A stretch of 64,000 bases of DNA, taken from the NCBI GenBank assembly GCA_964621445.1, contig CAZUNO010000005.1:106922-170921 (forward strand), read 5' to 3'. A program made the position numbers and the translations under genes. The notes under the pieces are model-generated. The model searched no databases, was not told where the DNA came from, and saw only the letters and a program-made list of their open reading frames with translations. This document shows, in pieces, positions 1 through 64,000 of the stretch (positions within the stretch are counted from its first letter, which is position 1; each line of letters starts with the position of its first letter). Origin of the DNA: Candidatus Hadarchaeota archaeon. Its GTDB lineage: Archaea; CAYQAE01; CAYVLA01.

Positions 1-1464
1 CGAGATATTGTTATAGAGACTGGTCAGGGGTTCCCAATCGATGCCAAACCTCTCTCTAATGCTTGACATCACCCTTGAATCCCTGATCCAACCACCCATA
101 TCCAGGTAATCAAACACAAAGGTAGCTAGAAAGGTCATCGCCCCAAAAAGGCCCACCAGAAAAAAAGGCGATATGTTGTCGAAGGCGTGAGGAGGATCCA
201 TACCATTACCGGGTCCCGCGGAACCTTCCCCGGTCTGGCCTAGAACCCTTCCAGTGTAATTCTCGACCACCCAGGTTCGATTCTCATCCTGGACATAGAG
301 ACTGTCCGTATCCCCGTCATATGTTATCGTCGCGTTACTGCCCGGGTCGACCCCGGTCTCCTCGCTTATCTCACCCATTATGGAGTCCGGTATGTCGGTA
401 ACCTCCGTTCCCCCACTGACATTGGTACCATCCGCGACCTCCCTCAAGTCGTCGGATAGATTGGGCATGTCCTCGTCGATATTGCCGGGATTTGCATTGT
501 CTACTATTAGAAAGGCCACCAGGCCAAACACCAGTATGGCGCAGGCCACCATGATCGGGGTTCTATACCGTAAGGACCCGCCTGGTCGCTTTGATGAGGA
601 CTCCTTCTCCTCCTTGGCTCCTAGGAAAACATCCTGGAGAAGATTTCTAGCCACTTCCCGGTTACTCTTCCAGGAAAAGGGGTTGACCTTTATGGAATGG
701 GACAGGGATGAATTACACGAGTTATACAGGTCTCTCTCCTCCGGTTCCCGTCCCGAGAGCTCGCTGCTGGCTGACACGTTTTCCACAAACCTCACGCCGG
801 CCCTGGTGCTTGCTCCCTGTTCTAGATCGGGATGCCTTCTGCTTCTTTCCAGAAATCTCGAGGCGATATCGGGAACGTAATCCGGAACTGGAGCCAGAGT
901 TTGGGACTTGGATCGTATGTATTCCTTTTCGAGATCACGGTCCTCTGGATAGGAAACGGTCACTACCTGGAAATGATCCAATAGTTTGGGATCGATTTGA
1001 TCTGATGTGGCCAGGGCAATGATCCTTGCATCCACATCAACCTTATACTGGAAGATCTCAATCATCCCGGTGTCCAAGAAATCCGCCAGGGCCATCGTTA
1101 GCTTCCGTGGCATGTTGTCGATATCCCTGAACAGTATCGCTCCCCCGTCGCTCTTCTCGATAATTCCGGGTATGTAGGATCTATCGTCCGAGAATCCGTA
1201 TTCCTTGAGGGCCAGGGGATCAACATCTCCAAACAAGTCCACATTTCTCAGATTGGACGAGCAGTTAACCCTATCTGTATCTAGATCCAGCACTTCCAGG
1301 ATAATGGAGGCCACGTTCTCCTTATCCACTCCCCGGGGACCGATGATCAGGATTGGTCTTCCAGTTAGGACGGATGATATGAGGTCAGCCTTCTCCCTTT
1401 CCGAAAGCAAGGTCTCGGATAGCTTCTCCTCCATCTCTCTGATCAGGGTCCTATTATCCTTCAC
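1..1464 (-). CDS. Degenerate AAA+ (ChlD/MoxR-like) domain fused to two TM helices and an external loop; partial, runs off the window
   Basis: Manual translation, not in the ORF track. GTG at 1464 overlaps the upstream TGA (GTGA) and the frame stays open for 488 codons to base 1. Aligns with the neighbouring ATPase: GPRGVDKE vs GPRGCGKT, DLFGDVDP vs DLLGDIDP, ILFRDID vs IVFCDEI, ASTRAG vs ASVRAS. Hydrophobic segments IMVACAILVFGLVAFLIV and FFLVGLFGAMTFLATFVF. Confidence 0.85.
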   Translation of the reverse strand, partial: MKDNRTLIREMEEKLSETLLSEREKADLISSVLTGRPILIIGPRGVDKENVASIILEVLDLDTDRVNCSSNLRNVDLFGDVDPLALKEYGFSDDRSYIPGIIEKSDGGAILFRDIDNMPRKLTMALADFLDTGMIEIFQYKVDVDARIIALATSDQIDPKLLDHFQVVTVSYPEDRDLEKEYIRSKSQTLAPVPDYVPDIASRFLERSRRHPDLEQGASTRAGVRFVENVSASSELSGREPEERDLYNSCNSSLSHSIKVNPFSWKSNREVARNLLQDVFLGAKEEKESSSKRPGGSLRYRTPIMVACAILVFGLVAFLIVDNANPGNIDEDMPNLSDDLREVADGTNVSGGTEVTDIPDSIMGEISEETGVDPGSNATITYDGDTDSLYVQDENRTWVVENYTGRVLGQTGEGSAGPGNGMDPPHAFDNISPFFLVGLFGAMTFLATFVFDYLDMGGWIRDSRVMSSIRERFGIDWEPLTSLYNNIS

Positions 1465-2489
1465 CTGAGATACCAACCATAATCATGTAGAACTTCGAGG
1501 GCCTGTTTCTTTACCTCCGAATGGGGGGCTCCGGTAGCCGCGGGGAGAACCGAACAAAGGGCATCATATAGATCCTTAACCTGGGCAGAGCCGTTTCCGG
1601 AGATAAGCGAGTAGGCCTGGGTCTTCTCGAAGATCTTTATGCTCGCCCTCACGCTGGCCGGTTGGAAATTTGTGTTATTACCCCTTGTTTTTTGGGTTGA
1701 GGATGCAATAGCTTCCATCATCTCCTCACCCACCTTAACTCCAAGATCCTTTGCCTCATTCTTTATTATCGTTGCCTCGTCCTGGATCCTATTGGGATAG
1801 GACATCTCTATAACGTCAACTCTATCAAGTAGTACGTCGATGAGGGGAACATCGCCAGACTCGGCGGAAAGATTGGATGTGGCTATCATAAGGAAATCCG
1901 CCGGGTAGTCCAGATCGTAACCCGAGATGGTGGCCTTCCCTTCATCAAGGACCTGCAAAAAGGCCCCCTGCAACCTCTGGGGCATCTTCGCAATCTCGTC
2001 GCAGAAGACTATCCCGTTATTGCCCTTGAGCAGTTTTCCCGGAGTGAAAGCCCGATAATCATCGGGGGAGTATTTGAAAGCCGCAACTGGATCTATGTCT
2101 CCAAGGAGGTCCTGGACGGTTAGGTCAGGGCTTCCCTGAATTCTCACGAATCTCTCGAGGCCACTGACATTTCTTGTAGGGGCTCTCTCCGGGTCCATTT
2201 CCGAATCGCCGTATCGGCTCCTACAAACTGGACACGCAATCTGATCGGGCTGACAGTTGAACTCGCATCCCTCTATCACATTGATAGGACCCAGCATCTT
2301 TGCCATCTCCTTGGCTAGCGTGGTCTTTCCACAACCCCTTGGCCCCTTGAGGATGACATCGTGTCCGGCCACAATTGAGGCCAGGAACTGCTTCTTCGCT
2401 TCCCTCTGTCCAATTATCCGGGATAGCGGATCCTTTCCCTCTCTCACCGACTTGATTAGGATTTCTCGGATCTCGGTTTTGACATCCAT
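1461..2489 (-). CDS. AAA+ ATPase, ChlI/MoxR (Mg-chelatase subunit I-like) family
   Basis: IIGQ, Walker A GPRGCGKT, Cys-rich insert CEFNC..CPVC, Walker B IVFCDE, Arg finger LLDR, sensor 2 ASVRA. Confidence 0.9.
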   Translation of the reverse strand: MDVKTEIREILIKSVREGKDPLSRIIGQREAKKQFLASIVAGHDVILKGPRGCGKTTLAKEMAKMLGPINVIEGCEFNCQPDQIACPVCRSRYGDSEMDPERAPTRNVSGLERFVRIQGSPDLTVQDLLGDIDPVAAFKYSPDDYRAFTPGKLLKGNNGIVFCDEIAKMPQRLQGAFLQVLDEGKATISGYDLDYPADFLMIATSNLSAESGDVPLIDVLLDRVDVIEMSYPNRIQDEATIIKNEAKDLGVKVGEEMMEAIASSTQKTRGNNTNFQPASVRASIKIFEKTQAYSLISGNGSAQVKDLYDALCSVLPAATGAPHSEVKKQALEVLHDYGWYLR

Positions 2490-2748
2490 GACCTCAACAC
2501 ACCCCTTCGTGTTAGTCTTCCTACCGTTTAACTCTATTCTATTTCATTCTGAAATAACTGAAAGGCGAAATAATGGGGCTTCAAATGTCTAGGATTTCCC
2601 TTTTCTTATTTAATAACATTTTATGAAAATTGGTATGTCATAATTACTGCAATATAATAATACTAATTATATATTCCACCATTACCTTGACCGTGAAACG
2701 GCGTTTTTCGCCTACATAAGATTAATAAGGTAAATCATCAGCGCTCCA

Positions 2749-3570
2749 ATGCTCACAATTCAGGGAAATCCAGGGGGCAACGCAGGCTTGGATGAATATA
2801 TATTATTCTCGAAAAACGGAGAGGACTCCTTCGAGGTCAAGATTCCCTTTTCTTCCGACTCCTTGAACCAGGTCTCGGATCTACTGACCAAGCAAGGATT
2901 CCTAGTGGAAAGAAAGGAGATGGATAGGCTTCAGACCGAATTAGTCGAACTCAAGTCCATGCTAAGTGAAGTAAGGGAAGAAAACGAAAGCCTCGGTCGA
3001 CTTCTCCAAGATATCCTCAAAGGACTGGACAGCACCAAGTCCCAAGGCGCTAACCGGGAGACCAAATCGGGACTGACCGATACGGGAACTGAGAAGATGA
3101 GAATCCCGGATGATAAGATCTCCATGCTCCCCTCCCCGGATACAAAGGCATTCAAGCTCATAAGCAAGCTGGCAAAGGAGCACATGGATGAGAAATTTAC
3201 CACCTCCGGCCTAAGCCTGTACGAAAAGCGAGTTTTCTCCCTTCTAGTCAAGAGATATGAGTTCGCGAGAAGGGTGGGTAAGAAGGGTCGCAGCGTCGTA
3301 TATACCTTCCACCCTCCGGCCCTTGAATCCCTATGCAAGGAGCTCGGCGGAAGGGCCATGATCTCAGTTCGTTCCCGGGTGAGATCGAAATCGGTGGTGG
3401 ACTTCCTGGAAAAGATGAAGGATAGATATCCCCATTTCTGTTACAGAGAGGTTCCCAGCCAAACCGGGTACAAGCAACATGAGCTTCTCTTCTCCGACAA
3501 GTCGGTCAGAAAATCGGTGATGGGCAACCTGACCCGGACCTTCGGGCCGAACAGCGTCAAGATCCTGTAG
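2749..3570 (+). CDS. Hypothetical protein with coiled coil and possible winged-helix domain
   Basis: 273-aa ORF; heptads LQTELVELKSMLSEVREENESL; wing-like RRVGKKGRSVVYTF. Confidence 0.6.
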   Translation: MLTIQGNPGGNAGLDEYILFSKNGEDSFEVKIPFSSDSLNQVSDLLTKQGFLVERKEMDRLQTELVELKSMLSEVREENESLGRLLQDILKGLDSTKSQGANRETKSGLTDTGTEKMRIPDDKISMLPSPDTKAFKLISKLAKEHMDEKFTTSGLSLYEKRVFSLLVKRYEFARRVGKKGRSVVYTFHPPALESLCKELGGRAMISVRSRVRSKSVVDFLEKMKDRYPHFCYREVPSQTGYKQHELLFSDKSVRKSVMGNLTRTFGPNSVKIL

Positions 3571-4480
3571 AGTTTAGGTCCCCGGAATCCAGGCCCATAA
3601 CCACCCCGTAAATGACGTCCCCCACAGCCTTGAGGCTATCGGCATCTATCTTGTCCAGGTCGTCCTTCTCAGTATGCCAGTATGAATTCAGGGGGCCATA
3701 TTCGAAATCGATGAGCACACATGATGGGACCCCAGCAGACATGAAAGGCACGTGATCGTCCAGCACCATTATCTGTGATTGGCCGAAATGTTCATTATAC
3801 CCCATCTCATCGGCCTTAGCCCATATATAATTCAACAGCTCCCTGTCCGAGTTACCATCCCTTTGAATCATAAGCTTTCTGTCCCCGATCATATCCGGTA
3901 CAATGAGCCAGGAGGGTAAACTCTCCTCCTCTTCCAGCAGCTCAACAAGGTGGCGACTCCCGTAGAACATTGTCTCCGGATCATCCCCCGTGTCCTCACC
4001 GTCGAAGAATATCAACCACACCGTATGCTCCAGGGCCTGCTCAACCAGCACTTCTCCCAGCTCCAACAGCAGTCCGGCACTGGACCCGCCATCATTGGCC
4101 CCGGGAATATCCTTGGTATCGTAGTGGCCCCCAACCGCTATTATCCCCCTCCCTCCACTTCCTGGTATGATCCCTATGATATTTTCCATATCATAATCAG
4201 TACCCTCATAGGTGGCCACGAAGGGGTCACACCTGACCTTCAATCCCATCACCCGTAGCTGACCTTTGATGTACTCCCTGGCCTGGGCAATCGAATCAGA
4301 TCCTATGGACCGAGGACCCAGGGACACCAGGTGTTCCACCTGTGAAAGGGCCCTTTCACCGGATACGGGGGTCATATCGCCATCCCCGATGGAAACCTCA
4401 TTACCGTGGTCCAGGATGAAGAGCATGGAGAGGAGGGCTCCGAGAAGCAAAATTATGGAAATAGTAAGCTTTCGGTCCAT
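3557..4480 (-). CDS. Secreted M28-family zinc protein, glutaminyl-cyclase-like
   Basis: N-terminal hydrophobic anchor; GHYDT, GANDGGS, FFDGED, DMIGD, DDHVPF, WHT motifs. Confidence 0.85.
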   Translation of the reverse strand: MDRKLTISIILLLGALLSMLFILDHGNEVSIGDGDMTPVSGERALSQVEHLVSLGPRSIGSDSIAQAREYIKGQLRVMGLKVRCDPFVATYEGTDYDMENIIGIIPGSGGRGIIAVGGHYDTKDIPGANDGGSSAGLLLELGEVLVEQALEHTVWLIFFDGEDTGDDPETMFYGSRHLVELLEEEESLPSWLIVPDMIGDRKLMIQRDGNSDRELLNYIWAKADEMGYNEHFGQSQIMVLDDHVPFMSAGVPSCVLIDFEYGPLNSYWHTEKDDLDKIDADSLKAVGDVIYGVVMGLDSGDLNSTGS

Positions 4481-4537
4481 GATAAAAGATTAATAAGCAA
4501 ATCAGAGGCTTATTAACGTTCCCTAAGAGGTCGCAAG

Positions 4538-6025
4538 TTGAGAAGAACCCTTCCCATACTGCTCTTGATCCTTATATTCTCCCCGATTTCGGTCTTTTCT
4601 TTCGCCGAAGTTGAGAGAATGCCCTACTTCGTCAAATCCCAAGGCGGGAAGACGATTTACTGGAACGAATCCTATAGGATCCTCGCCGGCGACCTGGAAC
4701 TCCAGCTGGTAACCGGTACAGCACGGGTATCCGACCAGTTTGGTGACCGGATGCTGGAATGGGATCCGGAAATAATATCCATAAAGGTCGAAGACGAGGA
4801 GGTAATGCGTAGAAAGACGCTTGAATTCATCTCCGACGATCCCCTCCTCAACATGCCTTTCCTGGGGATAGGCGGCGTGGTGTCCCCAACAAATGAGATA
4901 ATGGGACTAACCCCTTCGGGGGCACCCGCATCCAATTTGGAGTGGGGAGAGAAAGGAGAGGAAGGTGTTGTGTCCTGGTCTACCTCGTATCAATACAAGG
5001 CCGGGGATAGAATATCATGGCTTAATAGGTCCTTCCTGCTGAATGCGAGCCTTAAGATCGATTGTGAATTCACGGTTGTGGATGCATATCAGGCCATGGA
5101 ACAGAAGGTAATGGTCACCAACGGGGACGAATCCCAGTCCCTTCCCTTCCCCCTGGAGACCGCGTTCTGCCTGGGCTCCTCATTTGAGGAAAAGGCCTTG
5201 AGCCTGCCAAATATGACCCTTGAACCCGACAGGTACTTCACCTATCCGGCCACCGACCTTCCCGTCCAGTGGTATGACCCCGCCTCAGATTCCTACAGCC
5301 TGCCGGGATCCATGTGGTCGGAGGATGATCTTCCCGGACTTCTATATACCGAGTTTGATCTTCAAAACCGCGACTGGTTCGGCGCAGTAACCGAAACCCA
5401 GATATCCTATCAAATGCAGGGAGGCGCGGGGGTGAGGGTGCTTTCAAGCCAGGGATTTGAAGATTTCCGCCCCTATTCCATGTTCATCTCCGGCGAGGAT
5501 GACCACATGGTATTCGGGTTCAAACCGTACAGCCAAGCCGGGAGTTACGATGATTTCACACCCATGACCGTTGATCCGGGTGAACAAGCATCACTTGAAC
5601 TCCTTTGGTTTTTCCCGGAGTCCGAGGGGGAAACCATGGGACTGTCCGACCTCGAGGAGTTCGCCAACCAGTCCATCTCAGTTTCGCAATTCGTCCAATC
5701 GGAGAAGGACGCGGAAGAGCTCTTCAAGGAGGCTAATTCCCTGGCCGCTGATGGCCAGATGGTCCAAGCGGTCGACAAGGCCACCTCGGCCTTCCTCACC
5801 TACCAGAATCTGGGAAAGATTTCTGACACCATGCTGGAGGAGAGCCGCAACATCAATACCACGATAACAACCTGGAGGAACTCAGCATCCGACCCCGAAC
5901 CCCACCCAGAAAAGGGGGATAGGAGCGCCATGTTCATCACCCTGGGGATCTTCCTGGTTCTATTAATCTCGATTTCGTTCTGGGTCTATGTCATCAAGCC
6001 ACGCCGTGCACAGGGAAATGATTAA
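4538..6025 (+). CDS. Hypothetical secreted protein with C-terminal membrane anchor
   Basis: Signal peptide, acidic beta-rich body, helical bundle, C-terminal TM followed by KPRR. Confidence 0.7.
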   Translation: MRRTLPILLLILIFSPISVFSFAEVERMPYFVKSQGGKTIYWNESYRILAGDLELQLVTGTARVSDQFGDRMLEWDPEIISIKVEDEEVMRRKTLEFISDDPLLNMPFLGIGGVVSPTNEIMGLTPSGAPASNLEWGEKGEEGVVSWSTSYQYKAGDRISWLNRSFLLNASLKIDCEFTVVDAYQAMEQKVMVTNGDESQSLPFPLETAFCLGSSFEEKALSLPNMTLEPDRYFTYPATDLPVQWYDPASDSYSLPGSMWSEDDLPGLLYTEFDLQNRDWFGAVTETQISYQMQGGAGVRVLSSQGFEDFRPYSMFISGEDDHMVFGFKPYSQAGSYDDFTPMTVDPGEQASLELLWFFPESEGETMGLSDLEEFANQSISVSQFVQSEKDAEELFKEANSLAADGQMVQAVDKATSAFLTYQNLGKISDTMLEESRNINTTITTWRNSASDPEPHPEKGDRSAMFITLGIFLVLLISISFWVYVIKPRRAQGND

Positions 6026-6516
6026 CCATCATCCATCCGGTAGGTCATCTTGATTGCATCCTCTCCATCCCTGTAATACCCAGGTACCAATCTATCGGTC
6101 TCGTACCCCAGTGAACGGTAGAGTTCTATGGCCGAGGTATTGCTTTTCCTAACCTCAAGTTTCACCCGGTCAGCCCCTGCTTCCTCCAGCTTTCTGTCCA
6201 CATTCCTGATAAGCAGTCGGGCTATCCCCCTTCTTCGTTTCTCCGGACGGACGGCTATCGATATGATGTGGCCCTCCCTTTCATTCCTGATATCGGCTAT
6301 AACATAGCCAAGCAGACGATCATCTGCCTCAGCCACCAGAAATGTTGATCTATTCTTGTTGGCCAAAAACCTTAGGTACCCCATTGGGTAAGGACTAGGG
6401 AAGGATTTTTCCTCTAGGTCGAGTATCCTCTCCAAGTCCTCGCGGCGTACCTCCCTGATCCCGATTTCCGCAGCGCCTTCCAGGTGACTTCCCCCTTGAC
6501 CTTTCAGCAAACCCAA
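6022..6516 (-). CDS. rimI: RimI/Ard1-type N-terminal acetyltransferase (GNAT)
   Basis: GHIISIAV, RRRGIA acetyl-CoA motif, LEVRKSN..AIELY..LGY, YYRDGEDA. Confidence 0.9.
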   Translation of the reverse strand: MGLLKGQGGSHLEGAAEIGIREVRREDLERILDLEEKSFPSPYPMGYLRFLANKNRSTFLVAEADDRLLGYVIADIRNEREGHIISIAVRPEKRRRGIARLLIRNVDRKLEEAGADRVKLEVRKSNTSAIELYRSLGYETDRLVPGYYRDGEDAIKMTYRMDDG

Positions 6517-6654
6517 ATCATGGCCTAATATATTTGAGCCAGGGTCCGAGCCCTTCCATTACCCAATATGCAGTTCAGATTCTCCAAATTTTCCCTTAAT
6601 CCATGGTCATACATATTAGTCATTTCAGTCAATTTTCCTCAAGGCGTGTAGAAC

Positions 6655-7059
6655 TTGAGCAACAGGAGACGTGGCATAAACTACGAAAGGAAGTTGGTGG
6701 ACCTACTTCATGAAATGGGCTATGCTGCGGTTAGGGTGGCCGGGAGCGGAGCCAAAGCCCTGCCTTGCCCCGACGTCGTTGCCTGTCATAAAGGGGACAT
6801 ACTGGCCATAGAGGTCAAGACCACGCGCAAGAACCAGGTCTACCTGTCGGACAACCAGGTCGATGATCTAAAGATCTATTCCAGGAATGCCGGGGCCAAG
6901 CCGCTGGTAGCCGTAAAATTCACCCATCTCGACTGGTATTTTCTAGAGCCATCCGAGATTCCCAGGACCGATGGAAGCGTATTGGTGGTCTCCAGGGATA
7001 TGGCCACCCAGGAAGGGTTAACCTCCCTGGACATCAAGCCCATGACCGAGAAGGTGTAG
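6655..7059 (+). CDS. hjc: Archaeal Holliday junction resolvase Hjc
   Basis: G..YERKL, RVAGSG, PD..IEVK nuclease motif, AVKF. Confidence 0.93.
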   Translation: MSNRRRGINYERKLVDLLHEMGYAAVRVAGSGAKALPCPDVVACHKGDILAIEVKTTRKNQVYLSDNQVDDLKIYSRNAGAKPLVAVKFTHLDWYFLEPSEIPRTDGSVLVVSRDMATQEGLTSLDIKPMTEKV

Positions 7060-7061
7060 GT

Positions 7062-8132
7062 TTGCAGATCCTCAAATTGGATCTGAAGAATAACACGGTA
7101 AAGCTGAAAATCGATGATATCGATGACCTTTGGGTCGTATACAACACCATCGAGCAGGGCGATCGTGTCCGCGCCAGGACCTTCAGAAGGGAAAAACTGG
7201 ATAACCAGGACTCCCGTCCGGAGAGGCCCCAGAAGAAACCCGTATTCCTGACCATCCAGGTCGAGAAGGTGGAATTACACAAATACGTTAACATGGTCCG
7301 CCTCATAGGGAGGATAATTGATGGTGTGGACGTTGGCAGTTATCACAGCATAAACGTTAGAGAGGGCACCGTATTCTCCATTGTGAGGGATTGGACAAGG
7401 AGCGAGATCGGGAATCTAAAGGAGGCGGTCAAGGACAGCAAGAGACCCTCCGTCCTGGTTGTGGCTCTGGAAGAGGGAGAGGCTACATTCGGACTGGTGA
7501 GGCAGAGGGGAATTGACTTAATGGGCGATATATCGCATAACATCCCCGGGAAACGTGAGAAGGGTTCCCGCGAATCATCCCGGAAAGAGTTCTTTTCCCA
7601 GTTAGTCAATGGAATTCAAGATTTTGTCGAGTCCAGGAATACAGAATACGTGCTGATAGTTGGGCCCGAGCTAACCCGTACCGGATTCAGTAAATATGTA
7701 CAGGAAAAGGGGCTACTGGATGATGTTAACCTATCCTATGAGACCTGTTTTTCCCCCGGTGAGCCTGGGATATACGAGGCCATTCGAAGAGGTGCCGTCG
7801 ATAGACTTGTAAAGACCAGCCGGGTGTCCCAGGAGATGTCCTGGATGGAGGACCTGTTGGAGGAGATAGCAAAGGAGGGCAAGGCTACCTACGGTGCAGA
7901 TCAGGTCGAAAACGCGGTAATGGCTGGGGCGGTGGACACCCTTCTGATTACCGATGAGTTTTTCCGTAAGCGGAGACGACGATCGGAGCGGCTTATGAAC
8001 AAGGTCGAGGATTATTCGGGCCAGCACGTGTTGATAAGCACCGACCATCAGGGCGGTAAAAAGCTCCAATCTCTGGGAGGGGTGGCCGCAATCCTGAGGT
8101 ACCAACTCCCCGACACGGGGATAGGTTCCTAA
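7062..8132 (+). CDS. pelA: Pelota (aPelota/Dom34) ribosome rescue factor
   Basis: DDLW..IEQGD, GSYHS, IPGKR, ATYG, GAVDTLLI, GGVAAILRY. Confidence 0.95.
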   Translation: MQILKLDLKNNTVKLKIDDIDDLWVVYNTIEQGDRVRARTFRREKLDNQDSRPERPQKKPVFLTIQVEKVELHKYVNMVRLIGRIIDGVDVGSYHSINVREGTVFSIVRDWTRSEIGNLKEAVKDSKRPSVLVVALEEGEATFGLVRQRGIDLMGDISHNIPGKREKGSRESSRKEFFSQLVNGIQDFVESRNTEYVLIVGPELTRTGFSKYVQEKGLLDDVNLSYETCFSPGEPGIYEAIRRGAVDRLVKTSRVSQEMSWMEDLLEEIAKEGKATYGADQVENAVMAGAVDTLLITDEFFRKRRRRSERLMNKVEDYSGQHVLISTDHQGGKKLQSLGGVAAILRYQLPDTGIGS

Positions 8133-8247
8133 AAACCTGTCAGGGAAAATACGAAACAAACTTAAATAACCAGATAAGGTCAAATCTTCCGGGACATGGT
8201 CCCGCTATCACGTCAAGAGACGGAGACATTTGCACGGAGGTACAAAG

Positions 8248-8559
8248 ATGAAAGAAAACACAGTGTATATCGGAAAAAAGAAATTGATGAACTATGTACT
8301 GGCCATCGTTACGCAGTTCAACTCGGCGAACGCGGACGAAGTTGTAGTAAAGGCCAGAGGGAGAGCCATAAGTACTGCAGTTGATACATGCGAGGTTACC
8401 AAAAACCGTTTCCTTCCCGACCTGGTCTACAAGGACATTAAGTTGTCAACGGAGACAGCGAAGAGAGACGACGGAAGTGAGCTCAACGTTTCGTCGTTCG
8501 AGGCCATCCTGAGCCGGGGTAATCCGGAATCCAAGAAAAAGGAAAACGACTCCGAATAA
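8248..8559 (+). CDS. albA: DNA/RNA-binding protein Alba
   Basis: VYIGKK..MNYVLA, KARGRAISTAVD; SD GGAGGT before ATG 8248. Confidence 0.95.
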   Translation: MKENTVYIGKKKLMNYVLAIVTQFNSANADEVVVKARGRAISTAVDTCEVTKNRFLPDLVYKDIKLSTETAKRDDGSELNVSSFEAILSRGNPESKKKENDSE

Positions 8560-8637
8560 TTTCCCGATTAGTTTTCCTTCACAGGTACCGCTTGATCTGA
8601 GTAATAGATAATAGAGCTTGGCGGTTCCGGCCTATTA

Positions 8638-9819
8638 ATGAGGGTACTTATCGTCACCTGGGTCTTCCCAACCCACGGTGGGGTGTTCAACTTCCTGGAG
8701 AAGGTCATATCCGGCCTTTCCGGGGGAGAACACGAGTTCGAAGTGGTGGCCGTGGAGCCAAGTCCCGAAGCACGTAGGGAGTGCAACTATCTACCCGAAC
8801 ACCAGATACACACGGTTTCCCAGGTAGCCCTCCCAAGTCCCCTTTCCTTCCCTCTCATCGGAATGATCTTGACCGTCGTGGGAATCGCCAGGAGGGGGAA
8901 TTTCGATGTTATCTTCTGCCAGGACCCCATGTTTGCGGGCATCCCATCCCTAATCGCGTCCGGGATAACTGGCATCCCCCTGCTGGTGGCCGACCACGGG
9001 CTGGTCAAGAATTTCAAGAAGGAGGAATATTGGAGAAATTTCGGTTTTCAACTCATCATCATATGGAGGATAATATCCCTAATGGTGATGAAACCGGTGT
9101 TTAAGATCTCGTCTGGGATCTATGCCCCCGGCGAAGATGTGGCCAACGCCGTTCGCGGGCTATTCGGGAGGGAACTAACGGGGAAGATCACGGTCTTTCC
9201 AATAGGCATCGATACGGAGCGCTATCAGCCCGAAGCTGACCTTGGAAGTGAGATTAGACGGGGTCTATCCATCAAAAAAGGTCCTGTGGCCACTTTTGTA
9301 GGACGCCTACACATCGAAAGTGGGCTAGATACACTGATAGAGGCCGCCTCCGGGTTTGATGAAGATACCCTACCCATTTTTCTGATCGTGGGGGACGGGA
9401 ATCTAAAAACGGGCTATGAACGGCTGGCCAGGGAGAAAAGCGGCGGTAATTTCATCTTCCTGGGATACAGAGAGGATGTAAACCCATACCTGGCGGCCTC
9501 GGACATCTTCGTTTTCCCCAAGATCTTCGCAGGGGGTCACTCCGTTGCCCTCAGGGAGGCTATGGCAGCATCTCTGCCCTGTATAGCAACTTCAGGAGTC
9601 GATTCACACGATGAGATAATCGATGACGGTAAGAACGGAATTCTGGTCAGCCCCGGCGCGAGCTGGGAACTCCATAAGGCCCTTAAGGACCTCCTTGATA
9701 ATCCATCCCTCAGGGCCAAACTGGGAACCGCCGCCAGGAACTACGTAATTGAGAGGTACGGCATGAAGATCTTCCTGGACAACGTGAAGCGTCTATTGTC
9801 ATCACTCGAGGAGAGATGA
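8638..9819 (+). CDS. Glycosyltransferase family 4
   Basis: MRVLIV, FVGRL, IVGDG, DIFVFP, EAMAASLPCI, NGILV. Confidence 0.9.
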   Translation: MRVLIVTWVFPTHGGVFNFLEKVISGLSGGEHEFEVVAVEPSPEARRECNYLPEHQIHTVSQVALPSPLSFPLIGMILTVVGIARRGNFDVIFCQDPMFAGIPSLIASGITGIPLLVADHGLVKNFKKEEYWRNFGFQLIIIWRIISLMVMKPVFKISSGIYAPGEDVANAVRGLFGRELTGKITVFPIGIDTERYQPEADLGSEIRRGLSIKKGPVATFVGRLHIESGLDTLIEAASGFDEDTLPIFLIVGDGNLKTGYERLAREKSGGNFIFLGYREDVNPYLAASDIFVFPKIFAGGHSVALREAMAASLPCIATSGVDSHDEIIDDGKNGILVSPGASWELHKALKDLLDNPSLRAKLGTAARNYVIERYGMKIFLDNVKRLLSSLEER

Positions 9820-10995
9820 ATACCCATCCACTAGTCTTCCGGCCATTTTTCTCCAGTTATACCTGTTTTGGGCATCCAAGGCAGCCCGGCTCATCCTATC
9901 GTAGATATCATCATCCATAATGGTTCTAATCGAGTCGGCCACCTCCTCCACTTTCTCCGGGTCCACTGCGAGGCCATTTCCCTCCGCTTTTACTATCCTG
10001 CTTTTCTCCCCCAGGTCGGAGACCAGAATTGGTTTTCCGGCCGCAATCGACTCGAAAAGCTTGTTGGGAACGGTTAGCACGTTATTAGGATCGTTCCCCT
10101 TGTATAGAGCAAACAGAAGATCGCTGGCCAGATCATAGGCGGGAACCAGGGTGGGATCGATCTCTCCTCCAAATATGACCCGGTCATCGACCTCAAGCTT
10201 CCCTACCATGCTCCGTAATTTCCCCTCGATGGGGCCATATCCCCCTATAAACAAGTTAACTCCCTCCAGCATTGAAACCGCCCGGACGGCCTCCTCCAAG
10301 CCCCGGTTGGGAAACAGACCACCGATGTAAACCATTAGAAACTCCTCGTCAGATGCCAGTGATTCGCGAAGCCCCTCTACCTCCTCCTCCGGACATGAGA
10401 AGGGCTCGAAACAATTCATCACCGTTATCACCCTCTTACCCCCGCTCTCCCGGGCAATACCGGCTATGGGCGTGCTGGTGGCCAGAACCATGTCCGCCCT
10501 CCTGATGAGAAACGGCTCCAGGAGCCTCAGTATGCGGACCAGAGGTCGGGGAGCGAAGGTTGATATGAAATCCGGGTAGGACTCGTGCATATCGTAGACC
10601 AGCCTGATGGATTTCAATCTTGTAACGATTAGTCCGGGGACCATGGTGTCCATGTCGTGGCAGTGAACCGCATCCAGGTCGCTTCCAAGGCCAGCAAGGA
10701 TCAGGTGGATATAGAAAAGAATAAAGCCGGGTACCAGTGACAGAAACTCCCCGTAGTCAGCCCGGATCGGGTGACGAATGACCCTCACCCCATCAAATTC
10801 CTCCTCAAGGGGCAGCTTGCATTCCCTATCCCAGGCCTGAACGCATACCTGGTGACCGTTATCAACTAGGCTCCTTGCTTCCCGGAGGACCCTGAGGTCG
10901 GGCTTAAACGGATTGGCCAGGAACATCGATATCCTAGACACTGGGAAATAGTGAAATGGCCACAAGGTAAAAGCTTTCCCCCAGGCAGAGATCAT
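9802..10995 (-). CDS. Glycosyltransferase family 4 (likely start GTG 10941)
   Basis: DLRVLREARSL, HCHD, YDMHE, PNKLFESIAAGKPIL. Confidence 0.9.
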   Translation of the reverse strand: MISAWGKAFTLWPFHYFPVSRISMFLANPFKPDLRVLREARSLVDNGHQVCVQAWDRECKLPLEEEFDGVRVIRHPIRADYGEFLSLVPGFILFYIHLILAGLGSDLDAVHCHDMDTMVPGLIVTRLKSIRLVYDMHESYPDFISTFAPRPLVRILRLLEPFLIRRADMVLATSTPIAGIARESGGKRVITVMNCFEPFSCPEEEVEGLRESLASDEEFLMVYIGGLFPNRGLEEAVRAVSMLEGVNLFIGGYGPIEGKLRSMVGKLEVDDRVIFGGEIDPTLVPAYDLASDLLFALYKGNDPNNVLTVPNKLFESIAAGKPILVSDLGEKSRIVKAEGNGLAVDPEKVEEVADSIRTIMDDDIYDRMSRAALDAQNRYNWRKMAGRLVDGYSSLLE

Positions 10996-11048
10996 TTATC
11001 ATGGAGGACCTTATTGTCTTTCCTCTAGCAGCCATGAAGTGTTCGTGA

Positions 11049-12194
11049 ATGAAGATTCTCATCGTGCCGGCCATTGATTGGTTTACGGCCCTGGAGAACA
11101 GGGTTCACCACCTAGTTAGATGCTGGCAGGAGAATCACGAGATACACGTCGTGCACCTGCCCCTGGGAGGGGAACCGCTTAGAGAGCCTGGTGGAGAGGT
11201 CATGCATACCTTCTCGACGGCCAGGACCAGCAGCCTGCTAACCTATTACATTATGAACTTCATTCCCCAGGTGCTTCAGATAGTCCGGCTAATCAGGTCC
11301 AACAACATAGACCTGGTGGTTACCACCAACCTATCAGCCGGCACCGCGGCCATACTTGCGGCAAGGATATGTAATGTGCCCTCGATATTCGACTACTGTG
11401 ATTACCTCCCGGCATTCTCTCATTATGCCGGCGTGTCATCAATCCTGCAACCCATATTGGGGTTCATCGGCGAACTGCTGACCATACTCAACTTCAGGCT
11501 CTCGGAGGTTACCGTGGTCATCGGTAAAAGGCTGATGGAGCATGCCCAGGACTACTCCGACGCCGTTCTCGAGGTCCCGAACGGGGTCGATGAGCGGAGA
11601 TTTAGGGTCAAAGAGGAGTGGCGCCCAGGGGATAACCCGGTTCTGGGATATGTAGGAATACTTGAATTCTTCGTTAACCTGGGAACGGTCATCGACGCGC
11701 TCAAGTACCTTGATCGTTTTCGCCTGGTGGTAGTGGGCTCAGGTCGGGAGATGGGTAACCTGGTAGAATACGCCCAAAGGAGCGGGGTGAAGGAGAGGGT
11801 AAAGTTCGTGGGAAGGGTTCCTTACCAGAGGGTAGGGCGTTGGATCCAATCCATGGACGCGTGTCTGCTCCCTTTCTCCAGTAGCGACCTGACGGAATCC
11901 GCCCTGCCCCTGAAGGTACACGAGTACGCAGTTTGTCGCAGGCCGGTCATTGCCTCACCCCTTTTCGAGGTGGTTAGGATGTTTGGCGAGCTCCTACTAT
12001 ACGCCCGGGGACCCAGGGAGATCGCTTCGAAGGTGCAAAATCTTCTAAGCAATAGGACTGAAACTAGAAGAAGGATAAGGAGGGCCTACATCCGAGCTGC
12101 CGTCACCTACAGATGGAGCCGGTTCGGATCCCGATACGAAAAAGCATTTTCCAGGGCCCTGGGCGGGGGTGAGGCGTATAGACATGAACATTAA
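11049..12194 (+). CDS. Glycosyltransferase family 4
   Basis: VPNGVD, GYVG, GRVPY, PLKVHEYAVCRRPVI. Confidence 0.88.
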   Translation: MKILIVPAIDWFTALENRVHHLVRCWQENHEIHVVHLPLGGEPLREPGGEVMHTFSTARTSSLLTYYIMNFIPQVLQIVRLIRSNNIDLVVTTNLSAGTAAILAARICNVPSIFDYCDYLPAFSHYAGVSSILQPILGFIGELLTILNFRLSEVTVVIGKRLMEHAQDYSDAVLEVPNGVDERRFRVKEEWRPGDNPVLGYVGILEFFVNLGTVIDALKYLDRFRLVVVGSGREMGNLVEYAQRSGVKERVKFVGRVPYQRVGRWIQSMDACLLPFSSSDLTESALPLKVHEYAVCRRPVIASPLFEVVRMFGELLLYARGPREIASKVQNLLSNRTETRRRIRRAYIRAAVTYRWSRFGSRYEKAFSRALGGGEAYRHEH

Positions 12195-13977
12195 TCCTGT
12201 TCGGGGAAATGGCCTAAGCCTAGGGCTGCTCCTAATACTGATATTGGCCCTCTCGGCAACTACCAGGCTTTACTTTCTCACCACCTGGGATCAAATTCCC
12301 ACCAGTGACCCTTATCACTTCATCGGATGGACCTCGGGCGTTGACCAATCAAGTCATCTTGATTTCCCTGGATCCGAGGACAGGGCCTACGGACAATATC
12401 CGGACGGTTACCCAATTCTACTTCAATTTCTCTCCACCACGGGCGATATCTCGCTGGTCCCCCTATCCAAGTTCCTTCCGGTCATCGTCGGATCGATGTG
12501 CACCCTGCCCGTCTTCCTCGTGTTCCGGAAATTGACGCGGAGGTCCCTCTATCAGCTCGCCGGGACGGTGATGGTGGTCTTCTCCCTGGCATTTCTCAAA
12601 TACACATCGGTCTCGATCCCCAATATGATGGGCCTCTATCTTTTCTGTCTCGCCGCATGGATTGCCCTCAGATTGGATAGGCAGGGAAAGAGGATGTTAG
12701 CCATGCTCGGCTTCTTGGTGCTAGCGGTATCACGCATTCATTACCTTTCCCTGGTCTGTATCGGGGTCCTCCTGGCCATAGTCATTTCCAGGAAGCTGAT
12801 GGTCAGGGCATCCGGGCAGGAGTTCGACCCCCGACGTATGGCCTTTATTCTCATAGTGGCCCTTGTGGCGGGAATCTTGGCCTGGACCGCCGCGTACCGA
12901 GTGATGTACATGCTCTACGGAATAGACATCACCAGCCAGCCGCCGGCCAGGTTGAGCCTGGTTCTAAGCTTCCTGGGCTATCCCTTGATATTCGGGGTTT
13001 TACAGATACTTTTCGTACCCCTGGGCTTAATTCACCTGGCAAAGGACTATATCTCCAGGCACTTCACGAGCGAGGATGGAAATCTCAACCTCGATCCAGT
13101 TCTGATCTTGGCCCTGTTTTTGGTGTTCCTCCTATTTGCCTCTGGTTTCCTGAAGGTGGAGTACTACCCCTTTAGATTCAATTGCTTTCTGATCCTTCCC
13201 CTGGTCATGGTATCGATCCTTGGCCTTCTGTTGGCCAGGGGGCTCTTGATGGATTCTCCGCTCCGTGCTTTTGCGTGGATGGTGATCCCCCTCACCGTTT
13301 TGATGGTCATCATTCAGCCCCTGGCGGCCTCGATCATTCCATTTGACGATGGAGAACCCTTCCTGCCCTGGGAACAGGAATACGGTGAAACCGAGATGCC
13401 GGCATTGAGAAGCTGGATGGAGGAAAAGCTGCTTTGCACGGAGTTCAATCGGAGCGGTGGCCCTGAGTCTAAATCCCTTCCCCGCCGGGAGATGGTCATG
13501 GCCGATTGGGTTCGGTCAAGGGCCCTGAACGCCTTCGGGTTCGACAGCGTCCACATACACTGGTGGTTTTTCCAGGGTTGGTACGACCTCCAGAGGGAGC
13601 CCTTCAGGTATAGAAGCCTTGACATCTATGCCGGGAACTCAAGTCAAGCTCTGGATAGACTCGCCGGGCTTTACCTGAGGAAGGCCACCGGGAGCACCGG
13701 TGACTGGTATTATCATTACAAGTACATATACACCAGCAAGTGGCTGGGCGAGGTCATGGTCAATGACTTCGGTCTACAGCCTAACTTCACCAAGTTCGAC
13801 AACTATGATGGCTCGCTACTCTATGACTGGAGGCGTAGCTCTTCCCAGGGTGACAGGGTTATCGCCGAAAGCGAAAGGGCTCTTGGAGCACCTTACATGC
13901 TGCCACCATTCGACCGGCTTTACTCCTCACCAGGGGTCGGGATTTACCTATTCCCGGATTTGAAAAGGGTCATCTAG
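12169..13977 (+). CDS. Polytopic membrane protein, probable GT-C fold glycosyltransferase
   Basis: More than 10 hydrophobic segments, DPYHF after TM1, YPDGY, soluble C-terminal domain; sits in the GT cluster. Confidence 0.6.
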   Translation: MRRIDMNINPVRGNGLSLGLLLILILALSATTRLYFLTTWDQIPTSDPYHFIGWTSGVDQSSHLDFPGSEDRAYGQYPDGYPILLQFLSTTGDISLVPLSKFLPVIVGSMCTLPVFLVFRKLTRRSLYQLAGTVMVVFSLAFLKYTSVSIPNMMGLYLFCLAAWIALRLDRQGKRMLAMLGFLVLAVSRIHYLSLVCIGVLLAIVISRKLMVRASGQEFDPRRMAFILIVALVAGILAWTAAYRVMYMLYGIDITSQPPARLSLVLSFLGYPLIFGVLQILFVPLGLIHLAKDYISRHFTSEDGNLNLDPVLILALFLVFLLFASGFLKVEYYPFRFNCFLILPLVMVSILGLLLARGLLMDSPLRAFAWMVIPLTVLMVIIQPLAASIIPFDDGEPFLPWEQEYGETEMPALRSWMEEKLLCTEFNRSGGPESKSLPRREMVMADWVRSRALNAFGFDSVHIHWWFFQGWYDLQREPFRYRSLDIYAGNSSQALDRLAGLYLRKATGSTGDWYYHYKYIYTSKWLGEVMVNDFGLQPNFTKFDNYDGSLLYDWRRSSSQGDRVIAESERALGAPYMLPPFDRLYSSPGVGIYLFPDLKRVI

Positions 13978-13981
13978 AAAC

Positions 13982-14974
13982 TTAACGGAGGTCCATAGCC
14001 AACAGTCCCTTAAACGCCCCCGTGATAAGGAAAAATACCGGTAATAAGAGATCCTTGAACCAGGAAAGCTCCACCACCTCTATCCTCCATAGTCGGACTC
14101 TCCCTCCCCCATTTTCCACCGAAGCCAGCAGCTTTCCGTCCTTTGAGAAGGCCATGTCATATGGATCGTCAAATCCCGCTTCTCCCGGCACGCCGCTAAA
14201 TCCCCCCAGGTGATCCCCATTTGAGTTGAAGAAATATATCCTGTCGGCTCCAAAATCTGCGACCGCCACCATGCCATTTTCTGACACATCTATGCCCACT
14301 GGTCGGGTAAATCTAAGCCTGCTCTGTATATCCCATATGGTGGAGTTGAAGGAGAAATCGGGATTGAAAATTTGAACCCTCCTCACATATCCCTCGGGTT
14401 CCAGATATGCGTCAACCACCAGAAGCCGGCCGTGGGAATCGAAGGACAGGTCCATAGGGCCATCGAAATCCCCTGCCTCGGTTCCCCATTGGCCGAATTC
14501 CTTTATGAAGCAGGGGCACGGTCCCAGGATCTGGATTCTCCTGTTCATGGAGTCGGCAACCGCAGTAAGACCACCCTTCACGTCTATCCCCCAGGGAACC
14601 CTAAACTCGGCTTCACCCGAACCCTCCAAGCCCAGGGTTCCATATTCATCCAGCTCCGCGTCAAGGATCAGCACCCTGTGATTCCCTGTATCGGCTACCC
14701 AGATTCTGCCCTGATCATCAATGTCAATGCCGCGTGGATGTCTCAGGCCCCCCGAATAGCTTGAATTCAATGAAAGGTCCTGATTGAGTATTATCACCCG
14801 GTCATTTCCGGTATCGGACACTACCCAGAGCCCATCCGGGTGATTGGTGATGCAGGTCGGTGAATTGAGAACGATTTCAGAGGTGGCAACCGGAACTAGG
14901 GTAAAATTCATCGTACCTGAAACGGTGGCCAAAAACCCCAGTGATATCAGGGCCAAGAGCAGATATCTAGTCAT
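13982..14974 (-). CDS. Secreted NHL-repeat beta-propeller
   Basis: Repeats PRGIDID..IWVADTGNHRV, VADSMNRRIQ; signal peptide and hydrophobic C-terminal tail. Confidence 0.88.
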   Translation of the reverse strand: MTRYLLLALISLGFLATVSGTMNFTLVPVATSEIVLNSPTCITNHPDGLWVVSDTGNDRVIILNQDLSLNSSYSGGLRHPRGIDIDDQGRIWVADTGNHRVLILDAELDEYGTLGLEGSGEAEFRVPWGIDVKGGLTAVADSMNRRIQILGPCPCFIKEFGQWGTEAGDFDGPMDLSFDSHGRLLVVDAYLEPEGYVRRVQIFNPDFSFNSTIWDIQSRLRFTRPVGIDVSENGMVAVADFGADRIYFFNSNGDHLGGFSGVPGEAGFDDPYDMAFSKDGKLLASVENGGGRVRLWRIEVVELSWFKDLLLPVFFLITGAFKGLLAMDLR

Positions 14975-16664
14975 CCTTACCCATCATCTCCCAAATTTCT
15001 CTCTGGGTGTTCCAGATATCCTCTACCTGGAGCTGGTCCCCATTCTCAACCAGGGAAGAGGAGAAGGAATGAGGATAGCTCCACCAGAGCAAGGTGCTCA
15101 CGGGGTATTTCCGAGCCACCTGGTAGTATAGAAGGGTCTCCTCTTGATTCGGCAGCAGTAGTGACCAGTCCCTCTCCACCTCCAGGTCGTCGACCCAGAG
15201 GGAGCCCGAACCCTCCAATGCGGTAAGTGTAACTCGATTGAAGGTCCCGGGAAGGACGGCGTTTGGCAATCGGGTTTGGATATCCCCATCAAAACGGAAA
15301 ACCCATCTATTTGCATCAACGTTCGCATCCAAGGTCAGGGTATGCCAGCGTCCGGGAGCCACATCGATGGAGCAGTTGACTATTTCCGCATCCCTCCCGG
15401 TGTGAACAAGTAGGTCACGGCCCTGAATTCCCAGCCTTACCGGGGATGAGTTGGTATCTCCCAGGGTTATCCACACCGCGGGGGAGGATGAAGAGGTGAT
15501 GAAACGGAATTTGACCCTAATGCTGTGAACCGTTGGGTAGGAAAATACGGCCGTGGAGATGCCATCGCCTCCCTCCAAGAGCAACGAGCGGTTCCCACGG
15601 TATTTTCTGGCCCCCGTTACCCCAGTACCCCCGCCGAACTCCCATTCCTCAGCAATTCCACCGTCCTCGAATCCCTCATCCAGGTATAGACGGGGGTCCC
15701 TGTTATCACTATCGAAGAACACATCCGCCCCGGGATCATATGCCTGGCCCACAACCACTACCGGTTTCCCGAATGACGAGGCCCAGGAAACATCACTCTC
15801 CACTATGGATTTATCCCCTGTATGCCTGAAATCATCGGGCTCTTCATCATGATAGGCATAGAAGTAGGGATCAACGCCGATTAAGTCCAATTTTTGGGGG
15901 AAATCGCCCACCCATTGATCGTATCTAATCAAACTCCCGTTCTTGGACCTGTATGAGTAGTTATTCCCCTGACGATGAAACATCACCAGAACCGGCTTGT
16001 CCCAGAAAACATCCCTGGCCGCATCCACCATGGAATCGAGCATTTCCTGGGTGACGTTGTTGGGACGGACCCATGGTTCATCGTATACATAGACCGCCAT
16101 GATGTCCTCCCTGTACCTTCGAAAGAGCTTCTCGTAGACCCGGAATTCCTCCATTAAGAGTTCCGTGGCCTCCGGGACCGAACAAGGCCTGGGATCAAGA
16201 AAATATACGTACTTGGATATTCCATGAACTAGCAGTATCATCTTAAGGTCATTTTCACGACAGGATTCGAGGTATTCGGGATCATATAGATACCCCCGGG
16301 AATTGGTCACCGAGTGAGGGACCACAACTACATTTGACTGCTGACCGGCATTTTCCAGGTGTACCAGGTTCCTGCTCCAGTCCCTTCCCGATAGTTTTGG
16401 ATCGGAAGCCAGATTTTCATAAAATTCCATTGAGATGAATCTATCATATACCTGAAAATAACCATGGTATTGAAGGCTGGTCTCGTTCCCGGTCAAATTA
16501 TCTGAACTTCCCCTGGCCACCTGTTCCGAGGGCTCTAATAGCATACTGGGGAGGAGCAGTGCGATCAGGAAGAACGATATCGAGACGATGAAAACCACCA
16601 GCACTTCCTGCCGATCCATCGGGATGTCCTCCTTGAACTTCTTATCAAGGTCCATTATTATCAT
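14967..16664 (-). CDS. Membrane-anchored putative glycoside-hydrolase barrel with inserted lectin/CBM-like domain
   Basis: VYVYDEPW, DLIGVDPY, PVVVVGQAY, LLWWSY; beta-sandwich insert from EGFEDG to LWVDDLEV. Confidence 0.55.
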   Translation of the reverse strand: MIIMDLDKKFKEDIPMDRQEVLVVFIVSISFFLIALLLPSMLLEPSEQVARGSSDNLTGNETSLQYHGYFQVYDRFISMEFYENLASDPKLSGRDWSRNLVHLENAGQQSNVVVVPHSVTNSRGYLYDPEYLESCRENDLKMILLVHGISKYVYFLDPRPCSVPEATELLMEEFRVYEKLFRRYREDIMAVYVYDEPWVRPNNVTQEMLDSMVDAARDVFWDKPVLVMFHRQGNNYSYRSKNGSLIRYDQWVGDFPQKLDLIGVDPYFYAYHDEEPDDFRHTGDKSIVESDVSWASSFGKPVVVVGQAYDPGADVFFDSDNRDPRLYLDEGFEDGGIAEEWEFGGGTGVTGARKYRGNRSLLLEGGDGISTAVFSYPTVHSIRVKFRFITSSSSPAVWITLGDTNSSPVRLGIQGRDLLVHTGRDAEIVNCSIDVAPGRWHTLTLDANVDANRWVFRFDGDIQTRLPNAVLPGTFNRVTLTALEGSGSLWVDDLEVERDWSLLLPNQEETLLYYQVARKYPVSTLLWWSYPHSFSSSLVENGDQLQVEDIWNTQREIWEMMGKDD

Positions 16665-16743
16665 TTCCCATCATCAAACGGGCTTGATCGAAAACCGCTG
16701 CTAAGTATTTAAGAGGAAACCAACAATCGGGCCTGCAACGCTC

Positions 16744-17985
16744 ATGATCACCACCATCAAGCGTGCCGTCATCGTATACACCGGTACGGCGATAGCCAGT
16801 CTAGTCATGCTAGCGGCAAAGGTGTTCATCGATCGGGAGCTGGGTACGGCGGTCCTGGGCCAATATGAGCTGGGCCTATCGGTTATTCTGATGGTTTCCG
16901 TCTTCGCCATGTTCGGCTTTCACACCTCAATTGCAAGGACGGTTGCTAAAAAGGGGCTGGAGGCATACCCACTGGTCCGGAAGGCCTTCATTTGGGTGGC
17001 CGTCGTGTGCGGAATTGTCATCCTGCTTGCAAATCCCATAGTCAATAGGATTTACGAGGGCAAGGTCGACCCCAACTTCGTCCTGTATCTCTCCCTCTTC
17101 CTGTATGCGGTTTGCCTCCTTAACCTAAACATGGCCTTCTATCAGGGTAAACAGGAGATGGAAAAGGTCTCCAAGATCATGGCCCTGGACTCATTTGCCA
17201 GAGGAGCAGCGGTTCTCGTAGCCCTGAGACTGGCCTTCGATGCCCGCTCCCTGCTACTAATGATAGGGGTTTTCGCCCTGGTATTCGAACTTGTGGTCAC
17301 CAGTAGGATACTCAAAAGGGTGGCCTCCGTGGTGGAGGAGACCATACCCTTTAGGGAGCTGGCCCATCTATCCTTCTTCATATTCCTAATCGCTGCCTCG
17401 GGCGCGGTCTCCACCAGGGTTAGCGCATTTGTAATTGCTTATAGCCTGGACTCCCTTAACCTGGGCTGGTTCGGACAGGCAACCCTATTCATACTCCCCC
17501 TCTCCCTGCTGGGAAAGACTATCGAAACCGTCCTCCTGCCCAGAGCTTCATCAAAGGAGGATTTCCAGCTCAGGAAATTTGCCGTGGTTGCCCTGGGAAT
17601 GGCAATTTTCATGATACTGGCCTACCAAGCGATGTCAGGGTTCCTGGTGGAATTCCTTTTTGGTCCCGGAAACGACCCGGCCATCAAGGCGCTCAATATC
17701 CTTTCCCTTGGATATGCCGCGATCATAGTTTATTCGGTCTTCTCCGGCTTCGTCTTCGGAAGGGCGCAAAGGGATTTCCTGGGAAAACTGGTCACCGTGA
17801 CCTTTTTACAGGCCTTGATACTATCACCGACACTGAACGCTTACCTCGTGAATATGATGGGCCTTTCCGGTGCAGCCTGGGCTACCAGCATTTCCCTTAT
17901 AGCTCAGGCAGGACTTTGGGTGACGGCAGGATTAATTCTAGAAAGAAGCGAGAATCTTCAGAAATCTAAAAAGATATCTTCTTGA
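16744..17985 (+). CDS. Oligosaccharide flippase (Wzx/MOP family)
   Basis: About 12 TM segments, RELG..LGQY, LLPRAS, MGLSGAAWATSIS. Confidence 0.88.
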   Translation: MITTIKRAVIVYTGTAIASLVMLAAKVFIDRELGTAVLGQYELGLSVILMVSVFAMFGFHTSIARTVAKKGLEAYPLVRKAFIWVAVVCGIVILLANPIVNRIYEGKVDPNFVLYLSLFLYAVCLLNLNMAFYQGKQEMEKVSKIMALDSFARGAAVLVALRLAFDARSLLLMIGVFALVFELVVTSRILKRVASVVEETIPFRELAHLSFFIFLIAASGAVSTRVSAFVIAYSLDSLNLGWFGQATLFILPLSLLGKTIETVLLPRASSKEDFQLRKFAVVALGMAIFMILAYQAMSGFLVEFLFGPGNDPAIKALNILSLGYAAIIVYSVFSGFVFGRAQRDFLGKLVTVTFLQALILSPTLNAYLVNMMGLSGAAWATSISLIAQAGLWVTAGLILERSENLQKSKKISS

Positions 17986-18121
17986 CCTCGGTAAGTCCCT
18001 TCGCCTTTCTGTATGCGTCGCATTCCCGCTTATTGCAGTCGACGACATATTTCTTTGTCAGGATACAATAAGTTAGCTTTTGATATCCCTTCTCTCTCAT
18101 ATACTCGCAGGAGCGTATCAT
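17966..18121 (-). CDS. Unannotated 51-aa Cys4 microprotein (putative metal binding)
   Basis: Manual translation MIRSCEYMREKGYQKLTYCILTKKYVVDCNKRECDAYRKAKGLTEVKKISF; purine-rich GGGAAGGA upstream of ATG; fills an otherwise empty gap; below the ORF-track length cutoff. Confidence 0.65.
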   Translation of the reverse strand: MIRSCEYMREKGYQKLTYCILTKKYVVDCNKRECDAYRKAKGLTEVKKISF

Positions 18122-18204
18122 CTAGATCCTTCCCAGGCAATGGTTAAAGGAGCACAGTGACTTAAAAATGCCATCGGTTTTGGCCCCTGGAGAATAGGGG
18201 CAGG

Positions 18205-20226
18205 TTAGAGCCTGTAGCGGTGCCTACTCAGCAGTTCCTCTATCAGACCGGTATTCCATCCCCCGATGTCCTCCTGGATGCCAACCCGGCCTATCCGACC
18301 CCCCTTCCGAGAAATCCAGTCTACATGTTTGGATTGGCATGATGAGCATCGGGAATGAAGACCATCAACGATGCTTCCGCATTTCAGGCACAGGGAAAGG
18401 TCCTGGGTATATGTGAATAATGGAACGCCGCTCTTCGCTATCCTAGCCGTCTCTCTCCAAAGGACCTCCCTAGGAGGCCTGCCAACCAGATTCACATTGA
18501 AAATTGCTCCTCCCGAAAGTAGGGAGCAAAGAGGCTGTTCGAAATTCAATCTTTCCTCAAGGCCGATTTCCGCTGAAGCCCTGATCTGAGCTCCTTGGGT
18601 GTAGTATACGGAGCCCTCGGAGGATTTGCCCTGCGCCACATACCTTGATCGGAATCTCTTCCCGTCTATCTGAGCCAGCCTGTTATTGGAATCGTATGAG
18701 GGGGACTGACAGATGTGAAAATCCGATTCACTTTCTGCCGAGAACTCCCTGGTTGTTTCTTTCATTCTTTCCAGGACCTTATTGGCAAAATCCCTAGCAT
18801 TCCGGTTCTGGTGTAATTCGGATTCGGTCATGATCTTAACGGCCTCGTTGAGTCCCAAAATGCCAATCATCATCCTCTGCTCGTCCAGTCTCAGGTATTT
18901 CGACCTCCCGAAACTCTGATCAGCAAAGCGTAATGAACCCTCATCCATTCGCATCGCCAGGACCTTCTTCTTCAGCGAAATCAGGTCCCGTACTAATTCC
19001 ATTCTGGAAACCAGCATCTCAAAGAACCTGCTCACATTTCCCTGGCTATCAAGGGCCACCCTGGGCAGATTTACGGTGGCTTCCTGAATTATACCCCCTC
19101 GAAAATCGGGGTAGTAATCGCCCGTTCCCTCAACAATTAGACCGGGCTCCACGCAACAATTCAGAGACGAGATTCCATCAGCCATCCCGTTAAGGAACAG
19201 GGGGGAACCAAAGCGAGAGGCCAGACCACATGCCAGGAGGTATTCTTCCTCGGAATCCTTCATGAATTCTGGATCCAACTTTATCTCTATGGCCGGGAAG
19301 GGAAACGGCTTTCCCGTGTAGTCCCCTGAAAGGAGAACCTCTAAGAGCTGACGGAAGATTTTAACAGCTTCATCATGGTACTCCGAATATGTCTCCGGCC
19401 CGATCATGCCTCCCGGCTTTACGGCCTCCACATCTTCAAGGACCTCCGGGATTCCCGGAATCAATCCTACGGAGCTAAGTACCATCTGCCCACCTCTAGC
19501 CACATATTGCTGGCTCATCTCGTATATGAACATCTGGCACAACTGCCTGATTTCGGTCCCGTTCTTTCCCTCAACATAAGGAGCCATGATCACATTGAAG
19601 TGATTGAAGGAGTGACCTCCTGACCAGAAAACCTGGGAAGCGGCGAGGGCCTTGGCGGCATGAAAGATGGCAACCTCGGCGTGCTTGGCAGGCCCGGCCA
19701 CCGCGGTATCCCTGCCCGAACCATCAACTCTCAATCCCTTTCTGAGAAAGAATCTAAGATCGTGGGCAAAGCAGTATGGCCGGGTTACGAAGTACTCCAG
19801 GTCGTGTATGTGTATCAGCCCTCTCCTGTGGGCATCGGCGATCTCGGGTGGGATAACGGCAGAAAGAGCGTAATGGCGTGCAATTACATCTCCCATGTGC
19901 TTGTGTATCGATTCCGGGTTGAAGGCAGTACTGCTATCCATTCGGTGCCCACTGGTCAGGATCCGGTTAACGTCGTAGATGGGGAGCCCTAGTCTCTGGT
20001 GGTAGGCTGCTAGGTCATCGAAACCGTATTCCAGAAGCTTGGCATTTACCATTTCACGTATCATGGTAGTGGTAGGGGATACCCCTATCCGGCTCAGGTA
20101 GCTTTCGACCTCATCCGCGATCTTCTCGGCCACCCTAACCGGGGCATTGGCCTCGTTCACCAACGCATTAACGATCTTGCTCTTGCTGAAATCCTCAATG
20201 GTATCATGGGATGTTCTGACCTTCAA
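18205..20226 (-). CDS. Class III ribonucleotide reductase (NrdD) paralogue with degenerate catalytic motifs
   Basis: ATP cone (KVRTS..FSKSKI), IHIHDL, RPYCF, VNLPR, GLNE and Zn ribbon CLKC/CSSC are present, but RxxGY reads RKGGR, TPAE reads SPSY and YTNS reads YTQG. Confidence 0.88.
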   Translation of the reverse strand: MKVRTSHDTIEDFSKSKIVNALVNEANAPVRVAEKIADEVESYLSRIGVSPTTTMIREMVNAKLLEYGFDDLAAYHQRLGLPIYDVNRILTSGHRMDSSTAFNPESIHKHMGDVIARHYALSAVIPPEIADAHRRGLIHIHDLEYFVTRPYCFAHDLRFFLRKGLRVDGSGRDTAVAGPAKHAEVAIFHAAKALAASQVFWSGGHSFNHFNVIMAPYVEGKNGTEIRQLCQMFIYEMSQQYVARGGQMVLSSVGLIPGIPEVLEDVEAVKPGGMIGPETYSEYHDEAVKIFRQLLEVLLSGDYTGKPFPFPAIEIKLDPEFMKDSEEEYLLACGLASRFGSPLFLNGMADGISSLNCCVEPGLIVEGTGDYYPDFRGGIIQEATVNLPRVALDSQGNVSRFFEMLVSRMELVRDLISLKKKVLAMRMDEGSLRFADQSFGRSKYLRLDEQRMMIGILGLNEAVKIMTESELHQNRNARDFANKVLERMKETTREFSAESESDFHICQSPSYDSNNRLAQIDGKRFRSRYVAQGKSSEGSVYYTQGAQIRASAEIGLEERLNFEQPLCSLLSGGAIFNVNLVGRPPREVLWRETARIAKSGVPLFTYTQDLSLCLKCGSIVDGLHSRCSSCQSKHVDWISRKGGRIGRVGIQEDIGGWNTGLIEELLSRHRYRL

Positions 20227-20283
20227 CTAGGTTCCCCTGCTTACGATCATTTCGACATGCGCGGTAACGATTGTAAGTAACAA

Positions 20284-20307
20284 TATATAAAAGACCCCCT
20301 TTATAAA
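20284..20307. promoter_or_regulatory. Back-to-back TATA boxes for the NrdD paralogue and the wHTH operon
   Basis: TTTTATATA on the minus strand (20284-20292) and TTTATAAA on the plus strand (20300-20307). Confidence 0.6.
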
Positions 20308-20332
20308 CTAAACGTGTCAACCAGGTGAAGTC

Positions 20333-20806
20333 ATGCTCTCCAGGGCCGATATCCAGCTCCTTCTTTCGCTTCGCGGATCCTTCAAGACCCGAAAGGAGCT
20401 GGACTCGGATAACCCGGTTCACCGGGACACACTCTCCAAATCCCTGCGCAGTATGGAGAAAATGGGATTTATCCTGAAGACACCCAGGGAGATGGATGGT
20501 AGGTATACGGCCGAGTTCAACCTCACCAGAAGGGGAAGGGATATCACCTCAAACCTGGAAAAGGCCCAACTTGACGAAATCCCGGAAACCGGTCTAACCG
20601 ACCTCAGGTTGAGAATCATGCGCTACTGCCTCCAGGGACGGAGGTTCGGCGAGGTACGTGAAGAACTGGATATAGCGGAACCAAACGTGGATCGTCATTT
20701 AAAGATCCTCCTCAATACCGGTCTTGTGGAGAAGAGCGATGATCTCTATCTAACCACCGATATTGGTCGAAGGCTGATCGAGTCCCTCGAGGAAGCCGGC
20801 GGGTAG
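20333..20806 (+). CDS. Tandem winged-helix (ArsR/HxlR-like) DNA-binding protein
   Basis: Two wHTH units: TLSKSLRSMEKMGFI..FNLTRRGR and NVDRHLKILLNTGLVEK..YLTTDIGR. Confidence 0.85.
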   Translation: MLSRADIQLLLSLRGSFKTRKELDSDNPVHRDTLSKSLRSMEKMGFILKTPREMDGRYTAEFNLTRRGRDITSNLEKAQLDEIPETGLTDLRLRIMRYCLQGRRFGEVREELDIAEPNVDRHLKILLNTGLVEKSDDLYLTTDIGRRLIESLEEAGG

Positions 20807-21388
20807 GTGATTGACTTGACGGATGAAATCAGATCATTCATCGCCGTTGATATTCCCGAGGGAATAGTGGCCAGCTTGAGACCCATTCGTTACGATCTAT
20901 CCAGCCTAGCCCCCAATCTTCGCATGGTGGATGAGGAGAATCTCCATTTCACCCTCAAGTTCCTGGGCAACATAGGAAGGGAAATGATCGGGACCATAGG
21001 GGGATGCATGAAATCAACGCGATCCCTCCTCGGTTTCGACATCAAGGTAAGGGGTTTGGGAGCCTTTCCCAGCGCGGGCAGAGCCCGGGTAGTCTGGGCT
21101 GGAGTTTCCGAAGGACGTGAAAAGATGATTAAACTTACCGAGGCCCTGGACTCAACTCTGTCCGGTCTCAAATTCAAAAAGGAAAAGGGGAATATCCCAC
21201 ATCTAACCGTTGCCAGGGCCGGTCGAGGTTCCCGGAGACCGGATCTATCCAAGTTCATAGAAGCCACCAGGGAACGGGAGATCGGTAATATGCACGTGGA
21301 CAGCATTAAGCTGAAGAGATCAAAACTAACGCCTCAGGGTCCCATATACAATGACATTCTGGAGGTACAAGCGGGGGATTCAAACTGA
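20807..21388 (+). CDS. thpR: RNA 2',3'-cyclic phosphodiesterase (2'-5' RNA ligase, 2H family)
   Basis: RSFIAVD, HFTLKFLG, GAFP..ARVVWAG, PHLTVAR, SKLTPQGPIY. Confidence 0.93.
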   Translation: MIDLTDEIRSFIAVDIPEGIVASLRPIRYDLSSLAPNLRMVDEENLHFTLKFLGNIGREMIGTIGGCMKSTRSLLGFDIKVRGLGAFPSAGRARVVWAGVSEGREKMIKLTEALDSTLSGLKFKKEKGNIPHLTVARAGRGSRRPDLSKFIEATREREIGNMHVDSIKLKRSKLTPQGPIYNDILEVQAGDSN

Positions 21389-22791
21389 TGGAGCACAAAG
21401 CCCTTTTATCCGAGATACGGGAACTGATAAGGCCCTCCGAGGATACCAGGAGGAGAATTAGGGAAATAACAGGCAGGATCAAGGAGGGAATCTCCCGCAA
21501 GGCCCATGGCATATGTCCCCAATGCCGGGTGGAGGTAGAGGGATCTGTTGCAAAGGGCACCTTTCTTGAAGGACAACACGACATCGACATATTCGTCTTC
21601 TTCCCGCCCTGTACCCCGAGGAAGGACCTCGAGGAGCTGATCCTGGACCTGGGAAAGGAATGGGCGGAGGACCAGGGACTAGAATATGAGATAGCATATG
21701 CGGAACACCCCTATGTTACGGTTAAATTCGCCCTTGACAAGGATACCTGTGAGGTGGACATCGTTGGTGCATATGATGTTGATTCCACCCGGGATATGAA
21801 GTCCGCCGTGGACCGGACCAAGTTCCATACCCAATATGTCAGGCAGAACCTCGACCCACAGCTGAGGGACCAGGTTCTCCTGACCAAGCAGTTCATGTCG
21901 GGAATCGGGACCTATGGATCGGAGATTAGGATAGGAGGCTTTTCCGGTCTCCTTTGTGAGGTCCTGATAATAGCCCACGGCTCATTCCTGAATCTTCTAA
22001 GGGCGGCTGCGAACTGGGAAAAAGGACACATCATAGATGTGGAAAACCTAGGCGGGGAACACCCCGATTTCCGGGAACCCCTGGTGGTAATTGACCCCAC
22101 TGATGGACAGCGCAATGCCGCTGCTGCGGTTACCGAGCAGAAATTTAGCCTGTTTATCCACGCGGCCAGAAGCTTCATCAAACGGCCGAGGAGGACCTTC
22201 TTCCTGCCCCGGGAAATTGAGCCGATGGGCAAGGATGAACTGTTGAAGAAGATCCAGGATAGAGGAACCCAGCTGGTAATCTTCAGGTTCAAAAGGCCGG
22301 AGGTCATAGATGACATCATCTTCCCCCAGGTAGGCAGGCTGGTAAGCTCCATGAGTCGACGACTGGCGGACCACGGATTTACCTTGGTAGGACCATCCAC
22401 CGATCTGGTTCGCCAGGAGGGGGATCAGATTAACGTTCTCTTTGAACTGGGTGTACACTCGCTACCCAGGATCGAGAAAAGGTATGGACCACGCATAGAC
22501 CGTGCCGAGGACTGTGAAAAATTTCTGGAAAAACATCGGGAGAGCCATCCCTACATCGAGGGGGATAAGTGGTGTGTGGACACCGAAAGAAAATTCTGGG
22601 AAGCCAACTCCCTGATCTGGCATGTGCTGTCAAATAACCCCCAGGGCATCATTCCCAACTACGTGGCCGGAGGTATGGAAAAGGGGTGGAGCCTGGCCAG
22701 GGACGAGAAAGCCATTGATAGCGCCGGTCCACGGGTGAGGGAGATGTTAACCCAACACTTCCGCCGTGTATTGCCATGGGAAGCAACCTGA
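21388..22791 (+). CDS. cca: Archaeal class I CCA-adding enzyme
   Basis: GSVAKGTFL..DIDIF, YAEHPYV, SAVDRT.FH, GGFSG, VIDPTD..RNAAAA. Confidence 0.95.
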   Translation: MEHKALLSEIRELIRPSEDTRRRIREITGRIKEGISRKAHGICPQCRVEVEGSVAKGTFLEGQHDIDIFVFFPPCTPRKDLEELILDLGKEWAEDQGLEYEIAYAEHPYVTVKFALDKDTCEVDIVGAYDVDSTRDMKSAVDRTKFHTQYVRQNLDPQLRDQVLLTKQFMSGIGTYGSEIRIGGFSGLLCEVLIIAHGSFLNLLRAAANWEKGHIIDVENLGGEHPDFREPLVVIDPTDGQRNAAAAVTEQKFSLFIHAARSFIKRPRRTFFLPREIEPMGKDELLKKIQDRGTQLVIFRFKRPEVIDDIIFPQVGRLVSSMSRRLADHGFTLVGPSTDLVRQEGDQINVLFELGVHSLPRIEKRYGPRIDRAEDCEKFLEKHRESHPYIEGDKWCVDTERKFWEANSLIWHVLSNNPQGIIPNYVAGGMEKGWSLARDEKAIDSAGPRVREMLTQHFRRVLPWEAT

Positions 22792-22819
22792 GGCCCTTAT
22801 GATAATTTCGGGGTACCAT

Positions 22820-22833
22820 CGAAACTTTTATAA
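22820..22833 (+). promoter_or_regulatory. BRE + TATA promoter of nrdD
   Basis: CGAAAC followed by TTTTATAA; predicts a start site near 22852-22858. Confidence 0.7.
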
Positions 22834-22850
22834 GTTAGTTATCACTAAAT

Positions 22851-23061
22851 ACAGGTCACCGTTTTCCTCTCAGCGGTGAAACCGAAATGCGATCAATAGC
22901 CTTGGTTCTGGATTCGGGAAGCATGTACCCCTTTCGGTCCAGTATCAGTCCTAAGACCATTTCGTTCGCCAGGGATATGACCCGGAAGACCGGGGACCCA
23001 ACGGAGGAAGACGACCGTAAGCCACTCATCCAAATGAAAGGGCTTGTCAGAGGTTATAGAA
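22851..23061 (+). ncRNA. Structured 5' leader of nrdD (cis-regulatory RNA candidate)
   Basis: Hand-folded stems: GGUGAA/UUCGCC, CGAAAUG/CAUUUCG, CUGGAU/GUCCAG, CCGG/CCGG, ACGG/CCGU, AAGCC/GGCUU, and UGAC/GUCA directly before SD GAGGU. Confidence 0.55.
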
Positions 23062-25158
23062 TTGTTGATAAAGAAACGTGACGGCAGGAAAGAGGAATTT
23101 AAACCATCAAGAATCGAGGCCGCGGTTTTCAAGGCCTTCTCTGCTACCGGGGAGGGAACGAAAAAGGACGCTAAGAAAGTCACCGCTGAGGTCGTCGAAC
23201 GGGCCGACCAGGAAAACGGGGTTCCAACCGTCGAAGGGATACAGGATCGTGTCGAGGAAACGCTGATGAGGATGGGCTACTTCCGAACTTCGAAGGCCTA
23301 TATAATCTATCGTCAGCAGCACACCGATCTCAGAGATGTGAAACGCATCGTGGAGGACCCCCAGGTTATTGAGTCCTACCTTAATCGCAGCGACTGGAAG
23401 GTCAAAGAGAACTCCAACATGACCTACTCCCTTCAGGGCCTGAACTGCTACCTTTCATCAAAGGTGGTCTCCAATTATTGGCTCAGGAAGATCTATCCGC
23501 CGGGGATAAGGGAACACCACCTGGCGGCGGATTTCCATCTTCATGACCTTGGTACCCTGGGCCCATATTGCGTGGGATGGGACATAAAGGACGTGCTCCT
23601 GCGCGGCTTCAGTGGCGTGCCGGGCAAAGTAACCTGCACACCGGCCAAGCATTTCAAGGTGGCACTGGGCCAGGTAGTCAACTTCCTGTACACCCTGCAG
23701 GGGGAGGCCGCCGGAGCCCAGGCCTTCAGCAACGTGGATACCTACCTGGCACCTTTCATACGCTATGATGGCCTGAGCTATAAACAGGTTCAACAGGCCA
23801 TGCAGGAGTTCATATACAACTTGAACGTGCCCACCAGGGTTGGTTTCCAGACGCCTTTCGTCAACTTCACCCTGGATCTCAAACCACCCTCCTTCGCCAA
23901 GGACGAGCCCGCCATTGTCGGGGGCCAGGCCAAGAATGAGCCAATCGGCGATTTCCAGGATGAGATGGACATGTTCAACCGGGCCTTTGGCGAGGTAATG
24001 ACCGCCGGAGATGGAGATGGAAGACCATTCACCTTCCCCATACCTACCATAAATATCACCAAGGATTTTGATTGGGATAATGAGAACTACTGGCCCCTGT
24101 GGCAGATGACTTCCAGGTACGGGATACCCTACTTCTCCAATTTCGTGAACTCCGATATGAGCCCTGACGATGTAAGGAGCATGTGTTGTAGGCTCCGGCT
24201 GGACAAGCGGGAGCTCCAGAAGAGAGGAGGCGGGCTATTTGGCGCCAACCCGCTTACCGGATCCATCGGGGTCGTCACCTTGAACCTACCCAGGCTTGGA
24301 TACCTCTCCGGGGACGAGAACGAATTCTACGAGAGGCTGGATGAGCTGATGGATAAGGCAAAGGATTCCCTGGAGATAAAGAGAAACGTCATAAACAACT
24401 TCACCGATAACGGTCTCTATCCCTACTCCAAGGTCTATCTCCAAGGTATCAAGGAAAGATACGATAGCTATTGGCAGAATCACTTCTCGACCATCGGCAT
24501 AATCGGGATGAATGAATGTCTGAGGAACCTGATCAACACCTCGTTGGTCACCACCGAGGGACGGGACTTCGCCCTGGATGTCATGGACCACATGAGAGAA
24601 AGGATATCACAATATCAGGAGGAAACCGGAGACATATTCAACCTTGAAGCGACCCCTGCAGAGGGGGCTAGCCATCGCTTGGCGAGAATAGACAATGCCG
24701 AGTTCCCGGATATAGTGACCGCCAACCGCGGCGGTGGAGAGTTCTATACCAATTCAACCCACCTGCCAGTGGACTACACGGGTAACCTTTTCGAGGCTCT
24801 GAGCCTCCAGGACGATCTCCAATGCAAATACACCGGTGGCACCGTTTTCCACGTCTTCCTCGGGGAAAGTGGACCTCACCCGGAGTCCCTGAAGAGATTG
24901 GTGGACAAGGTGACGAGCTCGTTCTCCCTCCCGTACTTCACCATAACGCCTACATTCAGCGTGTGCCAGGAACATGGGTATATGGCCGGAGAGCACCAAG
25001 AGTGCCCCAAGTGCCACAGGAGCTGTGAGGTATATTCCAGATCGGTTGGGTACCTGAGACCGGTATCGCAATGGAATGAGGGCAAGTCATCGGAATTCTT
25101 CCAGCGACGGACCTTTGACCGCAAGGCCGAGAAGCCGGTGGCCAAAGTAGTGGCCTAA
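23062..25158 (+). CDS. nrdD: Anaerobic ribonucleoside-triphosphate reductase (class III), intact motifs
   Basis: ATP cone IKKRDG, ENSN, HLHDL, YCVGW, RSMCCRL, EATPAEG, YTNS, YTGGTVFH, CxxH/CxxC, glycyl loop YSRSVGY; SD GAGGT 7 nt before TTG 23062. Confidence 0.96.
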   Translation: MLIKKRDGRKEEFKPSRIEAAVFKAFSATGEGTKKDAKKVTAEVVERADQENGVPTVEGIQDRVEETLMRMGYFRTSKAYIIYRQQHTDLRDVKRIVEDPQVIESYLNRSDWKVKENSNMTYSLQGLNCYLSSKVVSNYWLRKIYPPGIREHHLAADFHLHDLGTLGPYCVGWDIKDVLLRGFSGVPGKVTCTPAKHFKVALGQVVNFLYTLQGEAAGAQAFSNVDTYLAPFIRYDGLSYKQVQQAMQEFIYNLNVPTRVGFQTPFVNFTLDLKPPSFAKDEPAIVGGQAKNEPIGDFQDEMDMFNRAFGEVMTAGDGDGRPFTFPIPTINITKDFDWDNENYWPLWQMTSRYGIPYFSNFVNSDMSPDDVRSMCCRLRLDKRELQKRGGGLFGANPLTGSIGVVTLNLPRLGYLSGDENEFYERLDELMDKAKDSLEIKRNVINNFTDNGLYPYSKVYLQGIKERYDSYWQNHFSTIGIIGMNECLRNLINTSLVTTEGRDFALDVMDHMRERISQYQEETGDIFNLEATPAEGASHRLARIDNAEFPDIVTANRGGGEFYTNSTHLPVDYTGNLFEALSLQDDLQCKYTGGTVFHVFLGESGPHPESLKRLVDKVTSSFSLPYFTITPTFSVCQEHGYMAGEHQECPKCHRSCEVYSRSVGYLRPVSQWNEGKSSEFFQRRTFDRKAEKPVAKVVA

Positions 25159-25218
25159 AAGAAAAAAAGGCAACGGTAATGGGCCCATTTAAGAGGACAT
25201 GGGAGCACCCATTACCAC

Positions 25219-25656
25219 ATGCCCCCGAGCCGCAGGGTCGTCATCCTTTGCATCTCAATGGTGGTTTTGTCAGCCGGCTGCCTTAACTCCAGTTCCCCGG
25301 GGAACGAGACAAATCAGACGCCGGGAGGGGAGCAGACAGAGGATCCGGGTAAGCCGATCTATTACTTCTTCTATTCGAATGGGTGTGGTGCTTGCGACCA
25401 GATGAAGGATACCACGTTGTCAAATCAAACGATCCTCCAGGCCCTTGAAAAGAACTACACCTTCAAGAGTCTGAACACAGGAAAGAATAGGCAACTAGCC
25501 GCTAGGTACGGGGTCAGGTACGTACCAACCAATGTTTTTGCCTATCCAAATGGGACGGTTATAGGAACTAAGGTTGGGGCCGTTGATCCTAATACATTCA
25601 TGGAGATGCTGAGAGTTGTCAGCGAATTCTACGTTGAGAACCCTCCTCTATCCTAG
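25219..25656 (+). CDS. Exported thioredoxin-fold lipoprotein
   Basis: Lipobox LSAGC, CGAC active site, YGVRYVPT cis-Pro motif. Confidence 0.85.
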   Translation: MPPSRRVVILCISMVVLSAGCLNSSSPGNETNQTPGGEQTEDPGKPIYYFFYSNGCGACDQMKDTTLSNQTILQALEKNYTFKSLNTGKNRQLAARYGVRYVPTNVFAYPNGTVIGTKVGAVDPNTFMEMLRVVSEFYVENPPLS

Positions 25657-26745
25657 TTAAGACAGGCTTTCCCAGTAGGGGGTAAGGAGTTCCTTCAGGT
25701 CCTTCGCCACCTGCTCGGTGGACTCGAGTCTTTCCTGGTCATCAACCTCGTCCGGTACCTCCTCGTCCGGTACATCCCTATCCATGCCAAGGGTCCCGGT
25801 CATCATTGATAGCCAGCAGCTGGGAATGGATTTCACGTCGTACCCGCTTCCCATTATATCAAGGTATTCGGCGCCCAGCTCGCGGCGTAGATCCCGAATC
25901 CAACCCCCCAGGGTGTGGAAGTCCCTCTTCTTGAGGCCAAGATAGGTCGGATACCCAAGATTGGTGAGGTCATTCACATAGGGGTCCGATCCGCCGTTCC
26001 TGATGATGATTTCGGGTGAGAATTCCCGGGCCGCTGGTTTCAGAATTTGGTCCCTAAATATCTGGTAGCATTCAATTCCCGCGAACGGTGGCATTGGGAA
26101 ATTTATGCAAAACCCCTCCCCGTCCCCCTTTCCAATCTCATTCTTGAAACCCCGCCCGGGATAAAAGTCGGTAGGATCATGATGAACGGAGACCGTAAGG
26201 ACCGAGGGATCGTCATAAAAGATATCCATGGTTCCATCCCCCGCATGGGCATCGGTATCCAGAATCATTACCTTTCCCCTGAACACATTCCTGGCGTGGC
26301 GGGCCGCGGCGGCCACATCATTCAGAACGCAGAACCCTCCACCTCTAGAGGGCCCTGCATGATGGAGCCCCCCAAAGGTATATACCGGGTTTTCCCTTTC
26401 CCTGGCCAGTTCCACGCCCATCATTGCTCCCCCAACGATCAGCTTGTTGGCCTCCAACATCTCCCTCTTTACCTGGGTGTCAGGGGTGAGATAGGTCGTA
26501 AAAGATCCCGGGACCTCGTTGGCCAACTCCTCCACGTAATCCAGATACTCCTTGGTGTGAACCAACATCAGATCCTCACGAGAGGCCTTCTTGGGTTTCA
26601 TGACCTCGTATGAATCTGCGGGCAGCTCCGATGATAGGTAATCGTAGAAGTCCCGAAATCTCCGGCCGGAAAATGAATAACTTGGAGGCACATCGTATTT
26701 CGTGAAACCGTCATCGTATATTAGCAGGAAAATGATGTCCTTCAC
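25657..26745 (-). CDS. Histone deacetylase/AcuC-family deacetylase
   Basis: LVHT..Y, PDT, GGLHHA, GGFC..ND, DTDAHAGDGT, FYPG.G, GSD, GSGY; start set at the GTG overlapping the upstream stop. Confidence 0.92.
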   Translation of the reverse strand: MKDIIFLLIYDDGFTKYDVPPSYSFSGRRFRDFYDYLSSELPADSYEVMKPKKASREDLMLVHTKEYLDYVEELANEVPGSFTTYLTPDTQVKREMLEANKLIVGGAMMGVELARERENPVYTFGGLHHAGPSRGGGFCVLNDVAAAARHARNVFRGKVMILDTDAHAGDGTMDIFYDDPSVLTVSVHHDPTDFYPGRGFKNEIGKGDGEGFCINFPMPPFAGIECYQIFRDQILKPAAREFSPEIIIRNGGSDPYVNDLTNLGYPTYLGLKKRDFHTLGGWIRDLRRELGAEYLDIMGSGYDVKSIPSCWLSMMTGTLGMDRDVPDEEVPDEVDDQERLESTEQVAKDLKELLTPYWESLS

Positions 26746-28517
26746 AGCGTCCAACCTCGCAGGATTATGAATATCAGGAAGCAGAGGGCTATAACACCTA
26801 TCATGAGCACGGCGGTGAATCCCTTTCCCATGGAGATCATGGAATTCAAAGTAGTTACTATCTCCGAGATCTTTCCGGGGCCAAACACGCTGATGTCCTC
26901 TATCATCCTCATATCCAGACATACTTCCGCGTCATCCAGATTATCCAAGGCCTCTTGGGTGGCCGACACCACATCGGAAATCAGGCCTTCCACCGAAATC
27001 CCCACCGGATTGAAGCCTCCCCGCACTAGATTCACAGAGTGATTATCGGAGGTCATCACCTCGCACTCGTCAACCAGGGAGGAGAGCCTGCTCATGATCT
27101 GTTCTCTCAGCCCGGCCTCAAGATTATTTCCATCTACAACCACGTATGCTACCTTCTGGTCCTCTATCTGCATTACACATACCCGGATGCCCAGAGGGCC
27201 TATCGCCTCATCCTCCCTTTCACTGATGCCAAAACCCACCTTAACGGGATAGGTTGGAGACCGCGAGAGCTTCCTGGCTAAAATGGATACCCCCTCAATA
27301 AGGTCATAGCCCGAAGGGTCACCGGCGTGGTAGGATTTGGCGGTCTCCGTGAAGCAGTTATGGGCGTCCACAAAGGCCACATCTTGGGCTCCCGCTTCCC
27401 TTCCAGCATGCATCACCGCCAGTCCTAGACCCAGATCTATATCCTCGGTTGGCTTGGGAGAGAAACTGTTTATGGCTAATAGACGCCCGCCAATCATCTG
27501 ACCACAAACCTTCGCATCACCCACCTCTACCCTGGCAAACTTCGTTGCTTCAACCCCGGTTGTCCGGCCGCTGTCAAGGACCTTCTTTGCAACCTGGGCC
27601 AGCTTCGAGGTTTCCTCGGCAGAGGTGGGGTTCAAATCGTGGGTCGAAGGACCATGGACCACCATGAGGCACTTCATCTCCGATGATAGGGCATCATCCA
27701 GGATCCTGGTAACGTTTGAGGCTCCGAGATTTCCAAGGGGACCAGGATGCACGTAGGGAATTAGCATCATGCCCTTGACATCCCCGTCATCTGTCTCCCT
27801 GAAAATCAGATGCCCTGAAGGCACGGTAACCGTTTCCCCTATGGTCTTGAAGAACCGTTCCATGGACAGGGAGTTACTAGTGATATGCTCGAAAAAGGAA
27901 CTGATGAGATCAAATATGCTGAACCCGTAGGCATGCCTAAATGGAGCCTCGATTACCTTCATGTATGTGAATACCGCCCCGATTATGACCCCAAAAACGG
28001 CCAATACTACAATGGGATTAAAGGTCTCGGGGAGAGGATACAAACCAGGCATGAACCTATCAAGGGCCATTAGAACCGAGATTTGCAGAAGGGGTTGTGT
28101 ACTGGCTGGTATGACGCAGATGATCCTATTTATGTTCGTAATTGAGAGAATGGCGAAGTAACTAAGGGCGAATGCCAGTGCCTGTCCAAATATGAGGGAA
28201 TCAAGGAGCAACATACCATTCTCTGGCATGAAAACATATGGTAGGAAGAAGAAAGCGGAGATGATCAGCATGGAGATGAGTGAAAGGAACATGGACCTCC
28301 TTATCAGAAAGCTCTTGCTCCAGGGTCTGGTAACCGAAGTGGCCAATAGGGAGGAGAGAAGCGCGGGCAGCCCGAATACTAGGAAACCGGTTATCATCTG
28401 CCCTTCAAGGAAGAACCCTAGTCCCAGCGAAATGAGACCTATGGCGATTGCACTGGCATAATAGCGAGGAACGCTGAAGATATATTTAGTGAGGGACCGT
28501 AATCTCGTAACATCCAT
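26742..28517 (-). CDS. DUF2070-family membrane protein
   Basis: N-terminal TM block then VHPGP.G..G.SN, HGPSTHD.N, VDAHN, DGNN, MTSDNH. Confidence 0.88.
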   Translation of the reverse strand: MDVTRLRSLTKYIFSVPRYYASAIAIGLISLGLGFFLEGQMITGFLVFGLPALLSSLLATSVTRPWSKSFLIRRSMFLSLISMLIISAFFFLPYVFMPENGMLLLDSLIFGQALAFALSYFAILSITNINRIICVIPASTQPLLQISVLMALDRFMPGLYPLPETFNPIVVLAVFGVIIGAVFTYMKVIEAPFRHAYGFSIFDLISSFFEHITSNSLSMERFFKTIGETVTVPSGHLIFRETDDGDVKGMMLIPYVHPGPLGNLGASNVTRILDDALSSEMKCLMVVHGPSTHDLNPTSAEETSKLAQVAKKVLDSGRTTGVEATKFARVEVGDAKVCGQMIGGRLLAINSFSPKPTEDIDLGLGLAVMHAGREAGAQDVAFVDAHNCFTETAKSYHAGDPSGYDLIEGVSILARKLSRSPTYPVKVGFGISEREDEAIGPLGIRVCVMQIEDQKVAYVVVDGNNLEAGLREQIMSRLSSLVDECEVMTSDNHSVNLVRGGFNPVGISVEGLISDVVSATQEALDNLDDAEVCLDMRMIEDISVFGPGKISEIVTTLNSMISMGKGFTAVLMIGVIALCFLIFIILRGWTL

Positions 28518-28585
28518 GCTAGAGGTCCTCTTTTTCTTAGAACCCTCTTGAAAGAGATATAAATGCAATCGAATTACCAAGGGTT

Positions 28586-29104
28586 ATGGGGGAATTGACC
28601 GAGCCGGATCTTTACGTATATGACCTACGCCAGTGCGACCCCAAGAAATGCACCGGCCATAAATTGAGCAGGCATGGGTTAGTGGAACTCTCCACTCGAC
28701 TAAGACACCGGTCCTTATTACTGGACCCCTTTTCCAGGATCACGATAAGCATCGCTGACGCTGGTCTGGCGTCAAAGAACGGCATCTCTGCCCTGGATTG
28801 TTCCTGGAAGAAGGCTCAAGTAATATTTAAGAAACGAAGGAGGGCAAGATATGGACGAAGGATACCATTCCTGGTGGCAGCAAATCCCATCAACTATGGG
28901 AAGCCCTTCGAACTCAGCACCGTTGAGGCGCTGTCAGCTGCCCTGTTCATACTCGGATTCAAGCAAAAGTCAGCCGAGGTCCTGAATAAGTTCAAATGGG
29001 GTCCTCACTTCATCGATCTCAACCGGGATCGACTCGAAATATATCATGAAGCAAAAACGCCCGAAGAGGCAGCTGAAACTGAAAATCAAATATTAGGTGA
29101 ATAA
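28586..29104 (+). CDS. tsr3: 16S rRNA aminocarboxypropyltransferase Tsr3
   Basis: [39 protein letters not shown]. Confidence 0.95.
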
Positions 29105-29105
29105 A

Positions 29106-29252
29106 ATGCCAAGATTCGAGGAAGCCGATGCTAGGCTCTTCAATAAGAAAATATGCATGAAATGCAACGCACGAAACCCTCCTAGAGCCCGGAAGTGCAG
29201 GAAGTGCGGCTACAAGGGGCTCCGCCCCAAAACCAAGGAGATAAGAGGTTAG
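29106..29252 (+). CDS. rpl40e: 50S ribosomal protein L40e
   Basis: Manual translation [48 protein letters not shown]; SD AGGTGA. Confidence 0.96.
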
Positions 29253-30184
29253 CCATATACGGCGGTAATCCAGTCCAAGTGGTCCTCATTTTTGCCCATC
29301 ACGGCATCGAAGTAGATATTCTGAATATCCCTGGTTACCGGGCCGCATCGCCCGTCGCCGATACGGGTCTCACCGATACGGGTTATGGGCGTGACCTCCC
29401 CTGCCGTACCAACCATGAAGACCTCCTCCATCCCCAGTAGCTGGGAACGCGTTAGGTCCGTCTCGGTTACCTCAATCCCTGATTCGCCGAACAGTTGTAT
29501 CACGCTGTCCCTAGTTATCCCTGGAAGTATGGAAGCCGTGAGTGGAGGGGTGAACACCTCTCCTCCCTTGACTCCGAATACGTTTTCGCCGCTACCCTCG
29601 CTCACAAAGCCCCGAGAGTCGAGGAATATCGCTTCGTCGAAACCCCTCTGAACCGCCTCCATCTTGGCAAGAACTGAATTTATGTACTGTCCACAGGCCT
29701 TGACCTCAGGTGGCAGGGCCCGGGGAGAAATACGCTCCCAGGATGTGAACATGACCTTAACTCCCTTTTCAAGGGCGTCCTCTCCCAGATAGCGACCGAA
29801 GGGCAGTGCGTATATGAATACTTGAACGGGATTGTCAAATGGATTAAGGCCGAAGGGACCGGCACCCCTGTAAACAACCGGCCGTATATAACAGGTGTCC
29901 CTTATCTCGTTCTTGGATATTATGCGGGAACAGATTTCAACCAGCTGCTTCCAGGTGTATGGAATCTCCATCCCATAGACCTTGGATGAGTAGAAGAGCC
30001 TGGATATGTGGTCATCAACCCTGAACAGGAAAACATTCTCCTCATCTTCGTTCCAGTACCCCCTTATGCCCTCGAAGACCCCGGTCCCATAATGAAGAGC
30101 ATGGGTCGTAACGTGCACGTTTGACTCACTCCAAGGGACGAATTCTCCATCCATCCAGACATATTTGGCCTTCATCTCCTCCAC
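29249..30184 (-). CDS. ilvE: Branched-chain amino acid aminotransferase
   Basis: [37 protein letters not shown]. Confidence 0.95.
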
Positions 30185-30250
30185 GAGAACAACTCCTTAA
30201 ACGAGATGAGACATTTTTCAAAGTGCTTTTTTATCTTACCCAATAGTAGT

Positions 30251-30337
30251 GCTCCAGTAGTGTAGCGGCCAATCGGAACGGGCTATGCATCAAGGACTCT
30301 CGATCCTTGGTCCCGGGTTCAAATCCCGGCTGGAGCA
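30251..30337 (+). tRNA. tRNA-Glu(CTC) with 14-nt intron at position 21/22 (30273-30286)
   Basis: Acceptor GCTCCAG/CTGGAGC, anticodon arm AAGGA-CTCTCGA-TCCTT, T arm CCGGG-TTCAAAT-CCCGG; removing TCGGAACGGGCTAT restores D stem GTGT/GCAT; no encoded CCA; T-tract follows. Confidence 0.93.
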
Positions 30338-30529
30338 TCTCTTTTTCCCAAGTCTAAAAACGGTCAGGGGCAGGAAAATCGCATCACGGCTTGAGGGGAG
30401 GCCGGACCCCCTATTCTCCACTTGCGATATCCCTTTTTCAAAATTTCCAAAAATGCACCAGTTAAGGTTTTCCTTTACTTCAGAGTAGAAGTTCCATCTC
30501 ACGGGACATACGACCCGAGGGGTGAACCT

Positions 30530-31135
30530 ATGAAAATCAAGATTCTTATTCTGTTGCTGGTCCTCACAACGGGCCTCCAGCAGGGGCTCTGTTACGACCA
30601 GATATTCGGCAGCCCCAGCTACTCCTATTCACAGGTACTGAGCAGATGGGGAAATGTTGCCACCATATCGAATTCCCAGAAAGGCGAACTCCACCAAGCT
30701 GCGTATGCGGCGGTGAGCGGAGGTGCCCACATCCGTGGTTGGCTACACAGGAGCTTCGTCTGGAACGGCGATTCCGGAGCTGGAAAGGCCAGATTTGATT
30801 TCGCTCTCTGCGCCGAAATAGCCACCGGCACCTCCCACTCCAGCGTTGAGATAAGGGTGAGGGGCTTCCTACGTGATGTATCCACCGGAGGCTACCCAAT
30901 ACGTACCTCCCTTTACAAGTACTATCGATCAACCCCTGGATATAGGCTCTTCCTCCACGGGGACGTAATTGATAGGGATGTTGACCTGGTTAAAGGACAC
31001 AAGTACACCATTGGTTACACGGTTGACGTCTCTGCCAACTGTTACCCGCGTTCTTACTGCCCAATGGCAGGTGCCAACATGGGGGAAAAGGGATGTTCGT
31101 TCTGGTGGCAACCCACAGGCGTCTTTGAGGGATGA
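30530..31135 (+). CDS. Hypothetical secreted beta-rich protein
   Basis: SD GAGGGGTGA before ATG 30530; signal peptide MKIKILILLLVL. Confidence 0.65.
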   Translation: MKIKILILLLVLTTGLQQGLCYDQIFGSPSYSYSQVLSRWGNVATISNSQKGELHQAAYAAVSGGAHIRGWLHRSFVWNGDSGAGKARFDFALCAEIATGTSHSSVEIRVRGFLRDVSTGGYPIRTSLYKYYRSTPGYRLFLHGDVIDRDVDLVKGHKYTIGYTVDVSANCYPRSYCPMAGANMGEKGCSFWWQPTGVFEG

Positions 31136-31139
31136 GGAA

Positions 31140-31589
31140 ATGAAATCAGCTCTCGTTCTCCTCCCCTCATTTTTCTTTTTGTCAGCATTTGTACTCGTCG
31201 GGAATCTTCATTCTGGAAGCATAGCCCGGCTGGAGGCCGAGGCCAACGGCATCTCTCTTCAGATGAACGCTCTTTCCACCAACATGTCCCACGCAATGCA
31301 GATGATGGCCTCCAACGCTGAGATGAACGTCTCCCAGGACGACTATCTGGAAAAGGCCAATCAACGTATGGATTCTCTAAGAAGGAGACTTGAGACCACC
31401 TGGTCGGTAATGGACCGGGAAAAAATCGCCAAGGCCCGATGTGAAGCCCTAGCCATCCTCCTCAGGCAGGTGGGAATAGTATCTGCCGCAGGGGGATTCC
31501 TCTTCATATGGCACGCGAGAAGGGAAATGGGTCCCTACTGCCTAATCTCATTAGCTTTGCTAATAGCCATAGGAGCGGTTGCAATTTGA
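31140..31589 (+). CDS. Hypothetical membrane protein with coiled coil
   Basis: TM, helical region, then two TM; starts 4 nt after the previous stop. Confidence 0.6.
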   Translation: MKSALVLLPSFFFLSAFVLVGNLHSGSIARLEAEANGISLQMNALSTNMSHAMQMMASNAEMNVSQDDYLEKANQRMDSLRRRLETTWSVMDREKIAKARCEALAILLRQVGIVSAAGGFLFIWHARREMGPYCLISLALLIAIGAVAI

Positions 31590-32218
31590 GATCTCGATAT
31601 GTCGTCCTGATGATGATACTGCTTCCAATATCGGTAACCAATGCCGCTCGAATAGAGGAGTCCATCATACTCCATTCCCCTCAGGATGCCACCGTTAACC
31701 TGAAACTTATCGGGTTTACCAATCAAAGCCTGGCCCTGAACTGGCCTCTGTCTCGCTCCCAGATTATTTCCCTGGAGGGAAATGGAATACTTATCCCGGA
31801 TGCGGAGAAGGTGCGCATGGTATTCTCGGGTCTGGGAGAGGAAACGGTAGTGAACCATTCCTTCCGAATTAGATTAACCCAGGGCCAAGGAAGCAGGGTG
31901 TTACTTCCAGTGGCCAAGCCTAACTTGACCACCTCCAGAAATAGCCTTGAGGCGGTTCTGCCCCCTAACTGGACCGCCATATGCCTTGATAACCAATGTG
32001 AAAAGAGTTACCAACAGGAATCGGATAGGATCGTTCTCATCTGGGAAGATGTGCAGGTGGACCAATGCACGGTGAAACTAGTAAAGCCCGGACCTGATAA
32101 TTCAGAGCTTGTTTCCAGGATGAGCTGGATGCTTCTAAGAGGCTACCTTTTCCTGATCATGGCGGCTGCTCTAATAATTGCGGGCTCAATCATGGGGTGG
32201 CGATTAGTCACCGAATAA
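31586..32218 (+). CDS. Hypothetical secreted protein with C-terminal TM
   Basis: TTGA overlap with the previous gene; signal peptide; N-glycosylation sequons; C-terminal anchor. Confidence 0.6.
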   Translation: MRSRYVVLMMILLPISVTNAARIEESIILHSPQDATVNLKLIGFTNQSLALNWPLSRSQIISLEGNGILIPDAEKVRMVFSGLGEETVVNHSFRIRLTQGQGSRVLLPVAKPNLTTSRNSLEAVLPPNWTAICLDNQCEKSYQQESDRIVLIWEDVQVDQCTVKLVKPGPDNSELVSRMSWMLLRGYLFLIMAAALIIAGSIMGWRLVTE

Positions 32219-32279
32219 GCCCTAAACTCCACCAAGTTCCATTGCCCGCCCGGACGGGAACCGAAAAGCCTTATATTCA

Positions 32280-33647
32280 ATGAACTCAGGATCGCTCCTG
32301 ATCTCATTGGCGGAAAAAACAAACCTCCTTCTTATCGGCATCGATAGCTTGAGGGCGGACCATATGAGCTGCTACGGATATGACCGCCTTACAACCCCAC
32401 ATCTCGACGACCTGGCATCCAAAGGGGTTCTTTTCGAAAACGCCTACAGTCCCTACATCCCGACCACCCCCGGGTATACCACGATGCTCACCGGCACGGA
32501 TGTGATGCGCCATGAGATGGTGAGCCTATCACCCAAGGGAAAAATAGATCCCAAAATCAAACTTCTACCAGAGATACTCCGGGAAGAGGGGTACAAATCC
32601 GCCTGTATAGGTTTTGACACCGAGTTCTACCGGGGTTTCGACACCTATGAGGGCTATGATTCCTGGATGTCATGGGAGGGGGCGCCGGGACACAAGGCGG
32701 AGGCACTGAACGAGAAGGCCATACCCCTTCTCGAGAAACTGTCGGATGGCCCCTTCATGCTCTTTCTTAGACACATGGACCCTCACGCACCCTATCTCCC
32801 GCCGCCCCCCTTCGACTCCATGTTCTATGACCGGGACCCGTGCGGGGCTTCGGAGAACACCATGAAGCATGTCTTTGATTTTGAACCTTTCGCCGACTTC
32901 TTCAAATCCTGGATGCCGCCGGGCATAAGGGACATAGAATGGGTAGTCGCCCATTACGATTCCTCCCTGGCCTACATGGACGCCTGCATACGGATTATTC
33001 TCACCCGACTGGAGGAGCTAGGAATCGCGGATAGAACCCTCACGGTCATTACTGCGGACCACGGGGAGACGCTTACCGAACATGACATCTACTTCGATCA
33101 TCACGGTCTCTACGAACCCACGATTCACATTCCATTGATCTATCACCTGCCCGACAAGTTGCCCATGGGGAGAAGGATAGAGGGATACGTCCTACAACAG
33201 GACCTGACCCCGACAGTTCTTGAGATAATGGGATTTGACGAGAAAAAGGCCGGGACTAATTTCGATGGTAAGAGCGTAATGCCCCTGGTGCGGGGAAATA
33301 GAAAAACCAATTATTCCGAATTCTATATCACGGAGTGCACCTGGATGAGGAAACGGGGTTGGAGGACACCTCACTACAAGCTGATAGAAGCATTGGAACC
33401 GGACTTTCATGGAAAGCCTGAACTCGAACTCTATGACCTGGTTGAGGACCCAGGAGAAAACAGGAACATTGCATCTGAGAGTCCCCAAGTGGTATCGATG
33501 CTTAGGGAAAGAATGAACTTATGGAGGAAAAAGAGGATGGAGGAAACGGGCAAGCCGGACCCCATCGAGGGTTATGAAATAGGGCTTGACCGGCGAATTG
33601 GCTCTATAAGCAAGGCCAGGGACCTCCAGGCCGCTGGAGATGAATGA
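32280..33647 (+). CDS. Sulfatase-like alkaline-phosphatase-superfamily hydrolase
   Basis: IDSLRADH, TPHLD, PTTPGYTTMLTG, DPHAPY, TADHGE, ELYDL..DPGE..N. Confidence 0.9.
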   Translation: MNSGSLLISLAEKTNLLLIGIDSLRADHMSCYGYDRLTTPHLDDLASKGVLFENAYSPYIPTTPGYTTMLTGTDVMRHEMVSLSPKGKIDPKIKLLPEILREEGYKSACIGFDTEFYRGFDTYEGYDSWMSWEGAPGHKAEALNEKAIPLLEKLSDGPFMLFLRHMDPHAPYLPPPPFDSMFYDRDPCGASENTMKHVFDFEPFADFFKSWMPPGIRDIEWVVAHYDSSLAYMDACIRIILTRLEELGIADRTLTVITADHGETLTEHDIYFDHHGLYEPTIHIPLIYHLPDKLPMGRRIEGYVLQQDLTPTVLEIMGFDEKKAGTNFDGKSVMPLVRGNRKTNYSEFYITECTWMRKRGWRTPHYKLIEALEPDFHGKPELELYDLVEDPGENRNIASESPQVVSMLRERMNLWRKKRMEETGKPDPIEGYEIGLDRRIGSISKARDLQAAGDE

Positions 33648-33701
33648 AACCCAGGTAACAGATAAGTACCAGTTTGGCGGCGAAATGCTGGCGAGGTTAA
33701 A

Positions 33702-34823
33702 ATGGAACTCTGGATGCACGGCATCTCATCCGAAAGCCCCCAGGATTGTCTTAGTCGGCTTAGGGAACTTGAATTCTCGGCGGTGGTACTTGGAGCCAAT
33801 AAACCAAATATCGAGGCCTCGAAACAAGCGGGTCTCGATACCTACGTGTGCACCGGCACCTTCTCCCGCTCAGAGGATTTCAAGGATGAGAGATATCTGG
33901 CGCACGACGTGGAGGGGAAGCCAAGGGAATGGTTCGGGTCAACCTGTCCAAACGTTGCAGGAGTGAGGGAGGAAAACATCTCCAAGATAGAAAAGGTCCT
34001 CGGTGAGACCAAGGCGGATGGTCTCATGCTGGATGGCTGCCGGTTCGCATCCCCGGCATCGGGGCTGGGGGCACTGTTCACCTGTTTCTGCCCCCGCTGC
34101 CGCAGGAAATCGGAGGATATGGGCTTTCATTTCTCGCGTATGAGAGATGATGCCAGGAAGCTTTACAGAACCCTTGCCGACGGGCGTCTGGGGGAAGCAC
34201 CCCGCCTAAACCCCTTCTCACTGCTTTCGGAGATAAGCCATCTGCCCGGAATCGCGGATTGGATGGCTTTTAGGAGGATGTGTGTGATTGAGCACTTCCA
34301 AAACGTCGCTGATATAGTGCACGAGATGGGTGCCGAAATGGGAGGGTACATCTTCACCCCCTGCCTTTCACCAATTGTCGGCCAGGATTACGCCGATTTG
34401 GGCAGCATATTGGATATCGCCTCGCCCATGATTTACAGGAACTACCCCCAGGACCCAGGCCCCGCCTGCCTGAATAAGGAGACCGCCGCACTGGTCACCT
34501 ACCTTCAAAGAGGCGGCCTACCCGATGAGGAAGCTTCCGATTTCATAAACCGGTTCCTGGGTCTCGAGGAGCACGGTAAATTGACCCGGGAAATTGCCGA
34601 TTCGACCACGCTTAAATCCGTGGAAAAGGAATTGGAACGGTCATCTCAACTGCTAGAGGGAGTCCGAAAACGAATTCCCATACTCTACCTTGGCGACGAG
34701 CAGGTAGAGAAATCAATCAAGACCGCCAGCAACTTGGACCTGGAGGGCGTGGACTTTTTCGTCTATAAAGATGAATGGGACTCCACCGTGGAAAGGATTG
34801 GTACGAACTATTCCCAGAAATGA
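33702..34823 (+). CDS. Hypothetical TIM-barrel protein, glycoside-hydrolase-like
   Basis: DGLMLDGCRF, CFCPRC, W..FR, GQDY, SPMIY. Confidence 0.55.
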   Translation: MELWMHGISSESPQDCLSRLRELEFSAVVLGANKPNIEASKQAGLDTYVCTGTFSRSEDFKDERYLAHDVEGKPREWFGSTCPNVAGVREENISKIEKVLGETKADGLMLDGCRFASPASGLGALFTCFCPRCRRKSEDMGFHFSRMRDDARKLYRTLADGRLGEAPRLNPFSLLSEISHLPGIADWMAFRRMCVIEHFQNVADIVHEMGAEMGGYIFTPCLSPIVGQDYADLGSILDIASPMIYRNYPQDPGPACLNKETAALVTYLQRGGLPDEEASDFINRFLGLEEHGKLTREIADSTTLKSVEKELERSSQLLEGVRKRIPILYLGDEQVEKSIKTASNLDLEGVDFFVYKDEWDSTVERIGTNYSQK

Positions 34824-36075
34824 AACCCACGATGCTATCTTGAGATCATTAACTTGGGCCCATACACAGGCTTTTATCCTCCTGCTGTCCATCCTATTAT
34901 TTTTGCTATCTCCGGTAGATTGCAAGGAATTGAAGAGGGACCCGGAGACCGGAATGATCCGCGTCCTCTACATAGGGGCACCCTTCATGACCAGTCCCTA
35001 TCAAAATTTCAGGATGGACCCCCTTCTTATACCAACTCCCATACAGGCAAATCAGTACGCATTGCCCATGTCCTGGGTGAAGAAGGCCATGAGAGTATAT
35101 ATGCCCAGAACCCTGGAGTCCATGGTCTCTGAGTATGACGTGATCGGTATCGATGATGCAAGCTGGGCCGTATTCAGGTCAAAGACCATTTATTGGATGT
35201 CACAGGGATGCACTGATGCAGGCATGGGCATGTTTATGGCGGGCGGTTTTGAGTCCTTTGGCGGAAACGTTGGCTTTCCCTCCTGGGGAGACACCGTGCT
35301 TAGCGAGGTAATGCCCGTGGAGTGCATAAGGGGTCAGTACCTTGAGTCCGGTCCCAATGTGGTTACCGACTTCGATGACCCCCTTATCAGCAGCCTTCCC
35401 TGGGATGATTACTCCAGGTACTCGGTGTTCTGTGGATACAATCTGCTAAGTACAAAGCAACAAGCCCACGAGATCTCGCATATACGCAAGAGCAGCGGCA
35501 ACCATCCCTGTTGGGTCTGGTGGGATGTTGGAAAGGGGCGTTTCTTCGCCTCTGCCGGTGGATTTCGGGGCGTATCGGGTTGGTGCCAATTCTATAACTG
35601 GGATCACTACTCGGACTTCGTATGCAACCTGCAGTATTTTCTTGCCGGGTTAACTCCTCCCTCAGATCTGGAACTACTTGATGCAACCAGAGCCGCCTTT
35701 GAGGATGTATACAATCAAAGACAAATTTTGATATCCACCCTAGATTTCATAGCCAAATTCAACGCAGATACCCGGAAGGCGGATCTCAAGGTCGAGGAAG
35801 CTCTCAATTCACTGGAAAAGGCCAGGGAAAGCTTTGCTGATCTTGAACTCTCCAGGAGCAAGGAGCTGGCCGAGATTTCATATGAAAAGCTAGAGGAGGC
35901 TTACCATCTCGCTCTTGGGGCCAAGGACGATGCCATTTTTTGGATATTCGTTACGGAATGGCTAGTGGTGTCCGGAACCAGCATGGTATGCGCATTCGTA
36001 ATATGGACCCTCATGGTTCGCAGAAGACTTTACAAGGAGACTGGAATAACCAGAGGAGGGCACAGAATTGCCTGA
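34771..36075 (+). CDS. Membrane-anchored GATase1-like (DUF1355-type) domain protein
   Basis: Signal peptide, YDVI, GMFMAGGFESFGG, W..T.L.EVMPV, GKGR, helical stalk, C-terminal TM; paralogue of 40077-41330. Confidence 0.65.
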   Translation: MNGTPPWKGLVRTIPRNETHDAILRSLTWAHTQAFILLLSILLFLLSPVDCKELKRDPETGMIRVLYIGAPFMTSPYQNFRMDPLLIPTPIQANQYALPMSWVKKAMRVYMPRTLESMVSEYDVIGIDDASWAVFRSKTIYWMSQGCTDAGMGMFMAGGFESFGGNVGFPSWGDTVLSEVMPVECIRGQYLESGPNVVTDFDDPLISSLPWDDYSRYSVFCGYNLLSTKQQAHEISHIRKSSGNHPCWVWWDVGKGRFFASAGGFRGVSGWCQFYNWDHYSDFVCNLQYFLAGLTPPSDLELLDATRAAFEDVYNQRQILISTLDFIAKFNADTRKADLKVEEALNSLEKARESFADLELSRSKELAEISYEKLEEAYHLALGAKDDAIFWIFVTEWLVVSGTSMVCAFVIWTLMVRRRLYKETGITRGGHRIA

Positions 36076-36895
36076 CCGGAGGCTCATCGGCCTTTTGGCC
36101 ATCGCTCTGGTGGTGTCCACGATATTGGTAGGGGTAATGTTCAGTGTGGAACCAGAGGATGATATCCAGTTCCTGGCCTCAAGGATGCCCAAGGTTATTC
36201 GATGCTCTGAGCAGGCGGAGAGGACCCACTCAGTTGACTTCATGGTTACCAGGGAAACGCCACTGGCCATCGTACGCTGCATGATGTTGGTCAAACGCCC
36301 GGACCTACCCCGGGAGCAATCATGGACGGACATGGGATTGGAAGCCAGAGAAAAGATAGAGAGTTTCCTCACCCAGTTTGAGGAAAGACTTTCCATTTCT
36401 CCCATATACCGGCGCTACTTGATAGAGGACGCCTCGGGTTTAAAGTACGAGGTTATGGATATCAGCAGGACACTGGAAGCTCTGGGAGGGAGCAACGCCT
36501 TGGGTAACTGCTTTTCCGTCTATGCCTTCCGGGAGGATGCAAATGGCGATATCTCCTTCTATCGTGGCAAGAGGGATTTCTTCTTCAATGGAGATAAGAC
36601 CCTGAAAAAGATAGAATACTCCTACTCTGGTAAAACCAGGACCTACGTCTCTGGTCTCGATAATGAAGGTACAGAAATGCCAATGGCCCAGGCCCCGCCT
36701 GGAAGGATCAAGATCGGGAATATGACATCGGGAGACCGATTCCACCTGGAGGTAGTATTTGACACCCAAAACTTCCCTCCCTACGCCATTATCTCCGAGA
36801 CACCTTACTGTCATAAAGGCACAATGAGAATAATCACCATACAAACCGGCGAGGAGGATCCGGCGATAAAAATTGACTTCACCGAGCCAGATTAA
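36068..36895 (+). CDS. Hypothetical membrane-anchored protein
   Basis: N-terminal TM; overlaps both neighbours in an operon. Confidence 0.6.
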   Translation: MPDRRLIGLLAIALVVSTILVGVMFSVEPEDDIQFLASRMPKVIRCSEQAERTHSVDFMVTRETPLAIVRCMMLVKRPDLPREQSWTDMGLEAREKIESFLTQFEERLSISPIYRRYLIEDASGLKYEVMDISRTLEALGGSNALGNCFSVYAFREDANGDISFYRGKRDFFFNGDKTLKKIEYSYSGKTRTYVSGLDNEGTEMPMAQAPPGRIKIGNMTSGDRFHLEVVFDTQNFPPYAIISETPYCHKGTMRIITIQTGEEDPAIKIDFTEPD

Positions 36896-38138
36896 CCACA
36901 GGAGCGGCAAGGAAATTCTCCCATATTGGAAATCAACCGAATACCTGATTCGGACGGGAATTATAGCATTGGTCCTTTTTCTAGCTGTCGAGGCTGCATC
37001 TGCCGCCGATAGTCAGGCCGTTTCCAGAGATCTATCATCTCAACTGCAAAGATATGGCCCAGGCAACCCCGAATCTGACCAGAGGAAGACGGCTTTGTTG
37101 AACCTTCACGGGTTCTTCATGAACGACACCCTAGAGGTCCCCAGGGAGATCACCAAGGGGTTCATATCCACCGCTCTATCCGAGATAGCAGGTTCCTCCA
37201 CACCCACTCCTAGCGTGTGGTATATCTGGAATATGGGTTATGTGGTTAAGACCAGGAACTACATATTGGGATTTGATCTACCCGAGGTACTGCTACAACC
37301 TCTTAATGAAGAACAGATAGGATTACTCGCCCAAAGTGTGGATTTCTTTTTCGTCTCTCATATGGATAAACCGCACAGGGACCTGGACATCGTATCGGAG
37401 ATGAGATCCTCGTCCAGCGTGGTGTGTCCTCAGGAGGTGGTCGAGAGTTTTGACCTGGTGGCCGATCGGGAATGCGAGGTTATCGGCATGGAAGCTGGTG
37501 GAAAGCTGAACCTCCAAGGGGTCCAGATTAGTGCCTATCCCGGCGATGATGGGCGAGGAACCCCCATGCGCTGCTTCCTGGTTCAATGCGACGATCTACA
37601 GGTACTCCATCTTGGCGATCAGCATTATGTTGAGGATTGGATGCAGGGCTTGGCCCCCGACGTGCTGATGATAGGACCTCTTGAGGAGTTTTCCTGGGTC
37701 ACCCAGGCGATCGAGGCGGTTAAGGCTGACTACATCCTTCCGGGAGGATTTTACGATATGTCACATCCAAAAAACACCTGGGATGGTTACCCTTATGCCT
37801 ATGACCTCAGGAACTCCACCGATCTCGAAGTGATACCCCTCTTCTTTGGGGAGAGATTCAAGCCAGCCCGACCCAGTGGAGATGCACCATTCCCGTATTT
37901 AATTGGTTTCTTGGCGGTCATTTTGGTGGGTGGAATTGGTGGCCTCCTGATCTATCACAGATATCCCGGCGGTCAGCGGGAAGAGGGTAAGATGAAGAAA
38001 GAGGAGATGAAGAAAGAGGAAACGGCATCCTGCCAAAAGAGGTATGTTGAGAAGCTCTGCCTGACCTGCAAGCATTATTCGCTTAAGGGAGGCCGTCCAT
38101 TCTGCAGGAAGTATGGATTCTACCTCCAGGAGGACTAG
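36873..38138 (+). CDS. Secreted metallo-beta-lactamase-fold (UlaG-like) protein with degenerate metal motif, TM and Cys-rich tail
   Basis: NMGYVVKT..FD, VSHMDKPHRD in place of SHxHxDH, HLGD, TM, then C-x8-CxxC-x11-C. Confidence 0.7.
   Translation: MTSPSQINHRSGKEILPYWKSTEYLIRTGIIALVLFLAVEAASAADSQAVSRDLSSQLQRYGPGNPESDQRKTALLNLHGFFMNDTLEVPREITKGFISTALSEIAGSSTPTPSVWYIWNMGYVVKTRNYILGFDLPEVLLQPLNEEQIGLLAQSVDFFFVSHMDKPHRDLDIVSEMRSSSSVVCPQEVVESFDLVADRECEVIGMEAGGKLNLQGVQISAYPGDDGRGTPMRCFLVQCDDLQVLHLGDQHYVEDWMQGLAPDVLMIGPLEEFSWVTQAIEAVKADYILPGGFYDMSHPKNTWDGYPYAYDLRNSTDLEVIPLFFGERFKPARPSGDAPFPYLIGFLAVILVGGIGGLLIYHRYPGGQREEGKMKKEEMKKEETASCQKRYVEKLCLTCKHYSLKGGRPFCRKYGFYLQED
37991..38020 (+). repeat. 15-bp tandem duplication in the coding sequence (MKKEE x2)
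   Basis: gatgaagaaagagga occurs twice in tandem. Confidence 0.8.
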
Positions 38139-38154
38139 CGCTCTGGGAAGGGAA

Positions 38155-39192
38155 TCAAATCTCCTGGGCTGCCTGATTTAAAGCATTGTATATTGGGGCC
38201 ACCTTTTCGATCTCAAAGGGATCAAACTTGGCTGAAGATGCCGCATATATCCAGACGTGTCGGTAGGCCTCGAAGAGCCGCTCGAATATGGGAACGAAAT
38301 CGTCTGCCATCCTCCAGGGAGGATCGGGACCGGCGTAATCCCTCATCCAGCCATTTAACTCACCACAATCCCTATAGGGAGCCACGGTTCCGCCCAGCTG
38401 GAAGGCACCCTTGAATCTATCCATCAGGGGGCGGGCCATGGTTTCCTGTTTTGCGATTTTATCTTCCAACTCACCTATGGACTCAAAATAATATCCTATT
38501 GCCGTTTCTCCCCCGTCAATCACCACAACGTCCATATCGTCCTCCAGAATTTTTTCCAGGAATCCTGGATTAACGTAGTTTACGGTTCTGGTCAGCCCCT
38601 TGCCTTCAGGTGTCCGGTATTTTTCCCGGTAGGGATCGAAGAAGAGCTGCCAGATCTTTGCCGCTGGATATTCCTCTCCAGTGATAACAGCCATCTCCCG
38701 ACCCAGATCCCGTAGTGATGCCAGGACCGTCTCCAGGTCCTCGTTCCTCCTCTCGGCGACCCAGGCCGGGTTGTATGCATCTTTGTTGTTATATACCTCA
38801 AAATCCGCCACAATGCCAGGTGAGCCCATTTCCCTGGCCAGACGAAGTGCCAGTCTCCAGGTGGAAAGGAAATCGCTCCTAGTCCCCATCTGATCATCGA
38901 GGTCCGGACCTCTAATACCGGAGAAAAAGGGTCCTCCCTTTCCTCGTTTCTCCCCTCCCACCAACCTGTTGATAAATACCCAAGGCCAGATGTCGAGGTT
39001 GTCCTGGCCGATAACATCGATCGTGGATGCGTATTCGCTGTATTCGGGTATCTCTTCCGTGGAGTAGGCGGAAATGATCGCCGATGCTGCTCCATCAAAT
39101 GGAGTTTGCTCAATTTGGTGAACATCTTTCCTTTCCCAATCTGACAACAGAGGGTTTCTGAAACTCACCAATAGTAGATGCTCCGGTCGCAA
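38155..39192 (-). CDS. Hypothetical protein (probable TIM barrel)
   Basis: 345-aa ORF; PFDG, GIVADFEVY, IDGGE, VWIY. Confidence 0.6.
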   Translation of the reverse strand: MRPEHLLLVSFRNPLLSDWERKDVHQIEQTPFDGAASAIISAYSTEEIPEYSEYASTIDVIGQDNLDIWPWVFINRLVGGEKRGKGGPFFSGIRGPDLDDQMGTRSDFLSTWRLALRLAREMGSPGIVADFEVYNNKDAYNPAWVAERRNEDLETVLASLRDLGREMAVITGEEYPAAKIWQLFFDPYREKYRTPEGKGLTRTVNYVNPGFLEKILEDDMDVVVIDGGETAIGYYFESIGELEDKIAKQETMARPLMDRFKGAFQLGGTVAPYRDCGELNGWMRDYAGPDPPWRMADDFVPIFERLFEAYRHVWIYAASSAKFDPFEIEKVAPIYNALNQAAQEI

Positions 39193-39274
39193 GGTTTTAC
39201 CCTCCGGAATTGTGGTTTTCTATCTCTAATCTATTATCCCTGACGCGATGATCAAAAATCGGAAGTTTTCGCCT

Positions 39275-40033
39275 TCATAGCCTTTCCTTTACCTTTTCCA
39301 AAGCGGAGAGGGCACTCCTTTCCATGAAAGATGCATCGTTATCGATTGCGCAGAACCTGAAACCTCTTCCTAGCGCATCGCATATGGTATCGTTAGTGCA
39401 GTGCATTCCGGGGGCTATCCCGTTGCTCTCACAAACCTCAACCACACGGTCCAGAGTGCCCTGGAATTCGTCATCTTCCCATGGAGGAGGGGTGCCAAAC
39501 CCCAGGTTCACGGATAGGTCCCAGGGGCCGATAAAACAGGCATCGATTCCGGGGACTGAGGCAATGGAATCGAGGTTCTTCAGTCCATATCGCGTCTCGA
39601 TCATGACCACCACCATTATCTCCTGGTTCGCGGTTTGGACGTAATCAGGGTCACGTAGTCTCGCCCTTCTTGGGCCGACTCCCCTTATGCCCTCCGGCGG
39701 GTACCGACAGGCCTTGACCGCTTCCTCTGCCTCACTTCTCGATGATATCATGGGCACGATTATGCCATATGACCCAATATCCAGGATGCGTTTGATTAGC
39801 ACCGGATCATTCCACCTCAGCCTTACTAGAGGCACGCATTCCGCTGAATATGACATGGCCTGCATCATGGTTTGAACCGTTTCAAGACTCATCGGGCTGT
39901 GCTCTATATCAAATGTCAACCAGTCAAACCCTAGATCGGCCAGCCTTTCAGATACATCTGGATGACCGATTCCAACCCAGGTACCCAGGGAGACCTTCCC
40001 AGAATTCAGCTTGGCCTTAACCGGGTTCCTCAT
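39275..40033 (-). CDS. HpcH/HpaI class II aldolase
   Basis: GFDW..DIEH, IKRILDIG, YPPEGIRG, MIET, FIGPWDLS. Confidence 0.93.
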   Translation of the reverse strand: MRNPVKAKLNSGKVSLGTWVGIGHPDVSERLADLGFDWLTFDIEHSPMSLETVQTMMQAMSYSAECVPLVRLRWNDPVLIKRILDIGSYGIIVPMISSRSEAEEAVKACRYPPEGIRGVGPRRARLRDPDYVQTANQEIMVVVMIETRYGLKNLDSIASVPGIDACFIGPWDLSVNLGFGTPPPWEDDEFQGTLDRVVEVCESNGIAPGMHCTNDTICDALGRGFRFCAIDNDASFMERSALSALEKVKERL

Positions 40034-40076
40034 AGCAGGTGATAATTTGGAGCGGTCTTTTCAAGCTTTCCCTATC

Positions 40077-41330
40077 TCAGTAATCGGTTCTCTGACTTTC
40101 GCTTCTGGTTACTCCGGCCTCTCGGTACAACTTCCGCCTGATCATCAGGGCCCAGATAACTCCACCGGTTATGAGAGAGGTGGCTGCTACCGCAAGCCAC
40201 TCGGCAACATAGACCCAGAGCAAAGCCTGGTCCTTCAGCTTCATGGCATCCTCGGCGAGCATATTTAGCTGCTGGATCACTGACTCCATCTGGGAATATG
40301 CCTGGTCAAACTCCGTTCTCATGTAGAGGTCGTCGGCCAGATCCTTTTCATCGTCCAACTCCTCCAACTTCTCGTATATATCTGCCGTGTTGGCCCCGAA
40401 TTTCTCGGCGAAGTCAAAAACCGATATCACCGCTGACTTTTCCTGTTGATAATAAACAAGCCGGTCCCTCAAAACATGAACTTTCATTCCATCGTCGGGA
40501 AGCTTTCTATGGTCCCCTCTCCATATGACGTTGGTGATGATGTCTATGGCGAAGGGGTTCTCATTCGTTCGCCAGAAATCATCATAGACCATGTCCATGA
40601 AGGTAAAGGTGATAGCTTCACCGTACTCCCACTCAAATATATGGGGCGTGAAACCCGGTCGGGGGGACCCGATTTCCTTTAATCCACTCCTGATCCAGGT
40701 GTGAACCTTGGACCCGGGCTTAGGAATCGTGGGAAGCCCACCATAGCTCGGAAATAGCTTTTCCAGCTGTTCCTCGAAGGGCCATGCGACCGGAGGTAAG
40801 CTCTGATCGTCCTCAACTACCAGGGGGCCACTGGGCCAGAAGGCCTGTTTTCCATAGACATCACACCTGGTGACCGCATATGCGTCATTGGGGAAGGCCT
40901 CGGAGAGAATGCTATCTGCCCAGGGCCCTGACCACCATGGTTGCATGCTCATAACGGATCGAGTATTCACCCCTCCAAGACCGTGCTCCTCCATTGCCTC
41001 GTACATCCATTCGGCCTTCTGATCGCTAATGAACTTCATATCGACCTGTGCCAGAAATAGAAAATCAAAGGTCAGAAGGCTATCAAAGGTCCTAGGAAAA
41101 TAGACCCTCATAAGGCGCCTCACGTCACTGGGGGTCACGTCCCCGGAAGCTCGGGTAGGGACTATTAGGCCGTCGATGGAAGGCTCAATAAGAATCCAAT
41201 TCTTAACATGGGGCATACCAGCGGCCTTCCCTGTCCCGATGATTTGAACCGGTTCCATGGGCTCCTGACCAGCACAAATAGGAAATAGTACCAGTATTAT
41301 GACCGCTAGAACCTGCTTTTTATGCAACAT
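40077..41330 (-). CDS. Membrane-anchored secreted protein, paralogue of 34771-36075
   Basis: Shared MRVY.PRT and C-terminal KD.A..W..V.EWL.V..TS..IW.LM.RR.LY.E.G.TR. Confidence 0.7.
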   Translation of the reverse strand: MLHKKQVLAVIILVLFPICAGQEPMEPVQIIGTGKAAGMPHVKNWILIEPSIDGLIVPTRASGDVTPSDVRRLMRVYFPRTFDSLLTFDFLFLAQVDMKFISDQKAEWMYEAMEEHGLGGVNTRSVMSMQPWWSGPWADSILSEAFPNDAYAVTRCDVYGKQAFWPSGPLVVEDDQSLPPVAWPFEEQLEKLFPSYGGLPTIPKPGSKVHTWIRSGLKEIGSPRPGFTPHIFEWEYGEAITFTFMDMVYDDFWRTNENPFAIDIITNVIWRGDHRKLPDDGMKVHVLRDRLVYYQQEKSAVISVFDFAEKFGANTADIYEKLEELDDEKDLADDLYMRTEFDQAYSQMESVIQQLNMLAEDAMKLKDQALLWVYVAEWLAVAATSLITGGVIWALMIRRKLYREAGVTRSESQRTDY

Positions 41331-41433
41331 ATCGCCTCCTAATTGAGACTTAATATTTCTTGTGTCCTTATCCCTTACCTAGGGATCGGGGTTCAGGCGC
41401 TTACCGATTTGAGGGATAGCCAGGTAGACATTT

Positions 41434-42471
41434 ATGTCTGGATGGAATTCTGAGAAGAGATCGATCGGAGGAGATTCGAAGTTGTTAGAGGTCGGAGTAG
41501 TTGGAATGGGTGGAATCGGCAACACACATGCCGATGTCTACGCTGAAAACGAATCGGTAAATCTTACCGCAGTGTGTGACTTGGTCAAGGATAAGGCAGA
41601 TTCTGCTGCCTCCCGATTAGGGGTGACGGCATATTACGATCTGTCGGATATGCTGAACAAGGAGAGTCTCGATATTGTTAGCGTGACAACTGCGGGAGTG
41701 GAGAACGGTTCACATCATTATGAGCCGGTTATGGATGCCCTGAGATCGGAGGTACATGTACTTTGCGAGAAGCCGCTGTCAAATGATCTGGAGAATGCAA
41801 GGGAAATGGTGCAGGAAGCCCGGAGCAGGGGTCTTTACCTGGGCACAAACCTTAATCACCGCTTCGTTCCCGCAGCGAGAAGGGCCAAGAAGTATGTGGA
41901 GGATGGAGAATTGGGGGACCTGCTGTTCATCAACATGGCGCTGTGGATAGATAATCCCAATGACACCACTCCTTTCTTCCACCTCAGGGCCCTCCATCCG
42001 CATTCCGTCGATGTAATGAGGTATTTCTGTGGAGATGTGAAGAAGGTCCAGGCCTTCTTAACCAAGCCCTCCGAGAGGAAGAACTGGTCCAATGCCCAGA
42101 TTAACATGCAATTCGCCAACGGCTGTATTGGACACCTCACCGGGAGCTATGACATGTCCGGAAACCATCCCATAGAGAGATGTGAAGTGGCAGGCACCGG
42201 CGGTAGATTCATCATTGAGAACGTCTTCGAGAGACTGATATTCATGCCCAGGCGGCGACCGGAGAGGATCGTTTACCCGAACAACATCTTTGGTGGAATA
42301 GGGGGCTTCCGGGACACCTTCAAGAACAGAATAGACCGCTTCGTTGAGCAGGTAGAGAGTGGAGCTGACCCTGAGGATATCGAAGCCTCTGGAGCGGATG
42401 GACTGGCGGCGCAGACGATAATCGAAGGTGCCATACGTTCATTCCAGGAAGAAACAATCGTAAGTATCTAG
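41434..42471 (+). CDS. Gfo/Idh/MocA oxidoreductase
   Basis: GVVGMGGIG, HVLCEKP, NHRF, HSVD. Confidence 0.92.
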   Translation: MSGWNSEKRSIGGDSKLLEVGVVGMGGIGNTHADVYAENESVNLTAVCDLVKDKADSAASRLGVTAYYDLSDMLNKESLDIVSVTTAGVENGSHHYEPVMDALRSEVHVLCEKPLSNDLENAREMVQEARSRGLYLGTNLNHRFVPAARRAKKYVEDGELGDLLFINMALWIDNPNDTTPFFHLRALHPHSVDVMRYFCGDVKKVQAFLTKPSERKNWSNAQINMQFANGCIGHLTGSYDMSGNHPIERCEVAGTGGRFIIENVFERLIFMPRRRPERIVYPNNIFGGIGGFRDTFKNRIDRFVEQVESGADPEDIEASGADGLAAQTIIEGAIRSFQEETIVSI

Positions 42472-42477
42472 AGGGTT

Positions 42478-43341
42478 TTGGCCTTGAAGGATTGCAGGAT
42501 CGCCGCGGTACAGATGAATGCCCCTCTTGGCAAGATAGAGGATAACCTGTCATCCATTGAGACCTGGGCAAGAAAGGCTCAGGAGCAAGATGTAGACTTA
42601 GTGGTCTTTCCCGAGCTATCAATCACAGGACACTGGTGTAGCGAGGACTCCTGGAAGGCATCCCAGCCTTTACCGGATGGAGATGCCTCAATGCGGATCG
42701 CGGATCTGGCCCAGGAACTGGATATCTACATATCAGTGGGAATCGGCGAGCGCGAAAAGGGAGTACAATACAATACCCAGGCCCTATTTGGTCCCCAGGG
42801 CTATTTAGGTAAACAGAGGAAGCTCCATATGTCCCGGGACGAATACTTCTACTACAGGACCGGCACCAAGATGCCCGTCCTGGAAACCGAGAAATGCCGG
42901 CTGGGAACCGTGATATGTTATGACAACGTGTTTCCCGAGGTTCCCAGGATCCTGGCAATAAAGGGGGCAGAGGTCATTCTCGCTCCGCATGCCTCCAGGT
43001 TTGGCAGATGGGACCAGATGAAACCCCAGCAAAGGGTTGCAGATCAAAAGGCATATTTCCGAAAGGCCTACACCTCCCGGGCCTTGGACAATGGGGTCTT
43101 CTATGTTGTGGTCAACCAGGCCGGAAAAGCAGGCAAGGATACCAACCACGCCGGTGGAATAATGATAATTGACCCCCAGGGAGAGGTTATCGAGGAATCC
43201 AAGACGGACAAGATCGAACCCGAGATGGTTACCGTCGAATTGAAGGCGAGTGTATTTGAGAAAAGACGATGTAGCCGATGCTTTAACCTCTCAATCCGGA
43301 GGCCTGAAATATACGGATGGTTGACTAAGAGCACGGATTGA
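42478..43341 (+). CDS. Nitrilase/carbon-nitrogen hydrolase
   Basis: Catalytic triad FPE, QRKLH, ICYD. Confidence 0.92.
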   Translation: MALKDCRIAAVQMNAPLGKIEDNLSSIETWARKAQEQDVDLVVFPELSITGHWCSEDSWKASQPLPDGDASMRIADLAQELDIYISVGIGEREKGVQYNTQALFGPQGYLGKQRKLHMSRDEYFYYRTGTKMPVLETEKCRLGTVICYDNVFPEVPRILAIKGAEVILAPHASRFGRWDQMKPQQRVADQKAYFRKAYTSRALDNGVFYVVVNQAGKAGKDTNHAGGIMIIDPQGEVIEESKTDKIEPEMVTVELKASVFEKRRCSRCFNLSIRRPEIYGWLTKSTD

Positions 43342-43353
43342 GGAGATTCCCAT

Positions 43354-44088
43354 CTAGGCCGGGAAGAGTATCACCGATAAAATGCCGGTGATGAATATGC
43401 CGTCAAATGTCCCGGCTCCGCCAATGCTGACCATTGGGGCTCCAAGTGACCGTATTCTTCCGAGATTCATGAGGTCGGCGCCCGCGAGAACCCCTATTAC
43501 CCCGGAGACATAGGCTATGGCCGCTGCATCCGCAAGTGGGAGTCCGATCAATTGGGTTGAGAGATAGGCCGATACCGCAGCCAGGATGGGTGGAATCAAT
43601 ACCGGAATCGAAATACCCATCCCGGGAATCGGTCTAGCAAGTTTGTTGCAGAGGAAGGCAACGAAAAAGGTGGCTCCAAAAAAACCAAGAATGGCCTCCG
43701 GAACCTTGAATACAAGGTAGAGACTTAGCAGGACGGGAACCACGCACCCGCCCAGATTCACCGCGATTTTCGTCTCCTGAATGACCTTCTCAACCGAGGG
43801 AACGGGGTATAGCATCCCCAAGATACCCGGTTTGAAGCGGACCTGTTCCACCTCGGATGTCACGGTGGTTAGAGGGATATTGACCATACTTCCCCCCAGA
43901 GACAGTAACAAAACGAGCATCACCCAGTGTGGCGGCAGCCCTAACTGCCTGAATGCGCCCCCGGCAGCCGTTAAAAGCAGGATGAAGAAAAGGAATAGTG
44001 AAATGAAGAAGAGTATAATCATATAGGGAGCTACAACTGGCGGTTTCGCCATGGAAGGAAGCCGCAATTGATCTACATCCACCGTCAA
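43354..44088 (-). CDS. DUF1614-family membrane protein
   Basis: GSMVNIP, AVNLGG, GADL, SIGGAGTFDGIF. Confidence 0.9.
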   Translation of the reverse strand: MTVDVDQLRLPSMAKPPVVAPYMIILFFISLFLFFILLLTAAGGAFRQLGLPPHWVMLVLLLSLGGSMVNIPLTTVTSEVEQVRFKPGILGMLYPVPSVEKVIQETKIAVNLGGCVVPVLLSLYLVFKVPEAILGFFGATFFVAFLCNKLARPIPGMGISIPVLIPPILAAVSAYLSTQLIGLPLADAAAIAYVSGVIGVLAGADLMNLGRIRSLGAPMVSIGGAGTFDGIFITGILSVILFPA

Positions 44089-44210
44089 CCCACCATTTTC
44101 CCTTTCATAGATGTTACCAAAAATTCAGGGAAATCCCATGAGACCCATGAAATCGATAAGATTTCGATAACCTTTTTCATCATGCATATTGAGTTCTTAA
44201 CGGTGATTAC

Positions 44211-45233
44211 TTGAAAGCTGCAGTACTTCACGGGGTCGGCGACATCAGATACCAAGAGGTACCAAAACCGGAAATAGCGGAGAACGAGGTACTCCTGGAA
44301 GTTAAAGCCTGCGGGGTTTGTGGAACCGACATCCATTTTCTCCACGGCGAATGGACCGTTGACATGCCGTTGATACCGGGCCATGAATTTTCAGGAGAAA
44401 TCGTCGAAACTGGAGATCAGGTAACCACCATCTCAACCGGAGCCCGGGTATCCGTCGACCCCAATGTCGTTTGTGGGGTTTGTAAGAACTGCCGGAGGAC
44501 GGAGAGAAATTATCTATGTTCAAATATCAGCGCCATCGGCGTTGACGTAAACGGGGCATTCGCGGAATACGTAAAGGCCCCCGAGGAGGTGGTATATCGA
44601 ATCCCGGACCATGTCGACTTCCAGGTCGGGGCCATGAGCGAGCCGGTTGGATGTGCAATACGGGGATTTGATAACACCAAGACCACTCTGGGGGATACCG
44701 TTGTCATAATTGGGGCTGGGCCCATGGGGCTAATTCTGGAGCAGTTAGCTCTCATGCAGGGAGCGGCCAAGGTGATCATTATCGAAATAGTGGAAGGGAG
44801 AAGAAAGATGGCCGAGGAGCTCGGTGCCACACGTACCATAAACCCAAAGGAAGAAGATGTCTCCAAGGTCGTCTTTGAGGAAACGGCAGGGAACGGTCCA
44901 GAAGTCGTTTTCGAGGCGGTCGGTTCCTCCCAGACCATTGAAATGGCTTTGGACATCGTAGGACGGGGAGGAAGGGTGAATATCTTCGGAGTTGCCCCCG
45001 AATCCGATGTCATAAATGTCAAACCCTTCATGCTCTATGAAAAGGAACTTGAGGTCTCCGCATCCTACAGGGATCCCTTCACCTTTGACAGGGCGATCCA
45101 GTTGCTTGCCAATGGGAGACTGGACGTGAAGTCATTGATAACCCACAGGTTTCCGTTGGACAGGATCGAGGAAGCCTTTCATACATTCCAGGAAAATAAA
45201 GAGGAAGCCGTGAAGTTGATGGTCATACCGTAA
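44211..45233 (+). CDS. Zinc-dependent alcohol/polyol dehydrogenase (MDR)
   Basis: CGTD, GHE, CGVCKNC..C, GAGPMG, ITHRFPL. Confidence 0.93.
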   Translation: MKAAVLHGVGDIRYQEVPKPEIAENEVLLEVKACGVCGTDIHFLHGEWTVDMPLIPGHEFSGEIVETGDQVTTISTGARVSVDPNVVCGVCKNCRRTERNYLCSNISAIGVDVNGAFAEYVKAPEEVVYRIPDHVDFQVGAMSEPVGCAIRGFDNTKTTLGDTVVIIGAGPMGLILEQLALMQGAAKVIIIEIVEGRRKMAEELGATRTINPKEEDVSKVVFEETAGNGPEVVFEAVGSSQTIEMALDIVGRGGRVNIFGVAPESDVINVKPFMLYEKELEVSASYRDPFTFDRAIQLLANGRLDVKSLITHRFPLDRIEEAFHTFQENKEEAVKLMVIP

Positions 45234-45325
45234 ACATCACAGGTCACAAGGACGATATGGATGTGAATACCATAAAATAATGGAAAAAGGTTTATTGCGG
45301 AGCATCATGCAGCAGAGAGCCAACG

Positions 45326-46273
45326 ATGTTTTTAGAATTGCTCATCATGGGCAGTGCCATATATCTGGGCTTTAACATCGGAGCGAACGATACCGCAAAC
45401 ACTATGGGAGCGTGTGTCGGGGGAGGTGCACTTGGGCTCAGAAAGGCAATAACCCTGGCCGCCATGTTCGTTTTCATTGGCGGTATCTTAGGGACGGAGG
45501 TAACTGAGACCATAGCCGTGGGAATAATGCCCCCCGCCGACCTGTCCCAGATCCTAGTAATGGTCTCTCTTTTTGCCTCCGGAAGCTTCGTTGCTCTGGC
45601 AACCATCCGCGGGTTACCGGTGTCAACATCACACGCTCTTGTAATGAGCCTAGTTGGGGTAGGTCTGGGAATGGGCAGCGAGCTAAATCTAAGTCAGTTG
45701 CTCAAGCTGGCCTCGGCATGGGTGATCTTTCCACTGGCAACCATTCCCCTCGCTTTCATGGTAATTAGACTCATCAAACCCTTGCTTTCCCGAATAGAAT
45801 CTCTGGTGGAGTTGGAGATCACTCTCAAATACCTCCTGATATTCAGTAGCATCTACGCCTCCTTCGCTCTTGGGGCCAGCCATGCAGGTTTGGTGGGAGG
45901 AATGCTTGAGGCATCCGGTCTCGCTGATCGGACGTTGGCCACTCTGGTTGGGTCCTTATCCATATCGTTGGGAGTGCTTCTGCTCAGTAAAAGGGTGATA
46001 CAAACGGTTGGTCAAGGAGTGACGGCTCTTAGTCCAGTTCCCGCATTTGCCATGCAGCTTTCGATGGCAATCGGTCTTACCATATGTTCTCTCCTTGGAT
46101 ATCCGGTTTCCAGCTCACAAGGGATAGTATCCGCGGCGGTTGGCGTCGGGCTGGCACAGGGCCAATCCAGGGTAAATAGGCGAAAGATCACCCAGATAAT
46201 ACTAGCGTGGGCATTAGTCCCCTCAGGGGCTCTAATCGTCACCTTTTCGCTGGTCAGGGTCTTTCTGACGTGA
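45326..46273 (+). CDS. PiT-family inorganic phosphate transporter
   Basis: GANDTAN, GLPVSTSH, GYPVSSSQ. Confidence 0.9.
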   Translation: MFLELLIMGSAIYLGFNIGANDTANTMGACVGGGALGLRKAITLAAMFVFIGGILGTEVTETIAVGIMPPADLSQILVMVSLFASGSFVALATIRGLPVSTSHALVMSLVGVGLGMGSELNLSQLLKLASAWVIFPLATIPLAFMVIRLIKPLLSRIESLVELEITLKYLLIFSSIYASFALGASHAGLVGGMLEASGLADRTLATLVGSLSISLGVLLLSKRVIQTVGQGVTALSPVPAFAMQLSMAIGLTICSLLGYPVSSSQGIVSAAVGVGLAQGQSRVNRRKITQIILAWALVPSGALIVTFSLVRVFLT

Positions 46274-46962
46274 AGAAAATCCAAAAGATTCTTCTTATTC
46301 AACCCCCAAGTTCCAGATGTGATCTTTTGGTTGGCGGTAAAGAAAAGGAGGCCATGAACGAGATCAGAGGCCACATGGAATTGGTGACAAAATGCTGCAG
46401 GAACCTTCCAAAGGCCTATGATCTGTATATCGAGGGTAGTGAGGAAGACTTCGAACGAAAGGCGCGTGAAATGCGTGAAATTGAGAAAGAGGCGGATGAA
46501 GCCAGGAGACAAGTAGAGTTGACCATTCATTCCGGCGCATTCATGCCCATCTACAGGGAGGACTACCTGAGTCTCGCCGAACTTATCGACAAGGTCGCCG
46601 ACGATTGTGTCTCGGTGACAAACCTGATGCTTCTTGCAGGGTTCAAGATACCCGAGAAATCCCAGGAAGATATCTCACACATCATAGACAGGACCGTCGA
46701 ATCGGTAGAAACTCTAGACAGCTGCATTGGACTCTGTATAGATGACCGTCAGAAGGCCCACAAGACGGCTAGCAAGGTGGAGGAAATAGAGGAATCTATT
46801 GATGATGAGGAATTTAGAGTTCGATCCACCTTATACCGAATGTCCATTGACGGTTACCAGAAAATCCTTTTGAATGACTTGGTGGATAAGATCGGAAATA
46901 TCTCCGATGCAGCCGAAGATGCAAGTGACAGGATTGTCATCATGATAACTAAGAGGGACTAA
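46270..46962 (+). CDS. DUF47 (PhoU-like) phosphate transport regulator
   Basis: EKEAD..R, FMP..RED..L...D..AD, ISD.AED; GTGA coupling to the PiT gene. Confidence 0.9.
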   Translation: MKKIQKILLIQPPSSRCDLLVGGKEKEAMNEIRGHMELVTKCCRNLPKAYDLYIEGSEEDFERKAREMREIEKEADEARRQVELTIHSGAFMPIYREDYLSLAELIDKVADDCVSVTNLMLLAGFKIPEKSQEDISHIIDRTVESVETLDSCIGLCIDDRQKAHKTASKVEEIEESIDDEEFRVRSTLYRMSIDGYQKILLNDLVDKIGNISDAAEDASDRIVIMITKRD

Positions 46963-48226
46963 ACCCCTTTACTAATCCATCTACCCATCGCATAGAATAG
47001 AGCGGACACGTAGCCCAAAATCAGTGGTACAAGGGGGAAGTGGAACCTGCTGATCCCGATGGTGAACATGTAAACCATGGTCATGTAGGATATTATTGAT
47101 GGGCCCACCAGGGGAAGGGACGGGAATATTGTCCCTCTCCACCTGAAGAAAGCAAACATGGAGACCAGGAAGAAAATCATGACGACGAGGCAATAGTTCT
47201 GGGCCAGCCCCGTGTAATACCAGAAGAATACATCTGTTGCCTCGCCCTACCTAAGACTCTCCTCATTCCAATTCACCACCTCCACATCCTCCCTGTAAAT
47301 ATACATGAGCTTTCTTGGCCACAGGGCCACCGTCTTTCTAGGATGGGATATCATGTAATTAAAGGCATAATTCCTGGCCAGGACATCCCTACGATACGCA
47401 TCCTCTATCCACTGCGAGCCTAAAAGGGAGGAAATTTCCCTCAAATGGTAAATGGTATGTAGGTACCATTCGCATATGGGTTATTCCCGATCATCAGGGT
47501 AACCCCCGTTATTGGAGATGTACACGAATTGTCCGAAAACCAGGTAATTCCTAGCTATCCACGGGGAGATCACCAATACAATTACCCCGTAAACCCTTAG
47601 CAAATTCCTCAACATCTTTCCAGGTGATTTTTTCCTTGAATATCCATAGTAGGAGACTAAAACCACCCCGGCCAGGGGGAGGGTCTGGGCTTTCACCCAG
47701 CATGCCAGCCCAAAGATCATGCCCGATATTGCGAAATCAAAAACTCCCCTATCCATACTAACTAGAAAGAAGGTGCCCGGCAATAGGAGAAACAGGCACA
47801 GGATCTCGCATGAAAGAAGGGAACTATATGCGATATGGTTGGGGTAGAAGGCGATAATAAGGATCGATATCCGGCCAACAATCTCCGATCGAAATAATGA
47901 CCGCGTTAATCTATAGCACAAGAAGATGACGCCCATGTATAGCAGGATATTTGCTAACTTGGCCACCGAAACCGACTGCCCAAAAATAGAATATAGCATC
48001 CCCAGAAATGCAGGATACCCTACCGGCCAATAGGCCGTTGGTTCTCCTGCCTCAACGTAACCAAGCGCATTGGCAAGATCCACCCCCCGCAGGTGGTACC
48101 ACGAAAAATCGCTTATGGGTTGTACGGGCATCAGGTAAATCCATCACAGCCTGACAAAAAATGCCACAGAAAGCAAATGGGAAGGAAACTCCGGGAATTC
48201 AAGATCCTGCCCATAACTGAGACCAT
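46959..48226 (-). pseudogene. Disrupted GT39/ArnT-like membrane glycosyltransferase
   Basis: PTAYWPVGYP, PWIARNY, shifted GNNPYANGTY, SRFHFP; frameshifts near 48170 and 47500, in-frame stops near 48146 and at 47247. Confidence 0.85.
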
Positions 48227-48373
48227 ATTTTTGGCCGTGGAACTCAAGACAAGACATCCATCAATGAGAACCATTCAGGATCCTCGGATATTAGGTTGTC
48301 CCCCTCGGGAAACCTTTAAAGGATGTTTTTACGATTTTAGATTGGTCCCCAACATCACGGTGCTGGTATCCCC

Positions 48374-48745
48374 ATGGGTCTAACGAGCTTTGTCATGGAA
48401 TTGGGACATGTCGTCGAGAAGAACCTGACGAGCAAGGCTGTGCTAATTACCCTCATAGTGCTAGCTGCCTTGTTTCACGTAGTGTGCTTCATCCTCCTGG
48501 TAATACTCATGCTCACCGTCTACGCAAGGTCCCTTAAGGGACCCGTCCCCTTCATGCCCAAACACGACGAAAAGGAAACGGGTTCCATCATCTTAGGGCT
48601 TTCCCTTCTCGGCATCGGGCTTTACTTTCTGCTCAGAACCTATATCCCTGACCTGGGATGGCAAATAGCATTTCTTATCGTTGGGTCTTTCCTCATAGCT
48701 TTCGGGATCAGCAGGAGGAGCGAAATAAGTGAATCAGAGGCCTAG
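48374..48745 (+). CDS. Small membrane protein, LiaF/LiaI-TM-like
   Basis: IILGLSLLGIGLYFLL..W..FLIVG..LI hairpin pattern. Confidence 0.55.
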   Translation: MGLTSFVMELGHVVEKNLTSKAVLITLIVLAALFHVVCFILLVILMLTVYARSLKGPVPFMPKHDEKETGSIILGLSLLGIGLYFLLRTYIPDLGWQIAFLIVGSFLIAFGISRRSEISESEA

Positions 48746-48929
48746 GGGCGGAAAGTACCTGATTAGAGGCATGTTCGCAACCACCCTTGGAGCCATGTGG
48801 CTCATCTCCGCAAGGGAGCTAGTGTCCATCTCACCCCAGTTATGGATAGCAATATTCTGCATTGCCTTCGGCCTGGAAGTGGTTATAATCAGCCTTTTCA
48901 GGGAGAGAATGAGAGGTTCAGCCCCTTGA
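48729..48929 (+). CDS. Small 2-TM protein
   Basis: G.....LGAMWLI..LWIAIFCIAFGL; overlaps both neighbours. Confidence 0.55.
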   Translation: MNQRPRGGKYLIRGMFATTLGAMWLISARELVSISPQLWIAIFCIAFGLEVVIISLFRERMRGSAP

Positions 48930-49987
48930 GAGCGGATATCATATCAACGGCATTGGCAATCTTCATTTTTCTCCTATTCCTGACCCAATTTAACATCAGC
49001 CTGGCAACCGAAACATCCAAAGCACAATGGTCCATCATATGTGGAGGCCTATTCTTTTTGGCCTCTGCCGGATTTAGAAGCCGGAAGCCAATGATTAAGG
49101 CATTCTGCCAAATAATCTCAAGGTCCGCAACCCTTATCCTGGCCGCCATAATAGTATTCTCCCTCCCAATCCAGGCCTCCATGCTGTCGATACTACCAGC
49201 TCACCATGCTTCAACCCTCAACATTACGGAAGGCAACATATCCGGGCCCAGAGCAGTGCTAAGCCTGGATCTAGTGAATGCCGGCATCAGCTTTACCAGC
49301 TGGAATCGTTCCCACTATAGGATCGTCACCACGATGGATGCCCGAAGCATCACCAAGCGCGGGGCCCAGGACATACTCGATAAGTGCAATATTCAGGTTG
49401 ATCAATCCGGCGAAAACATCACCATCTATCTCTCCGGGCCAAAACGAGCTTGCCAGAAGGTCAGGGCGGATATCGAAGTCCAGATACCCAGACAGGTTCT
49501 CCCATCTCTAATAATAAGCGTGACCAATGGTACCATGCAGGCAAGGAACATTACTTGCGGAAGAATCGAGTCATGGATAGGAAGCGGAACCGTATCGGCC
49601 AGAGACCTCGAGGCATGGACGATGGATATCACCGTCGATAGCGGCCCCATAAACCTGGAGGTCGCGGCAAGGAAATTGGAACTGCAGACTATTCAGGGGG
49701 AGGTCCGCCTCAACTCAACCCGACCCCAAAGCGATTGTATAATCCACACCGTTGGAGGTAGTATAGCTGCCAGGCTCAACTATTCGGACCAAATCGCCTA
49801 CAGCGTCGAGGCGAATAGCATAGGGGGATCCATCAGGGTTAACCTAACCGACGTAGCATTCACAAAACAGAAGAGCGGATATGTTCTCGCCAGAACCAAG
49901 GACTACAAGAATAAAGAATTTAATTCATCCGTAGTGGCCAGAACAACGACCGGAAATATCACGATTTCCCAATTGGGCAGTAGTTAA
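48926..49987 (+). CDS. Membrane protein with DUF4097/Toastrack-like beta-repeat domain
   Basis: Three TM segments, then IEVQIP and repeats VTNGTM, VDSGPI, TIQGEV, TVGGSI, SIGGSI, TTTGNI. Confidence 0.75.
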   Translation: MRADIISTALAIFIFLLFLTQFNISLATETSKAQWSIICGGLFFLASAGFRSRKPMIKAFCQIISRSATLILAAIIVFSLPIQASMLSILPAHHASTLNITEGNISGPRAVLSLDLVNAGISFTSWNRSHYRIVTTMDARSITKRGAQDILDKCNIQVDQSGENITIYLSGPKRACQKVRADIEVQIPRQVLPSLIISVTNGTMQARNITCGRIESWIGSGTVSARDLEAWTMDITVDSGPINLEVAARKLELQTIQGEVRLNSTRPQSDCIIHTVGGSIAARLNYSDQIAYSVEANSIGGSIRVNLTDVAFTKQKSGYVLARTKDYKNKEFNSSVVARTTTGNITISQLGSS

Positions 49988-49990
49988 TTC

Positions 49991-50329
49991 TTATCTCCTT
50001 GATATTCCAAGTCGGGCTCTGAACTCCTTGTTGCTTATCAGTCTACCAATGAATTCCTTCAAAACTGGATTCTCATTTCCCCGGTGTTTACCCTCAAACT
50101 CCATGGCCTCCAGGGCATCAGTTGACTTCTTCTTAACAGCCTTGGCAAACATTCTCATGCTAGCTTTCTTGTACGTGGAGCAGCTCTCCTTGTAACAAAC
50201 CGCGGCCTTCTTCAAACATTCAATTCTTGCTTGGGCATCATTCTTCTCCTTATACGCCTTTACCATCAACAAATCAGCTTTACCTTCAATCTGGCTCGCC
50301 GCCATTACACTGGAAGAATCAATCTTCAA
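49991..50329 (-). CDS. Hypothetical basic helical protein
   Basis: SD AGGTGA before TTG; 112 aa, Ala/Lys rich. Confidence 0.6.
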   Translation of the reverse strand: MKIDSSSVMAASQIEGKADLLMVKAYKEKNDAQARIECLKKAAVCYKESCSTYKKASMRMFAKAVKKKSTDALEAMEFEGKHRGNENPVLKEFIGRLISNKEFRARLGISRR

Positions 50330-50420
50330 CGTCTCACCTGGTGGGTTCGCACCTCCCTACCGAAAACTCTTAAATTTTGTCCAAAGGTTCCTATTTCGAC
50401 GTGCGAACTCCGGCACCCCA

Positions 50421-51314
50421 TCACCGGCCGGACTCGGCAACTACGACCCCAATTATGATCAAGGCCGAGAAAATTGATTCCAGCTGGGAAATGGACTCCC
50501 CTAAAAAAACAAACCCGAAGAACAGGGCACAAACGGGAATCAGGAACAGAAAAGCAGCTGCTTTGGATGCTTCCAAACGCTGTAAAGCACCCACATAGCA
50601 GGCATAGGCGATAACTGTCGAGAATACTGCCAGGACCGAAATCAGGGCCATTTCGGATGGATTGAATGATATCATTTGCTCCACCGGCTCCACAATGGCA
50701 GTGAAAAAAAGAAGGGGCAGTGACCCACAAAGAGTGGCTCCCGTCAGAAGGGCCATTGGATTCATCCTATCCAGAAGAGCTTTTCTCACAAAAACCGTGT
50801 ATAGCGAATAGGTCACGGCACTCAAGGTCAGCAGTGTTATCCCCAGGACCGACCCGGTGCCTCCACCCTTGAAAACAATCGAAAGAAGAACCGTGCCCGA
50901 AAAGGCCATGGCTGCTCCAACTATTTTCCTGACTCCCAGGGCTTCCCCTAGGAGATAGGCAGCAAAAAGGGCAGTGTAAATGGGACCAGCTCCCTGAATC
51001 ACCCCCGATATTCCCGCCGTGAGATGTACCATCCCGTAATTCTGAAAGAGGCTGGGCAAAGTAGTGCCCAGAAAACCGATCAATATGAAAATCCGCCAGG
51101 GTCCAAGGGTCAGGATCTGGCCTCTGATCCTCTTAAAGGGGAGAACTATTCCCAGTAGGAGAACTGAGGCCAGCGTGAACCGCACGGAGGCCAAAACGGG
51201 CGGGGATATGCTTCTCAAACCCATCTTGATCCAGATGAAGGATGCTCCCCATAGTAATACCGCCCCAATCATCAGGGCAAAGCCAATGTACTCGTCTCTG
51301 GACCTTGGTTCCAA
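50421..51314 (-). CDS. EamA/DMT transporter
   Basis: LWGASF, RF, 10 TM segments, duplicated LGE. Confidence 0.92.
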   Translation of the reverse strand: MEPRSRDEYIGFALMIGAVLLWGASFIWIKMGLRSISPPVLASVRFTLASVLLLGIVLPFKRIRGQILTLGPWRIFILIGFLGTTLPSLFQNYGMVHLTAGISGVIQGAGPIYTALFAAYLLGEALGVRKIVGAAMAFSGTVLLSIVFKGGGTGSVLGITLLTLSAVTYSLYTVFVRKALLDRMNPMALLTGATLCGSLPLLFFTAIVEPVEQMISFNPSEMALISVLAVFSTVIAYACYVGALQRLEASKAAAFLFLIPVCALFFGFVFLGESISQLESIFSALIIIGVVVAESGR

Positions 51315-51420
51315 TTTGAAACGGAGGTAAAGGTAGCGTTAAATGTATTATACTTTGGTCGAATCCAACCTGTAACCTTTATTAAAAACCGCTGTCGGTC
51401 GAAGTCACGCGTGGTGTCTT

Positions 51421-52206
51421 ATGAAGCTTGCAGCTCAAGAAGACAGGATACCTGGGGATGAACTCTCCCAGAAACTGTCCAAAATGGAATCCTATGGCTT
51501 CCAGGGAATAGAATTCTGGGGCCAGAGTCTACCAGAAAGGGTTGATGAAGTTAAAGAGGCAATTGCATCCTCGACCATAGAGCCCTCGACCATCTGTGCC
51601 GGCTACAGTGGTTGCCTACTGGACAATGATGAAGGAGAGAGAAAGAAGGCAATGAAGGACATAAAGTCCCTGCTTCGGATTGGGGGAGAGATTGGAGTGC
51701 TGGGACTCATAACCGTACCCATCTTCGGAAAGGCCAGATTACCCAACTTGTCCCCTCTTAATTCATCAGTTGAGCTGGAGAAGGAGCTCCTGGTACTTGA
51801 GCTGGAGGAGCTCGGCAAGGTGGCCGCCGAAAACAATTGCACAATTCTGATCGAGCCTTTAAACAGGTATGAAACACACCTGGTTAAGACCCTTCAGGAT
51901 GCGGTTGAGATCCAGAAAAGGGTCAACCTGGAATCGGTCAAAATCATGGCCGACTTTTTCCACATGAACATAGAGGAGAGGGATATCCCCGAGAGCATCA
52001 GGGAGGCCGGGGAAGCAATCCATCATGTACACCTGGCCGACAGCACAAGACTTCTCCCGGGATACGGCCACACCGACTTTAAATCCGGATTTGAGGCCCT
52101 GAAGGAAATCGGTTTCGGCAATTACATGGCCCTGGAGTGTGGCGTGCCGGGCGACCCCGAGAAGGAGCTGCCCAAGAGCGTCGAATACCTGAAATCCTGT
52201 ATGTAG
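51421..52206 (+). CDS. Sugar-phosphate isomerase/epimerase (xylose-isomerase-like barrel)
   Basis: EPLNRYE, DFFHM, HVHLADS.R..PG.G, ALE. Confidence 0.92.
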   Translation: MKLAAQEDRIPGDELSQKLSKMESYGFQGIEFWGQSLPERVDEVKEAIASSTIEPSTICAGYSGCLLDNDEGERKKAMKDIKSLLRIGGEIGVLGLITVPIFGKARLPNLSPLNSSVELEKELLVLELEELGKVAAENNCTILIEPLNRYETHLVKTLQDAVEIQKRVNLESVKIMADFFHMNIEERDIPESIREAGEAIHHVHLADSTRLLPGYGHTDFKSGFEALKEIGFGNYMALECGVPGDPEKELPKSVEYLKSCM

Positions 52207-52216
52207 TGGTGTAAAT

Positions 52217-53182
52217 ATGACCATTAATGTCGGAGTAATAGGAGTAGGTGGAATAGCTCAGGGCCATCTCAAGAACCTCTCGCAAAACCCACTCTCCAAC
52301 CTAGTCGCAGTATGTGATGTCGTGGAGCAAAAGGTCAAAAGCGCCTCCCAGTCATTTGGAGCTTCAATGTATACCAACTTCGGGGAAATGATTTCCCGCG
52401 AGGAACTTGACGCTGTTTACGTATGTGTGCCTCCTCACGCCCACGGGGATATCGAAAGAACCGCACTGGAAAACGGCATCGCCCTTTTCGTGGAAAAGCC
52501 CCTGTCCTCGGACCCCGGAACGCCGGAAAAGATCGGCAAGATGGTGTCCAGTAAGGGGGCCATAACCAGCGTTGGATATAACTGGCGATACAGCGATATG
52601 ACAAAAAAAGCGCTGTGCCTGATGAAGGATAGAACGGTCGGCCTTGTAGTCGGTTACTGGATGGGTGGATGCCCGGGCGTCTCCTGGTGGCGAAAGAAGG
52701 AAAAATCCGGCGGCCAGCACGTCGAGCAGACGACCCACATATTCGATATGGCCAGATGTCTATCCGGGGAGGTCAAACGGGTATATGCTTCGGCTGGACT
52801 TCAGGTCATGCAGGAACACGTTGAGGGATTGGATGTCGAGGACGCTTCCGCCATTAACCTTGAGTTCGAGAACGGGGCACCGGGAGTGATAGTCTCAACC
52901 TGCATGCTTAGCCAAGGATACAAGGTGATGTTTTCGGTATTCTCAAAGGACCTTGCCCTTGAGCACACCCAGGGTTCCCTGAGGGTAACAAGACCGGGGG
53001 AGGAAACCACCTTCAAGTCGAAGGTCGACCCCTATCTGAAGGAGGATGAGGTATTCGTGGAGTCCGTGGATACCGGGGATGACTCCCATATACTATCCAC
53101 CTACGAGGACGCTTTAAAGACCCACAGAGTGACCATGGCTGCAAATAAATCCATAGAAACGGGAAAACCCGTTGATATCTAG
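52217..53182 (+). CDS. Gfo/Idh/MocA oxidoreductase
   Basis: GVIGVGGIA, PPHAH, FVEKP, GYNWRY, EQTTHIFD. Confidence 0.92.
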   Translation: MTINVGVIGVGGIAQGHLKNLSQNPLSNLVAVCDVVEQKVKSASQSFGASMYTNFGEMISREELDAVYVCVPPHAHGDIERTALENGIALFVEKPLSSDPGTPEKIGKMVSSKGAITSVGYNWRYSDMTKKALCLMKDRTVGLVVGYWMGGCPGVSWWRKKEKSGGQHVEQTTHIFDMARCLSGEVKRVYASAGLQVMQEHVEGLDVEDASAINLEFENGAPGVIVSTCMLSQGYKVMFSVFSKDLALEHTQGSLRVTRPGEETTFKSKVDPYLKEDEVFVESVDTGDDSHILSTYEDALKTHRVTMAANKSIETGKPVDI

Positions 53183-53190
53183 TGAGGTAA

Positions 53191-54276
53191 TCACCCGCTA
53201 AGGGAAAGGTCCTTCCAGACCTCATAGGCCAGCTTCTCGGTACCCTCCCTGCCTAAAAGGCCAATTTGGTCCTTCTTATCCAGATCATGGAGCCATGCCC
53301 AGCAAAACAAATGCAGGGGTATTCCCCGTTCTCGGGTTAGATTTGTTGATACCTGGATTATGAAATCGGCCTGGGCCTGCTGACCCCCAAAGCTCTCCGA
53401 TGAGGGCCACCCCAATTCGCTGAAGCCGAAGAGCTTCCCCGGCATGTAATCTGATGCTTTTAGATAATAGTCAGCAGGTATGTCTGATGGCCGATTTACT
53501 CCCTCAACAGCAAAGGGGTAGCTCGTGAGTACCAGGATATCCAGCTTTCCGGGATCAAACATCCTCAACACCTCCAGATCAGCCTCTTCATTTTCCGAAA
53601 CGATCTCTCTCGCGAAGGTACAGAAGACCTTGGTTTCAGGAGATATCTCCTTAACCGTATCGTAGATCTCTTCATAAAGGCTGACATAGTGCTGGAATCC
53701 ATTGGGATCACCTTTCTCGGCACCGTATTTCCAGTACCAGCGATTTACCTCATTGCCCAAGGACAAGTATTGGGGTTTGGAGGTCCTCACCGCGTCAATA
53801 GTGGCCTGCTTGTAGCTGTCTCTCCATGATTTATCAACAAGGGTTGGGGAATCCATTTCCGGCGGAGCAACCAGGCTAAGCTCGGGACCAATGAAGGAGA
53901 GGTGAAGGAGAGGAAACATGCCATTACCCCTGAGGAAGACCTCCACGAACTTCTCCCCCCATTCCCCGTCCAGATCCTTAGGAAGCCGGTAATAGGGAGA
54001 TGGCCTTCCCCAGACCGGTGAAAACTCGGCATGAAGAGAGGCCTGTTGATATGCCTCCTGGAAGGATTGTCCGCTTCCAGGTATGGGAAGGACTCCAAGG
54101 AAGAAACCCCTTCCCGGGACCATTACCGAATCCACTGGAGTTATAGTTCGGTCCCCGTCAAGGCAGCCGGATATCAGGACTACCATTACCAAGATGGGAG
54201 CGATAATACACACCCGATACCTTGTACTCATATATGAGGTCCATTGCAATGCCCTTGATGAATTTGTCACCTTCAA
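53191..54276 (-). CDS. Lipoprotein, clan GH-A-like glycoside hydrolase (likely start 54231)
   Basis: Lipobox ISGC, LGNEVN acid/base, TSYP, FSELGWPS nucleophile. Confidence 0.7.
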   Translation of the reverse strand: MKVTNSSRALQWTSYMSTRYRVCIIAPILVMVVLISGCLDGDRTITPVDSVMVPGRGFFLGVLPIPGSGQSFQEAYQQASLHAEFSPVWGRPSPYYRLPKDLDGEWGEKFVEVFLRGNGMFPLLHLSFIGPELSLVAPPEMDSPTLVDKSWRDSYKQATIDAVRTSKPQYLSLGNEVNRWYWKYGAEKGDPNGFQHYVSLYEEIYDTVKEISPETKVFCTFAREIVSENEEADLEVLRMFDPGKLDILVLTSYPFAVEGVNRPSDIPADYYLKASDYMPGKLFGFSELGWPSSESFGGQQAQADFIIQVSTNLTRERGIPLHLFCWAWLHDLDKKDQIGLLGREGTEKLAYEVWKDLSLSG

Positions 54277-54321
54277 ATTAATTCCGCATCCAAAGGCATG
54301 GGATATACCGGATTAAATGAT

Positions 54322-54870
54322 CTATTCAACTCTAATCAGATTCACATTTTCGCTTCCCAGAGGCCTCCCATCAAGGTACAGAATCTCGTTCCCTCTAAGA
54401 AGGGAGAGGGCAGCATCATTGGTCATCAAATGAAGGTAAATAAACTTACCAGAATCTATACCGCCAGATATGGTATCAGTTAGGAAACCGGAGAGAGAAG
54501 CAACCAAATCCCCAAGGTTTCCCGTATATGAGCTTTCCTTCTCCAGGATGATCCTTGCTTCGGTTTCATGGGATGATGTGAGCCTGGAGATACTAGCCAT
54601 TATATCCTCATGTTGAACCCATTTATCGATGGGGACCCATCTCTTTGTATACCTGAATTTTTCTTCCTGAATATTGTAAAGGAAGGCCAGACGGGCAATG
54701 ACCTCTCGGGGGTCCTCCTCCGTCCTCAGTCTATAAACCCCGGGCGTATCATGAGCCACAAATGAGCCCTTGGTTTGTATTAGGGAAAACACGTCCTCTA
54801 CCTCAATTTCCGCTTCCAAGGGATAGGAGGAGTCAAAAACGGCGATCATGTTTGCCTCATCGCAAGGCAT
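54322..54870 (-). CDS. Stand-alone THUMP-like protein
   Basis: PGVY..T..DPREVI, FRYTKRWVPIDKW, LSLL...EIL. Confidence 0.6.
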   Translation of the reverse strand: MPCDEANMIAVFDSSYPLEAEIEVEDVFSLIQTKGSFVAHDTPGVYRLRTEEDPREVIARLAFLYNIQEEKFRYTKRWVPIDKWVQHEDIMASISRLTSSHETEARIILEKESSYTGNLGDLVASLSGFLTDTISGGIDSGKFIYLHLMTNDAALSLLRGNEILYLDGRPLGSENVNLIRVE

Positions 54871-54950
54871 TAAGCCTTGAAATGTCAGGGGAGCATGAAA
54901 AGGCTTTTCGAACTACTTGAGATCTGCTGCGAGATCCTCGGTAAAGTCAT

Positions 54951-57554
54951 TCACTTTACACGGGGTTCAATATCCTCAAAAAGGCCCGTATAGGCGTTGA
55001 TATAACTCAACCTCGAGCCTTCCTCGGATGAGTAGGTTATCTGGTAATAGGGCATGTGAACAAGATCCATACCCTCTATGGTATATTCCGGATATAGGGC
55101 GTTCGCTAGATTTCTAACACATTCGCGGTCCATTTCCTGGGGAAGCAGAACCGCCGCCTTAATGGGCGCGGAGCTTGGAAGTTCCCCATCAACGCTCTCA
55201 GGTCTTGAGGGGAAGCTTATTTCCTTTGTTAGAGAGCCGGTGAGATACCCCTTTTTGTCGCGTTCTAGATCCAGGATATCCAAGGAGGATAGCTCCCTCA
55301 TTATCTCCGTAACCCGCTTTGCTCGTATGTCGAGTTCCGACTCACAGTCCTCTGGGGTGTATCCCCGAATTACAAATGAAAGGACATCCATCTGCCTTTT
55401 TTCAAGTTTCGATAGCTTTGATAGTCCTTTCGATCTCTTGAACTCCTTGAAATCGGTCACCATCTCGCAAGTATTGATATCCATTAGCAGCTCACACCTA
55501 ATGAGTGCGGTTCCTCGTATGAACTTCTTCCTCTCCGTGCTAATTTTTGCCTCGATCATGGGAAGATACACTAGTTCGATCGATTCCACGAACTCCTTTG
55601 GTTTTCCGGTCCAGGTCGTCTTAAGATCCTCTATGGTCAGTCCTTTTGCGGAATTCTCCCTCAGGATAATCGGAAACGACCTTATCTCCTCAGAGTCAAT
55701 GGGAGGAGTAGAGGATACCTCAATATCCTCGGTTTCGGTCTCCAGCTTCGCTCTTTCCTCCTCGGTCTCCTCCGGGGTTTCCATTGCTGGCTCATCCTCC
55801 GGAATTCCCTCGTAATCCGTTTCGAAGTAACCCATTTCCTGCATTATTACTTGATTGGCGTAGTCCTTGTCCTCATTAATTTCCTCGGATCCCAGTACTA
55901 TTCCAGGAACCTCCTCGACAACCTCGACATCTTCTTCCCGTACCTGGACCTCAGCCGGTTCTTCCTCGGAGACTTCCACTTCCTGGTCCTCCTCACTGGC
56001 CGCCATGATCTCGAAACCCGCTTCCTCCCCCTCCTGGGTCCCGGTCTCGGTGTTCTGGGTATCGTCCGTAACCTGGCCCTCAACCGCCTCCTGCTGTTGA
56101 ATCTCCCTTTTTACAGGAGTCGCTTCCTTCCCGGAGTGATGGCTCAACCTGGGTCTAACCCTGACCAGCATTGCCCGCTGTTGGGTCTTTTGATCCGCAA
56201 GCAGGGCGGAACCCGCAGGGATCCCTCTAATGAAATCCGACTGGGCCATCTGAGATGGCAGCTTTGATGGAACTCTTCTCAACAAGGCGCCGATGTCATC
56301 CTCCAGTCCGAGACTGTGCCCCACCAGCATATCTATTTGCGATAGGATATCGTCGTCGGTTGCCGCAGGGCGCTGAGTGGCGAGGACTAAAGCGCAACCG
56401 GGCTTTCTGCCCAATTTTGCGTAATCTATAAGCGGTTTGGATGCCGCGGTCAGCCCCCGTCTTGGAATTAACAGGTGGGCCTCATCTATCATGAGCCAAG
56501 TAACCGGAATGCTCTCCCCGTCCCCCGCAATGCCCATCTGCTCCCTTCTGGAAGCCAACATCCTGGCCTGCAAAATCTTCTTGGCCAGGATTCCCACTAT
56601 GAGGGCCCGGACCTGGTTTTCGAGTTTGGGATGGCTCACATCGATCACAGTAACCGTGTCCCAAACGGAGATCTCCTCGATTGGGGTGCCATGCTCCGAG
56701 AAGATGCCCCACCGCTGTGCCGCCTTGAATCTAGCTATGACGCTCCTCCTGGTGGTTCTGGCATACCCCTTTTCATCTGAACCTAGATCTATATCCCTGT
56801 CAATTACGTCGATTATATCCCCAATATTGTAGTTGTCCCCGTTACCGGTTATGTACTCCACCTCGTCAGGTCCTGTTCTTACCCTGTAGCCTTCTCGTAC
56901 CTTCCCCAGAGCCTCCCCTATCAACAGCCCTTGAGTTTTAAAACGATCGAGATCGAATACCAGGCACCATTCCTCGGAGGTCAACTCGGCCGGCTTAATG
57001 GAAAAGGTTCCATCCACCTTCTCATTTTCCTCGGAAAGCCCGGGAGGAACCAGGATCCTAATGTTTTCGAGTCCGGATGGACTGAGCCCCCATTTTTCGA
57101 GCTCCGTTACCTCCTTCTTGTTTCTATTTTCCTCCTTCATAGACCAGTAAATGCCTATGGGGTCTACTATGACCGTGCCAATCCCGATTTCCGTCTTGCA
57201 GAGTTCCTCGGCCATCACACCCAGGGTGTAGCTCTTTCCCCCACCTCTCTTGCCGCATATGAATACGATGTGGGGGAATTTTGCATCCATCATCACCTTG
57301 AAACCGTGGTAGGACTTGCCATTGGCCTGCTTCTCACAAACCACCCCAAGATCCAAGAGACCTTCATCACCCTCCTTTTTCTGCTCCCTCTCCGTTCTGC
57401 CCACTACAATGACTTCTCTCTTCTTGTCGAAAACAGGTTCCAAGCGCTCATTGATAATGGGGCGGAAACTTGTGCTAGAATAAAGTCTAACCAAACGCGG
57501 TGGCTCCTTACATTCAAACCTGGCAAACCTAAAATATTTTTTCGGATAGTCCAT
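54951..57554 (-). CDS. HerA/FtsK-superfamily ATPase (DUF87-like) with acidic linker and C-terminal domains; true start probably near 57420
   Basis: Walker A GKRGGGKS, VDPIG, Walker B LMIDEAH, GRKPG, LATQRP. Confidence 0.88.
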   Translation of the reverse strand: MDYPKKYFRFARFECKEPPRLVRLYSSTSFRPIINERLEPVFDKKREVIVVGRTEREQKKEGDEGLLDLGVVCEKQANGKSYHGFKVMMDAKFPHIVFICGKRGGGKSYTLGVMAEELCKTEIGIGTVIVDPIGIYWSMKEENRNKKEVTELEKWGLSPSGLENIRILVPPGLSEENEKVDGTFSIKPAELTSEEWCLVFDLDRFKTQGLLIGEALGKVREGYRVRTGPDEVEYITGNGDNYNIGDIIDVIDRDIDLGSDEKGYARTTRRSVIARFKAAQRWGIFSEHGTPIEEISVWDTVTVIDVSHPKLENQVRALIVGILAKKILQARMLASRREQMGIAGDGESIPVTWLMIDEAHLLIPRRGLTAASKPLIDYAKLGRKPGCALVLATQRPAATDDDILSQIDMLVGHSLGLEDDIGALLRRVPSKLPSQMAQSDFIRGIPAGSALLADQKTQQRAMLVRVRPRLSHHSGKEATPVKREIQQQEAVEGQVTDDTQNTETGTQEGEEAGFEIMAASEEDQEVEVSEEEPAEVQVREEDVEVVEEVPGIVLGSEEINEDKDYANQVIMQEMGYFETDYEGIPEDEPAMETPEETEEERAKLETETEDIEVSSTPPIDSEEIRSFPIILRENSAKGLTIEDLKTTWTGKPKEFVESIELVYLPMIEAKISTERKKFIRGTALIRCELLMDINTCEMVTDFKEFKRSKGLSKLSKLEKRQMDVLSFVIRGYTPEDCESELDIRAKRVTEIMRELSSLDILDLERDKKGYLTGSLTKEISFPSRPESVDGELPSSAPIKAAVLLPQEMDRECVRNLANALYPEYTIEGMDLVHMPYYQITYSSEEGSRLSYINAYTGLFEDIEPRVK

Positions 57555-57620
57555 ACAGGCAAAGCGATCTCATTAAACAGGGGTAAATGCAGACCATAAA
57601 CGCCAACAGGTAGGGATACA

Positions 57621-58925
57621 ATGGAACTCGAAGTAGGGATGGCCAGAGTGGACATCACGCCGCCCATCGGAAGCAGGATGCAGGGTTACGCTCGGCGGGA
57701 CCATGGAGCGGAAGGGATACACGATGGCATTTTTTCACAGGCTTTTGCCCTGGATGATGGTTCAACCACCTTGGCAATCGTCTGCTGCGATCTGGTGGGT
57801 CTGAGCCATAAATCAACTGAAAGGGCCAGGAAAATGGCTGAGGAAATGTGCAACATCGATCCTGGGGCGGTCATGATATGCTGTTCTCATACTCATGGAG
57901 GGCCGGCCATAGGAGGAAGGAGCTATGTGGAAGCCGAAAGCGAATACCTGCACCTCCTTGAAAGACAAATTGCCACCTCAGTAAGTCTTGCCATGGAGAA
58001 CTTGGCAAACAGCGAATTGCTGCTGGGACAAAGTTCGGCCCATATCGGTGTCAATAGGAGACTGGCCAGGAACGGAAAAATGGTCATTGGCAGAAACCCT
58101 GAGGGAACCATCGACCCCGAGGTTCAGGTGCTTAGAATTGATAATCTTGAAGGTAAGATCAGGGGCTTGATATTCAATTACGCCTGTCATCCTGCGACCC
58201 TTGTCGCCGATAACTATCTAATTACCTCCGATTACGTGGGATATGCCCGAGGGGTTATCCGTGGAGCCCTGGACCTTGAATCGAACGGATGCGGTTTCGT
58301 GAATGGTGCCGGGGGAGACATAAACCCTTATCCCAGGGGAAACTATGAACTGGCCCAGAAGCACGGAATGGAGTTGGGTTCCCAGGTTATCAGAGGTAGC
58401 TTTCGTGCACATCCTCTTGAAGCTGGATGTATTTCATGGAAACGGAAGATGATATCCCTTCCCCTGTCACCCCCTCCTCCTTTCGAGGAGATGGAACGGG
58501 AATTCCAAAACCTTGAGGAAGAATTGAATGATTTGAAACGGGAAGGAGGTAGAAATACCCGTATGGAGGCCAGAGTCCTTTGGCTGAGGGAAATGCTGGA
58601 AAGGACGGATTCCGGAAGTATTAGAAGAACCCTGCCGGTCGAGATTCAGGCCTTTAGGATTGGCAATCTCGGAATCATAGCCCTACCGGCTGAAGTGTTC
58701 GTGGAGATCGGGTTGAGTATAAAGCGCAAATCCCCATTCCAGAACAACATCATAGCCGGTTATTCAAATGGAAATATCGGTTATATACCCACTGCCAAAG
58801 CCTTTCAGGAAGGTGGATACGAACCCGAGTCCTACGTCTATAGGCTTGAGCAGGGATTCCAGCCCCAAGTAGGGGAGATTACCGAGGAGGAGTCCCTGAA
58901 GCTGTTGGACCATTGCCTGAAATAA
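57621..58925 (+). CDS. Neutral/alkaline ceramidase-like amidohydrolase
   Basis: DITPP, MQGY..R, SHTHGGP, NRR, YACHP, GAGGDINP, GYIPT..F..GGYE. Confidence 0.88.
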   Translation: MELEVGMARVDITPPIGSRMQGYARRDHGAEGIHDGIFSQAFALDDGSTTLAIVCCDLVGLSHKSTERARKMAEEMCNIDPGAVMICCSHTHGGPAIGGRSYVEAESEYLHLLERQIATSVSLAMENLANSELLLGQSSAHIGVNRRLARNGKMVIGRNPEGTIDPEVQVLRIDNLEGKIRGLIFNYACHPATLVADNYLITSDYVGYARGVIRGALDLESNGCGFVNGAGGDINPYPRGNYELAQKHGMELGSQVIRGSFRAHPLEAGCISWKRKMISLPLSPPPPFEEMEREFQNLEEELNDLKREGGRNTRMEARVLWLREMLERTDSGSIRRTLPVEIQAFRIGNLGIIALPAEVFVEIGLSIKRKSPFQNNIIAGYSNGNIGYIPTAKAFQEGGYEPESYVYRLEQGFQPQVGEITEEESLKLLDHCLK

Positions 58926-58939
58926 TAGACATACTGAGC

Positions 58940-59779
58940 CTAGACCCTCAAGAAAAAGGGGGCTGGTTCAGTCCTTTCTCCCTCCAGGGTTGATATCAAC
59001 TGGTCAATATCTCCCCGATCATGCTCAATAATGTTAAAACGGGATTCCAGCGAGGACTTCCGGATTTTCTTGGGGGGCCAATTCTCCAATTCCTCCTTAT
59101 GCAAGGGAAGGGAGACCTTTCCCGTCTGTTCGTGAAGTGAGAAAGGAAGCCTCTGAATTCCCTGTGTTGTGCGATAATATTTCTCCGGATGAATGATAAC
59201 ATCCAGAAGCGCCTCTGGACACCCTTCTCTTGCTTTACGGATTAGATGGTGCTTGATATCCAGGAAGAGTTTTGGGGCCAGATCTATTATGGATTCTCCG
59301 TCTATTACCTCAGGAAATGGCCCCCAAGGAACATGGATGTGGAAACCCCGACACCCACTGAACTTGACCCAATGGGGAACGCCAAGTGACTCAAGCTCCT
59401 CAACCATGGACAGGGTGACCCTTCTTGCCGAATCCAACGAGGACCTGCCATCTATATCAAGGAAGAATCTGAAATCTCTTTTCGAACCGGATTCCCCAAA
59501 GGATTCGGGGATACGATCGTACCTGGCATGGGTCACATGAATCGCCGGGTACCCACCAGGGCCACCTCTGAGACCCATGAGGAAATTTCGGAAATCTTCC
59601 TTGCCTTCGATGAAAACCGGTTTCCGAAATGAGTTGGTTATGCAATTTTTGGAGCTGTTTACTACCAAACCTCTGCCATTAACCAGGTCAAATAGACGGC
59701 TAACTAGACGTGGATTTGAAAGAAGAAAGGAATAAGGCATGGATTTCCTTTCCGCCATCCAGTCCTCTCTCCATTTCAA
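58940..59779 (-). CDS. Archaeo-eukaryotic primase (PriS/LigD-Pol-like) paralogue
   Basis: FFLDIDG, KFSGCRGFHIH, RLPFSLHEQTG.VS.P. Confidence 0.82.
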   Translation of the reverse strand: MKWREDWMAERKSMPYSFLLSNPRLVSRLFDLVNGRGLVVNSSKNCITNSFRKPVFIEGKEDFRNFLMGLRGGPGGYPAIHVTHARYDRIPESFGESGSKRDFRFFLDIDGRSSLDSARRVTLSMVEELESLGVPHWVKFSGCRGFHIHVPWGPFPEVIDGESIIDLAPKLFLDIKHHLIRKAREGCPEALLDVIIHPEKYYRTTQGIQRLPFSLHEQTGKVSLPLHKEELENWPPKKIRKSSLESRFNIIEHDRGDIDQLISTLEGERTEPAPFFLRV

Positions 59780-59819
59780 ATATGGAAACCCATCCTAGAA
59801 AAAGGTTGGGCACCCTAGG

Positions 59820-60818
59820 CTATTCGAGCAGGAATGGTATCAAATCTATTAGACGATTGGAGTATCCCCATTCATTGTCGTACCAGGAAAGCACCTTAAC
59901 CATGCCATCCTCGATCACCGCGGTCATAAGTCCGTCGACAATTGAGGAGTGTGGGTCGCCAAGGAAGTCCTGAGAGACTAGAGGCTCCTCAACGTAGTCG
60001 AGTATGCCCTTCAGATCTCCTTCCGCGGATGTCCTAAAGGCGTCATTTACCTCCTCCGCGCTAGCTCCATCATCCAGATCTACCACCAGGTCCACGATCG
60101 AGACATTTGGTGTGGGGACCCTCATGGCGATACCATCAAGCTTTCCCTGTAGCTGGGGCAAAACTAGGCCTATCGCCTTAGCTGCACCCGTGGTTGTGGG
60201 AATAATATTGACTGCTGCCGCTCTTCCCCTTCGGGGCTTCTTGTGTGGGAAGTCCAGGATCACCTGGTCGTTTGTGTAAGAGTGGATAGTGGTCATGAAC
60301 CCTCTGCTGATTCCCCAGTTCTCCTCGAGTATCTTGGCCACAGGTGCCAAGCAGTTGGTGGTACATGATGCATTGGAGATGATGTCGTGCTCTTCCTTAT
60401 CGTAATCCCCGTCATTCACTCCCATAACAAGAGTGACGTCCGGATCGGTCGCAGGTGCCGATATTAGTACCTTTTTGGCCCCGGCTGAAAGATGCTTGGA
60501 GGCGTTCTCTCTATCACGAAAGATGCCTGTGGATTCAATTGCTACGTCCACACCGTACTCATCCCAAGGTAACTCCGCCGGATCTCGAATTGAGAGTATA
60601 TCCGTTTCCTGACCACCCACAACCATGGTCCCATCCTCTACCGAAACATCTGCGTCCAGATTTCCATGAACGGAATCATGTTTTAGGAGATATGCAAGGG
60701 TCTCCGGGTCCGCTAGGTCGTTGGCGGCAACGATGTCCACTTCGTCATTTCCAATGGCAGCTCTGAATGCGTTTCTGCCTATTCTACCGAATCCATTTAT
60801 TGCAACTTTGATTACCAA
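59820..60818 (-). CDS. gap: Type I (bacterial-type) glyceraldehyde-3-phosphate dehydrogenase
   Basis: INGFGRIGR, SNASCTTNCLAP, TGAAKA, RVPT, WYDNEWGY; SD GAGGAGG before TTG 60818. Confidence 0.96.
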   Translation of the reverse strand: MVIKVAINGFGRIGRNAFRAAIGNDEVDIVAANDLADPETLAYLLKHDSVHGNLDADVSVEDGTMVVGGQETDILSIRDPAELPWDEYGVDVAIESTGIFRDRENASKHLSAGAKKVLISAPATDPDVTLVMGVNDGDYDKEEHDIISNASCTTNCLAPVAKILEENWGISRGFMTTIHSYTNDQVILDFPHKKPRRGRAAAVNIIPTTTGAAKAIGLVLPQLQGKLDGIAMRVPTPNVSIVDLVVDLDDGASAEEVNDAFRTSAEGDLKGILDYVEEPLVSQDFLGDPHSSIVDGLMTAVIEDGMVKVLSWYDNEWGYSNRLIDLIPFLLE

Positions 60819-60904
60819 AACTGGATCCTCCTCGTATGTTCCGATCAGGGAAACAGCGGTATAAAAATCGTTACCAAATATATATGAAAAACCGTTTTCG
60901 GATC

Positions 60905-61210
60905 CTATCCCTTGACCCTTATGCGGAATGTGACGGTCCCTCCACCGGTTCTGGGTGGCCCTGGGTCGGGGCACCTAACATAGGCCGAGCCTTTGTCATC
61001 TTCTGATAGGCCCAGTGACTTTGCGCTTACGCCCTTGCTCAAAGCGGCCAGAAAAGGCAGAAAACTCCCAAAGGCATGGGAACATAGGGCATCCGTCCTA
61101 TCGCAATCCACATCGAATCCCCCTTTTAGGAATATCCTGTCTCCAACCTGGAAAACTGGACATTTACCATCTATGTCGATGACCTCAATCTCCAAATCCT
61201 TATGGTCCAA
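60905..61210 (-). CDS. TIGR04076-family small Cys protein
   Basis: GKCP...VGD, LC.HA, CPDPG....G.VTFRI. Confidence 0.8.
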   Translation of the reverse strand: MDHKDLEIEVIDIDGKCPVFQVGDRIFLKGGFDVDCDRTDALCSHAFGSFLPFLAALSKGVSAKSLGLSEDDKGSAYVRCPDPGPPRTGGGTVTFRIRVKG

Positions 61211-61280
61211 TTTCTCGCCCTTCGTTATCTCTCGGCCGACGCAAAAAAACCTTTTCAACCAGGTATACGACAGCTTACCT

Positions 61281-62585
61281 ATGGATGAAGAAGAAAAGAA
61301 TGGAGAAACCCATATATCGGAAGTGTTATCCGGAGAAAAGGTCGGAAGAACCGTTAAACTCCGAGGCTGGATTCACAGGATCCGCTGGAGCAAGAATATC
61401 ACCTTCATCGTACTTCGAGACTCATCCGGGACCATTCAGTGCACGGTGAAAAAGAATTCACCTGACTTCGATGAGTCCAAGGAACTAACCATAGAATCCT
61501 GTATATCGCTCACCGGTGAAGTACGCGAGGACGATAGAGCTCCCGGTGGTTATGAAATCTCCGTTGACTCAATCAAGGTCATAGGAAAGGCTGAACCATT
61601 CCCGATTAACGAGGAGCAGAGTACCCCCTTGATACTTGATAATAGCCACCTATGGGTCCGGAGTCAGGAGATGAAGAACGTTCTCAAGGTTAATGATACC
61701 CTGATGAACGGATTGGTGAAGTTCTTTAGGGAAAGGGACTTCTTCAAGGTGGATCCTCCAATACTGATAACCGCTGCCTGCGAAGGTGGGTCCACCCTTT
61801 TCTCATTTGATTACTTTGGTAGAAAGGCCTACCTGACCCAGAGCTCTCAGCTTTACCTGGAGGCCTTCATGGCCAGCCTGGAGAAGGTATATTGTCTAGC
61901 TCCCTCCTTCAGAGCCGAGAAGTCCAGAACCAGGAGGCATCTAACCGAGTTCTGGCACCTGGAGGCGGAGGAGGCCTTCTGCGATCTGGAATGCACCATG
62001 GTTACCCAGGAGGAGATGATCGAGTTTCTTGCACACTACCTGGTGAATAAAAGGGGTCCAGAACTCAGGGAGCTGGGAAGAGATCCATCGGATCTGGAGG
62101 AAATACAGGCACCCTTTGATAGGATGACCTACCAGGAGGCGGTCGAAATCGTGCAAAGTAAGGGCATAGACATGCAATATGGGGATGACTTCGGCGTCCC
62201 CGAGGAAAAGGCCTTGATAGCCGAGTACGATCAACCGTTCTTCGTCCATAATTTTGCCAGATCGGCCAAGGGTTTCTACCACCGTCCTGATCCACAGCAT
62301 CCCGACCAGGTCCTCTGTGCAGACCTCCTAGCCCCCGAAGGAAACGGAGAGATTATTGGGGGCGGGGAACGTATATACGAACCAGACATCCTAATAGAGA
62401 GGATAGAGGAGGTGGACCTCGATCCCGATGACTACGAGTGGTATCTCGATCTCAGAAAATACGGGACCTGCCCACACGCCGGCTTCGGTCTGGGCCTTGC
62501 AAGGTTGGTGAAATGGTTCTGTGACCTGGACCATATAAGGGAGGCCGTTCCTTTCCCCAGAACAATAAACCGAATCTATCCCTAA
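61281..62585 (+). CDS. asnS: Asparagine--tRNA ligase
   Basis: LRGW..LRD, ACEGGSTLF, YLTQSSQLYLE, FRAEKSRTRRHLTEFW, EIIGG.ER, PHAGFGLG. Confidence 0.93.
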   Translation: MDEEEKNGETHISEVLSGEKVGRTVKLRGWIHRIRWSKNITFIVLRDSSGTIQCTVKKNSPDFDESKELTIESCISLTGEVREDDRAPGGYEISVDSIKVIGKAEPFPINEEQSTPLILDNSHLWVRSQEMKNVLKVNDTLMNGLVKFFRERDFFKVDPPILITAACEGGSTLFSFDYFGRKAYLTQSSQLYLEAFMASLEKVYCLAPSFRAEKSRTRRHLTEFWHLEAEEAFCDLECTMVTQEEMIEFLAHYLVNKRGPELRELGRDPSDLEEIQAPFDRMTYQEAVEIVQSKGIDMQYGDDFGVPEEKALIAEYDQPFFVHNFARSAKGFYHRPDPQHPDQVLCADLLAPEGNGEIIGGGERIYEPDILIERIEEVDLDPDDYEWYLDLRKYGTCPHAGFGLGLARLVKWFCDLDHIREAVPFPRTINRIYP

Positions 62586-62714
62586 ACCTGTTTTAATCCC
62601 CTTGTTGCCGGGCAATTATGAATTCGCCCCGTATAGCTGCAAGCGAACCGGGTAACCGACAATTACCGGCACCAAACGCCGAGAGGTTCCATGTAAATAA
62701 TTGATCCCGATTCC

Positions 62715-62897
62715 TTACTCTTTAGAGGGTGGCCTTATGTAGCCCCCTTCCTCCTTCTCCTCTCTGCCCAGTAACCTATCTGCCTTTTCCTTTCTCACGA
62801 TCTTAAACCTGGTGGGCGCACCACATTTGGGGCATTCCGTTTTCTCAGGGTCCAGTATCAAGTTGCACTTCTTGCAATAGGGCACAGCAACACTCAA
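62715..62897 (-). CDS. Small zinc-ribbon protein
   Basis: CKKC-x10-CPKCG. Confidence 0.75.
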   Translation of the reverse strand: MSVAVPYCKKCNLILDPEKTECPKCGAPTRFKIVRKEKADRLLGREEKEEGGYIRPPSKE

Positions 62898-63041
62898 CTC
62901 GGGTCAACTCTCATAACTGCTAATCATGGGAGAAAGATAATGGTTTTCCCGCTTTCCGTTCTGGCTGCCTGGATCATCCCAAATCTGCCGATTACTTCCC
63001 TTCCAGAAATATTAAAAAGAGCAAATAACTGCCCGTTAGTT

Positions 63042-63130
63042 GGGCCCGTAGTCTAGTGGTTACCTTATCGGTCATAAATGACGTCACCCTCACACGGTGA
63101 AGATCCGGGGTTCAAATCCCCGCGGGCCCA
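63042..63130 (+). tRNA. tRNA-Val(CAC) with 16-nt D-loop intron (63062-63077)
   Basis: Acceptor GGGCCCG/CGGGCCC, anticodon arm TCACC-CTCACAC-GGTGA, T arm CGGGG-TTCAAAT-CCCCG; BHB-like GUGG-UUA / UCAU-AAA; T-tract follows. Confidence 0.93.
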
Positions 63131-63455
63131 CTTTTTCTGGAATCAGCCCCTGCCAAATTAGTTTCAAATTCCCATAGCTTACTAAAAATCGGGAGGATAT
63201 TTCCCGATGCGGTAGGTTAAAAAGGGCCCCCAACTAGTATAACCCATTTTTCCTTGGGGCCGAACTGAAGATACTTATAGTATGAAGGCCAGTCAACTGA
63301 CAGGGAAGGGATTGGATCGGACCGCCCCATTTGGATTACTGCCATTTAGATTCTATTTCTTCCTGGCGGAAACCGAGTATCTCACTTTAACAGAGGGTGT
63401 TCTGTATGACGTTGACAATTAACGGTTGCCCGGAATCAATGGAGTTGCGTGCAAC

Positions 63456-64000
63456 ATGAAACTTGGTCAAGCCGTGGGTTTTCTGTCCCTGATACTGTGC
63501 AGCTTGAGTATCGCTGGTGGAGTAAGTGAGCTTCAGGTCGAATGGACCTTTAATACAAGCGATGTCTTCGCTGATATTGAATTCGGGGCTGGTCACCAGG
63601 GATGTCAGACCGTGTGGGACGTGGATGACGATGGAATAAACGAGATCATCTTCGGCACTCGAAGAGGCCACAGCGAAAGGCTTTGGTGCATTGACCAATC
63701 CGGTAACTTCGAGTGGATATATCCACCAGTAAGTGAGGAAGGTCTACCCAACGACCCCTGGGGCGTATCCCTAGTCGATGTCAACAATGATGGAACCTAC
63801 GAGCTCTGTTTTGCAGGCAGGGGCGGGAGGCTACACGTGCTGAACGGTGACGGAACCGAGTTCTGGCTATGGGACCACCCCAATGGTGACAACATGCTAG
63901 GACCTCCCCAGGCATATGATGTGGACGGCGACGGGTTCCCAGAGTTCTTCATGAACGATGCCTCGGGGTTTATTCACCGCGTCAGCCATGAAGGAGAACT
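63456..64000 (+). CDS. Secreted FG-GAP/DxDxDG-repeat beta-propeller, partial
   Basis: Manual translation: signal peptide MKLGQAVGFLSLILC, then WDVDDDGINEI, VDVNNDGTYEL, YDVDGDGFPEF; open to the window end. Confidence 0.85.
   Translation, partial: MKLGQAVGFLSLILCSLSIAGGVSELQVEWTFNTSDVFADIEFGAGHQGCQTVWDVDDDGINEIIFGTRRGHSERLWCIDQSGNFEWIYPPVSEEGLPNDPWGVSLVDVNNDGTYELCFAGRGGRLHVLNGDGTEFWLWDHPNGDNMLGPPQAYDVDGDGFPEFFMNDASGFIHRVSHEGE

Follow-up and report, generated by a model that had tools for sequence, protein, structure and literature searches.

Ribonucleotide reductase (RNR) catalytic subunits are, to our knowledge, treated as obligate enzymes, and databases label every NrdD homologue as an anaerobic ribonucleotide reductase. 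The window analyzed in this work, a stretch of 64,000 nt from a contig of a Candidatus Hadarchaeota archaeon, encodes a canonical NrdD and a paralogue (P0001) in which the hallmark class III motifs are replaced together. Does this paralogue still reduce ribonucleotides, is it a decaying duplicate, or is it maintained for another task? The initial annotation described an uninterrupted 673-aa frame between positions 18,205 and 20,226. The frame exists, but on the minus strand, and it starts with TTG. Of the elements reported as retained, the ATP-cone, HIHDL, RPYC (C152) and the Zn-ribbon cysteines are indeed present. The frame and its terminal domains are located as follows:

18205..20226, minus strand: NrdD-derived paralogue CDS (P0001), 673 aa, TTG start, no interruption
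20005..20223, minus strand: ATP-cone, residues 2-74 (PF03477, 33.4 bits versus a gathering score of 25.8)
18337..18390, minus strand: Zn ribbon of the C-terminal domain (C613, C616, C627, C630), present in 12 of 12 clade members

The fold is that of NrdD, with its ten-stranded barrel. Pfam NRDD (PF13597) matches the paralogue with 348 bits, the AlphaFold2 model is confident (pLDDT 89.1, pTM 0.88), and its best Foldseek matches are solved NrdD structures. Prevotella copri NrdD (PDB 8P23 and related structures) has the same fold (Foldseek TM 0.68-0.73, E 1e-28; profile alignment against 8P23, E 1e-29). Loop 2 (YVARGGQ, Q247) and its helix are retained. The cone displays V-R-T-S where well-studied cones show V-K-R-D (PcNrdD Lys7 and Arg8), a form also found in the canonical sister group of the paralogue. 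Nucleotide binding by this cone is therefore an assumption, as R-T stands at the K-R site.

The paralogue belongs to a clade of 12 proteins of equal length with 60-69% identity, whereas the next relatives reach at most 46% over the full length. The clade is monophyletic (SH-aLRT 100), with a stem branch of 0.7-0.8 substitutions per site, and occurs only in a single archaeal family and a small number of metagenome contigs. Among 41 genomes searched, only three (G000, G001 and G003), all from that family (f1), encode this type, and a search of 1.84 billion representatives returned one full-length cluster (1003 bits) and a fragment, with the next match at 557 bits. Its canonical comparison group consists of archaeal QCCR NrdDs (Bathyarchaeia / Archaeoglobus-type, P0015-P0122), with 42-46% full-length identity to the paralogue. 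They share with it the order of domains (degenerate VRTS-type cone, barrel, Zn ribbon and C-terminal loop), YVARGGQ and a similar length. QCCR/A is the motif of the 'NrdD3' clade (excerpt of PMC9669993), to which this sister group may correspond. Intein-containing relatives, which match the N-terminal 250 residues of the paralogue at 55-57%, were kept out of alignments and trees because of their length, and the nearest canonical lineage may thus be among them.

Catalytic motifs were mapped in an L-INS-i alignment with 73 canonical sequences. These canonical relatives have 292 columns with at least 90% conservation; the clade has replaced 98 of them, which is far beyond chance. The affected sites of P0001, together with the one substrate motif kept, are:

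19927..19944, minus strand: flap motif RMDSST, replacing canonical KENANL (NxN flap), from the alignment
19801..19812, minus strand: HIHD, the triphosphate-binding HxHD motif, kept in P0001
19138..19164, minus strand: finger-loop tip LNCCVEPGL, residues 355-363, from the alignment and model secondary structure
18691..18711, minus strand: CQSPSYD, residues 506-512, replacing canonical (I/L)QTPAES, from the alignment
18283..18312, minus strand: degenerate glycyl loop SRKGGRIGRV, residues 639-648, from the alignment

The substitutions listed in the initial annotation, ENAN to MDSS, TPAE to SPSY, YTNS to YTQG, GG...H to GG...N, RITGY to RKGGR and WN.GK to WNTGL, were all found in the paralogue, and the orthologue comparison it proposed revealed that the 12 clade proteins share the set. 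The reported change of GGQ to GGH holds for P0001 but not for the clade, since 11 of the 12 members read GGQ. The sister group keeps ENAN, QCCR, TPAES, YTNS, GG...H..GE, SRITGYYQRV and WNxGK at 90-100%, whereas the paralogue clade has replaced all of them. Two changes had been overlooked: a 6-residue insertion after the Gly loop, which sets the clade apart from P0015-P0122, and the deletion of GE after GG...H. The RITGY to RKGGR mapping was also obtained with HMMER against 8P23; a smaller MAFFT alignment put the insertion elsewhere.

At the flap, ENAN reads M(D/E)(S/T/A)S in all 12 members, and P. copri Asn114 and Asn116 correspond to D97 and S99. The NxN flap touches the substrate γ-phosphate and base, and HxHD binds the triphosphate (excerpt of PMC11226230); HxH[DE] is intact in 8 of the 12 members. 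C506 and S508 are invariant in the clade, where SPSxE replaces TPAES. The canonical Glu position, 511, is occupied by Y, V, L, M, P, I or E, with an acidic residue one position later. In P. copri this residue (Glu581, Y511 in the paralogue) connects the substrate and the flap with the Tyr that follows the radical Gly (excerpt of PMC11226230). That Tyr, Tyr712, corresponds to R644, and positions 511 and 644 are both variable in the clade. The P. copri equivalents still present in the paralogue are HxHD, the βA Cys, Gln309 (Q247) and Gly711 (G643). The βA Cys (C152) is counted in 11 of 12 members and is stated as Ser in P0009 and Gly in P0014.

The retained 'CC finger' of the initial annotation did not hold up. 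Canonical NrdD finger tips carry the thiyl-Cys motifs MGCR, MCCR, SCCR or QCCR (excerpt of PMC9669993). In the alignment, C357-C358 fall 3-4 residues upstream of QCCR, and the canonical Q-C-C-R itself corresponds to V359-E360-P361-G362, with E360-P361 at the C-C pair; model strands at 356-358 and 364-366 place the finger turn at 359-363. The thiyl-radical Cys (P. copri Cys416, P361 in the paralogue and Ser in most orthologues) is therefore lost, and motif loss exceeds the earlier estimate. Across the clade the tip reads V-E-(S/P/G)-x, with position 361 being Ser in nine members, Pro in two and Gly in one. C358 is private to the P0001 genome (1 of 12); C357 is counted in 11 of 12 members and is listed as Ser in P0010 and P0014. 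The caveat that the radical Gly may persist proved justified: G643 is found in 12 of 12 members, though with variable flanks. It is preceded by G, W, N or L, or by a gap, and SRxxG is followed by Arg (five), Glu (four), Gly (two) or Ala (one), so that the aromatic neighbour is lost. The loop does not match the glycyl radical fingerprint RVxG[FWY] (excerpt of PMC11528403).

Could the paralogue nevertheless be a class III RNR with an unusual mechanism? TIGR02487 is marginally exceeded (334 versus a cut-off of 326.35), and HIHD, the βA Cys and G643 are present in P0001. There is also a precedent in Thermotoga maritima NrdD (PDB 4COI / 4U3E), which is active despite an Ile, and no Cys, at the finger tip of its crystal structure, such that a Cys missing at a modelled tip alone is no proof of inactivity (excerpt of PMC4493059). 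The T. maritima enzyme retains SCCR, the Gly-Tyr loop and the substrate motifs, whereas the paralogue clade has no CC/GC-R motif of any kind. Moreover, the clade lacks the NxN flap, the Glu of TPAE and the Tyr that follows the Gly, four of its 12 members have an altered HxHD, and all subclass equivalogs score far under their cut-offs (for example NF006126, 218.5 versus 548; NF006358, 201.6 versus 585). Two other RNRs are available, as the genome also encodes a canonical NrdD and a class II RNR, next to one NrdG2. We regard continued RNR activity as very improbable.

A decaying or functionless duplicate, with a frame left open by chance or by the recency of the duplication, is a further candidate. 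The relaxed catalytic half described below fits such decay, as does one 1470-nt contig (L034), in which the paralogue copy stops after about residue 382. However, nine full-length CDSs and one partial CDS of the clade have no internal stop, and seven distinct lineages with saturated dS retain a full-length frame of equal length. The dN/dS calculation proposed in the initial annotation indicated purifying selection, with values of 0.095-0.126 for pairs whose dS is unsaturated and 0.10-0.20 altogether, not near 1; examples are L031-L035 (0.126, dS 0.52) and L004-L031 (0.108). For the same pairs of genomes, paralogue dN (0.11-0.31) resembles that of the neighbouring HTH gene and stays below that of the CCA or Trx gene. 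Conservation of the TTG start and of the promoter/leader blocks extends to 10 of 10 loci. Open frames in the orthologues and low dN/dS contradict decay, a reading that we find scarcely credible. The combination of catalytic residues lost across orthologues with purifying selection is that of a pseudoenzyme.

Constraint was compared by column identity at matched overall divergence (0.654 in the clade, 0.642 in canonical relatives). Residues 1-80 reach 0.79-0.84 in the clade versus 0.49-0.65 in the canonical sister group, making the ATP-cone the most conserved part within the paralogue clade. Conversely, residues 341-360, 561-580 and 641-660 reach 0.50-0.63 in the clade versus 0.73-0.79 in canonical proteins. 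The dN of residues 96-260 is 2.5-4x lower than that of residues 341-600. In the clade, constraint has thus shifted towards the N-terminal 260 residues, which hold the cone, the linker and the specificity-site half, and has relaxed in the catalytic half.

Judged from these sequence comparisons, the paralogue is very probably functional but not an RNR. The selection for a non-RNR role proposed in the initial annotation is supported by the shared substitutions, the open frames and the dN/dS values. Because the residues for chemistry are lost yet selection conserves the protein, its job is most likely other than that of an RNR and probably regulatory. With constraint now on the cone and the specificity-site half, the balance tilts towards the options of a sensor or regulator. 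As a whole, the account that we tentatively favour is that of a maintained, NrdD-derived, non-RNR pseudoenzyme acting as nucleotide-binding sensor or regulator. Such a protein would reduce no ribonucleotides and would not be a conventional glycyl radical enzyme. The residues lost are those that define ribonucleotide reduction, namely both substrate-holding Asn of the flap, the finger-tip Cys that carries the thiyl radical, the Glu of TPAE and the aromatic neighbour of the radical Gly. Its former active site would have fewer basic and more acidic residues. The N-terminal 260 residues comprise the ATP-cone, the linker and those helices that, together with loop 2, make up the dimer interface and specificity site in NrdD, such that a putative dimer may still bind allosteric nucleotides (ATP/dATP and/or dNTPs) and act as a putative sensor or regulator of dNTP supply. 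This reading is suggested by the constraint being strongest on these 260 residues and by the changed pocket charge.

Several observations fit this account poorly. The cone carries R-T instead of K-R, and the L034 copy is truncated. In a non-radical protein, the invariance of G643 and of the four Zn-ribbon Cys is puzzling, and C357, 3-4 residues before the canonical thiyl site, could be presented by a re-registered loop. Furthermore, many replaced pocket residues are nonetheless clade-invariant (V359, E360, C506, S508, G545, S99 and C230), which is compatible with continued binding or conversion of something in the pocket. The rival reading is a neofunctionalised enzyme, in which a remodelled, more acidic pocket (D/E97, E360, C506, S508, E/D512 and G545, all invariant or nearly so) would catalyze a new reaction. 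Its substrate would be no nucleotide, or no triphosphate, and the reaction would proceed either without a radical or using G643 with a relocated C357. Retention of G643, the Zn ribbon and the βA Cys (11 of 12) agrees with this, as does the single NrdG2 activase in the genome.

Noncanonical radical enzymes exist elsewhere in the superfamily: aminoacyl radical enzymes, with Ala, Ser or Thr for the radical Gly, depart from RVxG[FWY] and are still maintained, with the Cys, the aromatic residue and the cognate activase kept (excerpt of PMC11528403). In the paralogue, by contrast, the Gly persists but the Cys, the aromatic residue and the substrate motifs do not, and its surroundings encode no dedicated activase. 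Once-catalytic positions are variable in the clade (361, 511, 544, 644 and the residue preceding G643), the C357 and βA Cys positions carry the Ser and Gly replacements mentioned above, and the catalytic half evolves 2.5-4x faster than the N-terminal half. The conserved neighbourhood contains no radical SAM gene, dedicated activase or metabolic gene; NrdG2, the sole GRE-activase-like gene of the genome, is located on another contig (C9). We regard a new enzymatic activity as less likely than the sensor or regulator reading, although a serious contender. The relevant features of the locus are:

20227..20332, no strand assigned: conserved divergent promoter/leader, with a TATA-like block at 20274-20293 and the block CATGTCGAAATGATCGTAAGC at 20239-20259
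20333..20806, plus strand: divergent double winged-helix regulator (Pfam HTH_5, HVO_A0261_N, TrmB, MarR)
23044..25158, plus strand: canonical NrdD of the genome (P0002, 704 aa; NF006126, 1054 bits)
25219..25656, plus strand: thioredoxin-like gene downstream of canonical nrdD (Pfam Thioredoxin_2, Thioredoxin), syntenic

The paralogue leader contains a CTTAY-N28-RTAAG inverted repeat with one covarying pair in the conserved region 20239-20293, and a second TATA-like element (20300-20307) faces the HTH gene. Rfam returned nothing at E ≤ 1 for positions 20100-20400. A genome search for the leader motif with at most two mismatches yielded only its own site at one mismatch and five sites at two mismatches; no regulon emerged from this search. 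PADLOC gave no defence-family match for the paralogue and only generic HTH matches for the neighbouring regulator. This winged-helix regulator is syntenic in every locus with flanking sequence, and the order Trx - nrdD - CCA - LigT - HTH <-> paralogue is found in all eight loci with flank outside the window. A canonical nrdD lies approximately 2.7 kb from the paralogue at every locus with enough flank.

The canonical neighbour in the window, P0002, was said to have all motifs. TPAE, YTNS and GG..H are indeed present and the finger reads MCCR, with RSVGY and WNEGK, but ENSN and GAQ stand in place of the verbatim ENAN and GGQ. P0002 occupies a slot that is held by another NrdD subclass in all other lineages. 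The linkage raises the possibility that the paralogue is a non-catalytic partner subunit of canonical NrdD, by analogy with yeast Rnr4 and Rnr2 a dead heterodimer half that would confer regulation or stability. It is linked to canonical nrdD in 9 of 9 lineage contexts seen, its conserved half is the dimer-interface half, and the PcNrdD dimer has one active monomer at a time (excerpt of PMC11226230). Identity is only 26% to P0002 and approximately 30% to the P0123-type NrdD of other lineages, and this genome has exchanged its canonical partner for one of a different subclass but has kept the paralogue. We therefore consider a partner subunit improbable.

Whether the paralogue arose by local duplication of the adjacent nrdD was assessed as well. 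It shares 3 of 53 derived residues with the P0123-type proteins versus 4 of 53 with the unrelated P0002. An AU test with a joint clade of the paralogue and the P0123-type proteins did not reject this grouping (p = 0.757), and the constrained tree was 15.4 lnL units better (LG+G4), with long branches on both sides.

Maintained homologues that have left RNR chemistry are known from the small subunit: yeast Rnr4 (with Rnr2) and R2lox are RNR small-subunit homologues without RNR chemistry that are kept for other roles. They derive from the class I radical-generating subunit and not from a class III catalytic subunit, and the comparison with the paralogue is an analogy only. Our full-text literature search retrieved no described NrdD paralogue reused for a non-RNR role. 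Among the relatives of the paralogue, at least six further groups of NrdD-like proteins without catalytic motifs were found, and the phenomenon is thus possibly recurrent and undescribed, which suggests that the issue of motif-less NrdD is wider than one family. A broader proposal, which we regard as conceivable but doubtful, is that dead NrdD homologues form an unrecognised, recurrent archaeal class in which the scaffold would be reused as an allosteric (d)NTP sensor that would report on deoxynucleotide supply or tune it; the present clade would be its best conserved example, with its own conserved promoter/operator and a linked winged-helix regulator.

If the favoured sensor or regulator reading is true, this would be the first case found in our literature search of a class III RNR scaffold reused otherwise. 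It would call for caution when anaerobic dNTP synthesis is inferred from NrdD matches in archaeal metagenome-assembled genomes, and the clade would represent a natural separation of the NrdD allosteric machinery from catalysis.

Two frames in the window match NRDD, and the whole 3.21-Mb genome holds only these two matches:

18205-20226, minus strand: paralogue (P0001), a 673-aa open frame with a TTG start
23044-25158, plus strand: canonical NrdD (P0002), matching NF006126 with 1054 bits

The uninterrupted frame described in the initial annotation was recovered, and it lies on the minus strand. P0002 is fully canonical, as had been claimed, but reads ENSN and GAQ rather than ENAN and GGQ; it shares 26% identity with the paralogue. 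By fold and domain membership the paralogue is an NrdD: it scores 348 bits against Pfam NRDD and 33.4 bits against the ATP-cone (cut-off 25.8), and NrdD structures are the top structural matches of its AlphaFold2 model (pLDDT 89.1, pTM 0.88). It narrowly passes the general NrdD equivalog TIGR02487 (334 vs 326.35) and falls far below the cut-offs of all NrdD subclass equivalogs. The thiyl Cys, NxN flap and TPAE Glu of a working class III RNR are missing, as is the RVxG[FWY] fingerprint of a conventional glycyl radical enzyme; that the protein is an unusual RNR seems very improbable. A single NrdG2-type activase gene lies on a different contig, and the genome further holds a class II RNR (PF02867, G000:C4:80813-82204, in a 720-aa frame), so that the organism carries three RNR-family genes.

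A word-indexed search delimited a clade of 12 proteins of equal length with 60-69% identity, the next relatives reaching ≤ 46% over full length. An exhaustive HMMER scan over 1.84 billion representatives clustered at 50% identity recovered a single full-length cluster, at 1003 bits, plus one fragment; the match after these reached 557 bits. A metagenome scan added eight loci (61-69% identity), and members occur on two public contigs labelled ‘Candidatus Hadarchaeota archaeon’ and ‘uncultured Thermococci archaeon’. Of 41 archaeal genomes searched, three have the type: the window's own and two from a second genus of its family. A fourth family member (91% complete) gave a canonical-type match only. 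The clade is monophyletic (100 SH-aLRT) and branches among archaeal NrdDs with a QCCR finger loop, with a stem of 0.7-0.8 substitutions per site and terminal branches of ordinary length. The fragment P0014, on a 1470-nt metagenome contig (L034), is 84% identical to the orthologue P0010 and colinear with it to residue 379, with a stop after about residue 382; it has Gly at the betaA Cys and S-I-H-E at HxHD, and is possibly a pseudogene or else an artefact of assembly.

The clade was aligned with 73 canonical relatives, namely the 655-725-aa proteins of the QCCR-type archaeal set P0015-P0122, longer intein-containing proteins being left out. The canonical set has 292 columns with ≥ 90% conservation; the clade retains 179 of them, carries replacements at 98 and is mixed at 15. 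Every substitution listed in the initial annotation (in ENAN, GGQ, TPAE, YTNS, GG..H, RITGY and WN.GK) is present in the paralogue, GGQ to GGH being private to the window genome.

Canonical motifs and their replacements in the paralogue clade
KENANL: RM(D/E)(S/T/A)S(T/A)
QCCR: V359-E360 (each 12/12), then S (9), P (2) or G (1), then a variable residue
QTPAES: C506-Q-S-P-S-x-(E/D)
YTNSSH: YTxGAQ
GG...H..GE: GG...(N/D/E), GE deleted
SRITGYYQRV: SR-x-x-G643, then R (5), E (4), G (2) or A (1), then a 6-residue insertion
WNxGK: WNxG(S/A/L/R)

The radical Gly (G643) and the four Zn-ribbon Cys are invariant across the clade (for the paralogue, the initial annotation had noted the Zn ribbon and a Gly that may be retained); the betaA Cys is found in 11 of 12 members and HxH[DE] is intact in eight of 12. 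The supposedly retained ‘CC finger’ did not hold up, since C357-C358 is not the catalytic pair. C357 occurs in 11/12 members, with Ser in P0010 and P0014. Strands 356-358 and 364-366 of the model place the finger turn at 359-363, in agreement with the alignment. Residues 356-360 (nt 19147-19161, minus strand) read N-C-C-V-E in the window genome only and (N/S/H/Q)-C-S-V-E in other members. Published finger motifs are MGCR, MCCR, SCCR and QCCR for class III and NxCxE for class I, II and O RNRs (PMC9669993); the match of N-C-C-V-E to the latter is probably a coincidence.

In Prevotella copri NrdD (PMC11226230), the substrate is bound at its γ-phosphate and base by two flap Asn and at its triphosphate by HxHD together with the TPAE loop. 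The Tyr that follows the radical Gly forms a bond to the TPAE Glu, and the finger tip carries the radical initiator, Cys416. The former active site of the clade has gained acidic residues (97, 360, 512 and often 577) and lost three basic ones (QCCR Arg, GG...H His, WNxGK Lys), which suggests that a nucleoside triphosphate is unlikely to be held there. The formerly catalytic positions vary and adjacent positions are fixed in a new state; a new enzyme with its reaction in the remodelled pocket is conceivable, if rather unlikely.

The orthologue comparison suggested in the initial annotation showed no internal stop in nine full-length CDS and one partial CDS from seven distinct lineages. By Nei-Gojobori, dN/dS was 0.126 for the locus pair L031-L035 (dN 0.066, dS 0.52), 0.108 for the pair L004-L031 and 0.095 for L004-L035; deeper pairs, in which dS is saturated or nearly so, gave 0.10-0.20, and dS was not computable in 7/9 pairs involving the window. 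Across matched genome pairs, dN was 0.11-0.31 for the paralogue, 0.03-0.08 for the linked canonical NrdD, 0.10-0.32 for the winged-helix (HTH) gene and 0.14-0.48 for the CCA enzyme. The paralogue's rate is thus that of a normal gene under constraint, about fourfold above that of the true reductase, and decay is scarcely credible.

Constraint is strongest in the cone, the linker and the specificity-site half. At matched mean pairwise identity (0.654 vs 0.642), residues 1-80 are more conserved in the clade than in canonical relatives (0.79-0.84 vs 0.49-0.65), whereas residues 341-360, 561-580 and 641-660 are less so (0.50-0.63 vs 0.73-0.79). Non-synonymous divergence of residues 96-260 is 2.5-4x below that of residues 341-600, and the helix and loop 2 through which the specificity site connects with the active site are retained, with Q247 matching PcNrdD Gln309. 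The failed defining features, the variable catalytic positions and this constraint together lead us to favour, tentatively, a maintained pseudoenzyme that would keep allosteric nucleotide binding and would serve as sensor or regulator. That the paralogue is functional in some capacity other than as an RNR is, on sequence evidence, very probable.

The locus comprises, besides the two nrdD-type genes:

12169-13977, plus strand: 602-aa ORF
14967-16664, minus strand: 565-aa ORF
20227-20332: 106-nt divergent intergenic region
20333-20806, plus strand: double winged-helix regulator

The eight further loci whose flanks are long enough all show one gene order: Trx-like, nrdD, CCA-adding enzyme, 2',3'-cyclic phosphodiesterase, double winged-helix regulator and paralogue, the last two divergent; no radical SAM or metabolic gene was found in this conserved neighbourhood. 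The intergenic region is conserved despite saturated synonymous sites. It contains two TATA-like elements and a second conserved block ending 12-17 nt upstream of the paralogue start codon (TTG in 10/10 loci); an inverted repeat, CTTAY-N28-RTAAG, with one covarying pair, spans the TATA-like and start-proximal blocks. Rfam gave no match in this region, which we read as a putative promoter with operator or leader, the neighbouring regulator being an obvious candidate binder. The 602-aa and 565-aa ORFs, without Pfam, NCBIfam or PADLOC match, adjoin glycosyltransferase and NHL-repeat genes, with synteny kept in related loci.

At the site syntenic to 23044-25158 (+), compared with L003:3091-5412, L004:3094-5325 and L028-L033, the P0002-type (MCCR finger, NF006126 match) occurs in the window genome only, and all other lineages carry another NrdD subclass, the P0123-type, whose finger reads SSCCS and whose Gly loop is followed by a long insertion. 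P0123-type genes share 84-94% identity, vs 40-70% for neighbouring genes, and only 26% with the P0002-type; nrdD looks to have been replaced in situ in the window genome. In L030:1109-3340 the gene is broken into two ORFs, likely by sequencing error or a recent frameshift, and is intact in the 99.9%-identical L028. A role for the paralogue as non-catalytic partner of canonical NrdD is weakened by the 26-30% identity between them and by this apparent subclass exchange with the paralogue kept, and we consider it improbable. The adjacent nrdD may have given rise to the paralogue: P0123-type proteins likewise read Cys-Ser at 357-358 and carry, at the matching position behind the Gly loop, an insertion, and a joint clade is not rejected (AU test, p = 0.757). 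However, derived residues in common number 3/53, vs 4/53 for an unrelated control, and both branches are long.

A crude motif screen of 267 full-length relatives, flagging proteins with ≤ 2 of four motifs, yielded 39 proteins outside the clade. In the 30 checked by alignment, both the finger Cys pair and the Gly-aromatic motif are absent, and some flagged proteins lack the whole C-terminal (glycyl radical) domain; the aligned radical-Gly position is Thr in P0169 and Ala in P0209. Of these 30, 29 form six or more separate groups, each adjoining a different canonical lineage, all drawn from the HMMER-scan representatives P0137-P0269 of archaeal metagenomes. Some could be artefacts, since several of the clusters consist of one member. 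Source annotation of nine, from archaeal MAGs, reads only anaerobic ribonucleotide reductase or hypothetical protein. No account of catalytically inactive NrdD paralogues turned up in full-text literature searches, nor are these covered in the consulted passages of recent GRE reviews and an aminoacyl-radical-enzyme paper. As a putative pseudoenzyme lineage that may still bind allosteric nucleotides, the clade is of interest to the RNR field.
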